A stretch of 64,000 nucleotides of DNA from a virus (IMGVR_UViG_3300047320_000196:21-64020), one strand, 5' to 3'. Shown: positions 1 to 64,000, counted from the stretch's first letter. A program made the numbers and translations. Notes: generated from the sequence alone by a model not told the origin.

Positions 1-40
1 ACTGGAATGCGACCGTGTATCAATATGGCGATGTGTAAGA

Positions 41-110
41 GGCGGGTTGTTACAGAGGATGGAAAGAGGAGGTAATTCCAGGTCTGAATATCAGCGAAAT
101 TACCGGGTAG
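41..110 (+). pseudogene. C-terminal remnant of a lambda-family tyrosine integrase, with internal deletion
   Basis: Reads AGCYRGWKEE-VIPGLNISEITG*, matching two separate segments of the integrase at 62659-63774 (AGCYRGWKEEE ... AIPDLNISEITG*). Confidence 0.85.
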
Positions 111-131
111 TTTTGCGCGGGTTTTGCGCAG
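110..131 (+). repeat. 2 x GTTTTGCGC(G/A)G, putative integrase arm-type sites
   Basis: Same motif occurs 4x at 63774-63817 and once at 15222-15232. Confidence 0.7.
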
Positions 132-188
132 GCACAAAAAAACCGATCCATATGATCGGCTTAAGTGTCTGATTTTACTCAGGAATTA

Positions 189-233
189 TGGTCGGGACGG
201 AGTGATTCGAACACTCGACCCCTAGCACCCCAT
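189..233 (-). repeat. att core, copy 1: 3' half of tRNA-Pro(GGG)
   Basis: Reverse complement ATGGGGTGCTAGGGGTCGAGTGTTCGAATCACTCCGTCCCGACCA gives anticodon loop, T-arm and CCA; 5' half absent. Confidence 0.9.
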
Positions 234-393
234 CTCCTTTTTCATACTTCTTGAAAGCTTTCAAAATTTTACTCTGGAATATTCAAAGCTAGTATTTACT
301 TGAGTTTCAGCGGAGTTCTGCTCCACAAAGGTCCAGTAACGTCCATCAAGAGCCGACGTTTTTGTGGGGGAAAAAGTAGGGGGAACCGATTTT

Positions 394-1050
394 ATGGCCA
401 AAATCACCATCAAAGAACTCGAGTCGCTGACCGCCAACGATGCCGGTCGAATCCTCCGGGAGGATGGCAATCTGGCCGGTCGAATCTCCCTGCGTAAGGA
501 CGGTGTGTCGGTCAGCTTTTTCTATCGGTATCGCTGGGGCGACCAGAACAAAGAGTACTCCTGCGGAACCTGGCCGCGCAAATCCCTGACGGACATCCGC
601 AAGGCGCGCAACCAGGCCCGTGCGCTTATTGATGAGCAGATCAATCCCAACGAGCACAAGAAAACCGCGAAGGTGCAGGCATACGCCGCCGCTAACGTAG
701 AGACCGAACACCTAAAAACAACGAAGGTGCAAACACTGACCGTCCAGGATCTGGTCAAGGCCTAGCTGCTGGATGGTGTCGCGCGTAAAGACGGCAATGC
801 CGAGTTGCAACGACGCTTTAACAAGGACCTTATGCCAGCACTCGGCAAGACCGCAGTGAGCAGCGTCTCCGAACATGATGTCCGGGCGCTGATCCAGGCC
901 GTGGTCAAACGCGGCGCTTACCGGCAGGCCATCAGCTTCTTCGCCGACCTCACCCAGTTGTTCAACTAGGCTAGAAAGCGCCAACTCTGGCGGGCGTTAC
1001 TGGTTGAGGGTGATCCGACTGAACTGGTCGACATCTCCCCCCTGATTGCA
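394..1050 (+). pseudogene. Island (P4-like) tyrosine integrase pseudogene, with arm-binding domain
   Basis: Arm-domain-like segment (VSFFYRYRWGDQNKEYSCGTWP); in-frame TAG at 763-765 and 967-969; catalytic domain missing; right end approximate. Confidence 0.8.
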
Positions 1051-1474
1051 AACCTCCAGTCCTTGAAGAGGGCCGCTTCCTTGATGGAGGTGAACCAGGC
1101 TGGTCAGTGGTTCCTGGACGCAGCTCAACTATCAGCTTGCCTTCATCAAGGCCTTGGCTATGCCCTTGAGCAAAACCCTCTGCCAAGCCTTCGGTTTTAC
1201 CCTCCGGGCGCCCTTCAGTCCGCCCCTCAACGCGGCCCAGTTCCACTCCATGGCCTCTACCCGACTCGAAGCCCTCTCCTACGCCGACCAGGTGCTCAGC
1301 TTTCCAAGCCGAGCGCTGCTTGAAACCTACGGCGTCGAGAATGAGGTTGGCGAGACCACTGAAAAAGCCACCCTTTACCGGCATCACGCTTCTGTCAGGG
1401 ACGGGCGATTTTCCTTCTGCCTCGGCCTGGGCCAGAGGTGATGGGGAATTAGGGTCTGTTGTTGGTGAATCCAC
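971..1474 (-). pseudogene. Truncated gene with EG-rich repeats, possibly the N-terminus of a Pseudomonas UvrD-like protein
   Basis: EGRTEGRPEGKTEG repeats; reading degenerates where it collides with the integrase remnant. Confidence 0.3.
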
Positions 1475-1737
1475 TAGCTGAAGGCACCCTGCTGTCCTAG
1501 AGCGTGCCTGACAGACGTGGCACGCCTTTGTGAAGAAAGGTCAGAGGTTAACACCATAATTGTAACGCCAAGCTTCTAACGCCTGGGTTTGCTCTGCCGG
1601 ATGAAATGCAAACTACGAGGCAGAGGCGCTATGAGAGCGTCTGCGAAGCTATGGCAGGCCAGGGTGTTTTGGATTGCTTTGCCCTGAAAAAGAAGCGTAG
1701 TGTCTACTGCTAACGCCTCACCAACGGAGATGGATCA

Positions 1738-2169
1738 ATGAGCAAAAGTTTTCGTGACCGCATCCAGACAATGAATGCGATGTACAAGCTGCCCATCCAT
1801 GAGGCTCCGCACCTCTTCCCGGATGCAGAAGATCGCCTCCTGAAATTCAAGCGGACGCTGCTCGACGAAGTCGCCGAGATCGATGACATTACTGAGCAGA
1901 TTCGTCGAGGAGACGATGCCATCGATGTTCAGGTCGCCATTGCAGACCTTCTCGGCGACGTCATCGTGTATTGCCGCTCCGAGGCAATGAAGTACGGCAT
2001 CCCTCTTGAAGCCGTACTGGAGCTGATCATGGACAGCAACGAGAGCAAGCTAGGTGCCGATGGCAAGGCTATCTACGATGAGAATGGGAAATTCCTCAAG
2101 GGCCCCAATTACTGGAAACCCGAGCCCCAAATCAAGCAGCTCCTGGCAAGCCTCCCGGCCCAAAAGTAA
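1738..2169 (+). CDS. MazG-like / PRA-PH all-alpha nucleotide pyrophosphohydrolase
   Basis: ExxE (DEVAE), DLLGD, and SNESKLG..G...K..KGPNY..P signature. Confidence 0.85.
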   Translation: MSKSFRDRIQTMNAMYKLPIHEAPHLFPDAEDRLLKFKRTLLDEVAEIDDITEQIRRGDDAIDVQVAIADLLGDVIVYCRSEAMKYGIPLEAVLELIMDSNESKLGADGKAIYDENGKFLKGPNYWKPEPQIKQLLASLPAQK

Positions 2170-2192
2170 CCCCACGTTTCAGAGGTGATAGC

Positions 2193-3335
2193 TTGGCAAT
2201 TAACCACGTGGGGAAGTGCCGGAGCCTGGTTGAGATTGAGGAAATCATCTCCCAGATCGAGTACTCCGACAGCGATACCGTGTTTCGCTTCCCTATAGAC
2301 ACCCTCGGCGCTCGACATAGCCCGATGCATGACGCATCGCGACTGCAGATGGTCGTTACGCTCGCTCGCCAAAAACTCGAAGATGACTATCTGGACATTC
2401 ATCCAAACGCTCAAGAACTGGATGCTCAGCAGGCTGTTTGTGATTACTCACCTGGGATTGCAGGGGTTCGGCTGTCCAAGGGAATACGGATTGGTAGCAA
2501 GGAAATTGATCGCCGAGACGTTCTGACCTTCGCGACCAAAAGAATGCAAGCGATGGATGCTCAAGAGTTTGACGACCTTGTCAAGGGGCGCTGTATAGAC
2601 CTCCTGTGCGTCGGAGGTTCCAAAATCCAGTATCTGAAGCCGCTGTTTTCTTCGCGAGGCAAGGCTAAAGAGAAAGACGGCATGGCCCCAGTGATGCGCA
2701 CGCTAGTGGATCGTACAACGCAGCAAAGCAGGGCCAAAGTACCTGAGTCCCTGGTCGATGCGCTCGCTTTGTTCTCTGCTGAGCTTATTCAAAACACCCA
2801 AGAGCACGCGATCACAGACCATACTGGCAGGCCGTATCTCTCGCATGTCGAGGGGGTGCTGATGGGCTGGACACGGTTTTACGAGTCGACCTTCAAAGAC
2901 GATTTCTCTGGCCACCCCGATCTGAACAAATACTGGAATGATGAAGCTGCTAGAACCGAAACCGGAGCCAAGAGCCTCCGGGCATTCGAGATCAGCTATT
3001 TTGACTCAGGGCCAGGGTTAGTCAGCCGCTTCACTGGCAAGCGCGTGCAAGAGATGTCACTCGAAGATGAACGACGAGCGCTTCTCCGTTGCCTGCAGCA
3101 CAAATCAACGTCGAAATCCCAGACAGCAGCAGGTGAAGGCTTGCCCTCGGTCTTGCAAGAGTTGAGGCAGATCGGCGGGCTGATGAGGATCCGCACGGGA
3201 AGGCTGTCGATGTTCAACGCCTTCACGCCTGGCGATAACCGTGACCTCTTTGCTTTCAATGACTGGACTGAAACCAACCTTTCGCCCGTTCAAGGTGCGG
3301 TCATTTCTATTCTCGTACCGCTGAGGGCTCAGTGA
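2193..3335 (+). CDS. Protein with C-terminal GHKL/histidine-kinase-like ATPase domain
   Basis: N-box ELIQNTQEHA, G1 DSGPGL, G2 GEGL, terminal GAVISILVP; GAGGTG RBS before TTG. Confidence 0.7.
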   Translation: MAINHVGKCRSLVEIEEIISQIEYSDSDTVFRFPIDTLGARHSPMHDASRLQMVVTLARQKLEDDYLDIHPNAQELDAQQAVCDYSPGIAGVRLSKGIRIGSKEIDRRDVLTFATKRMQAMDAQEFDDLVKGRCIDLLCVGGSKIQYLKPLFSSRGKAKEKDGMAPVMRTLVDRTTQQSRAKVPESLVDALALFSAELIQNTQEHAITDHTGRPYLSHVEGVLMGWTRFYESTFKDDFSGHPDLNKYWNDEAARTETGAKSLRAFEISYFDSGPGLVSRFTGKRVQEMSLEDERRALLRCLQHKSTSKSQTAAGEGLPSVLQELRQIGGLMRIRTGRLSMFNAFTPGDNRDLFAFNDWTETNLSPVQGAVISILVPLRAQ

Positions 3336-5533
3336 TGGAACGCTTTTATTCCTGGCGGCACCTGAAACACTGCCCCACGCACGGCAGCATTGAAGCCCTA
3401 GTGCTCTGCTATAAACGCTGCCACCTGACCGAAGGCAATGTGTATACCGATGTAGAGACCGCCCTCAAGAGTGATGCCAATCTTCCCGATTGCGTGTACA
3501 TCGTGGGCTCTACCGAGCAATGCAACACGTTCAAGGCAGCCTGGGATCCGGCCAATCTACACCTGCAAACCATGATCAAGCGCGGCATGAAGGCTGGCTT
3601 TGACTTCGTGAAGCAATACACCTTCGTTGAGTGGGATGGCACAAACTTCAATCAACACGCCCTTGGAGCGCATACGGGCCCTTACAACGTGGATCTGAAG
3701 CTTCTCATAACCCGTGGCGTAAACAGCCTTATCGAGAAGAACAGTGCCATTCACCAGGCCCCCTCTGGCCATGTGTTCAAGCACCCTTCCCAACGCCGGA
3801 ACAAGGTCTTCATCCAAGCAAGGGAAATCGCCTCAGGCGAGGCAGAGTTGTACGTCGTCGCATACTTGATCACGCTATGCCACGGGCAGACCCTGCAAGG
3901 GAGCACCAAGGTTTTCATCGATACCATGGGTATCTATGCTTACGTCAAATGCGCCCTGGCCCTGTGCCGCTCCGAGGCAGAGATAGTCAGCTTCCACTCC
4001 TATGATGAGTTGGAGAAGATCAATCCTCCATCAGATCCCTATTTCTGCATTGTCTCCGCCTCGACGTCCGGAAGCATGGCAAAGAAGATGGCAAGCAGCG
4101 TTTGGGATCCTCAGCGAATCGCCACCATCGTCGATGTGACGTCCCAGGGACGAGCCGGCGACGTAATGGTCGCGCTTGATAATATGGGGGTCGCATTCCC
4201 TGACTTGAAAGTCAGCGACGGCACCCTGATCGAGATCATCGGCGAAAATTTCTCGTCAAAAGCCAAGCCTCCTCGACCAGTCGTTCTCGGACAGCCACAT
4301 ACTCCGAAAGCCTTGGCCGATTTCCATCAGTTTTTTGGCTTTTCGATAAACCCTTTCAATACCCGAGTTGGAACGAAGAGCAAGCTGCTGCAGCTTGATG
4401 TCATCGAGTTGCTGGAACACGCAGAGTTTAAGAAATGGCTCGACGCAGAAATTGACTGGTCATTCCCCCTGACCGTAAGTCACGTTATCCACGCCGATGA
4501 CGAGGCTTCCAAAGCTCTCGCAGTGATCGTCGTGGCTCGCCTGCGCACTCGCTTGGCTGCTGGTTCGTCGATTACGGTGCTTCCATACCACGAACTGGAG
4601 AAGGACAACTGCAAAGACGCCACCGGCGTAGTGATCGTTTCCACCGTCGCCCGAGATGGCGGCGTGCTTCGCGAAATCAGTCGCGATCTGCGTTCGTACA
4701 TCAAAGCGTACATTCCGAGGCATTTTCTTTCCCCGATCGGTATCCCCCAGACGAACGCGTCATGGAACCAATTGCGTATGTTCTTGGTTCGCAACTCCAC
4801 GACCAGGGAGTACGGCTTTTCCAACTGGATACAGCTCCCACTTGGTGAAGACTCCAATGACAACTCTTGGCATCGCTTGATCGAAACTCACAAGGCTCAT
4901 TCGGAACAAAACATCCATGACCTAGGCCTTGAGCACCTGCCCAACACCTCCAACATCCTGCCGTCCCTCGATCTAGCTGGAAAGGCAGCCTTAAGTGCGT
5001 TTCGAGGATTTTTGCTTTCGCCACGAGGCAACTCGCTGCGGCTCTCAGAAGGTTTTCTCTTTTTCGGAAACAAAACCGAGATTGCCAGGCGCTACGCTGA
5101 CGTTGAGCCCAGCATGGTGCACCTCACAATGGCAGCCGTGCTCCAAAACGCCCGGGAACACAAAGATCACGAAAGGCGTCTCTGCCCCAACGGCTACGAG
5201 TCGGTCGTATTGGCCCCAGAGTGCTTCCTCAGATTCAACGAGGCCATCCTGCAAGCGTGCATGCTGAGGGCATGCCACCCAGCGGAGTTGGACTACTCAT
5301 CCAGCCCTGAGCTCAGCAAGGTGATGAAAGAGCTGTTAGTGAAGGTGTTTGCACGTTCGGACAAGGACTTCGGCGACGCAGCCCTTGAGTTCGCTGCTGC
5401 CATCGCCGTAGGCTCGCTTCGGCTGGCGAAAACGGATATGGAAACTCTGCTGGACGATGCGCTGAAGCAGCACGCTGGCAATACGTCCGAATTGCTCGGG
5501 ATGCTTGTGCTGGCCAAGCAAGCTAATCACTAG
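3335..5533 (+). CDS. Large protein with two degenerate type I PRTase-like domains
   Basis: GHVFKHPS OPRTase-like hood; PRPP-loop-like CIVSASTSGS and VIVSTVARDGG lacking the acidic pair; TGATG overlap with upstream gene. Confidence 0.6.
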   Translation: MERFYSWRHLKHCPTHGSIEALVLCYKRCHLTEGNVYTDVETALKSDANLPDCVYIVGSTEQCNTFKAAWDPANLHLQTMIKRGMKAGFDFVKQYTFVEWDGTNFNQHALGAHTGPYNVDLKLLITRGVNSLIEKNSAIHQAPSGHVFKHPSQRRNKVFIQAREIASGEAELYVVAYLITLCHGQTLQGSTKVFIDTMGIYAYVKCALALCRSEAEIVSFHSYDELEKINPPSDPYFCIVSASTSGSMAKKMASSVWDPQRIATIVDVTSQGRAGDVMVALDNMGVAFPDLKVSDGTLIEIIGENFSSKAKPPRPVVLGQPHTPKALADFHQFFGFSINPFNTRVGTKSKLLQLDVIELLEHAEFKKWLDAEIDWSFPLTVSHVIHADDEASKALAVIVVARLRTRLAAGSSITVLPYHELEKDNCKDATGVVIVSTVARDGGVLREISRDLRSYIKAYIPRHFLSPIGIPQTNASWNQLRMFLVRNSTTREYGFSNWIQLPLGEDSNDNSWHRLIETHKAHSEQNIHDLGLEHLPNTSNILPSLDLAGKAALSAFRGFLLSPRGNSLRLSEGFLFFGNKTEIARRYADVEPSMVHLTMAAVLQNAREHKDHERRLCPNGYESVVLAPECFLRFNEAILQACMLRACHPAELDYSSSPELSKVMKELLVKVFARSDKDFGDAALEFAAAIAVGSLRLAKTDMETLLDDALKQHAGNTSELLGMLVLAKQANH

Positions 5534-5753
5534 AATGACCCGCTGAAAGTCGGCTTGCCGGCCATGGCATGTCGAATACGGAGAGACCAAGCAGTAGTTC
5601 AGGCAATGAAGTGGCAAATTCGATGGGCCCAATCAACGGCTCACTAATCTTGCTGGGCTACGGATCTGCGAGCCAGACGGTGGCGTCCGTTGGGACAGGC
5701 AGCATGAGCTGCCTGGTCTCGTTAGGCTGAAAACTCCTAGCGCGGCTGATGGA

Positions 5754-5865
5754 TCAATTGAGCCACGACTCAACAGTTCCCGCACCATACTGTACTTTCC
5801 AGGCCTTAAGACCTTTGTGATTTCCCCCTTTGCTCTCTATAAATTCACCCGTGTGGGGATTTACC
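5754..5865 (-). pseudogene. C-terminal DNA-binding fragment of an MvaT/H-NS-family protein
   Basis: NPHTGEFIESKGGNHKGLKAWKVQYGAGTVESW is the MvaT-family signature; oligomerisation domain absent. Confidence 0.8.
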
Positions 5866-6074
5866 TGATAGTGCCCCGGCAACATCGATTCGACAGTGCA
5901 CCACGGCAATTTTTCGGTCTGAGCGATGGCGTCCACACTGTACAGTGGACGTCATGCATGCCATCGGAGCTGATTCGTCGTAAGCAGTGACGATCGCGTT
6001 GATCTAACCAGAGACGGTGACCTCTCCAGGCCATCCTCCGCTGAGCCACCAATTGAGCAGTGCAAGGATTCGCG

Positions 6075-7682
6075 ATGCCCAGATACCTCAGTAACAGCGC
6101 AATACGTCTTTTGGAAGCGAGCCAAGAATCTTTGGCCTTGGCGCTGCATTGCCTGGGCACTCCAAATCGGGGAAGCCTGAGAGTTGAGGTAGCTCGATAC
6201 TCCCCCGCGATTGGATTGATCGGAGCCGCCGCTGAGCAGGCTTTGGCTGCAATTATCGTTCAGGTTCGGGGCGATGAGGCTCTGGCTGCGTCCCCCACCC
6301 AGTACAAAAGCGCGCGACAGATTTTGTCGGACATGAGGGATTTACTCCGCGCGCCCATTCCTGCCAGCTCTTTCCTGACCGCAGGCGTAGCCGACCCCGC
6401 TCAACACCGCGAGTCGATCCTGCAGGCGTCAGAAGGATTTTCTGTGCTTTTCACCTACCGGGCGACCGGGCTCCATGCTGGCCTTGGTTTGTCTCGCACA
6501 GTGACACTGAAACAAGCCGTGAAGGTTCACAGTTTCCTTGAGCTCCTATCCAGGTCAACTCGTATCCGCGCCTATATGGATCGGTTGCCGATACCACCAG
6601 ATGAAGTCATCGACCAGACTGTATTGATTGATGACCTCATTCAAAAATTCCAAAGCACCGATGCAATTACCGAGCGGGTCAACGCCTTACGATCTTTGTT
6701 CCTGATCCTCCCCGAAGTCCCCCCAGAAGCACCGGAGTGGCTTGAAGCGTTTGACCGCTCCGTAGTCTCGCCACGCCCTGCTGACATCACTTTGCTTTTG
6801 GAAACACTTGAACGCGCGGCACCAATGAGGTTCCGTCGCATGAATGCAGGGGGCCAAGCACTACCAGTAGTTGTCCGGCCAAACGACCCAAATGCGTTAC
6901 CTATCGCCTTGCAGGACATGCGCCAAGCCTTTGGCCACGCGCGTGAGCAGTTTGGCGCAGACGTGGGAAATGCAAATGGACGACTCGATCAAGGTATTCT
7001 GGATCTGCCCCCAGAGTCCTTCTTGCTCGATTTGTGCCTCCAAGGCCCTGAGCAGCTACGCGAGACTCTGGATCGGCAAACGCTCACCGGTCAAGAGGTG
7101 TGGCCTTTCGTGGCTACTGCATTGAACCAGCAAGGAACAGAGCGCCCATACTGGTTCTTGGTATCGATGGTCGACGACATCGGTCAGCTAATCGGCCAGC
7201 TTCGCAGGGCTTCGGCGGTATCGGCTCAGGGACAGTTCAAAGAACGCTGTACCGCAGCCATCAGAGCCCTTGAGGCCAAAAGACAGGAGCGCACACTTCC
7301 GCCAGCTACTGAAATTGCGACCTTTACCGTCACACAATCTGCTGCGGCTGAAACCGCACGAGAAAGCATCCCCGACTCGATGGAGCGCAACGAAGGCACT
7401 GTTCGTGAAGCCTCTTTGGAAGCAATGCCGCCACTAGCCGCGTTATATGCCGGCGAATTCACTGCCGGCCAGGCTTTTCCTGCGGTGTATGCGTCCGAGA
7501 ATCCAGATTCTAAGAAATACTGGACTCGCCAGTTGCTCATAGCAGCGACCGATGCCAGCGACCGCTCAATGCTCATCACTGCCCTGCGAGACCCTGAATT
7601 CGCCAACCTAAAGACGGATGCTCGAAAAGCGCTGCGCCTGGTAGATATTCTGACCTACGGGCCGAATATCGAACTAGGGTGA
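6075..7682 (+). CDS. Protein with putative N-terminal HEPN (DUF3644-like) domain
   Basis: Helical N-terminus with Rx4H motif (RATGLH); AAGGA RBS; 535 aa. Confidence 0.5.
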   Translation: MPRYLSNSAIRLLEASQESLALALHCLGTPNRGSLRVEVARYSPAIGLIGAAAEQALAAIIVQVRGDEALAASPTQYKSARQILSDMRDLLRAPIPASSFLTAGVADPAQHRESILQASEGFSVLFTYRATGLHAGLGLSRTVTLKQAVKVHSFLELLSRSTRIRAYMDRLPIPPDEVIDQTVLIDDLIQKFQSTDAITERVNALRSLFLILPEVPPEAPEWLEAFDRSVVSPRPADITLLLETLERAAPMRFRRMNAGGQALPVVVRPNDPNALPIALQDMRQAFGHAREQFGADVGNANGRLDQGILDLPPESFLLDLCLQGPEQLRETLDRQTLTGQEVWPFVATALNQQGTERPYWFLVSMVDDIGQLIGQLRRASAVSAQGQFKERCTAAIRALEAKRQERTLPPATEIATFTVTQSAAAETARESIPDSMERNEGTVREASLEAMPPLAALYAGEFTAGQAFPAVYASENPDSKKYWTRQLLIAATDASDRSMLITALRDPEFANLKTDARKALRLVDILTYGPNIELG

Positions 7683-7719
7683 CCACGATCCGTTCAACGA
7701 CATCGGAGCCCCCCTGCGC

Positions 7720-9096
7720 ATGCCTCGAACCCAGCAAAACCTCACCAGTCTGCGAGATACCTTCAGTCAGATCTTGGGCAACCAGAAAGACCACTACACG
7801 GATACACGGATCCCTGAATTGCTTTTCAGGCTAGGGCTGGATGATTGCACTGAGTACAGCTCCAAAAGGCAACACCTTGAGAAAGCAGTAGAAGCTTCGA
7901 GTGATGCTCAAATGTTGGCTGCCGCTCAGACGGCCTTGGAACTGATCGGCTTTGCGGCTCATGAGCGAGACCAGCTTCAAGAGCTGGTGTGGGACGATGG
8001 AACAGCGCCTGTCATCCCCGGTCGTTACCGAAGAGAGCTGGCAGAAAGGCTCAACCCCATCGAGCTTTTCATAGACAGGGCTGCTTTTGAACACGTGCTC
8101 GGTGAGTTCTGGCAAATCGACACGATGTCGTTTGTGAATTTGCTGCGACCGACCCCGACACTTCGCCAAGAAATTGTCCGCCACTACATCGAAAATCCCG
8201 ATTGGGATGCGGTGACGATCTTCGACAAGCTCGGAGCGTTTCAGTCCTCGCATGCCCGATTTGGCCGATTCGTCGAAGCCTTGGCTTCCTCGCGGGTATT
8301 GCCCAGCGAACCCGCTCAGCGAAAATTCATTGAGATCGTCAACGATACCCTCAAAACGTGTGGAGTCCACATTGTCGTCGGGGTGGGGGACGATGCCTTC
8401 CTGACGGCCTCCTTGGCTTACGTAGGATCAGCCAAGCAGTCCTCCCCCAAGAACCTGATCTTCGCCTCCACCACGAAGCCAGATCTGCGACTCGGCAACG
8501 CCCTGGACAACGATATAGAGGTGATGTCCGACCCAACGGATATCCTGATCTATGACCGACCTATCGGAAGCACCGGCCTCTTGTGGCGCGACCTACAGGC
8601 TTGGTATGCCCAAACCTATGACATCGAGGAAGGCCAGGCCAAAAATCGCCTATATCGGCGCCTGGAGGCCTGCCTGCCTAAATCATCGCCCCCTCAAGCG
8701 CTAGCCTTCAGCAGCTTTTTCAAGGCCTTCACGACACTCATTCCTGAACTTCCAGTCTTACTGCCCGAGGTCTGGTTTCACTGGGATCCCCTGACGGTCT
8801 CACGGCGCGGCAAGGAGGCATTGCTCAGGTCGCGCATGGACTTCCTTCTACTATTGCCGGGCGGGGTGCGGGTTGTCATCGAGATTGATGGCAAACACCA
8901 CTATTGCGATGCAACCGGACGCTCAAGTCCCCACCTCTACGCCGAGATGATGGCAGCTGACAGGGCTCTAAGGCTGGTGGGGTATGAGGTCTATCGCTTC
9001 GGTGTTCACGAGCTTCAGCAGCCTAATGCCGAGGAGGTGCTGATAATATTCTATCGCTCGCTGTTTGAACGTTACTCATTGCTACCGGCACCGTGA
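7720..9096 (+). CDS. AbiJ-N-terminal-domain protein with C-terminal Vsr/DUF559-like endonuclease
   Basis: KNLIFAS..KPDL; RMDFLLLLP...VIEIDGKHHY; DRALRLVGYEVYRFG. Confidence 0.75.
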   Translation: MPRTQQNLTSLRDTFSQILGNQKDHYTDTRIPELLFRLGLDDCTEYSSKRQHLEKAVEASSDAQMLAAAQTALELIGFAAHERDQLQELVWDDGTAPVIPGRYRRELAERLNPIELFIDRAAFEHVLGEFWQIDTMSFVNLLRPTPTLRQEIVRHYIENPDWDAVTIFDKLGAFQSSHARFGRFVEALASSRVLPSEPAQRKFIEIVNDTLKTCGVHIVVGVGDDAFLTASLAYVGSAKQSSPKNLIFASTTKPDLRLGNALDNDIEVMSDPTDILIYDRPIGSTGLLWRDLQAWYAQTYDIEEGQAKNRLYRRLEACLPKSSPPQALAFSSFFKAFTTLIPELPVLLPEVWFHWDPLTVSRRGKEALLRSRMDFLLLLPGGVRVVIEIDGKHHYCDATGRSSPHLYAEMMAADRALRLVGYEVYRFGVHELQQPNAEEVLIIFYRSLFERYSLLPAP

Positions 9097-9336
9097 TTCA
9101 CTGATCCCATAAGCCGAAGATCGCTTAGCCTGAGCGCTGAAAAACTTTCCGCGAAGTAATTGATCAACGCCGATGCTTGCGGCCTCTTCCTGGATTCATA
9201 TTGCTCCTCCAAATCCACAGATGGCACCATGTGGAAGACCTGATCATCACGATAGAATTTCAGCGAGACGCTGGGATGCTCACCCTCGCCCCCCGAAGGC
9301 TCACATTTTCAAAATCTACCAAGGAAATCGAAATTC

Positions 9337-10365
9337 ATGGACAGTGTTTTTGAAGGTACCTTCCCTACTGACGCGAGCCCAGAGGAAATCTTCCCGCAAA
9401 ACGCGCTCTCAATATTGCCATTCGTTCCGGAGGCCATATCAGCCTGGGCGTCAGGAAACGACCTGCATACCTTCATTCACAAACTACTTGAAGGTACGGG
9501 TTATGAAGATCAGGCAGATGAAAGGCTGGAGGGAGCGATCAACCAAGCCCTGGCTTTGGCAGACCACTTTGCAGAGACCGCAAGTCATTCAATGCCGGCG
9601 CCTGGTGCACGAACCCAAGCACCCGTGATGGTCGACTTTGAGCATGACCCTGTGTTCGGACGGTTAGCCAAGACATTGATAGCTTGGCAAGAGACCATCG
9701 GCAACGTCTTGTCCGAAGCAGGATATTTTTCTCTTTCACACATGCTTGAAACCCGGTCTGATCTGATGTGCTCTGTACAGCTGGCGGGCGCGCTGTACTA
9801 CCGTCAGTCCATGCAAGTGCTGCGCGGATTCATCGAAAGCGTCATTTTACCAATCCATTTTTGCAGACGGCCCGAGCTGTTCAAGAAATGGAAATCTAAC
9901 GAGTACCAAGCGCCTTCGATACGTGGCAAGGACGGAGTTCTATCGCGCCTGAAAAAAGATGGGATCATTTCGACAGAGCTGGAAACTACCATCTCCGATG
10001 CCTACAGCCTGCTCAATGGGTATATCCATGGTAGCGAAGAGAAACTGAACAACACCGGCCTGGATCGAGGCGAGTGGGAAGGTCATACATTCCAACAGGC
10101 GCGGTTCGAGGCATGGGCGCAGGTCTTTGCCTCACTCATCGAGGCCTCCCTCCCTCTCGTCAAAATCAATTTATCTCAGTGGGCAACAGCCAGGTTAGAT
10201 TGGGAATTGTTCTGTAGCGTATGCCATGGTCATGACCTCGAAACCAAGCAGCAAAGAATTGACCCACCGATGACTCAGCATCAGTGTAAGCAATGCAGTC
10301 ATACCTTCTGGAGGAATGAGGACGGCCAGCAATTCGTGCATGCAACCGTAGAATTTCTCGACTGA
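9337..10365 (+). CDS. HEPN-like protein with C-terminal zinc ribbon
   Basis: LRGFIE and YSLLNGYIHG HEPN-like motifs; CSVC...CKQC. Confidence 0.5.
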   Translation: MDSVFEGTFPTDASPEEIFPQNALSILPFVPEAISAWASGNDLHTFIHKLLEGTGYEDQADERLEGAINQALALADHFAETASHSMPAPGARTQAPVMVDFEHDPVFGRLAKTLIAWQETIGNVLSEAGYFSLSHMLETRSDLMCSVQLAGALYYRQSMQVLRGFIESVILPIHFCRRPELFKKWKSNEYQAPSIRGKDGVLSRLKKDGIISTELETTISDAYSLLNGYIHGSEEKLNNTGLDRGEWEGHTFQQARFEAWAQVFASLIEASLPLVKINLSQWATARLDWELFCSVCHGHDLETKQQRIDPPMTQHQCKQCSHTFWRNEDGQQFVHATVEFLD

Positions 10366-10668
10366 TCATTTCATGCGCTCAGGGCTGTGGAGAAGACCTC
10401 AACAGCCCGCCATGCAAACAGACTTTTTAGCTGACCTGCACGGGGATAGCCCAAGCCAAGCCCACGAGTTAACATTTGGGCGTTATTAGCTCTCCACGAC
10501 TCCATGACTCGGGACTCAAGACTCAGGGCTCCCATGACGCTGATCGGGAAGGTTTAAGCTTTGGCCTGTACCTTCACCCAAACCAATCATTCGTGTTTAC
10601 AGAGAGCCGAAAGCTAGTAAGTCGATCACCGCGCCATGTAAGGGTGACCGACAAACTATACAGTCGGA

Positions 10669-12486
10669 TCAGCCTCGTAGTGGGAAGAAGCCGTATCTCC
10701 CACTCTTTCTGCTTTTCGTGAAGTGCTGATAATTCAAATGAGGGATGAGCGCCATATCAGGCTCCTTGTTCTCAAATACAATCACTTGAGAATCTTTGAA
10801 GTTGTCGGCAATATCCTGATAGAACGCATAAATCACGTCCGCTGCCACTTCCTCATCATCTTCCTCAGGCTCCGGATCCCCTTCTTTGTATGTCGTCAGT
10901 GGCGAATCAAGCACCACAAAGCCAGGGTGGCGCCCAGAGAGTTTTAGTAGATTCATCAGCCCTAGAGCAAATGCAGAAGACGCGATGGCTCGATACCCCT
11001 TGCCAAAATTGCCTCTCGCACTCCCACCAATGGTGATGTCCCGTGCTTTGAAGTTGAATTCCACCGGGGCGTGATTCGGGAAACTCCAGCGCTGCAAGAT
11101 ATCCTGAATCTCTTTAACCAAAGGCTTGGCAGACTCCTCAAAGCTTTCAGGGGTGTATTTGTTTTGCTCCTCAAGCAGCAATACACCCAGCTTTTTCAGT
11201 TCCCCTCTTAGCTTGGCCTTATTCGTAACGTACTTATCCAGCGCCGAGTGATCCTGGTTGAGGCATGAGGCTAGCTCCTTCAGATCGCTCACCAGCTGCA
11301 CTGAGCTCTGAATCTCTGTGGAGATCAACTTCTCCAGTGCTGCGATGGACGTTTTGGTAGTCTCAGCGGTGGAAGTATTCCGTTCAATCGCTGCCGCCAG
11401 GGATCCCTGTGCCTCCCCAAGCTCATGGAGGTTTTTCGAAATTCGCTCCAGCTCGAAGGAAACCCCCTTCTTGATGTCATCGACATCGGTTGTGCATGAT
11501 TCGGAGTCGAAATGATTGCCACAGGTTGGACAAAGCACCGCGTCTGACTCGTCGAGTAAGACTGCCGCTTGCTCAATTCCCTGTAGACGCTGGCGGTCTG
11601 ATTCATATTTCTGGCCAAGCATGCCAAACCGCCCCAGTAGGGCCCTATCTTCAGCAATTTTTCCTTCGACCACTTCCAGTTCGGAGATATGGCTGGCCTT
11701 TTGGGTGAATAGCCCTTCACTCGAATGAAAAGCGCCTTCCAGCTCAGTTTCAGCCACCTTGAGCCGAAGCTTAACTTGGGTCGTAAAAGAACTGAGCTTC
11801 TGGAGTTCAAGCGCCTCAGCCGCGTCGTCACCTGGATAGAATTGCTTGATAATGTCTTCGACAGCAGCTGCCCTGTGCCTCAATGCCCCTTTTGACGCCA
11901 ACTCCTTTTTAGCCTGTTTAACCCCGGTGTCGTCTTTCCCCGTCAGCAACAGCTTCAGAATGGATGTCTCCATAGTGCGCTCATCTTTCTGACCCGTACC
12001 CAGTGGAGAGTACTCAGCCACGATTCGCGTTTCATCCATCAAAAATACTTTTTCGAAATCACGAAGAGAGAACGAAGCGTTATTGAGAGAGGCTGTACCT
12101 TTCAACAACAGCTTTCCATTCAACCCCAACCTATCCAGGAATTGATTGGAGATCGAATTCATCTTTGTAGGGTTATGTTTCACCCCCAGGGTTTGAACCT
12201 TCCCCTCTTCATCGTAAAAAGTAGGCTTAGAGCTTTCTGAAAGGTGCCTCTCAATCGTGAAGGAGCGCCCATCATCGTGCACAAACTTAACCTTGAGAGT
12301 GGTGTAGCCCTGCGACTCGTTGATAGGCTTTGGAGGCGTATTTGCACCAAGGGCAAACTTCAGGCACTGAACGATGTAGGACTTACCAGTGTTGGAGCCG
12401 CCTTGAACAACGTTCGCACCCTTCTCAAAATAAACAGCGGCATCTGCACGGTCAGGGCCACTCACGACAACGCTTTCAATATACAT
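10669..12486 (-). CDS. lmuB: Lamassu / ABC-3C SMC-like ATPase
   Basis: Walker A GGSNTGKS, coiled coils with CPTC hook, FGKG signature, Walker B FVVLDSP. Confidence 0.85.
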   Translation of the reverse strand: MYIESVVVSGPDRADAAVYFEKGANVVQGGSNTGKSYIVQCLKFALGANTPPKPINESQGYTTLKVKFVHDDGRSFTIERHLSESSKPTFYDEEGKVQTLGVKHNPTKMNSISNQFLDRLGLNGKLLLKGTASLNNASFSLRDFEKVFLMDETRIVAEYSPLGTGQKDERTMETSILKLLLTGKDDTGVKQAKKELASKGALRHRAAAVEDIIKQFYPGDDAAEALELQKLSSFTTQVKLRLKVAETELEGAFHSSEGLFTQKASHISELEVVEGKIAEDRALLGRFGMLGQKYESDRQRLQGIEQAAVLLDESDAVLCPTCGNHFDSESCTTDVDDIKKGVSFELERISKNLHELGEAQGSLAAAIERNTSTAETTKTSIAALEKLISTEIQSSVQLVSDLKELASCLNQDHSALDKYVTNKAKLRGELKKLGVLLLEEQNKYTPESFEESAKPLVKEIQDILQRWSFPNHAPVEFNFKARDITIGGSARGNFGKGYRAIASSAFALGLMNLLKLSGRHPGFVVLDSPLTTYKEGDPEPEEDDEEVAADVIYAFYQDIADNFKDSQVIVFENKEPDMALIPHLNYQHFTKSRKSGRYGFFPLRG

Positions 12487-12920
12487 CAGACCACCCTGTC
12501 AATTTTATAAATAGTGCGCCGTTGAGCAGCGAGAAAATCAACATTAGCCTCGACCCAAGAAACACGTCTTCTGAAATCCACATGGTATTCAGTACTCAAC
12601 TTGGCGGCAAACACACTACCCGCACTGGTGATAGAGTATCGAACACCTTTCTCATCAACTTGGGAAGTAATCAAACCTTTAGCGGTAAATAGTTTTATGG
12701 CGCTTGGGAAAATTTCTCGCCTACGCACCAGTTCGGCAAGTCGATTCAAAAGGACTGGATGCAGGCTTGCATCCCCTTGAAAGTCACTACTATAAATAGA
12801 GGCATAGTCAAAGAATATAAGTTCATCGAGATCAAGCTGCCGGGCTAAGCCTGCAAGCAACAGAACAATGCGTGCACCAACTTCCACAGGGCTGTTGTAC
12901 AAATCCTTTGAGCTCGTCAT
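12486..12920 (-). CDS. lmuC: Lamassu / ABC-3C middle component
   Basis: LYNSPVEVGAR..LL and DY motifs; coupled between effector and ATPase. Confidence 0.8.
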   Translation of the reverse strand: MTSSKDLYNSPVEVGARIVLLLAGLARQLDLDELIFFDYASIYSSDFQGDASLHPVLLNRLAELVRRREIFPSAIKLFTAKGLITSQVDEKGVRYSITSAGSVFAAKLSTEYHVDFRRRVSWVEANVDFLAAQRRTIYKIDRVV

Positions 12921-13991
12921 CTATTTCTTAATCCATTTAAACTTTAGGTCATTCACCAGTTGATGACATAGCCCCTTTCGATCGGAGGTCTGCAAGAAAT
13001 GCCGAAGTGGATGAGAGTCATATGGAATATTAACGGACTGCGTGCTTACTTCGAGAAAACGTTGATACCCATCATCGAATTTCTTACGCACCACGCTGTG
13101 CAAGCCTTCGTGGCACTCACCTTTGAGGCTTTCATAGCATCCTGTAGGAAAAGCATCGCGCGAAAATATCTCCAGTGACTCAGCGCTGAAAAAGTTAATC
13201 CGCGCTCGCTCAAGATCTTCCTTATACTCAGTGTCCATGACGCTACTGAATGAATACTCTGCACCATCGGCATCAGAGAACGCATCTAAAAGCGCATCAA
13301 TATAAATTTTCTCATTATCACCAACAGCGCTGGGCTCAGGCTTCCGAACCTGCGGTCGCTTAAGATGATAGCTTCCAAACCGCGTCGTGTGATATGGCGT
13401 CAGGGCGTGCCTATCAATTAACTCCTGTGAAGACATTTCATCAACAAATGAAAAATCAAGGGTATTTATATAATCCAACAGACCACCCTCAAGAGGAATG
13501 GACTCCTTCTTCGTAATCTTATCCTTACATACCTTATCCCAACGCTTAATGATCTCAGCCTTGATGCGAGACTTCTTGGACAGCATATCGATGCAATCAG
13601 AGCTGCAGCCTTTAGGGGAAACAAAGCGGTACTCACGCGGCAGGGTGTAATCCTCCCTCCACGTGTAGTAAACCAGCTTACCCAGCTCCCCAACTACGTT
13701 TGCTACGCTCAGTTTATCTTTGTAGTGCTTGCATTGGTAATTGTCCCACCCCGTCGCATGCCGCGCGATGACATCGCGCCCCTTGTCTCCCGCACCAGCA
13801 CAGCGAGTGACCGATTCGTAGTCTTTACCTAAGTAAGAGACGAACTCCAGCGTAAAGATTTCCCAAGTATCCGCAGACATGATCTGCAGGCGATCCAGGG
13901 GATGAACTGTTTCACCTTTTTCTACATCCAGTGCTGTGAGCTCGAATTCCGGGGGTGGAGGGAGCTTAATGGCATTTTCACCAAAAGACAT
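12921..13991 (-). CDS. lmuA: Lamassu / ABC-3C effector: PD-(D/E)xK (Mrr/Cap4-like) nuclease plus C-terminal domain
   Basis: GAGDKGRDV...YQCKHY nuclease motif; C-terminal KGLCHQLVND..W. Confidence 0.8.
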   Translation of the reverse strand: MSFGENAIKLPPPPEFELTALDVEKGETVHPLDRLQIMSADTWEIFTLEFVSYLGKDYESVTRCAGAGDKGRDVIARHATGWDNYQCKHYKDKLSVANVVGELGKLVYYTWREDYTLPREYRFVSPKGCSSDCIDMLSKKSRIKAEIIKRWDKVCKDKITKKESIPLEGGLLDYINTLDFSFVDEMSSQELIDRHALTPYHTTRFGSYHLKRPQVRKPEPSAVGDNEKIYIDALLDAFSDADGAEYSFSSVMDTEYKEDLERARINFFSAESLEIFSRDAFPTGCYESLKGECHEGLHSVVRKKFDDGYQRFLEVSTQSVNIPYDSHPLRHFLQTSDRKGLCHQLVNDLKFKWIKK

Positions 13992-14045
13992 TAGCTACTC
14001 CTCTGCGACAAGGTGCTTTGCTTGCTGAGTTGTAATTAGCCCATA

Positions 14046-14351
14046 TCATAATCCGAGGTCGCGCTCCACCTGTAGAGTCTGGATACGATCTGGCATCTCA
14101 CCAAGGATTTTATTTGGATTCTTCCGCAAGACGCCCGTGAGCTTCTTCAGGAAACGCTGATTCAACTCCATATTCCCCATCAGTTCGGCAATAATGATTT
14201 CAGGGTCAACGTCAGCTTCTTCCAGTCCAATTGCCAGCGCCGCGCGGGCTGCGCCGATGGGTTTGTCCATCGCGTATTCGACTAGATCGGCAGGATGAAA
14301 AGCATATTCCTGCTTCTGTTCCTGGCCCTTTTCCTGCTCCTGCTCACTCAT
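14046..14351 (-). CDS. Hypothetical protein
   Basis: 101-aa ORF with AAGGA upstream, same strand as Lamassu. Confidence 0.55.
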   Translation of the reverse strand: MSEQEQEKGQEQKQEYAFHPADLVEYAMDKPIGAARAALAIGLEEADVDPEIIIAELMGNMELNQRFLKKLTGVLRKNPNKILGEMPDRIQTLQVERDLGL

Positions 14352-15059
14352 GCATGAGTTCCTTAGTTGTCGGCATATTGTTCGTCTGGGGATTCGTCTG
14401 GGTTCTTGAGTTACTGGGCTTTCAGGCTTTCAAGCGGGTGCTCTTCTAATCGCATGCACGACTAAGACTCCCAAGTAGCCGCCTCGGGATATGATGGTCG
14501 TCTGTCTGCGTTTCTGTGGCGTAGCTGATCCATGCCGAATTCCTACCGCCCTACTCTCCCCTTAGGCGGGGGTGGCTGGGCATCTAAGTGTCCATAGGTA
14601 ATGGCACAATACTATCTTTATGCGCCGTGCTGGGGAACCCGACGGGGCGCCTGGAGGGCTAACTGGAGGAGTCGTGCGGGGCACTTGGGGACTGAGGGTT
14701 ATGGAATTGCGGGCTTTGTGTGGGGGTGGGGGTAGCCGACATGTTCATCGATTTGAGAAAAATGGACAATGGACAATGGACAAAAAAATAAGCTACTGAT
14801 TTGTATAGATTTGACATGTCCATTTATGGATTTAGCTCACACGTACAGAACTTATCGGACGCGGCCACGACTTTTTCCTAATCGTCGAGAACAAGATTTC
14901 AGCCGATTCAATAAAGAGACCACGCGTGAGCGCTAACGCCTGCGTCTACCCACGTGAAAGCCGTGAGAATTCCACCCAGAGCCAGCGATTTTGTGGGGGT
15001 AAAATCGTTCACAAATAAAAAGGGTCGCGAAATAAAATCTCGCAACCCTTTGATTTATA

Positions 15060-15107
15060 TGGTCGGGACGGAGTGATTCGAACACTCGACCCCTAGCACC
15101 CCATGCT
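15060..15107 (-). repeat. att core, copy 2 (tRNA-Pro 3' half): island/prophage junction
   Basis: 48-bp tRNA-Pro match; IHF-consensus CAACCCTTTGATT just upstream. Confidence 0.9.
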
Positions 15108-15303
15108 GGGAACTCTAGAAATCCAAGCCCTTGTTTTTAAAGGATAAAACCCTGCCTTAAGAGTAGCAAAACATCCTTTTTTTTGTGATTATGCAAACGG
15201 AAACGCGCGGCCTCCAGAGGAGGTTTTGCGCACCATCTCCACGGCGTTCTGCCGAAAGATCAATCCCACTGCTACGCTGGTTTCGTCCAAAGAGGAAACC
15301 AAA

Positions 15304-15513
15304 ATGCCCAACTCCGACCTGCTCCCTTCCCTACTCTTCAAGATCAACGAAAACCAGCTCGCCCTCGAAGCCGCCATCATGGAGCTGACCAACTGGGTCG
15401 AGCAGCGCGGATCGGCCGATGTCGCCGAGAACGTCCGCGGCGCACTCTGGACGATCGACAAGAACGAGGAGTTTATCAAGATGACCCTGGCGGTTTTGAT
15501 GGCGCCCGAATGA
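15304..15513 (+). CDS. Small hypothetical protein of Pseudomonas prophage ends
   Basis: GAGGA RBS, 69-aa helical ORF. Confidence 0.7.
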   Translation: MPNSDLLPSLLFKINENQLALEAAIMELTNWVEQRGSADVAENVRGALWTIDKNEEFIKMTLAVLMAPE

Positions 15514-15530
15514 AACAAATAATCGCGGCG

Positions 15531-15995
15531 TCAAAACGAGTAACCGGTTGGCACTAAGCTCCATTGAATGGTGGGATGCGATACCGAAACGAACAGTTCG
15601 GGGTTTATCATCTTTATTTCAATGACCCCCTGCCCTCCAGATGCCAGTCCCTTGCCAAGACCACTTTCCGAAGGGGATATCGTCATCTTTAATGGGATAC
15701 GTGTATCGGAGCTTTGCATGTAATACGAGAATTTGACAGTTTTGGCGCTCATAGGAATTGAACCCTGCAGGTCGAATCTGACGATAGGGGTCCACTGATC
15801 TGCACTGACTACTGAGGCTGACTCAGCCACGCCCTGTATTTTTTTTAAGTTCTGCCAAACACTTTCGCCCGCCAAGCTGGAACCTAAAAACATCAGAACT
15901 CCTCCTATGAACGCAGCCAGCGAGCCCACTACAAAGAAAAAAAATCCCACCAGGTTGATTTTGTCGCCGATTCCGGAGGTCATAAACAATTCCAT
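15531..15995 (-). CDS. Moron: N-terminally membrane-anchored hypothetical protein
   Basis: Hydrophobic LVGFFFFVVGSLAAFIGGVLMFLG. Confidence 0.55.
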   Translation of the reverse strand: MELFMTSGIGDKINLVGFFFFVVGSLAAFIGGVLMFLGSSLAGESVWQNLKKIQGVAESASVVSADQWTPIVRFDLQGSIPMSAKTVKFSYYMQSSDTRIPLKMTISPSESGLGKGLASGGQGVIEIKMINPELFVSVSHPTIQWSLVPTGYSF

Positions 15996-16139
15996 TTTTC
16001 GCCGCTCGATTGGTCATAGCAAAAAGTAAATCACTTACCTGGCATCTCGTCGATGCTCTGTTGTGCCGTCATCCTGACTGTTACAACCAAGTTCTACAGC
16101 TCGTCGCCTTCCCCTCGCCCACCTTCCTCGCCTCAATTA

Positions 16140-16155
16140 CTGTACATGCATACAG
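16140..16155. promoter_or_regulatory. LexA (SOS) box
   Basis: CTGTACATGCATACAG = CTGT-N8-ACAG, 25 bp upstream of ATG 16180. Confidence 0.8.
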
Positions 16156-16179
16156 CATCCGTGCAGCGAATCTCCTTCC

Positions 16180-16905
16180 ATGAATTTCGACCAAGCCAAA
16201 ACTCTCCGGCTCCAGCGATGGCGCGCGACTCTCGACGACCACGACTTTCGAATGCAAAACCCCGAGGGGCACCGGGAAACTCTCCATGATATGGCTGCGG
16301 CGCTGCATGCAGAGGGACTGATCGACCAGCTAGAGCGCTTCGACATGAACGAGATGGCAGATGCCGCCTACTGGCACGCCGTGGAGGAGCTGCAGAACTC
16401 GCCGGACCAATACCGCGGAGCGTCGACCTATGACGTCGTGCAGGTCGACAACGGGAAATTGCTGGGCACAATCAGCCGCTCGATCTTCAATTTTTCAAAC
16501 ACCGAGCCGGGCATCGCGTCGTCTTCCTATGACGGCAAGGTTTACTCTGGCCCAGAGGGGATACACCTGAATCTGAGGCTTTCCCGGAATGTCGGCACAA
16601 TCACGGGGCTGATTTTGGAGATGTACGGGCGACGGTACCAATTGATCGAGATGCAACGGATGATCCGCGGCGTTTGCCACGTCCCTATCGACGACCCAGA
16701 TGCGTACCGAGCGCTGGTTGATGCGGCTCAGATTGCCCAAGAGGGTCGAGATCTGCGTCTCTTTGAAAAAGTGCGCCCTCACATTGAATCGGCCGCGTTC
16801 TGCATTTGCCCTGCCTGCCTCGATCGCTTTGGTGCGCGTGATGACTGCCCGGCATGCGCCGGAAAAGGTTTTATGACGAAGCCGGCGCCAGTGGGTCTAC
16901 GCTGA
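16180..16905 (+). CDS. Probably SOS-regulated hypothetical protein with C-terminal Zn finger
   Basis: CPAC...CPACAGKG; LexA box upstream. Confidence 0.7.
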   Translation: MNFDQAKTLRLQRWRATLDDHDFRMQNPEGHRETLHDMAAALHAEGLIDQLERFDMNEMADAAYWHAVEELQNSPDQYRGASTYDVVQVDNGKLLGTISRSIFNFSNTEPGIASSSYDGKVYSGPEGIHLNLRLSRNVGTITGLILEMYGRRYQLIEMQRMIRGVCHVPIDDPDAYRALVDAAQIAQEGRDLRLFEKVRPHIESAAFCICPACLDRFGARDDCPACAGKGFMTKPAPVGLR

Positions 16906-16928
16906 AGTAACCAGGCGAGGATCCGGCA

Positions 16929-17608
16929 ATGTGCGGACGACTATCCCAGTACAGCGGCATTGACGACTTCGTGGGGCGTTAAGCATGCAGAACGCCCTGG
17001 TCAACTCAACCGGGGAGCAGCCTTTCGAGCGGTACAACGCCGCGCCGACCGCCCAGCTCGCCCTTTTTCACCAGGAACGCCAATTCCTGCAAACGGACAT
17101 GGTTCGGTGGGGATGGCGCCGCACTGGGCATAAGATCGCGCCGCACCGATCAACGCCAGGGCAGAGAAAGTCGCCCACGGCTCATTCTTCCGCACGATCT
17201 GGTCACACCGGGCGATCATCGCGATCAACAACTGGTTCGAGCGGGTCGACGAAGACGGGGCGAAGAAGCGGCCTTATCTGACCAGGCACCGTGACCAATC
17301 GCCGACTCTTTGTGCTCCCATTGACCAATACCCGAATGAGGAACACGGCCCGGGCGAGCATGACGGCTTCGTGATCATTACCGCTGACAGCGCCGGCGGC
17401 ATGGTCGATATCCATTGATCGGCGGCCGGTGACGTTATCGCCAGAGCTCGCTCGCGAATGGCTGGATCCGGCAACGCCGAAAGAACGGGCTGAGTAGATG
17501 GTACTGAACCTGGGCGAACCGACTGAAGTTTTCGAGTGGTTCAACGTCGGACGGACTGTGGGGAATGTTCGGGATCAAGGTCTAGATTTGAGAAGGCGGG
17601 TTATTTAA
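16929..17608 (+). pseudogene. SRAP (YedK/HMCES-like) pseudogene
   Basis: Starts MCGRLSQY; ERYNAAPT, RWG and INARAEKVA motifs lie in different frames; multiple frameshifts and stops. Confidence 0.85.
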
Positions 17609-17624
17609 ACCCAGTGCGCCGCTA

Positions 17625-17954
17625 TCACTTAAAATTATGTAAAACCAATCTAGATACGATGGAGATCATGCTAAGGCTGTACACCAACAATACGGCAAAA
17701 TGAACAAATACATTCAATTTCGCTTCGTTCAACTTACGTATCCCATGGCGCTCATTTATGATTACCAGAGATGCTCCGACGACGACGATGCAGGTTCCAC
17801 TGAGAATCCGCATGACATCCCAAAATCCCTGCCCTTGCTCCTCCGTCAATAGGCTGAAACCTATGGCTAGAATGACTGCTGCGACTGCAAAATTTTTGTA
17901 ATGGTCGAAGATCGTTTTGACCGCATTATCACTTGCTATCAACTTCTTAAACAT
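17625..17954 (-). CDS. Moron: small multi-TM membrane protein
   Basis: Three hydrophobic segments, AT-rich, GAGGGG RBS. Confidence 0.6.
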   Translation of the reverse strand: MFKKLIASDNAVKTIFDHYKNFAVAAVILAIGFSLLTEEQGQGFWDVMRILSGTCIVVVGASLVIINERHGIRKLNEAKLNVFVHFAVLLVYSLSMISIVSRLVLHNFK

Positions 17955-18003
17955 AATTACCCCTCTCGAAAAAAAGCCATTAAAACATTTTATTTTGCTT
18001 CCG

Positions 18004-18519
18004 TTAATTGGCTCGAAGTACTTCGCGCACGTACGTTTGGCACGCAGATAACGCAATCAGCCCCCGGTCGCCTGCGTCGGTGATGGCGATAATTCGTTGA
18101 GCATGCGCCGTGTCAAGTTGGGCTCGTACGGCTGCATGATCCACGCCGCCGGCGCCGGTGGTGGCTGGCACCCCACAGCCTTTGGCAGCGTCGGTTGCGT
18201 CGATGAGGACTGACAGGCGCAGATCAGCAGTGGCAAGGCGATCGCGCAGGCGATCTTGGTCACGTTGGGCATCGGTCATTTTCCTGAAGTGGGTTTGTTC
18301 ACTGGCCGCCAGCCGCTGCTCGAGCGCCAGGCGTTTGTCCTGCTCGGCCTGTTGCGCGGTGGCGGCGGCCGAGGTCAGTTGATTGAGTGTTTCGGCGTGC
18401 TGCTGGGCCTGCTGGGCCAACTGCTTCCCGTAGCGCCAGTCCTGAAATTGCCAGGCACTGACGGCGCCAATCAGCACCAGCGCCAGCGCGCCCACCGCTT
18501 TCCACGGAACGACCATCAC
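18004..18519 (-). CDS. Rz-like i-spanin
   Basis: N-terminal TM, coiled coil, ALSACQTY; follows endolysin. Confidence 0.85.
   Translation of the reverse strand: MMVVPWKAVGALALVLIGAVSAWQFQDWRYGKQLAQQAQQHAETLNQLTSAAATAQQAEQDKRLALEQRLAASEQTHFRKMTDAQRDQDRLRDRLATADLRLSVLIDATDAAKGCGVPATTGAGGVDHAAVRAQLDTAHAQRIIAITDAGDRGLIALSACQTYVREVLRAN
18057..18272 (-). CDS. Rz1-like o-spanin lipoprotein nested in Rz
   Basis: Signal peptide with lipobox (LICAC), Pro-rich, out of frame inside Rz. Confidence 0.75.
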   Translation of the reverse strand: MPNVTKIACAIALPLLICACQSSSTQPTLPKAVGCQPPPAPAAWIMQPYEPNLTRRMLNELSPSPTQATGG

Positions 18520-18938
18520 GGCACATCCTTGAAGAAGACGTGCCCGCCCAGCTTCAGCGTCAGCTTTGCCTTCGCCGCCCAGGCCGGTGCCTTGATGCTG
18601 GTGGCGTAGTAATGCGTGGCGCCGCCGGTAGGATCAGGCACCGCGCCGTCGATCACCTTGTCAGCAGCGATCCGCGCCTGCGCCAGCTCGCGGAACGGGA
18701 TTTCCTTCACGCCGATCAGGAACTGATAGTTGGGGTCGGTCTTGTTCCAGCAGCTGAACTGGTACGGCCTCTGGCAGACGCCGGCATAGCCCTCGCCCCA
18801 CCACGAATTAGTCTTACCGTCGAACACGCGGTTGCGGATCGTCCACGCCACGGCGATCTGGCCGGCTGTTCCTTCGCCGCGGGCCTCGCCCCACAAGGTG
18901 CGGGCAAGAATGTCGCGGTCTTTATCGGTTGCAGTCAT
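18516..18938 (-). CDS. Endolysin, SleB/Hydrolase_2 cell wall hydrolase
   Basis: LARTLWGEARGE, YQFSCWN, GATHYY, GGHVFF. Confidence 0.9.
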   Translation of the reverse strand: MTATDKDRDILARTLWGEARGEGTAGQIAVAWTIRNRVFDGKTNSWWGEGYAGVCQRPYQFSCWNKTDPNYQFLIGVKEIPFRELAQARIAADKVIDGAVPDPTGGATHYYATSIKAPAWAAKAKLTLKLGGHVFFKDVP

Positions 18939-18997
18939 CACTTTTCTCCAGGCAAAAAAATACCCGCTCGGTGGCGGGTTTCGTTGATCGTGTCGGA

Positions 18998-19363
18998 TCA
19001 CATCGTTTCGGCGGCGCTCAGCATTGGCGCGGCCACAATCTCCGGGACCGGAGGTTGTGCTGGCCACGCGGGAGCCTGATACCAGGTTGGCTGAACCGTG
19101 ATCTTGCCCAGTGCGAATTTGTACGCCTTCCAGGCTTTCAGCGTGATGAGCAGTGAAGCCTGTTCGGCAACATCCTCATCAGTTGCCTCTCCCACTTCGA
19201 TGCCGAAGCTGATCGTGTCGACTCGATCCTGAATGCGGGCAATCTGCGACACTGCCGTGCTGTTGCGTGCAGCCAGTTCAGCCTTTGCCAGGGCCAGAGC
19301 CTCCGCAGCCAGAACAGCATCCTTCATCGCCTTGGTGACCAATTTGCTCCAATCGATATTCAT
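18998..19363 (-). CDS. Tail fibre assembly-like protein
   Basis: MNIDWSKL...WKAYK..L...WPAQP pattern, downstream of fibre. Confidence 0.7.
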   Translation of the reverse strand: MNIDWSKLVTKAMKDAVLAAEALALAKAELAARNSTAVSQIARIQDRVDTISFGIEVGEATDEDVAEQASLLITLKAWKAYKFALGKITVQPTWYQAPAWPAQPPVPEIVAAPMLSAAETM

Positions 19364-19689
19364 TTGGCGGTCTCCACGGCGACGGCAGGATCTGCCAATG
19401 GCTGGGGCAGGCTCACAACACCGTCAGGAACGTTGAGCAGCGGCTCCGGATATGCCTGCTCCGGGCTGAAATTGATCGGCAGCGGCAAGAAAATAGTCAG
19501 CGCCAGTTGGCCATCGACGCGATCGACCTGGCCCGCAAACCACTGCGAGCTGATCGCGGCCGCCGGCAAGGTGTCACCGTCGGCCAGCGGCGAGAAATCG
19601 AACACCTCACCATTGACCATCAGGGAATCGCCGCTCCGGATAAGACTCAGGGTGTTGTCACTCCGTATCGGACGCAATTCAATCCTCAT
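19360..19689 (-). CDS. Tail-fibre-associated hypothetical protein
   Basis: NGEVFDFSPL.DGDTLP motif; coupled to fibre gene. Confidence 0.7.
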   Translation of the reverse strand: MRIELRPIRSDNTLSLIRSGDSLMVNGEVFDFSPLADGDTLPAAAISSQWFAGQVDRVDGQLALTIFLPLPINFSPEQAYPEPLLNVPDGVVSLPQPLADPAVAVETAK

Positions 19690-20603
19690 CAGAACCACCT
19701 ACCAATTGCAAAAATATTGAATGACACGCTGGTTGTGACCGTCGACGCCGAAGGCGAGGCCAGGAACAGGCTAAACGTGTTTCCGTTTGTGGCATCTGCC
19801 AGAGGACACCACGCTGCGCGCCCCGCCGCTGACGGATCACGCACCTGAACGAAAAGCAACGGAGCAGCGGAGAATAAAGCAGGCATATTGCCGATGATTG
19901 GACCGGCAAACCGGTTCGCTGTAACAGAAGTCCAGCCTGGGGTGAGACTCAACGACTGCACTGTAATCATCAGCCCAGAGGCGAACTTCACCCATGATCC
20001 TGCGCTGCTCGATCCAGACTCAAAGATCGCGCCTGTGGGAACACCGCCACTCTGAGAGACCGTGCCTAGAATTGCGGCGATCGCTGCACTGCCCAGCCCA
20101 AGGCCAGTGCGGGCGTCTGCAGCATTCTTACCACCGGTGCCGCCCTGAGCGAGAGATAGAGCTGTAGTCAAGCCTGACAGGGATGTGATGTCGCCGTTGG
20201 CGCCCGACTTGGCCGCGCCTAAATTGACAAGTGCGTCCCCTGAGGTTGTTGCTCCGGTCCCCCCTTTCAGCACCGGCAGAACATCGTAATTACCGGTGGT
20301 GCCAAGTGTGGCGAGCTTTGCACCGAATTGATTGACCAATGCCCGAAGCGCATCGGCCGAGTCTTTCACATAGCCCTGCATTGGCGCCAAAGCATAAATG
20401 CCGGCGTTATTGGTTGCGCCCTGATAGTTCGGCGAGATCGAGAGCGCGGTGTCGCTCGCGATATTGGTCACTTCGTACCAGCCGCCGTCCGGGCCACGGA
20501 AGGCATCACCGACTCGGCTGTTGGCAATAAAAGAGGTGCCCGCGCCAATTACGGCATTGGAATTTTGGACGACAGAAACCGTCCCGGTTTTGTACCAGGG
20601 CAT
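19689..20603 (-). CDS. Tail fibre protein
   Basis: MPWYKTGTVSV N-terminus, GGTG repeats, GANGDITSLSGL, C-terminal AIGRWF. Confidence 0.85.
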   Translation of the reverse strand: MPWYKTGTVSVVQNSNAVIGAGTSFIANSRVGDAFRGPDGGWYEVTNIASDTALSISPNYQGATNNAGIYALAPMQGYVKDSADALRALVNQFGAKLATLGTTGNYDVLPVLKGGTGATTSGDALVNLGAAKSGANGDITSLSGLTTALSLAQGGTGGKNAADARTGLGLGSAAIAAILGTVSQSGGVPTGAIFESGSSSAGSWVKFASGLMITVQSLSLTPGWTSVTANRFAGPIIGNMPALFSAAPLLFVQVRDPSAAGRAAWCPLADATNGNTFSLFLASPSASTVTTSVSFNIFAIGRWF

Positions 20604-20629
20604 CGATTATCTCCAGAAAAGTTATAGGG

Positions 20630-21292
20630 TCAGGCCAGCAATTTGGCGCAGAGAAATGGCCGGTGGCCCTGATCGGTCCAAGCCGTGAAGGCAAGGCTGT
20701 ACATCATGATTCGGCCGTTCGCGTAATCGACCCCAAGAGCGCATCCACCGCCTACGCCATCGTTGTGACAGTTCATCGTGAAGGGATTCAGGGAGACGTA
20801 CTCCCCTGCCCCAAGGCTTTTATTTATGCCCCAAAAATACCGCCTACCAACGCCGAGCTCTTCTGTTCCGAGGTAAGTCCAATTGCCTGCAGCAAATGTC
20901 ACCACCACCGCTGGGGCGCCGCTGTCATAAACGAGCGCGCTATTTTGATCCCACAGGCGCATACCGTAAGAGGCCGTGCCCATCGATGCCCAAGCGGCCA
21001 CGAAATACTGACCGCTCAAGGTCTCATTAACCTTGGATGCATTCATGGCGAAACCGGTCCAGTTCCCAGGACCACCGGTAAACCAAACCGATATCGGCAC
21101 CTGAATCACTCCGGTTTGATCCGGACGGATGAATACCAAAGGAGGATCTTGACTGGTGACTGCTCTCGAAAAAACTCCGGAAGCAGTTGCAACACCCGAG
21201 TACGATCCTTTCGTTAGCAGGCAAAGCCTCGGAGCTTCCGAGTCGATCTGAACAAACGAGTTGTCGTTTAAGCTCTGAAATCCATATGTCAT
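20630..21292 (-). CDS. Tail tip accessory protein
   Basis: YG...N...QIDSE and YGMRLWD...YDSG repeats; downstream of J. Confidence 0.7.
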   Translation of the reverse strand: MTYGFQSLNDNSFVQIDSEAPRLCLLTKGSYSGVATASGVFSRAVTSQDPPLVFIRPDQTGVIQVPISVWFTGGPGNWTGFAMNASKVNETLSGQYFVAAWASMGTASYGMRLWDQNSALVYDSGAPAVVVTFAAGNWTYLGTEELGVGRRYFWGINKSLGAGEYVSLNPFTMNCHNDGVGGGCALGVDYANGRIMMYSLAFTAWTDQGHRPFLCAKLLA

Positions 21293-21642
21293 GTCGAATA
21301 CCTGATTGCATAGCCCTTTGCGACAACCCTTGACCCGACCGTTGAAGCGCTCGCCGATGGATTTTTGTTCCTCACAACTACTTGCCCAACTGAAGGCGTG
21401 ACGTATGGATAAGACTTACTGTTTCCAGATCCGTCAGTTTCAGATGACTGAACGTCCTGAAGCCGGATTGGGATGATCATGAACACGCAGTTGACCGGGT
21501 TGAAACCCGGGATGTTCAGCGTGTAGCTGGGCGTAGTACCGCTGAAGTCGATCACCCCTTGCCACAGTACCTGGTAGGTAAACGAGTTGGTGTCCATGCC
21601 AAGATTGCCATTCTCGTCCCAGACTCTGGATCCATAAGTCAT
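21289..21642 (-). CDS. Tail tip accessory protein
   Basis: MTYGSRVWDENG; coupled to J. Confidence 0.7.
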   Translation of the reverse strand: MTYGSRVWDENGNLGMDTNSFTYQVLWQGVIDFSGTTPSYTLNIPGFNPVNCVFMIIPIRLQDVQSSETDGSGNSKSYPYVTPSVGQVVVRNKNPSASASTVGSRVVAKGYAIRYST

Positions 21643-24600
21643 GCGTCGAGATCTCCAAGCTGCACCCGTTTTACACCGTTCTGATCGAACACCTTGATGG
21701 CCCTGTTCGTCATCGTTAGTCGCCCGCCACCCGGCGCCGGGCCGTTGAACTCAAGGTTTCCCGCTTTATCCAGACGCCAGCCCTGCGAACCGGCAACGTA
21801 GTTGTCAGATTGCAGGTACTGACCGATTTTCAGCATCGTGATGCTGCCGTCCTGGATGAACGCCGAGTTCATGAACACCTGCCCACCCTGAACCGCAAAC
21901 GGCACCGAGATGGCACCGCCGGCAATCGTATTGACGATGGCGAACCGGTCAGCTGCGACGAGAAACTGGCTTTGCAAACCGGCCGGGCCGTTCTCGATGC
22001 CGAGCCCAATGCCGGCGGCGATGTACTGACCTGTGCCTGAGTTGTACTGCATCTTCACCGACCAACTTGCGGTGATCTTTCCATTCACGTCGTTGACGAT
22101 CGACGTGTTCTGTTCAATCGCCGTTTGTTGGTTTCCGACAGTGGTGCTCAGCTGGCTCAACTGCTGGGCAGTGGCTTGCTGATTTGTAACCACCACCTGC
22201 TCCAGCTCAGTGATGTTCGCAGCGTTCTCGCCGATTTTCGCGTCGAAGGTGGTGATGCGCTGAGCCATTGCCTCATCTTCAGATGCTCTGACTTTGCTTT
22301 CCGACGCGATCGAGGCAGTGCTCCCCCACTCCTTGAGTGCACCATCCAGGTCTCCCTGGCCATCATCGTCCCGGGAGGACGCACGCAAGGCTTCAAACGC
22401 CGTCGCCTGCGCCGTTACCACCCCGTCCAGCTCGGTTATTTCTGCGGTATTGGTCGCCACCTGCTGGGCAAGCCCATTGACGGTTTCCACCGTCTGCCCT
22501 ACGTCGAGCCAATAAGCTGGATTAGGCGGTGGAGTATCGACCGGCACCGGACCGGTAGCCTGATAAATGCGCTTGCCCTGCACCACCAAGTCGTACTCTT
22601 CGTAGGTGGCTTCAGGGTCGTAACCCTTCAATCCGTCGAGCGCATCGATCTGAGCCTGAAGGCCGGGGATCTTGTCGATTTCGTCGAGAAGGTCCTGACC
22701 CAGTTCCGTGCGGCCGATCTCGCCGGCGATCATCTCCAGAATTGCCGCCGCGTCCGCGCTCGATTGCCCCTGCACACCCATACCGATCGGATACCACGGC
22801 CCGATGTTGCCGATTTTGTCGACGATCCGGCCCCAGAAGTAGAACGTCACGCCAGCGCGCAGGCCGAGCATGGAGAAGTCACTCTGCGGATAAGCCAAGT
22901 CTGTCAGCTTCGTGGCCGCATCAAGCTGCGTCGTGGGTCCATACCAGATCTCTGTCCGCTGGCTGTCCTCAGCGCCAGCAGGGAAGCCCCACTTGAGATA
23001 AATGCCGAACAGCAACGGCGTTGCGGTCAGGAACGCCAGCGCTGGCGGCAATCCCTGCTTCCCGCTGAGGTTGGTCAGAATTGAGTTGCGCCACTGCGAC
23101 GAGATGTCGAACGCACTCACCGCGCGCACCCGGGCCACGTAGCCGCCAGCGTAAATGCCGACCACGTCCACGTTGGTCATGCCGGTGCGCTGCACCTTGA
23201 TCCAGTTGCCGCTGTCCTTGCGCCACTCCACGTCATAACCGACTGCGCCGTCCACGGCGGGCCAACTGATCGTCATGGTGGCCACGGCCAAGCCCTGGAC
23301 CACCGAAGACGTCGACGCGAGGGACACGCTCGCCGGCGCCGGTACGACGGTGATCGGAATCACACTGATTGGCCGCTCTTCAAGGCGAGCACCGGTGTCG
23401 ATGTGCGCGAACTTGCTCGGCTCGAACTGCAGCGCGCTGATCTCGAAGTCGCCCTCGGTAGTGCGCTTGGTGCGCAGCACACGGTACAGCGGGATCGCCA
23501 AATCATCGGCGTCGAGCGCCCATTGCAATTGCGCAACCGGTGGCTCGCTGTATGCGACAGTCACCGTCACGGCGCGGCCATTGACGCTCTGCACGGTGCG
23601 GCCCTCGGCGCGGCCGCCCGGCAGGTTGATGATCAACCGATCACCAGCCTTGGCTTGGGTGTCGCGATCGAGCGTAACGACGCGGCCAGCAGCTGACGAG
23701 ATCCGCCCGCCAACTTCCCGACCGGCCAGCAACGAGTCAGCAACCGGGATGATGTGACCAGGCAGCGGAATCACGCCCTCCATGCCGGTCTTGAACGACA
23801 CGGTGCGGTCTTGGTTGTTGCTCAAGATCGCCCACTTGCCGCGACGCTGGGCCTCGGAGGCGCGGGTGCAGCCAATGGCGCTCAGCTCTGTCGGGCGGTC
23901 GCCGTAGCGACGCTGCAGATCCAGGTCAGCGAACGGAATGACGTCGGTGTCGTAGTTGTTCGCCGGGTTGTCGTAGCTGACCAGTGCTCGGGTGTACCGT
24001 GTCTTCGCCGAGGCGCTGCCATACGAGAACTTGCCGTCGATGACATTGGCCCGGGTGAAGACGTAATCGAAGTCCTGCGCGCGCGGCATATCGGCCTGCA
24101 TCACCAGTTGGCCCTGAGCCCAGTACGTCATGCCCCGGTAACTGCCGGTGATATCGCGCAGCAAAGACCAGGCATCGGCCTTGCCCTGCAAATTCAGGTC
24201 ATAAAGGAATCGTGGCTCGGTACCACCCAAACCGTTCGTCACTAACTGGTCGCAATACTGGGCAATTCGGTAGAGCTCCCATTTATCGACCATCCACGGC
24301 TTGATGCGCTTGCCCAAGCCAAACATATCGTTTGTGCAGATGCCGTAAGTGATCCACGCCGGGTTGTTGGTCCAGGCCGATTTCATCGAGCCGTCCCACG
24401 TACCGGTATAGGTGCGCTGGATCGGGTCGTAGTTGCTCGGCACCATCCAGCGCCGGGCTTTGCACTTCACCGTCACCGCCGGAATGTTGGTGAACTGTTC
24501 GGCGTCGAATTCGATGTAGAGCAGCGCGGTGTTCGGGTAGCGCAGCTTGGCATCGATCACTTCCGTGTAGCCGGCCACCAGCATCGTATCGGCAACCTTG

Positions 24601-25208
24601 TTGCTGTTCTGGTTCGGCGTCAGGCGGCGCACGCGGATCTGCCAGCCCGTGGTGGCGGTCGGTAGGTCGATACGCCGCGAACGCTCGTAGCGCGTGGTGG
24701 TCTTGCCGTCGACAGCGTCCACCAGTACCTGCTGATAGGCGCCGCCATCGGTGGCGACGTCGATCGCGTACTCGATACGGTAGCCGCCGACATTGCCTTC
24801 ATCATCGGACCGTTGCAGCGCCGGCCACGCCAGGCGCATGCGCACCGCCGACAACTGGGTGTTGCTGATCGAGCGCACCCACGGCGCATCACTGCGCAAC
24901 TCGATGTTCAGCGAGGTTTCATTCTCCACCGACGGGATGCCCGGGATATAGGTCTGATCTACCGAGCCCGGGCGCCAGTCCCACTTCACGTTCGGGAAGT
25001 TGTAGTTGCCGCTGGCATCGCGGATCGGCGTGTTGTCCAGGTAGATGTCGTAGTCGGTCGGAATGCCGTCGAACTCCCCCTCGCCCACGGCGATCAGCAG
25101 TTTTGCAAGGTTGGTCGAGCGCAGGCTGTCGCTGGCTTCGACCGGCGACTTCGGCTTGCTGCTGCCGCCCTTCTCGCCGTAAATCTCGATCTGTTCCGCT
25201 GCGCCCAT
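21639..25208 (-). CDS. Central tail fibre / host specificity protein J
   Basis: 1189 aa; GEGEF, YPNTAL, WTNNPAW, FN3-like region, SQFLVAADRFA. Confidence 0.95.
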   Translation of the reverse strand: MGAAEQIEIYGEKGGSSKPKSPVEASDSLRSTNLAKLLIAVGEGEFDGIPTDYDIYLDNTPIRDASGNYNFPNVKWDWRPGSVDQTYIPGIPSVENETSLNIELRSDAPWVRSISNTQLSAVRMRLAWPALQRSDDEGNVGGYRIEYAIDVATDGGAYQQVLVDAVDGKTTTRYERSRRIDLPTATTGWQIRVRRLTPNQNSNKVADTMLVAGYTEVIDAKLRYPNTALLYIEFDAEQFTNIPAVTVKCKARRWMVPSNYDPIQRTYTGTWDGSMKSAWTNNPAWITYGICTNDMFGLGKRIKPWMVDKWELYRIAQYCDQLVTNGLGGTEPRFLYDLNLQGKADAWSLLRDITGSYRGMTYWAQGQLVMQADMPRAQDFDYVFTRANVIDGKFSYGSASAKTRYTRALVSYDNPANNYDTDVIPFADLDLQRRYGDRPTELSAIGCTRASEAQRRGKWAILSNNQDRTVSFKTGMEGVIPLPGHIIPVADSLLAGREVGGRISSAAGRVVTLDRDTQAKAGDRLIINLPGGRAEGRTVQSVNGRAVTVTVAYSEPPVAQLQWALDADDLAIPLYRVLRTKRTTEGDFEISALQFEPSKFAHIDTGARLEERPISVIPITVVPAPASVSLASTSSVVQGLAVATMTISWPAVDGAVGYDVEWRKDSGNWIKVQRTGMTNVDVVGIYAGGYVARVRAVSAFDISSQWRNSILTNLSGKQGLPPALAFLTATPLLFGIYLKWGFPAGAEDSQRTEIWYGPTTQLDAATKLTDLAYPQSDFSMLGLRAGVTFYFWGRIVDKIGNIGPWYPIGMGVQGQSSADAAAILEMIAGEIGRTELGQDLLDEIDKIPGLQAQIDALDGLKGYDPEATYEEYDLVVQGKRIYQATGPVPVDTPPPNPAYWLDVGQTVETVNGLAQQVATNTAEITELDGVVTAQATAFEALRASSRDDDGQGDLDGALKEWGSTASIASESKVRASEDEAMAQRITTFDAKIGENAANITELEQVVVTNQQATAQQLSQLSTTVGNQQTAIEQNTSIVNDVNGKITASWSVKMQYNSGTGQYIAAGIGLGIENGPAGLQSQFLVAADRFAIVNTIAGGAISVPFAVQGGQVFMNSAFIQDGSITMLKIGQYLQSDNYVAGSQGWRLDKAGNLEFNGPAPGGGRLTMTNRAIKVFDQNGVKRVQLGDLDA

Positions 25209-25266
25209 GCTTTCCTCCAGGCATAAAAAAACCGCCTCACGGGCGGTTGGTGTGCTGCTGTCTTGC

Positions 25267-25875
25267 TTACACTTTGTCTTCGGCCAGAATCGAGGCCGAG
25301 ATGATCATCCCACCCCACCGGCGTTCGCCGATGCAGATCGGAACCGGGTTACCGCTGGCCGTGGTGTTCTTGGCGCTGCCGAAGGCGTAGGACGGGGCGT
25401 TTTCAGGGGATGCGCTTTGCTTCAGGCCTGAGGCTTGGGGGCTGAGCATTTGAATCATGCCGCCAATCGCCATCGACGCACCGGCCGCATACAAAAAAGG
25501 TGATGCGGCGGCAAACGGAGTGAAAGACAGCACATACGCTGCGGCGATCATGACTGTGCCGACGATTGTCTGTAACCCACCGGCACGCTTGCTGCCACCA
25601 ATCACTGGAACAATGCGGATTTCCCGCGTGCCGCCGAGATCGAATCCGTCCATCCCAATGTTCGCGCGGTTCCGGAAAATCGCAAACTTCAGCCCAAGGC
25701 GCTCCAGCCGCTTAATTTCCTCGGCGAAGCCATGAGTCGTCGCATTGAGCGCGCGGAAAACCTCCCCGGCCGACCCGCCGTCGAGAAGGAATTGCTTGCT
25801 TCGAAAGAACTTCTTAGCGAGCGAACCGGACAGCATCACTTTCGTCATCGGTGTGTAGGTAATTGCTAAGCACAT
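25267..25875 (-). CDS. Tail assembly protein I
   Basis: IRIVPVIGGSK, NTTASGNPVP, GGMIISA. Confidence 0.9.
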   Translation of the reverse strand: MCLAITYTPMTKVMLSGSLAKKFFRSKQFLLDGGSAGEVFRALNATTHGFAEEIKRLERLGLKFAIFRNRANIGMDGFDLGGTREIRIVPVIGGSKRAGGLQTIVGTVMIAAAYVLSFTPFAAASPFLYAAGASMAIGGMIQMLSPQASGLKQSASPENAPSYAFGSAKNTTASGNPVPICIGERRWGGMIISASILAEDKV

Positions 25876-25917
25876 GCCATTCTCCAAGCAATAAAAAACC
25901 GCCCGGAGGCGGTCTGT

Positions 25918-26340
25918 TCAAAGGGTCGTTGGCAGTATGTCGATCTGCCCATCGCCCCCGGTGAAAACTCGATATTTCTTGATCGCGCCGTCTTTCACGA
26001 TCGCTTCCCGCTCCACTCGCGCAGCCCCCATGGAGCAGATGCCAGAGCCGGTGTAAGCCGCGCCAACTGAAACTGAATCAGGCGGCAGATAGAACGATGC
26101 CTTCTGGCCCGGCTCGAGCTTGGCGGCCTGTTTGCCATCGATAAAAACCGCCATCGCGCAAAGGCTTCCGGTCTGCCCAGAGTCACGGATCACTTGCAGT
26201 GTGCCATATGCCCCTGACGGCTTGACCTGGTATGCCGACAGCTGACTAGCCGGCGCCTGCTTGGCCTCACTGGAAGGCGTTGGCGAAGTCGCACACCCCG
26301 CCAACAGCGCTACCGCCAGCGCTCCTGCGATCAATTTCAT
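25918..26340 (-). CDS. Phage lipoprotein
   Basis: Lipobox LLAGC; lies between K and I. Confidence 0.75.
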   Translation of the reverse strand: MKLIAGALAVALLAGCATSPTPSSEAKQAPASQLSAYQVKPSGAYGTLQVIRDSGQTGSLCAMAVFIDGKQAAKLEPGQKASFYLPPDSVSVGAAYTGSGICSMGAARVEREAIVKDGAIKKYRVFTGGDGQIDILPTTL

Positions 26341-26588
26341 GTCGTTCCCTCATTGAGATTTAGGTGGACTTTATCACCTACTAGTAGGCAACACGAAAGC
26401 TCCATGAGCGAGACAAATTAGTTCAAGAGATTTTATCACTGCGATACCCCCTCAATGAAGGAACATTGCACTGTTATCAGCCAATACCTTGCCTAACCAT
26501 TAACCAGTCGGTCTATACCCCTCCTCGCCGTGCTGAATACTGCTTATGCACACTACCTCATGGCGGGGGGATGAATATCTTCTGTGGA

Positions 26589-27149
26589 TCATCCGCGCAT
26601 CTCTTTCAAGTGTTCTATTAGTGCTCTCATGATGCTTAAGAACCAGCTTTTATCAAATGAGTATTCTGAGCGAGCAGCCAATACATTAATTGCTTCTGGG
26701 GTTGTACTGCTATTCTTCCAGATGGGTAATTCTCTAAGTGCAAGTCCGTAAGAGACGAAACCGACCTGAGCCAACTCTTCGTCGTCGGTAGCCCCTTGAA
26801 GTATATTTATATTAATATCTCTAACAAGAGCTTCCGCATACCCATCGTGAACTTCAGCAAAAGTTGCATGAAACCCTCCCTCAAATGATATTGTCCATAT
26901 TGTTTCATCATCAATGTAGTTGCGAGCATTTACACCAGTTTCTTGACGAAACTCCTCAAATGCCGCTAGCTCTGCAGAATCAGCCACTTCCTTGCCTCCT
27001 GGAAACACGAGCTGACCGCCATAATTCAGATAACTACCGTTATTATATGTAAAGCCTTTAAATCTGAATCCTACGATTTTTTTGAACGCAACCAATACCG
27101 AGCCGCTATTAAAATCATAAATTACCATATAGGAATGAAATTTAGCCAT
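26589..27149 (-). CDS. Moron: Nudix-family hydrolase with variant box
   Basis: FPGGKEVADSAELAAFEEFRQETGV; AT-rich; AAGGAG RBS. Confidence 0.7.
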   Translation of the reverse strand: MAKFHSYMVIYDFNSGSVLVAFKKIVGFRFKGFTYNNGSYLNYGGQLVFPGGKEVADSAELAAFEEFRQETGVNARNYIDDETIWTISFEGGFHATFAEVHDGYAEALVRDININILQGATDDEELAQVGFVSYGLALRELPIWKNSSTTPEAINVLAARSEYSFDKSWFLSIMRALIEHLKEMRG

Positions 27150-27547
27150 TTCTGTATTGCTCCTTGTATTTTCTTCCTATTTACACCAAACCATTAGGAG
27201 GCCGGAAATGTTGCCAGATCAAAATTTAGGCTCGTTAGTGTGACCTATTCGATATGTGCAATAGGTATAGTCAAGGGACTGATTATTTCAACCCACGACA
27301 TCAGAACAGTGTAAAAAGCCAGTTATTTTTATCGTTAAGGGCCCGACATTCTGAATGGTTCCGAATGGGTGGGCGTCACAATCGGCAGTCGTGGACTCTT
27401 AGAAGTCATTGACCGGCATGCACGAACATATCGCCCCCTCTCCTGTACGAATCCCCAGTAACGCCCCGCCTACCTCCGATAGTAGCCTCTTGCCCTCACG
27501 GAAAGACTGCATGCCTAGAGCAGTGCAAGCAAATGGGGATAACCGAA

Positions 27548-27802
27548 ATGTCCGTTAGAGATGAAATGCTTGATGAGTTTGAGGCCCAAGACGGCGTGAA
27601 TTGCGCCATTTTAGAAGTTCTGAAGAGAGTTTCTTCCATCGTGGCGTTGAGACTGCCGCCAGATTTGCGGGCCGATTTTCACGAAATGCTTGAGAGCATA
27701 CCTACACAATTTGAACCTTTCCGGGAAATGCCTGTGAATGCTCAAGAAGCATTCACTCACGTAGTCAGCTCAATCTCAGACACTGTCAAAGAGGTGCTCT
27801 GA
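27548..27802 (+). CDS. Hypothetical protein antisense to tail operon
   Basis: 84-aa helical ORF, GGGGA upstream. Confidence 0.55.
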   Translation: MSVRDEMLDEFEAQDGVNCAILEVLKRVSSIVALRLPPDLRADFHEMLESIPTQFEPFREMPVNAQEAFTHVVSSISDTVKEVL

Positions 27803-27894
27803 CACAGTCGAAGGATTCCCCAGTCCTTTGCCTGCAAGCCCAAGGACTGGGATTGCGCCAATTTCGGCGCGCTTATGACCTAGGAGGTCAAAAA

Positions 27895-28125
27895 ATGCAA
27901 ACCATTGATCAGCGCGTAGTTGTGCTTGAACAAGCGGCTAATACCATTTCTGCGGTAACCATCAACGCATTGCTAGCCATCATCACTTCAATATCTAAGC
28001 TCGAGTCTTTGGACAAGCAAGCTTTGAAAGCTGAACTGGAAAGCTTGAAAGCCGTCCATGTGCAAAACGGCAATCAGGCTCAATACTCCGATATCATTTC
28101 CCTACTTCAGCAGCGAATTTCCTGA
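27895..28125 (+). CDS. Hypothetical protein antisense to tail operon
   Basis: AGGAGG RBS; strong hairpin upstream. Confidence 0.65.
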   Translation: MQTIDQRVVVLEQAANTISAVTINALLAIITSISKLESLDKQALKAELESLKAVHVQNGNQAQYSDIISLLQQRIS

Positions 28126-28249
28126 CCGCGTGATTGGCGTCAGCACGTTTGCTGGCGCCAATCCAAGCCCCAAACCAGCAATAACCTTCCTTCCGTCGTT
28201 CATAATCACAATTTGCAGTTGCATTCTTTACTCCCGCGGACTGGCCGCA

Positions 28250-29014
28250 TCAAGTGGTTATTTGTGCGCTTCTGTGCCTGAGGATCAGGCGCGTGCGGTC
28301 TAGCCACGGCCCGCCGAACACGATCACTTCAGACGGTCTTCCATACAGGTGATGCAACAGAAACGGGCCGGGGCCGAAGGTCGCTGCGTCCTCGCCGGGC
28401 AGTGCCGAATCGGCGCCGAGGAAGATCCCTGCGTGGTTCGGGCAAACCGTCCGCCCTACTTCCATCACGATCATGTCGCCGCGCTGCGGTTGATCGACCC
28501 TATAGAAGCCGGCGGCCTCGTAGTTCGCCTCGTAAAGGCTGGTATTGTCCTTGCTCTCCCACCAGCCATCGACGCGCTTGAAGGCTTCGAACTCCAGCCC
28601 CCATTCGCGTTTGTACCAGTCGGCGCAGACTTGCCAGCAGTCCCAGGCGCCGTGTACGAATGGACGCTTCAACAGCGGCACATCACCGGAAGGCATCACG
28701 GTGCGCAGGTCGCCCTCGGGCCAGCTGATGATGTGCCACGGTATGGCCGTCGCTTCACACATGGCCAGGTCGCGCGGTGACGGCCGGCTGGTTGCGTCAG
28801 GATGCGAATGCACCACGCCGATAACTTCGCCGATGTCCTCCGCTGCCGCGTATTCCTCCGGGTCGATTCGAAACTCCTCGTTCGGCTCGGTAGACACGTT
28901 GCGGCACGGGTAATACTGCTGCTTGCGGCCCACAGCCAGCAGCAGGCCGCAGCACTCTTTCGGGTACTCGGCCGCCGCGTGCGCCTGGATCGCATTCAAA
29001 ATGTGTTTACGCAT
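28250..29014 (-). CDS. Tail assembly protein K (JAB + NlpC/P60)
   Basis: ECCG, HSHPD, DCW, NHAG. Confidence 0.93.
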   Translation of the reverse strand: MRKHILNAIQAHAAAEYPKECCGLLLAVGRKQQYYPCRNVSTEPNEEFRIDPEEYAAAEDIGEVIGVVHSHPDATSRPSPRDLAMCEATAIPWHIISWPEGDLRTVMPSGDVPLLKRPFVHGAWDCWQVCADWYKREWGLEFEAFKRVDGWWESKDNTSLYEANYEAAGFYRVDQPQRGDMIVMEVGRTVCPNHAGIFLGADSALPGEDAATFGPGPFLLHHLYGRPSEVIVFGGPWLDRTRLILRHRSAQITT

Positions 29015-29015
29015 A

Positions 29016-29765
29016 TCAACTCCGTGCGATCAGCGAGACGGCCGGGAAGCCGCCGAAAGGCAGCGGGTTACCCTCGCCAAAGCGCGGGATGCAACCCTTG
29101 CCCAGCGTGGCGTCGCACTCGTCCAGTTCAGGGTTGTCGGTGACGACGCCGTCCTTGGTCACGTACGGGCCGGTGTAGCCACAATTCGGCCCTCGGTAGC
29201 CGCCGGTGAGGCACCAATGGCACAGCGTTGTCGCCTGCCGGCCGATGGACTCGTTACCAACATCGCCCGGGCTGGCCAACTCCCAACTGACCGTCTCACC
29301 GTCCTCGTTCGTCTTCTGGTCGATGTACCAGACCTCGATCGTCTCCTGGGTAGGGTCTGCCGTCGGGTTGCCGGCCGGGAAGTTCACCGCGTCCAGGTAC
29401 GTGCCCAGCGTGTGACGCATGGTCAGCTTGAACTCGAGAAGATCCTCGAACGCGAGGCAGAGCGCTGTGATGCGTCCGTTGACGTTGCCGACCGACAGGG
29501 TTGGGCGAACCGCAGTGCCGTCGCCGTTCGCCTCGATGCCGTCGATCTGCATCGGCCAGGCGCTGTACTCATTGCCCTGCCAGTAGATCGCCTTCGCCGG
29601 CAGTTGATCGGCATTGTCGCCGGCGGCGATCACCTCGGCCGCGGTGTGCGGGATCGCGTGCCCATGAAAGCGCAGCACGTCCGCGCCATAGTCCGTGCCG
29701 TCCAATTCAAAGAGCAGCACTTCGCTGCCAGGCTCAAGCACCTGGATATCACTGATCAGCGGCAT
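29016..29765 (-). CDS. Minor tail protein L
   Basis: C-terminal Cys cluster, FGGFP. Confidence 0.93.
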   Translation of the reverse strand: MPLISDIQVLEPGSEVLLFELDGTDYGADVLRFHGHAIPHTAAEVIAAGDNADQLPAKAIYWQGNEYSAWPMQIDGIEANGDGTAVRPTLSVGNVNGRITALCLAFEDLLEFKLTMRHTLGTYLDAVNFPAGNPTADPTQETIEVWYIDQKTNEDGETVSWELASPGDVGNESIGRQATTLCHWCLTGGYRGPNCGYTGPYVTKDGVVTDNPELDECDATLGKGCIPRFGEGNPLPFGGFPAVSLIARS

Positions 29766-29774
29766 GATTGCCCC

Positions 29775-30113
29775 TTATGGTTGGAATGCCCGCTCGAACG
29801 TGGCGGTGAGTTTGAAGACTCCGCCGCCCATTGGTGTGGGAGCGGGATTTTTGCAGGTGAACAGCCCGAGCTCGCCGAGCGGCGTTGTCCAGAGAAACGC
29901 CTTTGCCCCGGCGTGTCGGTCGAGGAACTTCATGATCTGCTGCACCACGGCCTTCTGGCCGACGCAGGTAACTGGATAGGAGTCCTCTTTGTTGTTCGGG
30001 CCGTCGCCGACGTTCTGCGCGTAGCCGTTACCAAACTTCGAGGTGCGCACCCGATAATTGATATCGGGTGTTTGCCCGCGCTCGGTTGGCCAGATGAATT
30101 TCTCGATGGCCAT
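29775..30113 (-). CDS. Minor tail protein M
   Basis: FGNGYAQ, FLDRHAG..AFLWT. Confidence 0.9.
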   Translation of the reverse strand: MAIEKFIWPTERGQTPDINYRVRTSKFGNGYAQNVGDGPNNKEDSYPVTCVGQKAVVQQIMKFLDRHAGAKAFLWTTPLGELGLFTCKNPAPTPMGGGVFKLTATFERAFQP

Positions 30114-33100
30114 CAGGCCCTCCCATTTGCGCGTCGGAAGCTGGCTCCACCAGGCTCCCAAGAGTCGGCCACAACTCTTTCCGCCACGGCTCGCATCTGT
30201 GTTTGAAGGTTTTTCGAAAGGGCTTGCTGGTCGATCTGCATTCCTTCGGAGCCTCGATCCTGGGTCACCACCGTGACCGGTGCGCTGATGCTGATCGCAG
30301 TCCCGGAGCCACCGCCGGCGGCGAGAACACCCAGCTTGCCGCTGGAAGTCCGGGTGAGCGGCATAATCGCCTCAGGCCCCGCTTCACCCATGACACCGGA
30401 TCGGCCGCCGGCCATCCCGAAGGCGGTTGGCGTACTGACGATGCTGTTGGTGAAGGCACCGCCGTTGGCGAACATCTGCACGCCTGACGACCAGGCACCG
30501 CCGAGCGCCTGCGGGAAGTAGCTGCTGGAGTAACCCGCCGAGGACGCCCCGAGATTCGACGACGTCGCACCTGCTGATCCAGCCGCCAGCCCATTCCCGC
30601 CACCACCGCCCGTGAAGTAACTGGTGGCCGCGCCGACGAGACTGCTCAGCAATGCCGAGCTGGCCTGCCGGGTCGCGATCCGCGCCATATCCGCGAGAAT
30701 CGACTTGGTGAAGTCAGCAAACGACAGCTTCCCGGTCATGGCGAAGTTGACGACTGCGTCTTCCATCGAGCTGAAGGCGTTACCGAACAGGGTTTTCGTC
30801 TGGCCGGCAATGTTGCTCGCCGAATCCAGGTAATTGGCCCAGGCCGATGTCGCGCCTTTGGTCCAATCTCCCTGCGCCGCCTCCACATCCGCGTAGTTCT
30901 GGCGGATCTGGTCGGTGGCGGCCTTGTTCGCATCGGCGAGAGCCTGCGACTTACGGCTGAACTCCTCCTCGGACATATTCCGCGACGGGTCAGATTTCTG
31001 GTTTGCCAGCTCCAGAGATTGCTGTGCGAACCGGTCTTGCTGGCTGTTCAGCTCATTATTGAGTGCGTTCTGGCGATCACCCTGGCCGACGCCGAGAACG
31101 GCGCGCTGTCCTGCCAGCTCCAGCGCTCGCTGCTGCTGAGCCAGTGCCTGAACGTAGGTCGTGATCGACCGCTCTTGTCGAGCAAGGCGACCGGTCTCGT
31201 TCGTGGCCAGAACCTCAAGCTGGCTGTCCGCCTCTTTCTGCGCCTTGACCATCCCGGCTCGCGCATCGGCGATCTTCTGGTCGAGCTGAATGCTTTGCGC
31301 AGCAGAAGTGGTCTTTTTCGCCTTCGCGGCTTCCAGTGCGGCGATTTCCGCCTCGTAGGCCGCAGTCACCTCGTCGCGCTCGTTGCCGATCAGCGCTTCG
31401 CGTTTCAGGGCGTAGTCGGCTTGCGAAACGAGCCCGGCCTTCTGCGCTGCGTCCAGTTCTTTCTGGGCGTTTTTGTACTCTTCGCTGATGGCTACCAGGT
31501 TGTTCTTGGCATTGTTGAAGCCGGTCAGATCGACCTGAGTACCTGCCGTTTTCGCATCCTTGAACTGGTCGTTGATGTTCGCCAGATTCTTGTCGATCGC
31601 GGCCTGATTCAGGCGCGGGTCGTTGGGTGCGACCTTGCGAATATCTTCGAGCTGCCGCTTGTATTCCTTGATCGCCTCAGTGCGCTTCTGTTCATTCGTC
31701 CACGCCGACTTGGTGAGTGCGTCGATCTTGCCCATGGCGGTAACAGCTTCGCCCTGGGCTTTTGCCTGTTCCCCTTCCCATTTGGCAATATCGGCTTCAG
31801 CTGCTTTTTGATCTTCAAGCATGTTGAGACGATTCTGGTAGAGATCGATCATCTCCTGCTTGTTCTGGAACAGACCAACATTGCCCGACTGGGCAGATTC
31901 CAGGTTGCGGCGCGCCTGTTCGATATCGGCGTTGATATCCGGTCGGCCAAGGTTCTTCAAATTATCCGCGGCACGCGCAACAGCGTTGTAGCCTTTCTCC
32001 CAGAAACTCAGGTTCTCCAGGATTCGCGGTGTGCGCTCGTTGATCGCATCAGCGTACTGCTCTGTTGCCAGCTTCACGGCACCAGCATGGTCACCCTGCT
32101 TCTCCAGCGCGGCGATCTGCGAGTAAACCGATGCGGTCAGGTAGTGGTATTGCTCATTCAGCGCAGCAGACGCCTTGACCGGGTCGTCAGCGAGCTTGGC
32201 GAACTCGGCCACGGTCTCGCTTACGGCCTTGCCAGTTGCCTCCTGCATCAACACGGCAGCCTGGGTGATTCCGGTGAAGCTTTCGCCGGCGATCTTGCCG
32301 TTGTCCGCCAGCAGAGCGAGCACGGCTGCGGCTTGACCAGTGGTGCCAACGGTTGCGCTGACTTGACGGGCCATGTCGCCCAATTGCCCGGCGCTCACAC
32401 CAGCGTAGTTACCGGTCAGGATCAGCGCTTTGTTGTAACTGTCCTGTTCCTCGCTCCCCTTGTAGAAAGCGTACGCCAGACCACCTACGGCAGCGGTGGC
32501 AAGTGCGAGCGGGCCAAGAATAGCGAGCAGCCCTGCCGCGCCGGCGCCTGCACCAGCGCCCAATTGCGCAACCGCTCGTACGCCGCTGCCCCAATCGCCA
32601 GAGGACAGCGCATTCCCCAGCTGAACGACGTTTTCCTGTGCCTGACGCGTGCCGAGGCGCAGCTTGTCGAAGCCGGTGGTGGTTTTGTTGAGCTTGTCGT
32701 AGTCCTTGTCGATCTTGCTCAGGGCGGTGTTGTACTCATCCTGGCTGATCCGGCCAGCATCCAGGTGCTTGCCCAACTGCTCGACCTGGGTATCTAGCTT
32801 CGCCAGTGCGGCGCGGGCCGGGTCAATAGCGCCCAGTAGGCTGTTCAGCGCCTTCTGCTCATCCATGGCCGACTTGGCCAGGGCTAACTGCTGCTTGTCG
32901 AGCTGCGCGGAGATCTTCGCGGCCTCAGCCTCTCCATAGGCGCCGGTTTTGGTCAGTTTCGCCAACGCGTCGCGCTGTTTGGCCAGGTCCTGCGTAGTCT
33001 TGGCGCTGGTAGAAAGCGACTTCTCCAGCGCCTGCATTTCGTTCATCAGCGAAACGGCGGACTGCTCGGCCCGGCCGCCGGCCTTCGCCATTTCATCAAG

Positions 33101-33163
33101 GCTCGTTTTGGCCTCGATTGCATCGGCCGAATCGATCTTGACGCCGAGTTCTGCAATGTTCAT
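30113..33163 (-). CDS. Tape measure protein (lambda H-like)
   Basis: 1016 aa, Ala-rich; DPVKAS..LNEQYHYLT; GEAGPEAIMPL. Confidence 0.93.
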   Translation of the reverse strand: MNIAELGVKIDSADAIEAKTSLDEMAKAGGRAEQSAVSLMNEMQALEKSLSTSAKTTQDLAKQRDALAKLTKTGAYGEAEAAKISAQLDKQQLALAKSAMDEQKALNSLLGAIDPARAALAKLDTQVEQLGKHLDAGRISQDEYNTALSKIDKDYDKLNKTTTGFDKLRLGTRQAQENVVQLGNALSSGDWGSGVRAVAQLGAGAGAGAAGLLAILGPLALATAAVGGLAYAFYKGSEEQDSYNKALILTGNYAGVSAGQLGDMARQVSATVGTTGQAAAVLALLADNGKIAGESFTGITQAAVLMQEATGKAVSETVAEFAKLADDPVKASAALNEQYHYLTASVYSQIAALEKQGDHAGAVKLATEQYADAINERTPRILENLSFWEKGYNAVARAADNLKNLGRPDINADIEQARRNLESAQSGNVGLFQNKQEMIDLYQNRLNMLEDQKAAEADIAKWEGEQAKAQGEAVTAMGKIDALTKSAWTNEQKRTEAIKEYKRQLEDIRKVAPNDPRLNQAAIDKNLANINDQFKDAKTAGTQVDLTGFNNAKNNLVAISEEYKNAQKELDAAQKAGLVSQADYALKREALIGNERDEVTAAYEAEIAALEAAKAKKTTSAAQSIQLDQKIADARAGMVKAQKEADSQLEVLATNETGRLARQERSITTYVQALAQQQRALELAGQRAVLGVGQGDRQNALNNELNSQQDRFAQQSLELANQKSDPSRNMSEEEFSRKSQALADANKAATDQIRQNYADVEAAQGDWTKGATSAWANYLDSASNIAGQTKTLFGNAFSSMEDAVVNFAMTGKLSFADFTKSILADMARIATRQASSALLSSLVGAATSYFTGGGGGNGLAAGSAGATSSNLGASSAGYSSSYFPQALGGAWSSGVQMFANGGAFTNSIVSTPTAFGMAGGRSGVMGEAGPEAIMPLTRTSSGKLGVLAAGGGSGTAISISAPVTVVTQDRGSEGMQIDQQALSKNLQTQMRAVAERVVADSWEPGGASFRRANGRA

Positions 33164-33190
33164 CGACTCACCTTGAATAAGCGCCCGTGA

Positions 33191-33466
33191 CTACGGGCTG
33201 TTTTCCCTTTCCTCCGCCATGACGCGCAGGGCTTCGCCTTCCAACACCTGCAGGTCAGGAAAGATTTCAACGAGTTTCTTTTTCTTGATGCCGAGGAAGC
33301 CGGCGACGTCGCGAATGCAGTTGTAATCGAGGCCGATGGCGCCACCGGTGCCGACCCGCCACTGCGTGGACATTCGGTTGAACAGGAGGAAGGCTGGCCA
33401 GTTGCATGGCCAGACCTCTGTTTCCTCTTCCAAATCACCCGGTGCGAGGCCGAACATACTCATCAA
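33191..33466 (-). CDS. Tail assembly chaperone T (DUF1799-like), probably expressed as a G-T frameshift fusion
   Basis: EVWPCNW, TQWR, GLDY; in -1 frame of upstream G. Confidence 0.8.
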   Translation of the reverse strand: MMSMFGLAPGDLEEETEVWPCNWPAFLLFNRMSTQWRVGTGGAIGLDYNCIRDVAGFLGIKKKKLVEIFPDLQVLEGEALRVMAEERENSP

Positions 33467-33510
33467 CTCAACCGGCGCCGCGGGCGCATATAGGGCGCGC
33501 GCGGCGTCTG

Positions 33511-33891
33511 TCAGTTTCCCAGGCGGGCCTGGTTGTAGGCGCCTTGATATGCCTCAACCACTGCTTCGGTTGCGCCTTGGCACGACCTCACCAGTGCGGT
33601 GATGCTCTTCTCATCGAACTTGTCGTCGAAGGCCCAGCCAGTTACCAGATCCTTGATCTGCTGAACCTGCTGGGCTGCATCTGCAGCGACCACTTCAGAG
33701 AGCGATGGTTTATCACCTAGCGCGGCCATGGCTTCCTTGCGATTCTGGTTCCACTCATCGAAAAGCGCGGCCAGTTCCAGCCGGTCGCGATACTTGAACG
33801 TGAACTCGATCTTTTCGGGCGCGCTGCCAACGATCGGGATCAGCACCATTGCTTGGAACGTCGGGTTCTGGGCGATTCGGATTTTTGCCAT
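33511..33891 (-). CDS. Tail assembly chaperone G
   Basis: NPTF...FTFK; ends ARLGN* over GGGAAAC. Confidence 0.85.
   Translation of the reverse strand: MAKIRIAQNPTFQAMVLIPIVGSAPEKIEFTFKYRDRLELAALFDEWNQNRKEAMAALGDKPSLSEVVAADAAQQVQQIKDLVTGWAFDDKFDEKSITALVRSCQGATEAVVEAYQGAYNQARLGN
33514..33520 (-). other. -1 ribosomal frameshift slippery site G GGA AAC
   Basis: X XXY YYZ just before the G stop; -1 frame is open into the T ORF. Confidence 0.8.
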
Positions 33892-33894
33892 TGG

Positions 33895-34551
33895 TTACAC
33901 CACCGCGGTCAGGTAGCGGGTCGGCTCAGCCTGAAGCGCCAGGTTCACAGTGCGAGTCAGCAGGTTGTTGCGGGACACTGCTGGCTGCTTGGAGAACGAT
34001 GTGTAAGCGCCGTAGAGCAGCGTGTCATTACCCGGCAAGTTCAGGCGCGCAGCCTCAACCTGCTTGCCGGCATCAGCCTTCATCAGCACCTTGTTGAAGT
34101 CCTGAGCAGGGTCATCCGCCAGGGTCAGCACCATGCTGGCTGCCGATTTGTCGGTCGGAATTTGCTTGCCTTGGTCATCCTCGAGGAAAACAACGTCGAG
34201 ATAGTTCTGTTCACCGCCGGAGAAGGCAACGTCGGAGATTTGCGGAATCTGCACCCAGGTCAGAACCTTGCGCATGGTGCCCGCCCCGCCGCCGGCCGGA
34301 AAGATCTGGGTGTCAGTGGTGTCGATGCCCTCGAGCGTGATTGCCGTGGCGGTCGCCGCCTTCACTCGAACCACTTTGCTGTCCAGCTTGCTCCAGCCCG
34401 AAGTCAGCAACACGATATCGCCAGCGCTCAGCGTGCCGCCCACAACGGTGGCCACAGCTTCAGTGGCGTTGGTGATGGAAGCGAACGCCAGTGCAGTGGC
34501 ATAGGTTGCAGCGTGCTGGAAAGTGCCGCCGTTCGGAATTTTGTAGCCCAT
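33895..34551 (-). CDS. Major tail tube protein
   Basis: SGWSKL, WVQIPQI, GGEQ; position. Confidence 0.85.
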   Translation of the reverse strand: MGYKIPNGGTFQHAATYATALAFASITNATEAVATVVGGTLSAGDIVLLTSGWSKLDSKVVRVKAATATAITLEGIDTTDTQIFPAGGGAGTMRKVLTWVQIPQISDVAFSGGEQNYLDVVFLEDDQGKQIPTDKSAASMVLTLADDPAQDFNKVLMKADAGKQVEAARLNLPGNDTLLYGAYTSFSKQPAVSRNNLLTRTVNLALQAEPTRYLTAVV

Positions 34552-34621
34552 GGGTGATTCCCCTTTTCAGAAATGACAAAACCCGCTCAATGGCGGGTTC
34601 TGGGTGTGCCCAATGGGCGGA

Positions 34622-35038
34622 TTAGTTGGTGTCGGCCCGGTAAGTGAAAGAGACCGGGACGGTGTACGCGGAATCGCCGGTGATGCCTGGGCCTTGGTCA
34701 ACTGGCGACATAGTCACCACAGTCACAGCCCCTTTTGTGTCCCGAGCGTACAGAGGGAACAGGTTCGTCAGCTCCTCGACGATCTGGTTCGTCTTTGTTT
34801 TCCCGGTACCGGCCGGCGCAATAACGCTCACCTGAAACACGCCGGTGAACAGCCGGTGATCGCCGCCGAGCGTGTTGCTCGCGGTATCACCCGGGATCGT
34901 GAACGCTCGCAGATAGGTTTCATCCGCTGCCGGCGTGTAGGCCGTGTTCTCGAAGATGATCTTCAGCTTCTGCGACCTGGCACCATTCCAAGCGATGAGC
35001 TTTGCCTCGTAGATTGAGGCGATGATCGCGTGACTCAT
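34622..35038 (-). CDS. Tail terminator-like protein
   Basis: GVFQVSVIAPAGTG; position. Confidence 0.75.
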   Translation of the reverse strand: MSHAIIASIYEAKLIAWNGARSQKLKIIFENTAYTPAADETYLRAFTIPGDTASNTLGGDHRLFTGVFQVSVIAPAGTGKTKTNQIVEELTNLFPLYARDTKGAVTVVTMSPVDQGPGITGDSAYTVPVSFTYRADTN

Positions 35039-35631
35039 ACCTGATTGTTCCTGATGGCCTCATGCACGATCTGCTGGAAGCGAGCCACGGTAACCCGGAC
35101 CATGCCGCCGGGGGCCTGGGTCGAATGACCAAACTCCAGCGGAATCGCGTAGGGCAAGTTGTTGATGATGTAAGCGATCTGGCCGGCGGTGAAATCACTC
35201 ATCGCGGCGACCAGGGCGGCTACGGTCTCGGTGCCACTAGGGTCAACCTCGTCGAACGTGACGCTCTCGACCACACCGAGGGAAATGTGCCAGTTCGCAC
35301 GGAAGCGGCCACCGACATAGCCTTCCGGTGCGACGATGTCCATGCCGTCATTGAGCTTGCGGCCTTTTTTGAGCCTGCCGCCCTTGGTCAGGTTGGCCGG
35401 ATCGCTGCGCAGCGCAGTGTTGTGGTCGTCGACAGCCTTGTTGTACTGGGCCGCTACCGCGTTCTGCGCCCAGATCTCCGGGTTACCCACGGGAGACATC
35501 CGGATCAGGCTGCTGCCGACCTCGATGATGATCTCGCGCACGCTCGCGTCGATGGCCTCGCTGGCCTGGGCTGCAAACTCTGCGAGGCTCAGGGCGAAGC
35601 TGCCGGATTGACCGACGCCTGCCCGACTCAC
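35035..35631 (-). CDS. HK97 gp10-like neck protein
   Basis: SPV..., GRFRANW, NNLPYA..LEFGHS.QAPGG. Confidence 0.85.
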   Translation of the reverse strand: MSRAGVGQSGSFALSLAEFAAQASEAIDASVREIIIEVGSSLIRMSPVGNPEIWAQNAVAAQYNKAVDDHNTALRSDPANLTKGGRLKKGRKLNDGMDIVAPEGYVGGRFRANWHISLGVVESVTFDEVDPSGTETVAALVAAMSDFTAGQIAYIINNLPYAIPLEFGHSTQAPGGMVRVTVARFQQIVHEAIRNNQV

Positions 35632-35999
35632 GACCGCACCTGCAGTTCATACAGTATCGGCGTGCCGGCTGGATTGACCTCTTTCAGCGGCGGGACAATT
35701 GCCCATGTGCGGCCCTGGGCGACCACCTTGTCGAGCAGGCCCGGCACCCAGGCCAAACCCTGCGCGGCGATCTTGAGCTTCTTATCACCCTGCCGAATGA
35801 GACTGTTGTTTTGGAATTCTTGGCCGGTGAAGTCGAGCAGGACGCCCTGGGCAGTCTGCTCAATGGTGACGCCCGGCGCCTCGCCGCCCGTCTCCGGGTC
35901 ATACTCGCCCGGCTCCGTCTTGCTGATGGTCACCGGCTGGCCGAACTGCGTTATCAACCGCAGAGCGGTAGCAGCCGTGCGGTCGTAGAACGCGCTCAT
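35628..35999 (-). CDS. Head closure-like protein
   Basis: YDPETG, I..GD; position. Confidence 0.7.
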   Translation of the reverse strand: MSAFYDRTAATALRLITQFGQPVTISKTEPGEYDPETGGEAPGVTIEQTAQGVLLDFTGQEFQNNSLIRQGDKKLKIAAQGLAWVPGLLDKVVAQGRTWAIVPPLKEVNPAGTPILYELQVRS

Positions 36000-36001
36000 T
36001 G

Positions 36002-36505
36002 TCAGGCCCTCACGGCAAACAGGCCTCGTTTGGCCAGGTAGTCGGCGAACTGGGTTCGGCTTGGGCGATCTGGTGCGGCCGGCAATAGCCTGCCGCTTTT
36101 GTTGCTGATCGGGGCGTATTCAACATCAACCGCGCCTTCGACTCGCTCGCGAATTACCGCCCCCTGACGCTGATCGACCGGGTCGATATCGTCGGTGTGG
36201 ATCTCGGCAGCCAGCGCCATTTGCCCGTACTGGATCCGCGCGGGCAGGTAGTTGTCGGGCTTGATCTCGTAATCCAGCTCGACGCCGCGGCGTGGCCAGG
36301 ATAGTGCCTGCTCGCTGTTGGACTTTCGCCCTTTCCACGTCATGCCGTCCATTGCCAGCGCGGCCCGGCGCAGCAGCGCTTCCTGCGCTGGAACCTCCGC
36401 CGGGATGATCACGCCGAACTTCACGGCGTACATGGCCAGGTCTTCGGCGGATGCGTAGCTCTCGGCGTCAGGCTTGCCGGTACCGTCCTCGATGATGAGA
36501 GTCAT
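36002..36505 (-). CDS. Head-tail adaptor (DnaT-like family)
   Basis: IEDGTG..DAESY, QALSWPR. Confidence 0.75.
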   Translation of the reverse strand: MTLIIEDGTGKPDAESYASAEDLAMYAVKFGVIIPAEVPAQEALLRRAALAMDGMTWKGRKSNSEQALSWPRRGVELDYEIKPDNYLPARIQYGQMALAAEIHTDDIDPVDQRQGAVIRERVEGAVDVEYAPISNKSGRLLPAAPDRPSRTQFADYLAKRGLFAVRA

Positions 36506-36562
36506 GAATCAGCTCGCTGTGGTGTTCTGGACCGGATGCCACGTTATCGGGCACCCGGGTGA

Positions 36563-37138
36563 TTACGCCTGCTGCAGGTCAGCAACTGCCTTTTCCAGCG
36601 ATTCTACCGAAGCATTCGCCCGATACGTCACGTTGGCGGCGTCGAGTTGCGCTTTGAGGTTCGCGATCTTCTCCGCATTGTCGACCGGCTCCGCTGCCGC
36701 CTTCAGGCGTGCAACTTCAGCGCGGAGAGATTCAACCTCGCCCGCCAAGTTGTCACGCTCACCCGTGAGGGCTTCGAAACCCTGGTGAATCGCTTTCAGC
36801 GCACCGAACAATCGGATCGGCAGTTCGCCGGCGCCCGGGTGTTCCAGCTCAGACAGACCTTCAGCGGCGTCGATCAACAACACGATGCCGTCACGTTCCG
36901 CATTCAACTTGTCGATCAGCTCCCGCAGTGCAGCGTGATCACCACTATCGGCGATCAGCAGCATCGGTGCCGGTTCAACCTGCCGCACCGTCACCTCCGG
37001 CACATCACCGGCCTCACCCTCGCGACTTTCGGTAATGTTCGCGTCGATGATGCGCAGGCCGTGTTCCTTCGCCAACGCCTTCACATCTTCCCGGTACTGG
37101 TGAAACGGTCCGGGCAGATACCAGATTTTATTGCTCAT
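36563..37138 (-). CDS. Hypothetical head-region protein
   Basis: Follows capsid; coiled coil and short helical C-terminus. Confidence 0.7.
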   Translation of the reverse strand: MSNKIWYLPGPFHQYREDVKALAKEHGLRIIDANITESREGEAGDVPEVTVRQVEPAPMLLIADSGDHAALRELIDKLNAERDGIVLLIDAAEGLSELEHPGAGELPIRLFGALKAIHQGFEALTGERDNLAGEVESLRAEVARLKAAAEPVDNAEKIANLKAQLDAANVTYRANASVESLEKAVADLQQA

Positions 37139-37189
37139 GATTGCATCTCCGCCAAGCCGGGAACACGTCCCGGCTTGGACATCACGGGG

Positions 37190-38158
37190 TTACTTGGAGG
37201 CGTCACCGATCAGAGCCACACCGGCGGTGTGCTTGATGCTGGTAGCGGTCTTGTCCCAGTTGGTACCGGTCGCCAGCTCAGCGTCGGTCGGCGACTTGCC
37301 GCCGGTGGTGGTATCCCAGGTGTAGCCCTTCAGGCCCAAGCCGAAGGTGTAATCGGTTTGCAGCGTGGTCTCGATGCGTTCCTTGCCGTTGGTGGTCTGG
37401 ACGTTGCTGATGATGTCGCGGCCGTCGTGGACCAGTGCAGCGCCCTGCACCAAGGACAGAATGATTTCCTTGTTCGGGGTGCCGGCCTGCATCAGCGCAG
37501 GGGCGTCCGTCACAACGGAGATCTTGCCGAGGATGTCCACCACGCGAACGTTGCCCGCCTGGAACAGCTGCTGCTGGTTCGCCAGGTTCTGGCCGACCAA
37601 CTTGTGGTAGCTGGTGCCCTGCATCACCTGGGTGACCAAGTTCTGACTGGCGTCGCCGAACTTCGCATGCGCGTTATTCAGGCCGGCGTAGCTGATACCT
37701 GCGGTAGCCGACACATCGTTGACTGCTGCCGCTTGGGCGGTAATCGCTGCCACCAGCGCCGCGATTGCAGTGTTCAACTGATCCTTCAGCAGGATTTCAG
37801 CGAACGCGCGGCTCGCGACTTCGATACCTTGCGCGGTCGGGCGCTCCAGCCAGGTCATCTGCGATGGCTCATAGCGGATCGGGCCGAAGCCGCCGGCAAC
37901 CTTCACCGAAGTGTTTTTCAGTTCGGTCAGGTCGGTGGCAGCAACAGCGGCGTTGGCGCTATAACGGTCCACGCGACGCTGAGCAGCAGCCAGGGTCTGG
38001 AAGAACGACTCTTGGAGGAAGTCGCCAGTGAAGCCGTCTGGGGACAACACGATAGCGCCGCGGCTCGCAGCGTTGAAAGCGGCCAAGTACTGATCCAGCG
38101 TCTCGAGAGTCGCCGGCATGATGTACTGGTTGAAGACCTGCATTTGCGACAGGGACAT
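37190..38158 (-). CDS. Major capsid protein
   Basis: FNAASRGAI, LKGYTWD, PTDAELATGTNW; position. Confidence 0.85.
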   Translation of the reverse strand: MSLSQMQVFNQYIMPATLETLDQYLAAFNAASRGAIVLSPDGFTGDFLQESFFQTLAAAQRRVDRYSANAAVAATDLTELKNTSVKVAGGFGPIRYEPSQMTWLERPTAQGIEVASRAFAEILLKDQLNTAIAALVAAITAQAAAVNDVSATAGISYAGLNNAHAKFGDASQNLVTQVMQGTSYHKLVGQNLANQQQLFQAGNVRVVDILGKISVVTDAPALMQAGTPNKEIILSLVQGAALVHDGRDIISNVQTTNGKERIETTLQTDYTFGLGLKGYTWDTTTGGKSPTDAELATGTNWDKTATSIKHTAGVALIGDASK

Positions 38159-38169
38159 GAGTTATTTCC

Positions 38170-38877
38170 TTACGATTGAGGGAGATCCGGGAACCGGCTT
38201 GCGATCGCAGCCGTACGTTCCTCTTTGTTACCGCCGATTTTTCCTTTCGGGGCCCCGCCCCCACCACCTGCACCGCCGGCCCCGCCGCCCGATGCCTTAC
38301 TACCTGCGATCAGCGGCGCGAACGCCGCGTCATTCGCAATTTCTGCTTTCAGCTCATCCAGCGTTGCCGCCGAGAGCTTGCCCTGCGCGTCGAGGACGAC
38401 CACTACGGGCTTCCCGTCGCGCTGCTCGACGCTCAGACGGCGCTCGATGTGCGGCAACAGGGCTTTTGCGCTGCCCTGCACTGCAAGTGCGGAGGCGATG
38501 TCAGTAGCGGTACGGCCGACAGTCAGATCCCGGATCTGCCCGCTCAGCGTTGCCCGCTCCTGTTCCAGCGTGCCGGTCAGCTCAGCTTCGCGGCGAGTGA
38601 ATTTCTCTGTCCAGGAACGCTCGAGCTCTTCGACGTTGCCGGACTTGCGAGCGAGTTCTTCCCGCTCCAGGCGCGCAGCCTCTTCGGCTTCGCGCGCCTT
38701 CTTCTCAGCGGCTTTCTTCTCGCCGAGCAGTTCATCTACCTTGGCCTTCAGGCCGGATACATCTTCTTGCTGCGGCAGACCTTCAATGCCGAGTACGAAC
38801 TTGCCGTCCTTCTCGGTGTAAAGAGCGCGCACGGCTTCATCTACCCCTTCCAGGGTATCCAGTTGGAATTTCAGCAT
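38170..38877 (-). CDS. Capsid scaffold protein
   Basis: Coiled coil, C-terminal GGGAGG; upstream of capsid. Confidence 0.8.
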   Translation of the reverse strand: MLKFQLDTLEGVDEAVRALYTEKDGKFVLGIEGLPQQEDVSGLKAKVDELLGEKKAAEKKAREAEEAARLEREELARKSGNVEELERSWTEKFTRREAELTGTLEQERATLSGQIRDLTVGRTATDIASALAVQGSAKALLPHIERRLSVEQRDGKPVVVVLDAQGKLSAATLDELKAEIANDAAFAPLIAGSKASGGGAGGAGGGGGAPKGKIGGNKEERTAAIASRFPDLPQS

Positions 38878-38967
38878 TGGTTGTCTCCCAGAGACTTAGG
38901 TGCAGGCCCTGCCTGCGAAATTTGGACACAATCAAAAAAAGATATGAGAATGCCCGGTTAATCATCA

Positions 38968-39558
38968 ATGCCAGAGATCTATATGCCCGACAGTGAAGTT
39001 ATTCAGTCAAAAAGACTTGAAGTTGGCAGTGCCATCCTTATCGCAGGTCTCTCCGGCTTACTGACGCTTGCAGGAGTTATGAGCACCAGCGTAATAGGCG
39101 CACTTTCGGCTAAACAATCCGCAGAGCTCGCAGCCCAGTCAGCGAAACTCTCAGCAGGCTTAACTGCGCAAGCAGCAAAGCTCGCAGCGCAGCAGGCTTG
39201 CGTGAACCGAATTGACCTACAGGAGAACAATCTGCGGAATAAGGCCGATCAGTTCCTGAGCGCCTTCGGTATTTATGTGTCCTTGCTGGGGCACTCTCAA
39301 TATATGAAGGACACTAGTGACTCTCGACTCGATGATCTGCTTAAAGCTGGATTTGCGTTCAGTGCTTATGCTCCAGCAAACGTTGCTACGACGACTCAAA
39401 ACATGGTCATAAGTCTAAACAGAAGCCTATCTGAAAAAGATGAGAAAAAGGTTAATGAATATACTGACAAAGTGAATGAGACCTATAGAAAGTGGAACCA
39501 TGAGTACCAAGAGGGCTTACAAAAGCTAGATCACTCTCGCGAGAAGTGCGCTTCATAA
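38968..39558 (+). CDS. Moron: N-terminal TM plus helical domain
   Basis: Opposite strand inside head operon; hydrophobic N-terminal segment. Confidence 0.65.
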   Translation: MPEIYMPDSEVIQSKRLEVGSAILIAGLSGLLTLAGVMSTSVIGALSAKQSAELAAQSAKLSAGLTAQAAKLAAQQACVNRIDLQENNLRNKADQFLSAFGIYVSLLGHSQYMKDTSDSRLDDLLKAGFAFSAYAPANVATTTQNMVISLNRSLSEKDEKKVNEYTDKVNETYRKWNHEYQEGLQKLDHSREKCAS

Positions 39559-40638
39559 CTCGGCTTTTTCAAACGCTATCGGCTCAAGAGCCCTCATCTG
39601 AGTGAGCGTCAGCGGTGAAAAATTGCGACCAAGTTGAAGCTCTGCGAAACGTTCGGTTGTCAAACCGCCTTCGCGGAAAAGCTTGGCGCGGACCGGGCCA
39701 ATGGCCCTGTCCTGAAACGCCGCCGGCTGCTGCTTGAGCCAGTCGTAATAGCTGAGGTCTGCCCTCACCGGCTGCGCGCCACTATTGCCGACCGATGCCC
39801 GCGTGGCGCCCTCAGCAAACAGCGCGCTAAAGCGAGTCACCGCAACCACCGTCGATCGACAGTTTATGTGGATCGGCGGTCGCGGCCCTTCGGTCAGCTT
39901 GAACCGGCGCTTGTCCAGTGTCCGGCACTGGCTGGTCGTCTTCGAATCCAGCGTGCTGACCCACTCCACCGACGGCACGACATCGGAGTTCGCTTTCAGC
40001 GTCTCCATGCGCGCCTGGGTGGCAACGTGCTGCACCGCGGTTCGCACGATGGCGCCAGCGGTGCGGTTGGTCGTAGCCAGGATGCCGTCGTTGTACTTGA
40101 GCGCCTTGGTCCCACGGATGTTCCTGATGATCTGGAAGTTGGTCTGGCCTTCGAAGAAGCCCTGCCTGATCGCGCCGGTGAGGCGTTGCCGCTCCGTGAC
40201 GGTGAAGCCATCAATGAACGACTTGAGCAGCTTGCCGCCGTCCGCGCCGCGCACGCTGAGCGGGTTGATGAGGATCGCCGCCCTGATTGCCGCAGCGCCA
40301 GGCACCGCAGCATCGAAAGAGACGCCGACCGGTGCTGCCCGGGTCAGGCTAGTTGCCTCAAACTCGGCCTCGTAGTTGGCGATATCCTCCAGGTCGAGGT
40401 TCAGCTTCTCGCTGTACCGGTCGAAGATGCCCAGCAGCAGGCTATCAACCTCGCTCAGCAGCCGCTCCAACCGGGCGACGGTGTAACCCGTCAGATCCGC
40501 CCGGGTCAGCCGCTCACGAATTGATCGATCAATCTCCTTCAGGAACGGCGCGAACTTCGCGACCTCCCCCGACTTCAGCTGCTCAAGGAAGACGGCATGG
40601 CGGATTGTGGCATCAAGGATCGCTTGGTTTGCCGCCAT
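39553..40638 (-). CDS. Minor head protein (SPP1 gp7 / Mu F-like)
   Basis: TLDSKTTSQC...PPIHINCRS. Confidence 0.9.
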   Translation of the reverse strand: MAANQAILDATIRHAVFLEQLKSGEVAKFAPFLKEIDRSIRERLTRADLTGYTVARLERLLSEVDSLLLGIFDRYSEKLNLDLEDIANYEAEFEATSLTRAAPVGVSFDAAVPGAAAIRAAILINPLSVRGADGGKLLKSFIDGFTVTERQRLTGAIRQGFFEGQTNFQIIRNIRGTKALKYNDGILATTNRTAGAIVRTAVQHVATQARMETLKANSDVVPSVEWVSTLDSKTTSQCRTLDKRRFKLTEGPRPPIHINCRSTVVAVTRFSALFAEGATRASVGNSGAQPVRADLSYYDWLKQQPAAFQDRAIGPVRAKLFREGGLTTERFAELQLGRNFSPLTLTQMRALEPIAFEKAEL

Positions 40639-42073
40639 TCGGAATTACCTCGTCGTCATCCAGGTCAGGCCCAGTGCTTTGCGCTTCCAGCTCTCCCCGG
40701 ATTTCATCGTCCGTTTTCTCCGGGTTGATCACGCCGCGATCGCGCAGGTACTGCCAGAAGTCGCCCTCCGGCAGTTTCCCGCCCTGCACTGCGTTGAACA
40801 GCGCCGCCAAGATCGTCGCGTCCAAAGTGATCTGGCTGAAGTCCTGATTGAGTTTGTAGACCACTACGCCGGAGGCGTTCACGAACTCAGCCATCCATGT
40901 CAGGCACTGGCTGTAAGCCTCGCTGACGTTGCTGACCACCAGCGACAGAACGCTGTGTTCGGCGGCGCTATCGTTGTCGGCCTGGGTGGCGGTCTTCACC
41001 GCGCTACCACGCTCGATCAGCCGGGCGCCGAGCGACACCATGTCCTGCTTCTTGGATTCCATGGCCTCCTTAGCCACCGTGTTCGGCTGAGCCTGCCAAA
41101 CTCCGCAGGTGCCGTTTACCGGGAGTAGCCAGGGCGCACGGGAGCCGAGGAATATCCCGTTCGTCTCCATGTGATCGCGCCACTGCTCATCGAGACCAGC
41201 CATCCACGGTTGAGGCTGGCCCACCAAATAGGCAGCTTCTTCGTAGTCCGCACTATTGCGGTAATGGCCGATGTTCACTTCGGCCATGTCGTAAAGCGGC
41301 GCGTCGTCAATGGTTGTGTCGTTGTTCTCGCTGCCAACGAATTGGAACGGGATCACCTGCCACGGTCGGCCGAGGCCATTCAATGGTGTGAATGGCGCGA
41401 CCTTCTGAGTTGTCGCGCTTGAACCCTCTTCCCACACTTCCTGCGTGTACTGACCCAAGACATCAAGGCGCAATACTCGGTATTGCACGACCTGCTCACT
41501 ACCGAAACCATCGTCGGTATCGACGTCGACCGTTTCGCGCAGCACGACAAGGCTCAACAGGTGCTGGCCGCCGACTTGGCGGGTCTTCCAGTTGATGATC
41601 GACTCAGCTGTGTAGCTTGCGATGTTCGCCCGGGCGCGGCCAGATTGCTCGTCAGCCTTGCTGACTGTCCCAGCCACAACGGAAACATAGTCCACCAGCA
41701 GCCCATGGCGGCCGACTTCGAGCAGATGCCCGATCACCGACTGTGATTGCTGGTAAACGCTCACGCCCTGCCCGTCGATATCCTTGGATACGTAGTCGAG
41801 TGCGCCGGGAACAGTGAGCGTAGGCCAGGTACGAAACACTGCGCCAACGAGGCTGTGCTTCGTGCGACCGGTAGCGTTGTAGAACACAGCGCGCTTCTTG
41901 TACGCCTCATAGCGCGCCTTGTTGTCGTCACTGGTGTCGGCTGCGTTCGGCCTTGGCAGATATCGGTCGCCGGCAGCCTTGATGGTTTCCGACCCTTTGC
42001 AGACGTCGCGCACCAAGCGCCATCGGTACTGTGCCGCCTTGTACTCGGGACGAGTAAAAGTGACGTCCGTCAT
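40613..42073 (-). CDS. Portal protein (DUF4055-like)
   Basis: YLP...Y..RAVFYN, NIGHYRNSADY; follows terminase. Confidence 0.88.
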   Translation of the reverse strand: MTDVTFTRPEYKAAQYRWRLVRDVCKGSETIKAAGDRYLPRPNAADTSDDNKARYEAYKKRAVFYNATGRTKHSLVGAVFRTWPTLTVPGALDYVSKDIDGQGVSVYQQSQSVIGHLLEVGRHGLLVDYVSVVAGTVSKADEQSGRARANIASYTAESIINWKTRQVGGQHLLSLVVLRETVDVDTDDGFGSEQVVQYRVLRLDVLGQYTQEVWEEGSSATTQKVAPFTPLNGLGRPWQVIPFQFVGSENNDTTIDDAPLYDMAEVNIGHYRNSADYEEAAYLVGQPQPWMAGLDEQWRDHMETNGIFLGSRAPWLLPVNGTCGVWQAQPNTVAKEAMESKKQDMVSLGARLIERGSAVKTATQADNDSAAEHSVLSLVVSNVSEAYSQCLTWMAEFVNASGVVVYKLNQDFSQITLDATILAALFNAVQGGKLPEGDFWQYLRDRGVINPEKTDDEIRGELEAQSTGPDLDDDEVIPNGGKPSDP

Positions 42074-43371
42074 CGAGCGACTCCCATTTTCATTGAGGTG
42101 ACCGGTTTAACGATCGGGTACTCGCGGTGAATGAAGTAACCGCCGCCGTCGTTGGCGTGGTCGTTGCCTTGGCTCTTATCCGGCTCGCCGTTCGGCGCCC
42201 AGATCTGCTGCTCCAGGCCATCTGCGTAGGTCGGGCACGTAAACGGGTTGACCAGATAGCGGCGTTCGCCCTGCGCGTTGCAGAACATGGCGTTCATAGC
42301 GTTGATCCGGTCCTTCACCGGTGGGTTGGCCGCCGGCGCGATGACCGTGAACCCAGCCTGCTTGAGCATGGCTATATCGGTGAGGCTTGCATTGACCGAC
42401 TTGCGCGAATCGCCAGAGGCGTCGGGGTAGATCCGGATCTCGCAGGTCTTCTTGTAGTCGTTGCCGGTGTGTTCCCAGTACCGTTCTTTGATGCGGCGGA
42501 TCATGTCCGGCGTGTCATAGCCATCCATCAACTCGTCCACGGCGCGCGGTAGCCCTTGGCCACGTTTGACGTGGGTGATCGCCGCCATCTTGCCGACGTT
42601 GAAGTCCATGCCGATGAACAGCGGCTCACCGGGCTGCACAGTGTCGAAGCACTGGTTCAGCTTGCGGTCGTAGGCGTGGTAGATCGATCCGGACGTCAGG
42701 TTGACGAACTGGCCGTTCAGGTATGCGCGGATCAGCTGCTCTGGGTACGACTCCATCAGCGACGCGATGTAGTCGTCAGGCAGGTTCAGCTCGTTGTCGA
42801 AGGTGCTGGCTTGGATAAGGCCATACATCTCCTTCAGCGCGGGCTTGTCGCGTAACTGCTTCACGAACTGGAGGAAGACGAACTTGAAGCCTTCCGGCGT
42901 CGTGGTCACGTCCACGCCATTTTTCAGCCCCGGCAAGTTGTAACGCATCCGGGCAATGATCTTGCGCCAGGCTTGCTGAGCCTTGATCGACGTCAGCACG
43001 TCCAGTTCATCCACCAGGGCGTGACCGATCTTGAAGCCGACGATTGTTTGCGGCTTCTCCATGGACCGGCAAATCACAGTGCCGCGATATTGCCGGCCGC
43101 TGTAAATGTGAACCTCATGGTTCGCCTGGTTGATCTTGGTCTTCAGCCCCCAGTCGTAGGCCACCTCCTCCATCGTGGGATAGAAGATGTCGCGGATCTG
43201 CGGATAAGTCGGAGCGAAGTAACCAGCGTTGACGCCGGGCCACTCCATGAAATGCTTGCTGAGCGCTGAGCATCCGACCCAGGTCTTCCCGGAGCCGAAC
43301 CCAGCAACGAACGCGCGAAACTTGTGGGGCAATAGGAGGAACTGCGACTGCGGAACGTTAAGGCTCGGCAT
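42070..43371 (-). CDS. Terminase large subunit
   Basis: AGFGSGKT, VDELD, TTTPEG, GMDFN, DHAND. Confidence 0.95.
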   Translation of the reverse strand: MPSLNVPQSQFLLLPHKFRAFVAGFGSGKTWVGCSALSKHFMEWPGVNAGYFAPTYPQIRDIFYPTMEEVAYDWGLKTKINQANHEVHIYSGRQYRGTVICRSMEKPQTIVGFKIGHALVDELDVLTSIKAQQAWRKIIARMRYNLPGLKNGVDVTTTPEGFKFVFLQFVKQLRDKPALKEMYGLIQASTFDNELNLPDDYIASLMESYPEQLIRAYLNGQFVNLTSGSIYHAYDRKLNQCFDTVQPGEPLFIGMDFNVGKMAAITHVKRGQGLPRAVDELMDGYDTPDMIRRIKERYWEHTGNDYKKTCEIRIYPDASGDSRKSVNASLTDIAMLKQAGFTVIAPAANPPVKDRINAMNAMFCNAQGERRYLVNPFTCPTYADGLEQQIWAPNGEPDKSQGNDHANDGGGYFIHREYPIVKPVTSMKMGVAR

Positions 43372-43819
43372 TCGGCTTCCTCGCGTCCACTACGTCGACC
43401 TGAATGCGCGTCGGGATTGCCGGTTCGTCGTCAGGCTCATCCTTCCGATGCCGATTGACGTAGACGTCGCCGACTTCCTTCGCAGCCTGCTCGAGGATCT
43501 GCATGGCGAGGCCGATGTTCTTCATCGTCTCGGCCTTCTCCACAAACCGGTTCATCGCACGAAGGCGGAATGCTCGGTTAGCGATCGGGATCTCGGCTGT
43601 CTCCTCGCGGAAGCGCTTGCGGGTATCTTCAAACACCGCTTTCCACTTCACGCCAAGGTCACGGCCAGCGTGTTTCGTTGGGTCGTACTGCTCGCACTGC
43701 TGGCGAGACACTTCGACGCCGAATGTTTCCTTGACCGCCTGCACTACCTGAGTCGGCGTATCAAAGCAGGCCAACGCCTGCACAATGAAGCGCTTCACCT
43801 CATCTTTCAGGGCTGCCAT
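43358..43819 (-). CDS. Terminase small subunit (DUF2280-like)
   Basis: FIVQALACFDTP, YDPTK, IPIANRAFRL. Confidence 0.85.
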   Translation of the reverse strand: MAALKDEVKRFIVQALACFDTPTQVVQAVKETFGVEVSRQQCEQYDPTKHAGRDLGVKWKAVFEDTRKRFREETAEIPIANRAFRLRAMNRFVEKAETMKNIGLAMQILEQAAKEVGDVYVNRHRKDEPDDEPAIPTRIQVDVVDARKPNAEP

Positions 43820-43851
43820 ATGGGTTTATTCCGTCAAGGTCCTGTCAAGGA

Positions 43852-43911
43852 TCAGGCCGACTTGAGCAGACAGGTTCCGCAGGCCCTCGATATGTTCAAC
43901 TTCGGCGTCAT
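43852..43911 (-). pseudogene. Displaced original 3' end of the phage metallopeptidase-like gene
   Basis: KLNISRACGTCLLKSA* parallels KASIARSCGTCIRGAT* at the end of 44423-45046. Confidence 0.7.
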
Positions 43912-43912
43912 T

Positions 43913-44422
43913 TCAGATGTGCGCCCATGTTCTTCTTGCTGCCACATCCCGAACGGTCGCCATCGACACGCCGAATTGATCAGCCAATTCAGCCTGAACT
44001 GATTTCGTCAGCGGCCTGGTCGCGCGAATGACGCGAACGTTGTCTTCAGTCAGCTTGGAGTAGCCGTTACGCTCACCTTCAGCTGCGTTGGCGCCATGAT
44101 CATATCCGTGCTTACGATTACCTGAGGCGCTGACCCACTCCAGATTGAGCAGGTCGTTGTTGGATCGAGATGCATCAATATGATTTACCTCGGTGGCGCC
44201 TGCCTGCTTTGGCAGGAAGGCTTCAGCAACCAGGCGGTGGACACGCACAGATTTTCGCTTTCCGGAATCGGTTAGGTTCACCGACGGATACCCAGAGACC
44301 AGGAACTGCGAAAGAATTGCTCCAGCCACTCCGCTGTTTCGAGTCGTGAGCCTCTTGATTCGTCCGCGATCACTGACCGCGTAGTTGGGCCAGTCCAGAA
44401 TCTGTTTCCATTGCTCTTCCAC
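43913..44422 (-). CDS. NUMOD4-HNH homing endonuclease
   Basis: EQWKQI..WPNYAVSDRGRIK; VHRLVAEAF, VNHID...NN...NLEW. Confidence 0.9.
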   Translation of the reverse strand: MEEQWKQILDWPNYAVSDRGRIKRLTTRNSGVAGAILSQFLVSGYPSVNLTDSGKRKSVRVHRLVAEAFLPKQAGATEVNHIDASRSNNDLLNLEWVSASGNRKHGYDHGANAAEGERNGYSKLTEDNVRVIRATRPLTKSVQAELADQFGVSMATVRDVAARRTWAHI

Positions 44423-45046
44423 CTATGTAGCCCCTCTGATGCAAGTACCACAGGACCGGGCAATCGAAGCCTTTGAGACCTCGGGGAACCCGTTCGCCGC
44501 CTCAACCATTTGCTGGACGTCTTTTGATGCGCCGTACCGCCTGACTACGCCAACAAATTCCTCGACATCATGCCCGCGGATACAAAGTTTTGGCGCACCC
44601 TCTTTTGTAAACTTTGGAGCCCCGTACTGATCAAGCTCTTGAGCTATATGAAATAACTCATGCTCCACCAGTGCGCAGAAGTCAGCGTCAGAGCAGTCAG
44701 CGCAGTAGTCAGCCGCCAGGGTGATGACGTAGGCCGGCACGTTGCCGAACCAATCCAGCATCTGCTGTTCCATCCTCGCCTTCTGCCAACCGCCGGCGCG
44801 GAATGCGACTTGCTCGGCCTGGCCGACAACTGCCCGCCCCTTCTTGATAAAGGCAGCAGACGCCCACAGCACGCTGATGTTGGCGTCGATCAGATGAGAA
44901 TGCTCGGGGTTATGAATGCTGCCAGTGTCGGCAAGGACTTCGGTCTGCATCCACTCCCATACCTCGGGGGCAGGCGTCAGGCGAATGCCAAAACTGGACA
45001 AATCCGAGAGATCTAGGAGATCCCCAGGCGGGCGCGGCCTTTTCAT
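44423..45046 (-). CDS. Putative phage metallopeptidase
   Basis: LVEHELFHI, GHDVEEF.GVVRRYG. Confidence 0.85.
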   Translation of the reverse strand: MKRPRPPGDLLDLSDLSSFGIRLTPAPEVWEWMQTEVLADTGSIHNPEHSHLIDANISVLWASAAFIKKGRAVVGQAEQVAFRAGGWQKARMEQQMLDWFGNVPAYVITLAADYCADCSDADFCALVEHELFHIAQELDQYGAPKFTKEGAPKLCIRGHDVEEFVGVVRRYGASKDVQQMVEAANGFPEVSKASIARSCGTCIRGAT

Positions 45047-45105
45047 GGGTCATGTCCCTACTGATATGATGGCCAGCTGCCATTTTTTTGTTTACAGGAT
45101 AGTGC

Positions 45106-45639
45106 ATGACGCAGGCTAACTCGGGAATATTGAAAGCAACCGTACAACTCGTATTTGGAGGTGCAGGTGTGGCTGCACTCATCACAATCGCATACACGAT
45201 GTGGCACGACTCCAACGAGAGATCCACTGCATTCGGGGAAAACAAGGCCGCATTGGCATTTGCCAATGGTCAACTTACGGAGAGCAAAGCCGAGAATGAG
45301 AAGCTGAAAACTGAGAAGGGACAACTCCAGCAACAGATTGACGATCTGCGGCAGCAAATCTTGACTGAGCAGAATAACTACAGATATGACAAGAAGCTGC
45401 TAGATGAAAGCTACGAGAAATCTCAGAAGCTCGAAGGTTACGTCGCTCAGCTAACCGCAATGCTCAAAAATGCGGATCCCTGCGCACCGATTCGCGCAGA
45501 AATCACGTCGCTTGAAGAAGAGTTGCAGCGTCCAGCCTACATAGTGCCTCAGCTTAGCGACGTCCAACGGGCGCAAGGGCAATCGAGCTTAGAAAAAAAG
45601 TATAAGTCTCTCGATGTTTGCCAGTCATCGCGTAGATAA
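45106..45639 (+). CDS. Moron: TM plus coiled-coil protein
   Basis: Single TM, long heptad region, two Cys. Confidence 0.65.
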   Translation: MTQANSGILKATVQLVFGGAGVAALITIAYTMWHDSNERSTAFGENKAALAFANGQLTESKAENEKLKTEKGQLQQQIDDLRQQILTEQNNYRYDKKLLDESYEKSQKLEGYVAQLTAMLKNADPCAPIRAEITSLEEELQRPAYIVPQLSDVQRAQGQSSLEKKYKSLDVCQSSRR

Positions 45640-45737
45640 ATCCTCGTTTTCTTGGTCGCCATAATCCGCTTCGACTGCTTGAAATGAAAACTGGTTGCCG
45701 GTATTGGTGAGGCTCAAACCAACGCAGGAGCCGTAGA

Positions 45738-46067
45738 ATGGATTTCGAAACAGCGGAAATTGATGTTGACCAAGGATCTGATAGCCATGTGAGGCTTTCT
45801 GCGGTGCCGTTCCATTTCAATCCGGGCGAACGCTCTCTCTACACCGGTGCAGATGGCTCAGGCGGCATTGTACAACGTACTGGATGGCTGGGCCTGAAGA
45901 CGGAACCATTCAACGGCTGGTATTCGGCTCACATCATTTCGGTGACCGGCCACAAAGGAACTGACTTTGTGTTTGAGGTGAAGCGGAATTTCCACACCCC
46001 ACTGCAAGATGGCGAGTGGCTATGGTTCCCTGCTTCGCGGCAAACAGTCGAGCCCTACCGTACCTGA
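45738..46067 (+). CDS. Hypothetical protein
   Basis: AGGAG RBS, 109 aa, beta-rich. Confidence 0.6.
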   Translation: MDFETAEIDVDQGSDSHVRLSAVPFHFNPGERSLYTGADGSGGIVQRTGWLGLKTEPFNGWYSAHIISVTGHKGTDFVFEVKRNFHTPLQDGEWLWFPASRQTVEPYRT

Positions 46068-46099
46068 ATCCCTGCGTGCCGTACTCACCTGCGGCACTC

Positions 46100-46354
46100 C
46101 TACCCTTCTCCGCCATCCAGCAGCACATCAATCAGTTTCTGCTCACCCAGGCGCATTGCACCCAAGCACTGGAGGTCGTCGCACTTGGGACCCAGACCGA
46201 ACACCGTCACTTCGCCTTTCGGCCCCATGAGGCTCAGCGCGCCTACAGTGCACTCCGGGTGCACACCGGCATCAAGATCATCAGCAATCTTGCGTAGCGT
46301 CTTGGCGGCATCGCGCCACCCCTCACGCTTGAGCTCAACGAGTTTTGCGGTCAT
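46100..46354 (-). CDS. Phage hypothetical protein
   Basis: LRKIADDLDAG; coupled in late operon. Confidence 0.65.
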   Translation of the reverse strand: MTAKLVELKREGWRDAAKTLRKIADDLDAGVHPECTVGALSLMGPKGEVTVFGLGPKCDDLQCLGAMRLGEQKLIDVLLDGGEG

Positions 46355-46539
46355 GCCGTCACCCTCTGTAACCACTCTTCAATAATCCGGCGCAGAACCG
46401 GCTCGGTCAGGATGGTCGATGGCTTGTCGCCGGCGATCACTGAGCGCACCAAGTCACAGGGAATCACGTGGACACCGATAGCCGCCGCTACTGTCAGGTG
46501 CGGGCGCTGATCAGCGATGTCGTGGATGTCTGCGGTCAT
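46351..46539 (-). CDS. Phage hypothetical protein
   Basis: GGAG RBS; ATGA overlap with next gene. Confidence 0.6.
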   Translation of the reverse strand: MTADIHDIADQRPHLTVAAAIGVHVIPCDLVRSVIAGDKPSTILTEPVLRRIIEEWLQRVTA

Positions 46540-46591
46540 GCTCACTCCAGTGTCGCGACACAATTTGCTGATTCGCGAAACGTGTCGCGAC

Positions 46592-46924
46592 TTACTCCGC
46601 CTTGCGGGTGGGAAGCTTGAAGTCAGTCACCCGGTCAGCGATGTTCCGGATCTTCTCGACACCCAAGAAGCCAACCCAGCCACCGGCAAAGGTGGCCATG
46701 CTCTGTGGCAGGCCGAAGAAGTCCAGGCCGCTGATTATGGTCAGTGTGAGGCCGCCGCAGATGGCGCCTTCCACTAGCATCTGGCGACGAGTACCGCCGC
46801 CGTAAGTGATCCGCAAGACGGCCATAGCGCAGGACAGCGCAGCCGCATAGAGGATCGGCGAATGCTGGCTCAACCACGCAAGCGCTATCGCCCATGTGTC
46901 TGGTTTGTCTGGCATGTTTGGCAT
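46592..46924 (-). CDS. Lambda-family holin
   Basis: MPNMPDKPDTW (possible dual start), 3 TMs, GFLGVEKIR. Confidence 0.9.
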   Translation of the reverse strand: MPNMPDKPDTWAIALAWLSQHSPILYAAALSCAMAVLRITYGGGTRRQMLVEGAICGGLTLTIISGLDFFGLPQSMATFAGGWVGFLGVEKIRNIADRVTDFKLPTRKAE

Positions 46925-47157
46925 CTCGGTTCCTCCCCGTCAGGGAGATAGGAATATCGCAGGCGGTGGTCCACAGATTTGAATCCACTCGAACAGCACT
47001 CCCAGCTCGGAGTATTGGGTGTGAGGAGCTGAAAACGAAAAAGCCCCGGCATTTGCCAGAGCTCTGTGAAGTATTTCAATGCAACAAACTTTCCATCTGG
47101 TGGCGCAAATCAAACTAATTTACTAGAGTCTTCACTAGCTACAGGAGGGTACTTCCA

Positions 47158-47493
47158 ATGAAAATTCCCACTGCTTTTTTGCTCCTCACGATGGTATGCA
47201 CCCTTAGCAATGCCTATGCAATAGACCACTTGATGCCAGGTGATGAAGGTGGAGGTGGAGGCGAAGTCGTCGAAAAACCTGAACACGGAACAAAACCGGA
47301 GATCATTGATAAGCCAGCGACCACTCAAAAACCAACTGACGAACTCGTTCGATGGCATGAACAGGTGACAAATGATCGTATCAAACAAATACAAGAGGAC
47401 AGCATGACATCGGCCAGTCAAAAGGATGCTGCAATTCAAGGCCTCAAACGAAACCATGAGGCGTGCATAGGAGATGCTTCACACTGCAAGTAA
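47158..47493 (+). CDS. Moron: secreted hypothetical protein
   Basis: Signal peptide ending AYA; GGAGG RBS. Confidence 0.65.
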   Translation: MKIPTAFLLLTMVCTLSNAYAIDHLMPGDEGGGGGEVVEKPEHGTKPEIIDKPATTQKPTDELVRWHEQVTNDRIKQIQEDSMTSASQKDAAIQGLKRNHEACIGDASHCK

Positions 47494-47620
47494 CAAAAAA
47501 CTCTTTAATCCTCAAAACACTGCGATTTCCGGCTCAGGAGTTTCAGAAAGCAAAAAGCCCGGCATTTGACCGGGCTCCGTATCGCATAAACTTATTATCA
47601 AACAGAACTTAATGAGTTAA

Positions 47621-48100
47621 TCAGACCCGATCAGGATCAAAAATGTACATCAAACGCTCGACCAGAGCAGCGTAGATAGGATCAAAACGCTGTTTGTCTT
47701 TATCATCAATACCGACTGACAAATTTATCGGCAACTTTTTGACGGAAAAGTCAAAACTCTCACTATTTAGCGACACAGAGAACTCAAAAATAACGACCTG
47801 TCTAAGACCAAAATGGGCGTCCTGCTCCACCGTCAACGCGATGGAAAAATCCACAACACCGTCAATAGAACTGAGCCGCAAATAGTCAATTTCCTGAAAG
47901 GAGTGTTCATCTCCAGTTCCAAGGCGAACATACCGCTGTTGCTTTCCCTGCGAGTCCGTCCAAGTGACATCCGGAATCGATAGGTAACGTTCAAACCCAA
48001 CGGCAAGGGCGTTGGCCGCACTGGACATCAGATGCAGCCTAGCCTGTTGCTTTTCAAATAGTCTTTTGTACTGCTGAGAGAGCTCGTTATAAATGGACAT
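47621..48100 (-). CDS. Moron: hypothetical protein
   Basis: AAGGAG RBS, AT-rich, 159 aa. Confidence 0.65.
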   Translation of the reverse strand: MSIYNELSQQYKRLFEKQQARLHLMSSAANALAVGFERYLSIPDVTWTDSQGKQQRYVRLGTGDEHSFQEIDYLRLSSIDGVVDFSIALTVEQDAHFGLRQVVIFEFSVSLNSESFDFSVKKLPINLSVGIDDKDKQRFDPIYAALVERLMYIFDPDRV

Positions 48101-48268
48101 CACCAACTCCTTTGTGTGAGCTGGAAACATCTCATAGCGATCATTTTTTTTCTATAAACAGATGGCAAAAAGCCCGACACAATGGCCGGCCTTCGTCTGC
48201 TGTGTCGCGCTTGAAAAGCTGAACACCGTGCCATGAAAACAGGTGTTTATCCGCGTGGAAAGACTTTT

Positions 48269-48658
48269 TTACGCAGCTTCCCGAATCGTCTCTAAAGCAC
48301 AATCGATCCATGCCACTCCGGCTTTGATGACCTCCCGTGCCTTCGCCTCACCTATGCCATTTTCCCTACCAATTCGCAATGCCGGCCACTTAGCACCAAA
48401 GTACAACCAGATGAAATTTCCCATCTGTTGATCGCGTATCGTCAGACGGGCAACAGCCCCATCCAACACGAGGGCCAGATCATCGGTCATTGAGTATTCC
48501 TTCACCCCACCCTCGCACGGCGTGTTGTCACGGATCAGTGAGTAGAGCGGCGATATGTAGCTTGGCACTCCCATTCCGTCCATTCGCCAAAAACCCCACT
48601 GCTCCAGCATCCACTCGGTATCTCCCAAGGGTTTGCCGATATACGTTCGCTTTTTCAT
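48269..48658 (-). CDS. Late antiterminator Q
   Basis: LEQWG.W, AGVAWID; upstream of late genes. Confidence 0.85.
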   Translation of the reverse strand: MKKRTYIGKPLGDTEWMLEQWGFWRMDGMGVPSYISPLYSLIRDNTPCEGGVKEYSMTDDLALVLDGAVARLTIRDQQMGNFIWLYFGAKWPALRIGRENGIGEAKAREVIKAGVAWIDCALETIREAA

Positions 48659-48945
48659 GCGGCCTTCCTCGGGTCCGGATCACTTAGGCCAAATAGGTCA
48701 CGCAGTAACCGGTCGGCAGGTTTGTTCTTGGCATTACCGTCGATCAGCCACCGCTGGCCGTAGTCATGGAAACCAATCTGTGCTCGGCTGCCATGCCAAC
48801 TCGCGACCATGTCCAGCAGATACGCGAGTGCGATCGGACCACCCAACTTAATCTTGGATAGCTCTTCGCCCGCGACCTTCAAAAACTGGCGCTCCAAATC
48901 ACTCATACTCTTGCGCGGAAGCATTGCAGCAACTCGATCATTCAT
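48655..48945 (-). CDS. Phage hypothetical protein
   Basis: Coupled between DnaB and Q. Confidence 0.7.
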   Translation of the reverse strand: MNDRVAAMLPRKSMSDLERQFLKVAGEELSKIKLGGPIALAYLLDMVASWHGSRAQIGFHDYGQRWLIDGNAKNKPADRLLRDLFGLSDPDPRKAA

Positions 48946-50309
48946 TGAGTGTTTCCCCTGTACTTACTAGCGAAGGGACGATTCATCTCGACCTCTTCGT
49001 CAGACGGCTCTCGGTTACCGGCGAAGTTGATGAAACGCGCGTACTGGCCTTGCTGCTGAACTAGACAGGAGCCGACCGGCGCATGCCTACACTTGGGCAT
49101 GATCAGTTCGGTAACGCCGTTCTGCCCCTCTTCGGAGTCATTGTCGCGGTGAACGAGGATGATGCAGTGAGCGTCCGCCTCGATCTGTCCAGAGTCACGC
49201 AGGTCGGAGGCGATTGGCTTCTTACCCGGGCGGTTCGTCGAGTTGCGGTTCAGTTGCGCAAGCAGAATCACAGGCACCTCCAACTCCTTGGCAATGTTCA
49301 CGATGCCGGTCGAGATTTTTCCCAGCTCCGAAGCGCGGTTGAACGCCTTGCCATCGGAGCCGATCAGGCCGATGTAATCGATCACCACCACATCGAGTCC
49401 ATGAGCGCGCTGCGCCTGGCGAGCGATGCTGCGGATGCGCGCCACCGTCAGCCCGGATTTGTCGCAAACGAACAGCGGCACATCCAGGATCTTGCTCACA
49501 GCCGATGTCAGCCGCGGCCAGTCATCGTCCTGCAGCTGTCCGTCATCGAGTTTTCGCAGGTCGATACCGCCGATGGACGCCAACGCACGATTGCCCAGCT
49601 CCTCCTCCGGCATTTCCAACGAAAACACCATGCCGACTCCGGCACCGCTGCACGCGATGTGCTGGGCAATCTGCAGGCCGAGCGTCGTTTTACCGCTCCC
49701 TGGCAGGCCCGCCACGATGGTGACAGTCTTTTTCCGCAGGCCGCGGATCATCTTGTCCAAATCCACCAACCCGGTCGACAAACCTGACTGCACCGTTTTG
49801 TTGAACTTCGCGTCGATGGTGTCAACGTTGCGCGCTACCACCTCATCCATCCGCTTGTAGTCCGGCTCACCGGTTTGCAGGTCGCGTAGATCCGCCATTG
49901 CCTGCTGGGCATTGGCGATGATCTCGGCGACCGGTCGGTTCTCGGTTGCTAGTTCGCGCACCGCGTCAGCAGCGTCCACAAGGCGGCGCAGCACGGCCCG
50001 CTCTGTTACAACCTTGGCGTAAGCCTTCCAGTTGGCGGTGCTTGGCGTGTTACGTGCAAGCTCGCCCGCATAGGCCATGGTGCGAGTGCCGCTTGGTAAA
50101 TACTCGGCGAAGTCATGCAGCGTTACAGGGTCAACGGGACAGCCTGCCGCGTGACAGCCAATCATCGTCTGGAACAGCGCAGCATTCTCTGGGTCATGGA
50201 AGTCCGACACCTGCACTTGGGCTGTAATGGAGTCGAATAAGTCGGAGTCCAACAACATGGCGCCCAATAGAGCGTGCTCCGCCTCATCGCTAAACAGTTC
50301 TCGTGTCAT
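48942..50309 (-). CDS. Replicative helicase, DnaB-like
   Basis: GLPGSGKT, FSLEM, IDYIGL, AQLNR, DLRDSGQIEADA. Confidence 0.95.
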   Translation of the reverse strand: MTRELFSDEAEHALLGAMLLDSDLFDSITAQVQVSDFHDPENAALFQTMIGCHAAGCPVDPVTLHDFAEYLPSGTRTMAYAGELARNTPSTANWKAYAKVVTERAVLRRLVDAADAVRELATENRPVAEIIANAQQAMADLRDLQTGEPDYKRMDEVVARNVDTIDAKFNKTVQSGLSTGLVDLDKMIRGLRKKTVTIVAGLPGSGKTTLGLQIAQHIACSGAGVGMVFSLEMPEEELGNRALASIGGIDLRKLDDGQLQDDDWPRLTSAVSKILDVPLFVCDKSGLTVARIRSIARQAQRAHGLDVVVIDYIGLIGSDGKAFNRASELGKISTGIVNIAKELEVPVILLAQLNRNSTNRPGKKPIASDLRDSGQIEADAHCIILVHRDNDSEEGQNGVTELIMPKCRHAPVGSCLVQQQGQYARFINFAGNREPSDEEVEMNRPFASKYRGNTQ

Positions 50310-51109
50310 ACAGCACCTCGCGCGGATGCCCAGTTGAACCCAATGGCTTTCCCGCCGGCCTGGCGCAGGCGGTCGAGCGCTCGGTCTCCGATGTAACGAG
50401 CCAGATCCGCAGCAGCCAAGTTGGAAACCACGACAGTCGGCAACACGAGCTGGTAACGGTGATCGATCACCTCATGAAGAGCGCCTAGTTCATATGCGCT
50501 GCCGCTTTGAGCACCAATTTCATCAATCACCAGCAAGTCGAAACTCGCCAGCTCGTCGAGGACATCTTTGTCCGAATACTCGGCACTGCGATCCATCGCT
50601 CTCTTGAAGACGCGGATGATCTCAGCTGCGGTGACGATTACCGCTTGAGCTCCATGCTCACGGATGACTGCCTGGACCATCGCGCAAGCAAGATGGGTTT
50701 TCCCGTTACCGACATTGCCGGAAAGGACAAGTGAACGGCCGGCGGCATAGTTGTCGGTAAATTGGGCAACATAGTTTTCACAGGCACCTAGAGCTTTGGC
50801 CATACCAGCCCCTCCTTCAGCGGTCCTGTAGGTGTCGAAGGTGCACCCTCTGAAACGTGGGGAGATACCAGAGCCTACAAGCAGCCTGTTTAGGTCTTCG
50901 GCTTTCTTCCTACCTCTCGCCAGGATGTGTGCCTCCGTCGACTTCGGAGCAGTGTGCAGAGCCTCCCAGTGACAATGCTTGCAGCCCCGTGGCAAAACAG
51001 AGCCGTCGAACTGCTCAATCTCGGAACTGCTCACCGAGCCATGCATCGGGCATTCGAGATCAAAGAAGCGGACACGAGGCTGTCTGAAAAAATTAGAAAT
51101 TCGCGCCAC
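50306..51109 (-). CDS. DnaC/IstB-like helicase loader ATPase
   Basis: GNVGNGKTHLA, LLVIDEIG, DRL; GTG start inferred. Confidence 0.9.
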   Translation of the reverse strand: MARISNFFRQPRVRFFDLECPMHGSVSSSEIEQFDGSVLPRGCKHCHWEALHTAPKSTEAHILARGRKKAEDLNRLLVGSGISPRFRGCTFDTYRTAEGGAGMAKALGACENYVAQFTDNYAAGRSLVLSGNVGNGKTHLACAMVQAVIREHGAQAVIVTAAEIIRVFKRAMDRSAEYSDKDVLDELASFDLLVIDEIGAQSGSAYELGALHEVIDHRYQLVLPTVVVSNLAAADLARYIGDRALDRLRQAGGKAIGFNWASARGAV

Positions 51110-51827
51110 TCGGCACCTCCGGATACATCTCTTGCGTATGGTTCGGCAGACCGTGAAAGGCCGAGCTTGGGTTGACACCCGCAGGCTTAAGTACGTCGTG
51201 CCACCGTTCACCGTTCAGCCAGGTGGCGGCGTTCGGGATGTACCGTCCGCCGTCCTTGGTCCAGTCCTCGGAAATGCAGTGACTGCACAAAGCGGTGATC
51301 AGAGTCTGATGTAACTCGACGTTCGGCTTCAGCTTCGCCCAAGCTTTGGCAGCGTCCTTGCGTCCCTTCTTCTTCGGGTACAGCTTCCAAAATTGTTCAA
51401 ACCCTTCCAACAGGTCCGTGTCCGGAGTGACCATAGGTTTAGGTTCATTGACTGGTTCAGAAGAGTGACTGGTTCTGGTGCTTTCTGGGCCTACACCCCC
51501 TGTAGGCTGTGGGCCTACACCTGTGCTTTCTGGGCCTACAGGTGTGCTGTTTCGGCCTACACCTCCGAAGGTCAAAAAATACAAGTTCGTCGAGTTACCT
51601 TTTGGGCCGTCCCTGTTCTCAATACGCAGCAAACCTTGAGCTTCCAATTGCTTGATATGCTTGCGCACAGTGCTCCGGTCGATCTCACATTGATCTGCAA
51701 TGTGCTGGTAAGAGGGCCAGCACTCACCCTGGTCACTGGCGTTATCTGCCAACTTGATTAGCACCAGCTTGCGCAGAGGATTGCCGACCTTGGTTTTCAT
51801 GGCCTTGACCATCAATTCCATGCTCAT
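51093..51827 (-). CDS. Replication initiator (O-like, N-terminal HTH)
   Basis: KLVLIKLADNA..G.CWPS; FEQFWKLYPKK; ATWLNGERW. Confidence 0.88.
   Translation of the reverse strand: MSMELMVKAMKTKVGNPLRKLVLIKLADNASDQGECWPSYQHIADQCEIDRSTVRKHIKQLEAQGLLRIENRDGPKGNSTNLYFLTFGGVGRNSTPVGPESTGVGPQPTGGVGPESTRTSHSSEPVNEPKPMVTPDTDLLEGFEQFWKLYPKKKGRKDAAKAWAKLKPNVELHQTLITALCSHCISEDWTKDGGRYIPNAATWLNGERWHDVLKPAGVNPSSAFHGLPNHTQEMYPEVPSGANF
51487..51561. repeat. Iteron-like repeats, probable phage origin
   Basis: 4 x GGCCTACA at 24/21/21-bp spacing inside the initiator gene. Confidence 0.75.
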
Positions 51828-51830
51828 AGG

Positions 51831-52052
51831 TCAGAGCTCCATCTCGTCTGTCACACGCTTGATGAAGGCGTCATAGGATTCAGCCATGACGAATCCCTGA
51901 TCCTCCAGCGCCTGTCGATACGCCTTGGCGCTGCCGTAAAGCACCCAGCGATCACGCTCAGGGAGATTTCGGAAACTGGTATAGACAGGCCAAGGTCCAG
52001 CTATCTTGCAGGGCGTGGTGGGCTCCACAGGCGACTTAAGGAGAGACCTCAC
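51831..52052 (-). CDS. Phage hypothetical protein
   Basis: 73 aa, in early-right operon. Confidence 0.6.
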   Translation of the reverse strand: MRSLLKSPVEPTTPCKIAGPWPVYTSFRNLPERDRWVLYGSAKAYRQALEDQGFVMAESYDAFIKRVTDEMEL

Positions 52053-52128
52053 TTAGTTTTCTCCCGGCCTACGATGTGTGCCGAACCCGATGAATCAGCT
52101 CTCGGTGTCATAGGAATATTTGGCAGGC

Positions 52129-52503
52129 TCATGCGTCGAACTCCACGCTGCAATAACCACCCGCGGCATGCACTCGCCGAGTTCCGTAGAGTTTCAGGTT
52201 TACAGCCTCACAATCCCCCCGATAACGATCGTACTCAGGGCCGGTACCGACACCTTGATTCTTGACCCAATCTGGCAACGAGCCACGCGCGCGCATTTCG
52301 TTGAGAAAGGTCCACCATCTAACCGCATGCTTCCGCTCGGCCTGGATGAGCTCCGCGACCGCGATGCGTTGCTCTTCGGTCAAACCATGCAGCGCACTCC
52401 CTTTTTTGGCTTCGTACAACGTAACGTCAGAATCTCGTACCTGAGGACGAGGGAATGCATGCACATTCGAACTGACTTGTTCACTACGGATTGCGTGTGC
52501 CAT
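52129..52503 (-). CDS. Phage hypothetical protein
   Basis: GAGGT RBS before MAHAIRS. Confidence 0.6.
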   Translation of the reverse strand: MAHAIRSEQVSSNVHAFPRPQVRDSDVTLYEAKKGSALHGLTEEQRIAVAELIQAERKHAVRWWTFLNEMRARGSLPDWVKNQGVGTGPEYDRYRGDCEAVNLKLYGTRRVHAAGGYCSVEFDA

Positions 52504-52650
52504 GATTAGTACCTCTGTGAGATGTGTTGTCCTGGTTGCACAGGACGATTTGATAAGCCCGGTTCCCGCCGGGTTTGTTACTTTCTGGACCGGGCGACTT
52601 TCATCATCCACCAGTTTTAAATAATGCAAGTTCTGTCCTGGCTGGCGTGT

Positions 52651-53073
52651 TCACGCCGCCTTCACCGATTCTTCAAGCATCAGCAAGCTCTGCCGCACAT
52701 GGCCGATTTCTTTCTGGATGCCTGCCTTCTCGATCTGCGTTACACGCCCATCAGCCATCGCATCATGGACAGCCCGGGAAACGTCCCCGGACTCAGCTGC
52801 CAAGTGCACCAAGGCTTGAACCAGACTTTTGCCTTCAGGCTTAACCAGCGGCACCAACTCGTACCCCAGAGCACTCGCCAGTAACTGCAACGGCTCAGGG
52901 TTCTTGCTGTGCACCAGAATCTGTAGGAACTGCTCCAGGTTCAGTCGGTGCGAATCGTCATTTGGGTTACTGCGGTTGAGCAACGCGGTGTGGCTCATGC
53001 CCATCAGGTGCGCCAGTTGCTTAGGACCCGCATCAAGCACTGCTTCATGAATTGCGCGATGTACCTGTTCCAT
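52651..53073 (-). CDS. CII-like regulator
   Basis: LAHLMGMS...L.N..NPN; ESGDV...DGRVT..E. Confidence 0.8.
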   Translation of the reverse strand: MEQVHRAIHEAVLDAGPKQLAHLMGMSHTALLNRSNPNDDSHRLNLEQFLQILVHSKNPEPLQLLASALGYELVPLVKPEGKSLVQALVHLAAESGDVSRAVHDAMADGRVTQIEKAGIQKEIGHVRQSLLMLEESVKAA

Positions 53074-53141
53074 CTCGGGAAACCCCTTCGTTGTTGTCGT
53101 GGCGGCACGTCTTGTCGATGAGCGAAACTTTGCTCATCGGA

Positions 53142-53387
53142 TCAGGCGGCAGATTGCTCGGAGCTGGTAGGTGAATTGCGCAGATAAGCCCAGTCGATAT
53201 CAGGACGCAGTTCTTCACACGTCACCGCCCTCCCCGACTCGCGATCAAGATTGATGGCGAGCCCAGGACCAGCCAGGCGATATCCGTAGGCAATCTGTTT
53301 GAGGTTGCCGACGCTGGTGCCGCTTCGCTCTGCTAGAGCATCCAGTTGTGCCGGCTCCAAGGAGCGGATGAGGTCGAGTAGCGTCAT
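53142..53387 (-). CDS. Cro-like (YdaS-type) HTH regulator
   Basis: HTH, VTCEELRPDIDW; divergent from cI. Confidence 0.88.
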   Translation of the reverse strand: MTLLDLIRSLEPAQLDALAERSGTSVGNLKQIAYGYRLAGPGLAINLDRESGRAVTCEELRPDIDWAYLRNSPTSSEQSAA

Positions 53388-53409
53388 GGTGATCTCCGAA
53401 AGAGCTCCA

Positions 53410-53467
53410 GATTACACAATGCTAAATCGCATAGCAATAGCGATTAGTAATTTACCAACTGCTAAAT
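53410..53467. promoter_or_regulatory. Putative CI/Cro operators (oR)
   Basis: ATTTACCAACTGCTAAAT (53450-53467) and GATTACACAATGCTAAAT (53410-53427) imperfect palindromes. Confidence 0.6.
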
Positions 53468-53485
53468 CGAGACCACTATTCGCCT

Positions 53486-53911
53486 ATGGATATGAAAACT
53501 CTTCGGGTCGACGCGCTGCGGCGCGTAATCGGCCAACTCAGCCAGAAAGAATTCGCCGACCAGCACGATCTGGATGCTTCCTATTTGTCGCAGATCCTCA
53601 ATGGGCATCGAGGCTTGGGCGAAAAAGCGGCGCTTAATCTTGAGCAGAAGATCGGCTTGGCACCTGGCGTACTGGTTAACCCGGGCAACTACGGTTCGAA
53701 CGTTATCGAGGGCGAGTTCACTCGTCATGAGGTCGTTCGCGAACAGTCCCCTGCTTACCAAGCGATGCTAGGAACAGCCTCCCCCAGGGCGATTGCCATC
53801 ATCGATAAGCTGGCCAGAGCCGCAGCTAAGGGCAAGCTTAAGGAGTCGGATCTGGTGCTGCTGGAAGGCATCGCCGGCCTCCTCGAGAAAGCCAACTCCG
53901 AAAAGCCATAA
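53486..53911 (+). CDS. CI-like repressor without S24 peptidase domain
   Basis: HTH (SYLSQILNGHRGLGEKAA..LE); only 141 aa. Confidence 0.8.
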   Translation: MDMKTLRVDALRRVIGQLSQKEFADQHDLDASYLSQILNGHRGLGEKAALNLEQKIGLAPGVLVNPGNYGSNVIEGEFTRHEVVREQSPAYQAMLGTASPRAIAIIDKLARAAAKGKLKESDLVLLEGIAGLLEKANSEKP

Positions 53912-53923
53912 ACCCCAGATAGC

Positions 53924-53947
53924 AAAAGCCCGGCGCTAGGCCGGGCT
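53924..53947. terminator. Intrinsic terminator between convergent cI and ant; 21-bp repeat copy 1
   Basis: AAAAGCCCGGCGCTAGGCCGGGCT hairpin. Confidence 0.7.
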
Positions 53948-53955
53948 CTCTCCTT

Positions 53956-54753
53956 CTACTTCAGCAACTCCTCTTCCCTGCTCTGCCACATAGCCTGAAG
54001 CTTGGTCAGCCCCTTCCCTGTGATCAGCGTCGAGCACGTCGGGATTGTGCCGTCGATTGGATGCTCAAAAGTACCCAGTTTCACATCGAGCAGGCCCGCT
54101 TCTATCTTCGCCTGGTAGGGCTCATTGTTCCTCGTCACCCAACCTTCCTTGCGCATGAACCGCAGCAACCGAGTGCGACCAGTACCGATGATCTTCGCCG
54201 CTTGGGCTGAGTTGTAGGTTTTGTGTGACACCGTGACCATGTCGTGGAAAGCCACCTTCGGAGCGTCCTGCTCAACCTTCACTTCCAGTTCGTGGTTCTC
54301 TTTAGAGAGCTCAATGTTGTCCGCTTCCAACGCAACGACCTTTGTCACGTTCTCGGTGAGCAGCGCCAGGAGCGTGCGGGGGTTGCTTAGCGCTGCTGCG
54401 TAGTCGAAGGCCGGCTTAGCAATTTGCTCTTCCAACTCTTGCCAGCGGTCAACCAGGCGAGCAGTGAACTCCGGGCAAAGCTGGGCGACCACAATGAAGC
54501 TGTCACGCTTGTTGACCAAGTAAACTTCTAGAGGCCGCGCGCCGGCGCCTTCGTGTGAGGTTTCCACCGACGGTGTAAAGCTCACAACGCCCTTCTGCTG
54601 AAGGCGTTCGATGGTGCGCTTCACGCTATCGTGGCGCGAACCGACCAGCTCGGAGATATCAATGGAAGATATAGTCCGCAACACGTGTTGGTGAATCTGA
54701 AAATCTGTCGCTGCGCCGGCTGGATACCCTTGTTGGCTCAAGGAGTTGTTCAT
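53956..54753 (-). CDS. Antirepressor (Rha-like N-terminus + KilA-C/ANT domain)
   Basis: ISSIDISEL...H..V.R.I; ARLVDRWQELE; APKVAFHD; ITGKG. Confidence 0.88.
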   Translation of the reverse strand: MNNSLSQQGYPAGAATDFQIHQHVLRTISSIDISELVGSRHDSVKRTIERLQQKGVVSFTPSVETSHEGAGARPLEVYLVNKRDSFIVVAQLCPEFTARLVDRWQELEEQIAKPAFDYAAALSNPRTLLALLTENVTKVVALEADNIELSKENHELEVKVEQDAPKVAFHDMVTVSHKTYNSAQAAKIIGTGRTRLLRFMRKEGWVTRNNEPYQAKIEAGLLDVKLGTFEHPIDGTIPTCSTLITGKGLTKLQAMWQSREEELLK

Positions 54754-55061
54754 GCGAGCTTCTCCAGGCCTTCACCCACAGAGTCAATCACCGCCTTGGC
54801 TGATTCGACGGCCATATGGAGCAACCATGCTTGACTCGGAGAGATAGTGACCTGCTGCATCCCAGCCTCACACAGCGACTCCCTCACGCTATAGAGAATG
54901 CAGGACGCCTGGTTAAGCGCATCCACGGCTGGCAAGCTCGCCTGCACTGCAAAAAGATGCTGTTTCTCAACATTGCAAACGGTGAAGGTGCTCTCAACGG
55001 TAAGCGGCTCCTTGGTAGCGCCGGCATTGAGTTTTTCGTTTACTTCGGTATGCTTGTCCAT
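54750..55061 (-). CDS. DUF3077-like protein
   Basis: LFAVQASLPAVDALNQASC, ESAKAVIDS. Confidence 0.7.
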   Translation of the reverse strand: MDKHTEVNEKLNAGATKEPLTVESTFTVCNVEKQHLFAVQASLPAVDALNQASCILYSVRESLCEAGMQQVTISPSQAWLLHMAVESAKAVIDSVGEGLEKLA

Positions 55062-55129
55062 GACGTTTTCTTCTTGGTAGTTGATCTCGTTACCTGAAGC
55101 CCTGGCCTGCACGCCGGGGCTTCTTCGTT

Positions 55130-55285
55130 TTAGGCTATTGCCTGCTCTTGTCGCTTCTTTGCCGCCGTCAGCCAGAAGACAATTTCGGCTGTCTGGGACC
55201 GGCAATTTTCCTTCGCGTTTTGCTCCACCCATTCCTTTACCTCCTCCGGTAGCCTCAGGTTGAACTGTGGATCTTTCCTGCCCAT
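55130..55285 (-). CDS. Arc-like ribbon-helix-helix repressor (51 aa, not in ORF track)
   Basis: MGRKDPQFNLRLPEEVKEWVEQNAKENCRSQTAEI versus P22 Arc PQFNLRWP...AEENGRSVNSEI; AGGAGAGG RBS. Confidence 0.85.
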   Translation of the reverse strand: MGRKDPQFNLRLPEEVKEWVEQNAKENCRSQTAEIVFWLTAAKKRQEQAIA

Positions 55286-55304
55286 AACCCTCTCCTTTCC
55301 GTAT

Positions 55305-55364
55305 AGCACTTTGCTTTGTTTTCATTAAAGCACTTTGCTTTATTGCCGTCTATAGCAAAGTGCT
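55305..55364. promoter_or_regulatory. Three operator repeats AGCACTTTGCT
   Basis: 55305-55315, 55329-55339 and inverted 55354-55364, between divergent RHH genes. Confidence 0.75.
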
Positions 55365-55378
55365 ACAGAATCCGCCGC

Positions 55379-55813
55379 ATGAGCAAAGAAGAACTGCAGG
55401 TCAATTTCAGAATGCCGGCCAGCCTCAAGCGCGACCTTGAAGCTGCGGCAAAATCAAACGGGCGATCACTTACGTCCGAAGTAGTTCTGCGGCTGGAGGT
55501 TAGCGTTGCGCTGGACACTCCGCGGCCGGATAGATACTTGTCGGCAGACCGGGCTCGTGCGCTTGCCGATTTTGCGAGGAAGGATGTCGCTACGCTGGTT
55601 CAGGAAAATGTTCAGAGATCTATTCTTGTGTCAGCCCATAGCGGCAACACCGAAGCCGTCGTGAGTCTTGAGGACTATGATCTGGCCCAATTGCCTCCAG
55701 AAAAGCTTGAATTCCTCAGCAAGATTGTTCGAGCCCTTGAAGAGCAAGGCTATAGGGTGAAGGTGAATGACCTGAGCAGTATCCACATTGATTTCTCGGC
55801 TCCTTCCGCCTAG
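55379..55813 (+). CDS. Mnt-like Arc-family repressor
   Basis: QVNFRMPASLKRDLEAAAKSNGRSLTSEVVLRLE. Confidence 0.8.
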   Translation: MSKEELQVNFRMPASLKRDLEAAAKSNGRSLTSEVVLRLEVSVALDTPRPDRYLSADRARALADFARKDVATLVQENVQRSILVSAHSGNTEAVVSLEDYDLAQLPPEKLEFLSKIVRALEEQGYRVKVNDLSSIHIDFSAPSA

Positions 55814-55869
55814 CCCCCCCCCGTCATCAAGTTATGGCAATCATCACCATAACTGAATCGAGTGAACCG

Positions 55870-55891
55870 AGCCCGGCCCGCCGGGCTTTTT
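55870..55891 (+). terminator. Intrinsic terminator
   Basis: GAGCCCGGCCCGCCGGGCTTTTT. Confidence 0.7.
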
Positions 55892-56127
55892 AATGTCTGT
55901 ACGAATCGGTGTAAAGCTCTGCGTCTTTTCAGAATTGTCCTAATAGTTTTCGGACAGGATCGCGCGAAATACTTATAGATTGTGGCACTCGCCAATTGCG
56001 TTGAATGATCGTTCAGATCAGTCATGCTGTTTCCTGCCATTGATTGGGACTGGAAACAGTTTGAGGCTAAAGGATACTTGTCAGATAGACCTGACATACT
56101 GACATGACACTATGTCAGATTGTTATG

Positions 56128-57129
56128 TCAGGCTTTTGGAAGATCGTCGGGCTTTATGGCTGCGGCTAGCTCCGCGAGCTTCCGAGCGTTTTCTCCAGTG
56201 CGGCCGGCGAGGAACGTAGCGACCGTCTTTTGAATGCCGTAGGGTGCTGGCTTGGATCTATCGTGCTCCGCCCAATGAACCAGTGCTGCATCCCTCATAG
56301 CCTCGAGTTGTTTAGTTGCGTAGGGGAAAATCAGGCCACTGACTAGTTCGGCAGCCTGGCTTGGGAGGCGCCCTTGGGAATGATGTTTTCGTAACTCCTG
56401 TGTTAACCCTACGATGACCTTGTCGTCATCTCGAATTTTTTCGATATAGTCAGTTAATTGCCGATCCAAAGCTGCACCCATTCGTTCGGCCTGTTCTGCA
56501 CGCTCCTGCATGGCTGCAAACTCTTTGTGGTCATGCATGAGCATATTTTTCATATCGGCTAGAGCCCTTTTACCATCTTGGGCACGTCGTCCTTGCAGCT
56601 CGGCTTCGACCGCTTCTCGTGCAGCTTTTTCTTGCTCAAGTTGCAGCCGCAGATCCTCAAACTGCGCAGCGCTAGGCTGATCGGGTATATCTTTGATCCT
56701 GGCAGCTAATTCTTCAATATCAGAGGGCTTAAAATACACCGGATACCCTTCATCATCCTCGACAACCGCTTCCCAATAGTCGTGATCCGCTCGAATAGCT
56801 AGCTCATGATTTTGTGGAACTGGCTCATATCTGGCGCCTTCCAGGCTCAGTCTACGTTTTTCCGGCGTTCCCTTTTTTTTGTCCGCCTTTTTAATGGTCT
56901 CGGAACCGAGAACAAGCTGAAAGCCGCGCCCGATTACTTCTACCTCGTGACCTGCATCGTTGATGTAATGGCCAGTTAAACCGAGCGCCTGAATGTAAAC
57001 ATCACACTGCTTTGAGAAGACAAGCCTCGATAGCTCTTTCGAGCCTATTGGAGATCCAGTGAGAGTGCTTAGCCAATCCACAGCCTGTGCCATGTCTAGC
57101 CAATTTAGAAGACGATAAATACGTTCCAT
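56128..57129 (-). CDS. Hypothetical protein, possibly DNA-binding, with coiled coil
   Basis: 333 aa; WLDMAQAVDWL HTH-like N-terminus. Confidence 0.65.
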   Translation of the reverse strand: MERIYRLLNWLDMAQAVDWLSTLTGSPIGSKELSRLVFSKQCDVYIQALGLTGHYINDAGHEVEVIGRGFQLVLGSETIKKADKKKGTPEKRRLSLEGARYEPVPQNHELAIRADHDYWEAVVEDDEGYPVYFKPSDIEELAARIKDIPDQPSAAQFEDLRLQLEQEKAAREAVEAELQGRRAQDGKRALADMKNMLMHDHKEFAAMQERAEQAERMGAALDRQLTDYIEKIRDDDKVIVGLTQELRKHHSQGRLPSQAAELVSGLIFPYATKQLEAMRDAALVHWAEHDRSKPAPYGIQKTVATFLAGRTGENARKLAELAAAIKPDDLPKA

Positions 57130-57236
57130 TTCTACGCCCTCTCAAGCGCTCTGTATTAAAATAGATTGCCGAATCGAACGGTGGGCCCTGCTCTCAATTC
57201 ACTCCGGATAGGCCGATAAAGTTGAGAAAGCACACA

Positions 57237-57252
57237 CTGTCTATCCAACCAG
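57237..57252. promoter_or_regulatory. Possible LexA box
   Basis: CTGTCTATCCAACCAG (CTG-N10-CAG), ~110 bp upstream of 57129. Confidence 0.45.
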
Positions 57253-57529
57253 CAATGTCACCAGTCTAACGCCAGTTAGCAAAATGTAACAGTCGGAAAC
57301 GAGCTTGATGCTCTCTAGCCAATACCGATATGCGGACATGAGCTCTAAACCGACCCGATCAGGATTTGTCATTCAGTACGGAGCGCGGAGCGAATGAGAG
57401 ACGCGAAAATTCAACACACCTAATCGATGAAACGGGGCTATCGGACCAGAAGCATCGAAAGGCTGTTCAGGCAAACAAGCGGGATCACAGAAAAGCCCGC
57501 AATAGCGGGCTGATCGTTATGTGGGAAAG

Positions 57530-58363
57530 TCACCGAATCGTAGTTTTAGAAGGAATGCTGTTGAAATAACCACAGAATAAATTGTAAGGGCCACGATCAC
57601 AGGTTTCTGGGTTAGATATTGTCCTCCCAGAGTTGTCTGTATTTTTCGCCGGAGTTTGTCCAGGCTTATGCGACCACATACCATTCGAGTCACGCCGATA
57701 CCAGTGGTAGTCGAAAAGCCGGGTGCTGAAGAAACGACCAAGGCAATGATCTGCCCATCGGCGGGAGACACATCAGGATTTTTTACGACAATTTGACCAT
57801 CCCGTACTGCTGCTTGGCCGGTATCCGGACACGTTGGGGGATAGGGCCCTTCCTGTCCGCTTCCTTTTCCTGGCTGTGCAAATGTGTTGGTGATCTTGTC
57901 ACTGGCATAATTATAACAATTATTATGCAATCTTATCGCGTCGGAGCTGTTCCATTTCGTTGAATCAAATGGCGGTGCAGCCGCCACACCGCCTTTTACG
58001 TTTTTTCCACTTCACCCTTTATAAAGCCTATTTCGTCTGAGCTTAAAGCGGTCCCCGCCGCATCAATTAGAAATGCTTCGACCTCACTATCGTTATCAAT
58101 CAGATTAGGTACTGCAAGGCTTGCAGGCTCCACAATACCGTCGAACACTCTAAACTGCATAGTTTCAGAGAAGACAGGCGTGGTCGCATGCGTCACAACC
58201 AAACCGCGATAGCCAAGCTTTCCTAACGAACCAGGAGATGTGGTGGTTGATATTCTTTCCTTCTAGACATCATCTTCAGGAATTTTTTGGCATCTGCCTC
58301 AGACAACTCCCATGACGGATTTTGCCTCCCGGAATACATATCTAACGTTACGATGATTGACAT
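57530..58363 (-). pseudogene. Frameshifted papain-like Cys-His fold protein
   Basis: LDMYSGRQNPSW; NNCYNYA, DYHWYR and WSHKPG recovered by restoring three single bases. Confidence 0.7.
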
Positions 58364-58579
58364 GGCAATTTCCATTTCGCTGCATGAATTAATATATAGC
58401 CGAACAAATAGAAACTCATACAAATCCTCTTAGTACAAATTGATAAATTAGAGCAAACAAATAATTATAAATACACTGCATGCTATCTTGCGCACAGAAC
58501 ACCTTTACCAACTGCTAATGGCGGCGAGACATCTGATGGTGATAGGGTTTATTTCTGCCCTCAACACCAAGTTATTAGC

Positions 58580-59866
58580 ATGCCAGCACTCGAAAAACGC
58601 TATCCCCGCGAGTCGTTCACCAAAAAGCTGGAGCGGATTTGCCAGAGGCTGGACGAGACGCCCGTCCGCACGATCGCCTACAAAAATTTCCTCAATAGAT
58701 CGGCGACTTCCCAGGTTGAGATAACCTCTTTGTGGGTGGTGGGCTCCTACGCCCGCGGTGCGGTGATGTGCGGAGACTTGGATCTCGTCCTCGAATACAA
58801 GGTAGTTGAGGGAACCCATCCCTCGACTACCTCCATGACAAAGACATTCTTCGGCACGCCTCAATACGTTCGCTATTACTTTGGAACGCCGGAGAGCAGC
58901 ACCGCTGGTGTCGTGTTCGAGAACGCCGTTCAGATCTGGAACAGTCCTGGGTGTGATTGGAGAGCGCCGATCAATTCGATCACTCCGGACCCAGGCGCCG
59001 GCCGCGCTGAACGAGAGACGGACTCTATTCCCTTGCGAGCGGAACAACTCTATATGGAGCCTGAGCGGCTGCAACAGCTAGTGGCCCTAGAGAGGGATGG
59101 CATCATCGCGTGGGACTTTATAGGGATCGCTCGGAAGGATCTCGAGCCCATCGACACCTCTGCGCTAAGCGAACGTGACCGTAGGCTCATACGGGTCGCG
59201 CCCATGATGGGTAAAAAATCCCAGACGCTGGTGCCCGCGATCATTCGGTTGATGGCCAGGTACTCACCTTTTGGAGATTGGGACGCGTCAGAGAGTCATC
59301 GAGGAAGATTGAGATGCGGCGCCACAGTCTTACATCTCGGCAGGCCCGCCCTACCGTACTACCCGTTTGTTGATGAGCCGACCATCGAGCAATTCGCACT
59401 GATCCCGCATATCAGTGCCAAAGGGCCCAACGGCGCTTGGATCATTCGGAGAGGTCCCAGACATCCCGACGCTCAATCACTCGGGCAAAAGAGCGCCTAT
59501 TACCTTCTGAGCGATGGAAAACCGGAGATTGTGCGATATCGCGACCACAGCAAATCCTGGTCGATCGAATTGCTGCAGCTCTTCAGTACACGGGAGGATG
59601 CGGAGGACTTTTCGGCGATGGTAGCTGCGGATGATGAGTCGTGGCGGGTAGAGATCGGAAATGCCAAAGGGTTTGAGCTGATCCATCTATTTTCCGTGGC
59701 AGACGTCGTCGAGATTGGCGACCTCCAGTTCCCGGTGACCCACACTGGCGCTGCATACTTTGATCGAGACAAGGCAACCATGGACGAGATCGTGGCCGCC
59801 CTCCCCTTGGCGACCACGGTGAGCCCTGAAGTCTGGCCAGAGCAATCCCGAGGTGATATGTCTTAA
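58580..59866 (+). CDS. Pol-beta-superfamily nucleotidyltransferase domain protein with long C-terminal extension
   Basis: LWVVGSYARG...GDLDLVL. Confidence 0.7.
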   Translation: MPALEKRYPRESFTKKLERICQRLDETPVRTIAYKNFLNRSATSQVEITSLWVVGSYARGAVMCGDLDLVLEYKVVEGTHPSTTSMTKTFFGTPQYVRYYFGTPESSTAGVVFENAVQIWNSPGCDWRAPINSITPDPGAGRAERETDSIPLRAEQLYMEPERLQQLVALERDGIIAWDFIGIARKDLEPIDTSALSERDRRLIRVAPMMGKKSQTLVPAIIRLMARYSPFGDWDASESHRGRLRCGATVLHLGRPALPYYPFVDEPTIEQFALIPHISAKGPNGAWIIRRGPRHPDAQSLGQKSAYYLLSDGKPEIVRYRDHSKSWSIELLQLFSTREDAEDFSAMVAADDESWRVEIGNAKGFELIHLFSVADVVEIGDLQFPVTHTGAAYFDRDKATMDEIVAALPLATTVSPEVWPEQSRGDMS

Positions 59867-59945
59867 ATTCTCCTCGGTTGAACACTGCAGAAATTTCGAA
59901 GCGCTGCTATAGCTGAAAGCTCAATTGATTAGCGGAGCATCTGAA

Positions 59946-60188
59946 ATGGACTTGGATCGAATTGGCGCGTGGATCTGGGGCACAGGCACTGCAGTCATGG
60001 CCATCTCGGCACTCGCAGTTGTGATAATCGGAGGATTGTATCTTGGTCCCGATGGGCGCCCTGGGCCGGACACCCCATGGAAAATTGCTGGCCTCTACAC
60101 GGTGCTGAAAGATTGCGGGACTCTAGTTGCAGGAATTCTAGGGTTCAGCGGACTGGCTTGGTCAAATTTTTTCACGGTGAAGAAGTAG
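59946..60188 (+). CDS. Small 2-TM membrane protein
   Basis: Two hydrophobic helices; GGAG RBS. Confidence 0.6.
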   Translation: MDLDRIGAWIWGTGTAVMAISALAVVIIGGLYLGPDGRPGPDTPWKIAGLYTVLKDCGTLVAGILGFSGLAWSNFFTVKK

Positions 60189-60214
60189 CCGTTGCCTTGA
60201 TTGAGCTAGGACGA

Positions 60215-60235
60215 AAAAGCCCGGCGCTAGGCCGG
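60215..60235. repeat. 21-bp repeat copy 2 (terminator-like)
   Basis: AAAAGCCCGGCGCTAGGCCGG, identical to 53924-53944. Confidence 0.8.
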
Positions 60236-60257
60236 ACTTCAATGAATCTGTAGCGGA

Positions 60258-60587
60258 TTATTTTCCGAGATGCGTCGCCATGAAATAGGTAACCCCAACC
60301 AGTGCGATTGATGCGGTCCAAGTCAGCCCCACAAACCACTGCAATTGGCCGCGCATTGACGCTTCGAGTTGAGCTTTCACAGATTGGAGATCCTCTTTCG
60401 AGGCCATATGATCCATCTTCGTCTCAAGGCGAATCAGCTTTTCTCTGATTTCCTGAGATGTTTTCTCAAGAAGTGAGACACGAGCTTCCATCGGGTCGCC
60501 TCCAGGTGGGTTTCCACCACCAGTATTGCCGGGGCCGTCAGATTTGTCACCCGCTGGGAAGGGGAACTGCCGAATGTTATTGCTCAT
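60258..60587 (-). CDS. Coiled-coil protein with C-terminal TM
   Basis: GGGNPPGG, MEARVSLLE, ASKEDL, hydrophobic tail. Confidence 0.7.
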   Translation of the reverse strand: MSNNIRQFPFPAGDKSDGPGNTGGGNPPGGDPMEARVSLLEKTSQEIREKLIRLETKMDHMASKEDLQSVKAQLEASMRGQLQWFVGLTWTASIALVGVTYFMATHLGK

Positions 60588-60897
60588 TCTTTGACGTCTC
60601 CGGGCTGAAGTAGTGTTCCCAGATCTGGCCAGCCCCAAGCAGGCGTGTGTTGGCGCAGTGGCCGCAGGTCATGAAGAAAAACCAATTGGACGACCAGTTA
60701 TCTCGCACATTGACCGTAGCCATAATTGCAGGCTTATCGCCTTCTTGGGCATAGATCCATTCGCGATGTCCGCATGACTCGCAGGGACCATCTGACCCTT
60801 TCTCGGCAATGAAGTCGAGGTATTGCTCGACGGTTATCGAAAGCGTTTGATCTCCGAGAGACTTCCTTTTATCAAACAGCTCATCTGACTCGCTCAA
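60577..60897 (-). CDS. Zinc-ribbon protein
   Basis: CESC...CGHC; AGGAAGG RBS before TTG. Confidence 0.7.
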   Translation of the reverse strand: MSESDELFDKRKSLGDQTLSITVEQYLDFIAEKGSDGPCESCGHREWIYAQEGDKPAIMATVNVRDNWSSNWFFFMTCGHCANTRLLGAGQIWEHYFSPETSKNEQ

Positions 60898-60928
60898 GGC
60901 ACCTTCCTTTTAAAATTTCAAGATTTCT

Positions 60929-61150
60929 TCACTTTATTCTCGCGCTATAGAGGTGGTTGAGCAGTATCAGCTCAGCCACAGCCACGAAAACACATAGCAC
61001 GAGGAAGCCAGGACTGAAAACGCGCTTACGGCCGGAAGAACCTCCATCCATCCAGCTAGCGCCTGATTCGCTAGTCTTAAACACCAAGAACACCATCCAA
61101 ATACATGCCCAGACTTTGCCCCAGAAACCCAGGGTTCTCCATGAGGTCAT
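60929..61150 (-). CDS. Small membrane protein
   Basis: Hydrophobic segments; start uncertain. Confidence 0.45.
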   Translation of the reverse strand: MTSWRTLGFWGKVWACIWMVFLVFKTSESGASWMDGGSSGRKRVFSPGFLVLCVFVAVAELILLNHLYSARIK

Positions 61151-61204
61151 TCGTCTGTTCCACGCGCCGCTTTATTCAAACGGTCGTCAAGTTTCTTTCA
61201 GAAG

Positions 61205-61507
61205 CTAGATCAGCTTATCCAATCCGAGGGCTTCAGCTTCTTCGCGAGCTGCCTTTTCACGAAGGTGCCGAACGTCGACTCCACTTGTATCTACGAGAGT
61301 CAGCATATACGCCCAAGGAAGAAGACCACGATCGGCAGCCGCCGCTTGGAGTGCCAGTTGTAATAACTGATCACGCTGCTGATCGGCAGTGATTCCTAGG
61401 GCATCAGCTTCTTTTGGGTCCACCGCCGCCAGCGCCGCCTGCAAGGGTGTGTTTCCCTTTAGATAAATCTTCGTGGCCAACTCGTACGCTTCATCATTCG
61501 TAATCAT
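61205..61507 (-). CDS. Hypothetical protein
   Basis: AAGGAAG RBS, 100 aa. Confidence 0.6.
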   Translation of the reverse strand: MITNDEAYELATKIYLKGNTPLQAALAAVDPKEADALGITADQQRDQLLQLALQAAAADRGLLPWAYMLTLVDTSGVDVRHLREKAAREEAEALGLDKLI

Positions 61508-61709
61508 AGATTCTTCCTTGGACACCCTACCCCTACGGGGCCGAGTACTAGTGGAGCACTCGCCTCCGACCTCCGTCGTCACCAAATCCGAACCTGATCA
61601 TTCAAGCCGCGGCAAAGGGACAGACAGTGCTCGAAATCTAGCACCATTAAATCGCCACCACGAGTGGCAACTGGCTCGACTCGAGCTGGGAAAGCGAATC
61701 TCAGATAAC

Positions 61710-61752
61710 ATTTAGCAATTTGCATTGAGTTAAAATTTATCATTTGCTAATC
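61710..61752. promoter_or_regulatory. Putative oL / early-left promoter
   Basis: ATTTATCATTTGCTAATC and ATTTAGCA resemble the oR operators; TTGCAT -35-like. Confidence 0.6.
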
Positions 61753-61887
61753 TTGGTTTGCATCTCCTTTGCCCCACGGCAACCTAGAGCGCTGATCATC
61801 CTGCGCGAACGCCAACAAACGCGGCAGGCATTTGCTCGTCTGGAGAAAGTGCACTTTTGGCCACAACAACAACTGAGAAGACAGACC

Positions 61888-62073
61888 ATGACGAATCAAA
61901 CACAGAGCCAAGCAAGCGAATTTGCGGAATTCGGCCAGCGCCTGATAGATCTGGGAATGGCGATGAAGCGGGAGAAGACGACCGTAAAGGATCTGCAGGA
62001 GCTGGCCAAGGCGTGCGGAATAAAGCTGCTGAACCTCCGTTCAGTATCAAATCCGGAGCTGCAGAATGGCTAA
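61888..62073 (+). CDS. Phage hypothetical protein
   Basis: First gene of early-left operon. Confidence 0.6.
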   Translation: MTNQTQSQASEFAEFGQRLIDLGMAMKREKTTVKDLQELAKACGIKLLNLRSVSNPELQNG

Positions 62074-62401
62074 AACAATCCTTCACACTCACCGGGACGG
62101 GATCCATTTCTACCTGAACACAGAGACCTCCTCTCCCAGTACTGGGCACCGAAATCGTTACCGGCTGTTCAAGACTGAGAACTATGGTCGCGACAAGTCG
62201 GGATGGGTTCAGGTGGGGTCAATTGCAGGGCAAGAGCTGACCGCCCTGAAGGGGGAGAAAGCCCTGTTTGAAGCTTGTGAGAAGCTGTTCTCCAGCAAAA
62301 GACCTCAGCGTTACAAACAGTATGGCGTGATACGCGGGAAGCCGGGACCGTGGGAGGGAGAGGCCTTCCCTCTCCGCCGCGCCCAGTTGGCAACCGCCTA
62401 A
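62066..62401 (+). CDS. Phage hypothetical protein
   Basis: GGAG RBS; overlaps upstream gene. Confidence 0.65.
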   Translation: MAKTILHTHRDGIHFYLNTETSSPSTGHRNRYRLFKTENYGRDKSGWVQVGSIAGQELTALKGEKALFEACEKLFSSKRPQRYKQYGVIRGKPGPWEGEAFPLRRAQLATA

Positions 62402-62449
62402 TCCATCATGATGTCAGCCGATTCGTCGCGGATGCTTCCGAGGTAATTA

Positions 62450-62662
62450 ATGAACCGAGAATTGATCAAGATCAGCGAGTTTCAACGTCGGCGCTGGGGT
62501 GAGAACGGTACACCACCCTGCCCCCAAGCGATCCGCAACTACATCCGCAACGGCCAGGTGCCCGGCGAGCAAATCGGCAAACTCTGGTACGTTGATTGGA
62601 CAGCGTTCAGCCGGTCAGACGGCAATGATCTGGTCGCGATGGTATTGAAAGGAGCTGCATGA
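62450..62662 (+). CDS. Excisionase-like protein
   Basis: Small basic winged-HTH-like (IRNYIRNG..PG..IGKLWYVD); overlaps int. Confidence 0.75.
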   Translation: MNRELIKISEFQRRRWGENGTPPCPQAIRNYIRNGQVPGEQIGKLWYVDWTAFSRSDGNDLVAMVLKGAA

Positions 62663-63774
62663 TGGCCCCACGGCCGCGCAACAAGGCGAACAAGAGCCTC
62701 CCGCAGAACCTGTACTTCGATTCGCGGCGCTCGACCTATCGCTACCGCCGGCCTACCGACGGTAAGTGGTTCCAGTTCGGCTCCGACCGAATCAAAGCGA
62801 TCGATGCCGCGAAGCAGTTGAATCTGGAGTTCATGCGCGGCGCTGACCTGGTCGGCGCTGTAATGGGCAGCACGTCGGAATCGTTCGCCGGCTTCCTGGA
62901 CGCATACGAGCAAGACGTGCTGCCGCCGCGGGAACTGGCGAAAGGGACCTTGGGCCTGTACGCCGTACACTTCCGCCGCTTCCGGAAACAGTTCGAAGGC
63001 AAAGCGGTCGACCAGATCACAATCCGCATAATCGCCGAGATGCTGGATGCCCTCACCCCGCGAACTGCCAACCAGTGCCGCGCGCTGCTGATCGACATCT
63101 TCAACCACGCAGCGGCCAAAGGCCTTTGCCCAGACAACCCAGCGGCCAGCACCATCAACCGAATTGAGAAGAAGCAGCGCAAACGGCACACCGTCGAAGG
63201 CCTGAAAGCCATCCGGGAAAAGTCGCCGTTCTGGCTGCAAAACGCTATCGACTTGGCACTGATCACCGCGCAGCGCCGGACGGACATCTTGAATATGCGA
63301 TTCGATGGTGTTCGGGAAGGTTTTTTGTATGTGGTGCAGCAGAAGACGGCCAAAGCCAGTGATGCGGCGTGGATCCGGTTCAGAGTGACCGAAGAACTCC
63401 AGGCAGTTATCAGCCGGTGCCGGGATGACATCGTCTCGCCTTACCTGATCCATCGCCGGCCAGACCGCAAAAAGCAGAAACAGGCGCAGACGAAGGACCA
63501 CTGGACACAGGTCGAAGAGCGATATTTGACGCGAGCCTTTAAGGAGGCCCGGGAAGCGGCGGGTTGTTACAGGGGCTGGAAGGAAGAGGAAATGCCTGGC
63601 TTCCATGAAGTGCGGGCGCTGTCGCTGCACCTGTACCAGAAAGCCGGAAAGGACGGTCAGAAGATCGCCGGCCACGCCAGCGAAACAATGACCAAGAACT
63701 ACCAGAAGGGCCACGCCGAGATCGTCTGGTCGGAGGCAATTCCAGACCTCAATATCAGCGAAATCACCGGGTAG
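62659..63774 (+). CDS. int: Tyrosine integrase, lambda family
   Basis: Arm domain LPQNLY; TAQRRTD, FHEVRAL, AGHAS..MT..Y. Confidence 0.95.
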   Translation: MMAPRPRNKANKSLPQNLYFDSRRSTYRYRRPTDGKWFQFGSDRIKAIDAAKQLNLEFMRGADLVGAVMGSTSESFAGFLDAYEQDVLPPRELAKGTLGLYAVHFRRFRKQFEGKAVDQITIRIIAEMLDALTPRTANQCRALLIDIFNHAAAKGLCPDNPAASTINRIEKKQRKRHTVEGLKAIREKSPFWLQNAIDLALITAQRRTDILNMRFDGVREGFLYVVQQKTAKASDAAWIRFRVTEELQAVISRCRDDIVSPYLIHRRPDRKKQKQAQTKDHWTQVEERYLTRAFKEAREAAGCYRGWKEEEMPGFHEVRALSLHLYQKAGKDGQKIAGHASETMTKNYQKGHAEIVWSEAIPDLNISEITG

Positions 63775-63817
63775 TTTTGCGCGGGTTTTGCGCGGGTTTT
63801 GCGCGGGTTTTGCGCAG
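63774..63817 (+). repeat. 4 x 11-bp GTTTTGCGC(G/A)G, putative arm-type sites
   Basis: Tandem copies directly after int. Confidence 0.75.
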
Positions 63818-63874
63818 GCACAAAAAAGCCGATCTAGATGATCGGCTTAAGTGTCTGATTTTACTCAGGAATAA

Positions 63875-63919
63875 TGGTCGGGACGGAGTGATTCGAACAC
63901 TCGACCCCTAGCACCCCAT
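63875..63919 (-). repeat. att core, copy 3 (tRNA-Pro 3' half)
   Basis: 45 bp identical to 189-233; diverges before the tRNA 5' half. Confidence 0.9.
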
Positions 63920-64000
63920 TCAGTTAGGCATTATGCATCCCTGGTTCGCGCTGCTCCCCTATAGAATCCTCAAGCCCAGTAAAACAAGGCCTTTTAGCGC

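What the first reader, a model, noticed from the sequence alone, without database searches (positions are those of the whole stretch)
1738..5533. Candidate undescribed defence system: MazG-like pyrophosphohydrolase + GHKL-like ATPase + tandem degenerate PRTase
Seen: three co-oriented genes (23-bp gap, then a TGATG overlap), all intact in a decaying island beside Lamassu and Abi/HEPN-like genes. Gene 1 has intact MazG/PRA-PH acidic motifs. Gene 2 has GHKL N/G1/G2 boxes but no sensor TMs and no cognate response regulator. Gene 3 has two PRTase-like repeats whose PRPP loops lack the acidic pair. Established: MazG-fold enzymes hydrolyse (d)NTPs, nucleotide depletion is a known antiphage strategy, and non-catalytic PRTase folds can act as nucleotide sensors (PyrR, PurR). 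Inference: a nucleotide-sensing switch (PRTase sensor, ATPase transducer) coupled to a nucleotide-destroying effector. I do not recognise it as a named system.
Basis: partly seen in the sequence, partly recalled or inferred. Interest (0 to 1): 0.85.

Follow-up and report, generated by a model that had tools for sequence, protein, structure and literature searches.

The report
Nucleotide-linked candidate phage defence operon
Three linked genes (a small nucleotide pyrophosphatase, an ATPase of the histidine-kinase type and a large protein with two disabled phosphoribosyltransferase folds) form a conserved mobile unit whose two larger genes are already listed, untested, as a candidate phage-defence pair, and how it works is still unknown.

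Summary
In detail: three intact co-oriented genes at 1738-5533, with a 23-bp gap and then a TGATG overlap. Fold and motif checks confirm all three domain calls. Gene 1 is a MazG-type all-alpha NTP pyrophosphohydrolase. Gene 2 has a C-terminal GHKL fold with invariant N, G1 and G2 boxes. Gene 3 has two type-I PRTase folds whose PRPP loops lack the acidic pair.

It is not wholly undescribed. Genes 2 and 3 match PADLOC candidates PDC-M65A and PDC-M65B, one of 145 untested "guilt-by-embedding" candidates. Gene 1 matches no PADLOC model.

Gene 1 is linked to the pair in 24 of 35 genome loci and evolves far more slowly than the pair. The pair also occurs without it. In three Rhizobiaceae plasmids thyX takes its place, and in one metagenome protein a dimeric dUTPase domain is fused to the gene-3 homologue. 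About half of the assessable gene-1 relatives lie elsewhere.

My reading: a GHKL / pseudo-PRTase nucleotide-sensing switch that works with an exchangeable enzyme of the dUTP/dUMP/dTMP branch. The mechanism is inferred, and no experiment on this system was found. This is a new three-gene variant of a catalogued candidate.

The parts
1738..2169 (+). Gene 1: 143-aa MazG-type all-alpha NTP pyrophosphohydrolase, the accessory enzyme of this clade.
   Evidence: Pfam MazG E 0.022 and MazG-like E 0.045, both below the curated cut-off. PDB 3nl9 'putative NTP pyrophosphohydrolase' E 2.8e-5, and 7.3e-6 with the profile; 2yxh 'MazG-related' E 0.008. 61 of 143 columns are invariant in 23 sequences. Sources name relatives 'pyrophosphatase' or 'NTP pyrophosphatase'.
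1867..1959 (+). Acidic motifs of gene 1 (E44, E47, D49 ... D70, D74).
   Evidence: All are invariant in alignment A3. Their assignment as metal ligands is recalled from the MazG family and was not tested.
2193..3335 (+). Gene 2: 380-aa protein matching PADLOC PDC-M65A. It has an N-terminal alpha/beta domain (1-147, unassigned) and a C-terminal GHKL domain.
   Evidence: PADLOC PDLC04764 E 1.6e-28. No Pfam or NCBIfam hit. Model pLDDT 91, pTM 0.92.
2634..3332 (+). GHKL (Bergerat) ATP-binding fold, residues about 148-380. N box at 2781-2810, G1 box at 3003-3017, G2 box at 3132-3140.
   Evidence: In the VIA wide search all 50 rows shown are GHKL proteins. The top row is SpoIIAB 1l0o (Z 6.7, rmsd 4.6, 138 aligned); histidine-kinase CA domains score Z 5-6. 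Foldseek 4r39 E 6.4e-4. E197, N201, D271, G273, P274, G275, G314 and G316 are invariant in 30 sequences.
3335..5533 (+). Gene 3: 732/733-aa protein matching PADLOC PDC-M65B, translationally coupled to gene 2.
   Evidence: PADLOC PDLC04765 E 7.6e-53. No Pfam or NCBIfam hit. Model pLDDT 77, pTM 0.44. TGATG overlap.
3689..4219 (+). PRTase fold 1 (residues about 120-296, OPRT-like). PRPP-loop equivalent at 4040-4081, with S242-A243 where the acidic pair should be.
   Evidence: VIA: 3qw4_C Z 12.0 (model 123-296), 4rv4_B Z 11.6, 2yzk_C Z 11.6. S242, A243, S244, T245 and G247 are invariant in A1. S242 is still invariant, and A243 and S244 at least 90% conserved, in 49 distant sequences.
4223..4273 (+). 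Near-invariant linker (IEIIGENFSSKAKPP) that the model leaves disordered.
   Evidence: pLDDT is below 50 for residues 290-328, yet I300, E301, G304, E305, F307, K310, K312, P313 and P314 are invariant. F307 is invariant and G304 at least 90% conserved in distant relatives. Any role, such as a phospho-acceptor or catalytic loop, is inference.
4301..4852 (+). PRTase fold 2 (residues about 324-507; APRT/HGPRT/PyrR/PurR-like). PRPP-loop equivalent at 4628-4669, with S-T where the acidic pair should be.
   Evidence: VIA: 1hmp_A Z 12.6, 1l1r Z 12.6 (rmsd 3.1, 146 aligned); PurR 1p4a Z 11.3; PyrR 1xzn Z 11.1. D442 and G443 invariant.
4859..5530 (+). Conserved C-terminal helical domain of gene 3 (residues about 510-733), fold unassigned.
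   Evidence: Many invariant columns (R608, G621-S624, R634, N636, Q641, R646, E652-S656 and others). R608, R646, E652 and S662 are invariant in distant relatives. The Atlas feature search gave nothing at or above 0.9.
364..765 (+). Context: integrase remnant (arm-binding domain only) at the island's left edge.
   Evidence: Pfam Arm-DNA-bind_3 E 9.3e-11.
7720..9096 (+). Context: AbiJ_NTD3 protein.
   Evidence: Pfam PF18860 E 3.3e-31.
10669..13991 (-). Context: Lamassu LmuB (10669-12486) and LmuA (12921-13991).
   Evidence: PADLOC LmuB E 1.6e-141 and LmuA E 5.2e-102.

Best explanation
The three genes form one operon and are a three-gene variant of the PADLOC candidate defence pair PDC-M65.

The core is a complex of protein A (gene 2) and protein B (gene 3); that they form a complex is inferred from translational coupling. 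A is a GHKL ATPase or Ser/Thr-kinase-like protein with no histidine-kinase phospho-acceptor. B is a fixed four-domain scaffold whose two type-I PRTase folds have lost the acidic PRPP-motif pair. These folds most likely act as binding sites for a nucleotide monophosphate, PRPP or a related ligand. ATP binding, hydrolysis or phosphotransfer by A would switch the complex.

Gene 1 is an enzymatically conserved MazG-type NTP pyrophosphohydrolase that travels with the pair in this clade. In other branches thyX or a dimeric dUTPase takes its place. The system's chemistry therefore most likely concerns the dUTP/dUMP/dTMP (or modified pyrimidine dNTP) branch of the deoxynucleotide pool. The enzyme would either withhold such a precursor from a phage or make the dNMP ligand that B senses. 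Bulk destruction of NTPs is less likely.

Shown here: the folds, motifs, linkage, third-gene exchange and mobile/defence context. Inferred: complex formation, ligand, switch, substrate and antiphage activity.
For: - Identity of the pair: PDC-M65A E 1.6e-28 and PDC-M65B E 7.6e-53. Distant pairs from Rhizobium, a P. aeruginosa plasmid, Nitrotoga and Microbacterium hit the same two models.
- Folds: GHKL with invariant N/G1/G2 boxes. Two PRTase folds at Z 11.4-12.6, with S-A and S-T in place of the acidic pair.
- Coupling: A and B overlap or abut here and in annotated plasmids: 4-nt overlap in L118, 1-nt overlap in L119, L120 and L122, 1-3 nt gaps in L117, L121, L123 and L127.
- Linkage of gene 1: present in 24 of 35 gene-3-anchored genome loci; directly upstream on the same strand in 23 and directly downstream of gene 3 in L033. 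In 5 of 5 triad genomes the only gene-1 relative is the one in the triad.
- Slower evolution of gene 1: its identity stays at 64-80% where A and B fall to about 40%, and is 66% in L033 where A and B are 23% and 27%.
- Exchange of the third gene: an intact thyX (Pfam Thy1 E 4.7e-56, RHR motif) lies directly upstream of A-B in 3 plasmids with different flanks. dUTPase_2 (E 4.4e-23) is fused after the B homologue in P0413.
- Fixed B architecture: 129 of the 150 best representatives are 690-780 aa.
- Context: Lamassu and AbiJ here; Gabija in 4 of the 105 nearest flanking ORFs scanned; Qat next to the pair on pBJ86; TIR and dGTPase on the Rhizobium plasmid; transposases, integrases and ICE genes.
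- Origin of the name: PDC models derive from genes embedded in BREX, DISARM or type I RM systems (passages read).
Against: - No experiment on PDC-M65 was found, so defence itself is unproven. Another PDC pair (M63) showed no activity when tested in its native host.
- The pyrimidine reading rests on 3 related thyX plasmids and one single-member metagenome protein from a 3.8-kb contig, which could be a gene-calling fusion.
- Gene 1's substrate is unknown. hhalign found no direct similarity between gene 1 and the dUTPase domain of P0413.
- Gene 1 relatives at about 70% identity lie away from any A/B in 24 of 48 assessable loci, so the family is not specific to the system.
- Many pairs have no nucleotide enzyme beside them.
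- A PRTase-like retron effector with only one acidic residue in its motif is still active, so loss of catalysis in B is not proven.
- No effector-like domain (nuclease, TIR, pore) was found in A or B, so the output of pair-only systems is unexplained.
Confidence: 0.4

Rival explanations
1. One reading: B senses nucleotides, A transduces, and MazG is the effector that aborts infection by destroying (d)NTPs in bulk.
For: Gene 1 is tightly linked to the pair (24 of 35 loci) and has an intact acidic motif. A module that is swapped at a fixed position or fused to the sensor's C-terminus is what effectors often look like. Nucleotide depletion is a known defence strategy (bioRxiv 10.1101/2021.04.26.441389; search listing and abstract start only).
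Against: Eight loci have an intact pair without gene 1, and 0 of 5 such genomes hold a relative anywhere. ThyX, a biosynthetic enzyme, takes the same place. Near-identical gene 1 relatives stand alone in 24 of 48 assessable loci without any regulator pair, which is hard to square with a toxic enzyme. Gene 1 does not co-diverge with A and B.
Confidence: 0.15
2. Gene 1 is a passenger. The functional system is the two-gene PDC-M65 pair, and the MazG-type gene (like thyX elsewhere) is an auxiliary metabolic gene of the mobile element that merely sits upstream.
For: PADLOC models only A and B. Pair-only loci are common. The gene 1 family occurs in phages (60 records), in a prophage-like locus (L100, DUF2303) and alone in varied neighbourhoods.
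Against: Position, strand and short gap are kept across Pseudomonadales, Burkholderiales, Neisseriales and Nitrotoga, although the flanks differ. In 5 of 5 triad genomes the triad copy is the only one. On the tree, linked copies cluster (8 label changes against 34.3 in shuffles). Three different enzymes of one pathway beside or fused to the pair is unlikely by chance.
Confidence: 0.15
3. B is catalytically active in a non-canonical way and consumes PRPP or phosphoribosylates a nucleotide, and gene 1 pulls the reaction by hydrolysing the product. This resembles HisG/HisE in histidine synthesis (recalled), or ShosT's PRTase plus pyrophosphatase.
For: PRTase effectors exist in defence. ShosT couples PRTase and PPase (PMC11961720, abstract and section 7 read). 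[quoted passage not shown] The ribose-5-phosphate part of loop 1 (S-T-S-G) is retained and invariant.
Against: ShosT toxicity needs D331/D332, and both B loops lack any acidic residue at those positions. MazG-type enzymes are not inorganic pyrophosphatases (recalled). thyX variants do not fit this scheme.
Confidence: 0.1
4. It is not an immune system. It could be a mobile-element module that regulates or safeguards thymidylate/dUTP metabolism, or an addiction module.
For: No toxic effector domain was recognised in A or B. The third genes are ordinary nucleotide-metabolism enzymes. No experimental support for defence was found.
Against: The PDC-M65 models come from genes embedded in BREX, DISARM or type I RM. 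The neighbours are Lamassu, AbiJ, Gabija, Qat, TIR and dGTPase. A and B diverge fast while the enzyme is conserved, as in sensor-driven arms races.
Confidence: 0.15

Closest known systems
PADLOC PDC-M65 (A and B), one of 145 untested 'phage defence candidates' found by guilt-by-embedding (Payne et al., bioRxiv 10.1101/2024.01.29.577857; passages read)
   Same: Genes 2 and 3 match its two models. The gene order A then B is the same, with overlapping or abutting genes, and the B architecture is the same across 1008 representatives.
   Different: The window's copy is divergent: the best matched stretches cover A 147-378 and B 358-715. It carries a third gene that no PADLOC model recognises. It lies beside Lamassu and AbiJ, not inside BREX, DISARM or RM-I. 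The paper's supplementary tables, which may define M65 further, were closed.
ShosTA (ShosT: pyrophosphatase + PRTase toxin)
   Same: It pairs a PRTase fold with a pyrophosphate-cleaving enzyme in a phage-defence setting. Its PRTase is APRT-like.
   Different: ShosT needs the D331/D332 pair and binds PRPP, whereas B lacks the pair in both folds. ShosT's hydrolase is a Rossmann-type inorganic PPase fused to the PRTase, not an all-alpha MazG-type enzyme. There is no GHKL partner, and the antitoxin ShosA is absent here.
Retron-Eco11 (type III-A3) PRTase-like effector
   Same: A PRTase-like protein with a non-standard PRPP motif is used in defence, and its output is altered nucleotide metabolism through PRPP depletion.
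   Different: It has a single PRTase fold plus a winged helix, and it is controlled by a reverse transcriptase and msDNA. It has no GHKL, no tandem fold and no MazG.
GHKL Ser/Thr kinases and ATPases (SpoIIAB, RsbW, histidine-kinase CA domains)
   Same: Gene 2 residues 148-380 share the fold and the N, G1 and G2 boxes.
   Different: No Pfam HATPase_c hit. The N-terminal half has no DHp-type conserved histidine. There is no sigma factor, STAS partner or response regulator beside it.
Nucleotide-pool defences (dCTP deaminase, dGTPase; AvcD deoxycytidylate deaminase)
   Same: Possibly the same logic, manipulating a dNTP pool. A dGTPase gene lies next to the Rhizobium thyX-A-B unit.
   Different: No homology. 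Those are single enzymes acting on canonical dNTPs. Here the enzyme is exchangeable, and the conserved part is a non-catalytic-looking pair. These papers were seen only as search listings with abstract starts.

Membership tests
PADLOC PDC-M65 | Protein matching model PDC-M65A (PDLC04764) | tested here: met
   Gene 2: E 1.6e-28, 97.7 bits, residues 147-378.
PADLOC PDC-M65 | Protein matching model PDC-M65B (PDLC04765) | tested here: met
   Gene 3: E 7.6e-53, 177.8 bits, two stretches, best 358-715.
PADLOC PDC-M65 | A and B adjacent and co-oriented | tested here: met
   TGATG overlap. A lies upstream of B in 32 of 35 genome loci (the other three are cut or decayed) and in 11 of 11 plasmid/viral loci.
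PADLOC PDC-M65 | Demonstrated antiphage activity | not testable with these tools
   The PDCs are described as untested. 0 papers hold 'PDC-M65'.
GHKL ATPase/kinase superfamily (gene 2) | Bergerat fold | tested here: met
   All 50 rows shown by the VIA wide search are GHKL proteins. The top is Z 6.7 (rmsd 4.6, 138 aligned); the Z values are modest. Foldseek E 6.4e-4.
GHKL ATPase/kinase superfamily (gene 2) | N box (E...N), G1 (DxGxG) and G2 (GxG) motifs | tested here: met
   E197, N201, D271, G273, G275, G314 and G316 are invariant in 30 sequences. Naming them as these boxes is from recall.
GHKL ATPase/kinase superfamily (gene 2) | Match to a curated sequence model (Pfam HATPase_c or similar) | tested here: not met
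   No Pfam or NCBIfam family at E up to 1. The PDB profile search gave nothing relevant.
Two-component histidine kinase (gene 2) | DHp domain with a conserved phospho-accepting His, and a cognate response regulator | tested here: not met
   No invariant His in residues 1-147 (H45 varies to Y or R). No receiver-domain gene among the neighbours scanned.
Type I phosphoribosyltransferase (gene 3) | PRTase core fold | tested here: met
   Two copies: residues 120-296 (Z 11.4-12.0) and 324-507 (Z up to 12.6). Foldseek probability 1.00 to OPRT and APRT.
Type I phosphoribosyltransferase (gene 3) | PRPP motif with two adjacent acidic residues | tested here: not met
   Loop 1 has S242-A243 (invariant) and loop 2 has S-T. 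The position of the motif was read from the sequence pattern and fold, not from a residue-level structural alignment.
Type I phosphoribosyltransferase (gene 3) | Match to the Pfam Pribosyltran model | tested here: not met
   No Pfam family at E up to 1. The PDB profile search returned 0 hits.
MazG / all-alpha NTP pyrophosphohydrolase (gene 1) | Sequence match to the family | tested here: inconclusive
   Pfam MazG 15.5 bits against a cut-off of 22, and MazG-like 14.4 against 27. However, PDB 3nl9 E 2.8e-5 (7.3e-6 with the profile), 2yxh E 0.008 and 2q73 E 0.0079. Phage relatives are annotated as NTP pyrophosphohydrolases.
MazG / all-alpha NTP pyrophosphohydrolase (gene 1) | Conserved acidic metal-binding residues on two helices | tested here: met
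   E44, E47, D49, D70 and D74 are invariant. Their role is recalled, not tested.
ShosTA | Catalytic Asp pair in the PRTase, a fused type III PPase, and a ShosA antitoxin | tested here: not met
   The Asp pair is absent. No PADLOC ShosT or ShosA hit.

The most novel reading that the evidence does not exclude
A previously unrecognised class of nucleotide-pool immunity. A fast-evolving GHKL ATPase / tandem pseudo-PRTase complex reads a deoxypyrimidine nucleotide signal (dUMP, dTMP or a phage-specific modified form). It works with an exchangeable enzyme of that pathway (MazG-type pyrophosphohydrolase, ThyX or dimeric dUTPase). The outcome is either to deny phages that use uracil or hypermodified thymidine or cytidine their precursors, or to force canonical thymidine into their DNA.
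Probability: 0.12. Interest if true: 0.85.

Novelty: new variant of a known kind. Interest (0 to 1): 0.6.

Why it matters
PDC-M65 is so far only a pair of HMMs with no assigned folds, partners or mechanism.

This work assigns the folds: a GHKL domain and two disabled PRTase domains. It shows the family is large, with 1008 clusters at 50% identity, and has a fixed architecture. It also links the pair to three different enzymes of the dUTP/dUMP/dTMP branch.

That turns an anonymous candidate into a testable hypothesis about immunity acting on the pyrimidine deoxynucleotide pool. It also gives clear mutants to make: the N-box Asn, the loop S-A-S, the linker serines and the MazG acidic motif. If defence is confirmed, it would add a new sensor type, a pseudo-enzyme PRTase, to the known antiphage systems.

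Tried and rejected
- Pfam and NCBIfam gave nothing for genes 2 and 3. The only NCBIfam hit for gene 1 (mtrH, 17 bits against a cut-off of 271) is noise.
- PDB profile searches with A1 and A2 found nothing relevant.
- The Atlas feature search on B residues 508-733 gave only unnamed clusters below 0.9. The N-terminal domains of A (1-147) and B (1-110) and the C-terminal domain of B stay unassigned.
- hhalign of the gene 1 profile against P0413 found no similarity to its dUTPase domain.
- The promoter/terminator scan of 1400-6200 found 0 promoter-like sites, and terminators at the shuffle level. There are no tRNA genes in the window.
- The viral-contig scan with distant B relatives gave 1 locus (L124), which has an A-B pair and no gene 1.
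- Neighbours of solo gene 1 copies share no recurrent partner family. Ten were scanned in Pfam: one DUF2303, one weak DUF722, one LysR and seven with nothing. Seven were scanned in PADLOC with no hit.
- The 323-aa protein upstream of the pair in L013 has only a weak TIR-effector match (E 5e-5). The two proteins upstream of the pair in L118 have no Pfam or PADLOC hit.
- Expression: no RNA holder was listed. The two wastewater runs labelled RNA-Seq were rated 'probably DNA' and gave only short contigs, so they say nothing about transcription.
- Literature: 0 papers for 'PDC-M65'. Searches on MazG + phosphoribosyltransferase + defence, MazG + HATPase + PRTase, PRTase + GHKL + MazG and ThyX + dUTPase + defence found no description of this gene set.
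- DefensePredictor (PMC13092281, passages read) lists MazG, dUTPase and HATPase among unvalidated predicted defence domains. Its figure 6F and supplements were not visible, so I cannot exclude that one of its eight examples is this system.
- The supplementary tables of Payne et al. were closed and may say more about PDC-M65.
- The careful tree did not finish, so the quick tree was used. It has 143 columns for 104 rows, and 52 of 91 inner branches are unresolved.
- The flank scans list only the 25 commonest families. I therefore cannot give the share of flanking ORFs with any defence hit, and no enrichment statistic was computed.

Full report
**Observation.** The window holds three co-oriented ORFs at 1738-2169 (143 aa), 2193-3335 (380 aa) and 3332-5533 (733 aa).
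- Gene 1 has a GGAG ribosome-binding site before its ATG.
- Gene 1 stops at 2169. Gene 2 starts at TTG 2193 behind GAGGTG, which gives the 23-bp gap.
- The gene 2 stop TGA (3333-3335) overlaps ATG 3335 (TGATG). Homologues start MxRxYSW, so ATG 3335 rather than GTG 3332 is the likely start of gene 3.
- None of the three proteins has a 19-residue window with Kyte-Doolittle hydropathy of 1.6 or more.

**Family scans.**
- Pfam gives only sub-threshold MazG (E 0.022) and MazG-like (E 0.045) hits for gene 1, and nothing for genes 2 and 3. NCBIfam gives nothing useful.
- PADLOC-DB v2 matches gene 2 to PDC-M65A (E 1.6e-28) and gene 3 to PDC-M65B (E 7.6e-53). Gene 1 matches no PADLOC model at E up to 1.
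- According to passages of Payne et al. (bioRxiv 10.1101/2024.01.29.577857), the PDCs are 145 untested single- and multi-gene candidates. They derive from genes embedded in BREX, DISARM or type I RM systems and were then added to PADLOC.
- The string 'PDC-M65' occurs in 0 papers of the library.
The pair is therefore catalogued but uncharacterised.

**Folds.**
- *Gene 2.* The model has pLDDT 91 and pTM 0.92. Residues about 148-380 match only GHKL proteins: all 50 rows of the Foldseek-independent search, led by SpoIIAB 1l0o (Z 6.7, rmsd 4.6, 138 aligned), with histidine-kinase CA domains at Z 5-6, and Foldseek 4r39 at E 6.4e-4. The Z values are modest. However, E197, N201, D271-x-G-P-G275 and G314-x-G316 are invariant in 30 homologues, which fits the N, G1 and G2 boxes (naming recalled). 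The N-terminal 147 residues have no invariant histidine, so this is not a classical histidine kinase.
- *Gene 3.* The model has pLDDT 77 and pTM 0.44. It contains two PRTase folds. Residues about 120-296 are OPRT-like (3qw4_C Z 12.0, 4rv4_B Z 11.6). Residues about 324-507 resemble APRT, HGPRT, PurR and PyrR (1hmp_A and 1l1r at Z 12.6) (Foldseek probability 1.00). In the loops that correspond to the PRPP motif, the acidic pair is replaced by S242-A243 (invariant, followed by S-T-S-G) and by S-T. S242 remains invariant in 49 relatives of 21-28% identity. A stretch the model leaves disordered (290-328) carries a near-invariant IEIIGENFSSKAKPP motif. The C-terminal helical domain is highly conserved but unassigned.
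- *Gene 1.* It matches PDB 3nl9 'putative NTP pyrophosphohydrolase' (E 2.8e-5; 7.3e-6 with a profile) and the MazG-related 2yxh (E 0.008). Sources name its relatives pyrophosphatase or NTP pyrophosphatase. Phage relatives of 28-58% identity are annotated as NTP pyrophosphohydrolases.

**Linkage, anchored on gene 3.** A scan of one genome per species found 35 loci.
- By tblastn and HMMs, gene 3 is present in 35, gene 2 in 32 and gene 1 in 24.
- In 23 of the 24, gene 1 is directly upstream on the same strand, with 10-153 nt to the start of the gene 2 match. In L033 (Nitrotoga) it lies 44 nt downstream of gene 3.
- Of the 11 loci without gene 1, L005 is decayed (no gene 2), and L024 and L030 are cut by contig ends. 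Eight have an intact pair (L013, L022, L023, L027, L029, L032, L034, L035). L030 and L032 are two contigs of one assembly.
- Gene 1 stays 64-80% identical where genes 2 and 3 are about 40-50%. It is 66% in L033, where they are 23% and 27%.
- 61 of 143 gene 1 columns are invariant in 23 sequences.

**Linkage, anchored on gene 1.** The gene 1 family is much larger than the pair appears to be: 2599 clusters in the word-indexed search, against 115 for gene 2 and 245 for gene 3. That tool favours conserved proteins.
- Of the 80 best metagenome loci (out of 377 confirmed), 24 have gene 2 directly downstream, and 22 of those also have gene 3.
- Another 24 have at least 2.5 kb downstream but neither gene; 9 of these also have at least 3.6 kb upstream.
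- The remaining 32 are too short to judge.
- The solo copies lie in varied neighbourhoods with no recurrent partner.
- On a quick, poorly resolved tree, linked copies cluster (8 label changes against 34.3 in shuffles) but are not one clade.
- In 5 of 5 genomes with a triad, the triad copy is the only family member. In 0 of 5 genomes with a pair-only locus is there any family member.
Gene 1 is therefore an accessory gene that arrives with the pair. The pair does not need it.

**The third gene is exchangeable.** Distant pairs on plasmids still hit PDC-M65A/B.
- In three Rhizobiaceae plasmids with different flanks (NZ_CP071635, NZ_CP049218, NZ_CP053441), thyX lies directly upstream of A-B on the same strand.
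- That thyX is a full Thy1-family protein (E 4.7e-56) with the RHR motif. It is 89-90% identical among the three plasmids, while their B proteins are 69-74% identical.
- The exhaustive profile search for B found 1008 representatives at E up to 1e-3 and 533 at E up to 1e-30. 129 of the 150 listed are 690-780 aa.
- One of the two longer proteins, P0413 (992 aa), carries a dUTPase_2 domain (E 4.4e-23, residues 777-940) after the B part. It is a single-member cluster from a 3.8-kb contig, so a gene-calling fusion cannot be excluded. Even so, the dUTPase would lie directly downstream.
- Seven plasmid loci have the pair with no annotated nucleotide enzyme beside it.

**Context.**
- The window is an IMG/VR virus record.
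- Positions 179-11545 are 99% identical to loci in three Pseudomonas species, so the island moved recently as a block.
- Downstream here lie an AbiJ_NTD3 protein and Lamassu LmuA/LmuB. Upstream lies an integrase remnant.
- Among the 105 nearest flanking ORFs of 32 genome loci, GajA and GajB models each hit 4 members. Pfam finds transposases, resolvases, integrases, OLD-type TOPRIM, AAA_15 and ICE genes.
- On pBJ86 the pair abuts the Qat system. On the Rhizobium plasmid it lies between a TIR protein and a dGTPase.
This fits a defence/mobile setting. I computed no enrichment statistic.

**Mechanism.** What is shown is the anatomy and the linkage. The rest is inference.
- A and B are translationally coupled and co-vary in presence, so they probably form a complex.
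- B's PRTase folds have lost the residues that ShosT needs for toxicity (D331/D332; PMC11961720 section 7). They keep the phosphate-binding part of loop 1. The nearest structural matches of fold 2 include the regulators PurR and PyrR. A ligand-sensing role is therefore the most economical reading.
- A lacks a histidine-kinase acceptor. Its best match is the Ser kinase and anti-sigma factor SpoIIAB. It may hydrolyse ATP or phosphorylate B, and the invariant disordered Ser-rich linker is a candidate site.
- The third gene is MazG-type, ThyX or a dimeric dUTPase. That points to the dUTP/dUMP/dTMP node, or to modified pyrimidine dNTPs, rather than to bulk NTP destruction.
- Whether the enzyme is the output, makes the ligand or protects the host cannot be decided here.
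It is weakened by the pair-only loci, the thyX replacement and the many unregulated solo relatives.

**Comparison with known systems.** PRTase folds are used as effectors in ShosTA and Retron-Eco11 (PRPP depletion). Neither has a GHKL partner, a tandem fold or a MazG-type gene. DefensePredictor names MazG, dUTPase and HATPase among unvalidated predicted defence domains, but I could not see its figure. No paper found by five searches describes this gene set.

**Verdict.** The locus is a three-gene variant of the catalogued, untested candidate PDC-M65, with newly assigned folds and a new, testable link to pyrimidine deoxynucleotide enzymes.

**Limits.**
- Paper supplements were closed.
- There was no multimer prediction and no fold for gene 1 or for single domains.
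- There was no evidence on expression.

Noticed in passing
window 179-11545: The whole left island (integrase remnant, the three genes, a 540-aa unknown protein, the AbiJ_NTD3 protein, a 342-aa protein and the start of LmuB) is 99% identical to loci in P. uvaldensis, P. cedrina and P. monachiensis. It has therefore moved between species very recently. The window itself is an IMG/VR virus record rated complete.
   Followed up: partly
L064:6528-8252, L050:5958-7871, L067:2651-4375 (related 574-637-aa proteins); L076:6591-7787; L083:451-1827: Solo copies of the gene 1 family often sit next to sizeable proteins with no Pfam or PADLOC hit. One such family recurs in three loci directly downstream on the same strand. 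These could be other unknown partners of this pyrophosphohydrolase.
   Followed up: partly
L119 (NZ_CP071635) 1097-11785: A Rhizobium plasmid stretch holds a TIR-domain protein, thyX-A-B, a dGTP triphosphohydrolase, a WYL protein and a RecB-like nuclease side by side. It looks like a dense nucleotide-themed defence island.
   Followed up: no
L013:3768-4739: In a Gallionellales MAG the pair lacks gene 1, and the gene directly upstream encodes a 323-aa protein with a weak match to a PADLOC TIR effector model (E 5e-5).
   Followed up: no
L126 (Spirosoma plasmid) 4091-6417: Here the B homologue is annotated as two overlapping genes (138 aa and 637 aa). This is either a natural split or a frameshift.
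   Followed up: no
window 6060-7682 and 9337-10365: Two intact proteins (540 aa and 342 aa) between the operon and Lamassu have no Pfam or PADLOC hit. The first travels with the AbiJ_NTD3 gene in Pseudomonas sp. TH10 (87% identical DNA).
   Followed up: partly
flanks of genome loci L004-L035 (alignment A4): One flanking protein carries a strong MazG_C domain (E 1.5e-77), which DefensePredictor lists as a predicted nucleotide kinase among unvalidated defence domains. I did not find out which locus it belongs to.
   Followed up: no
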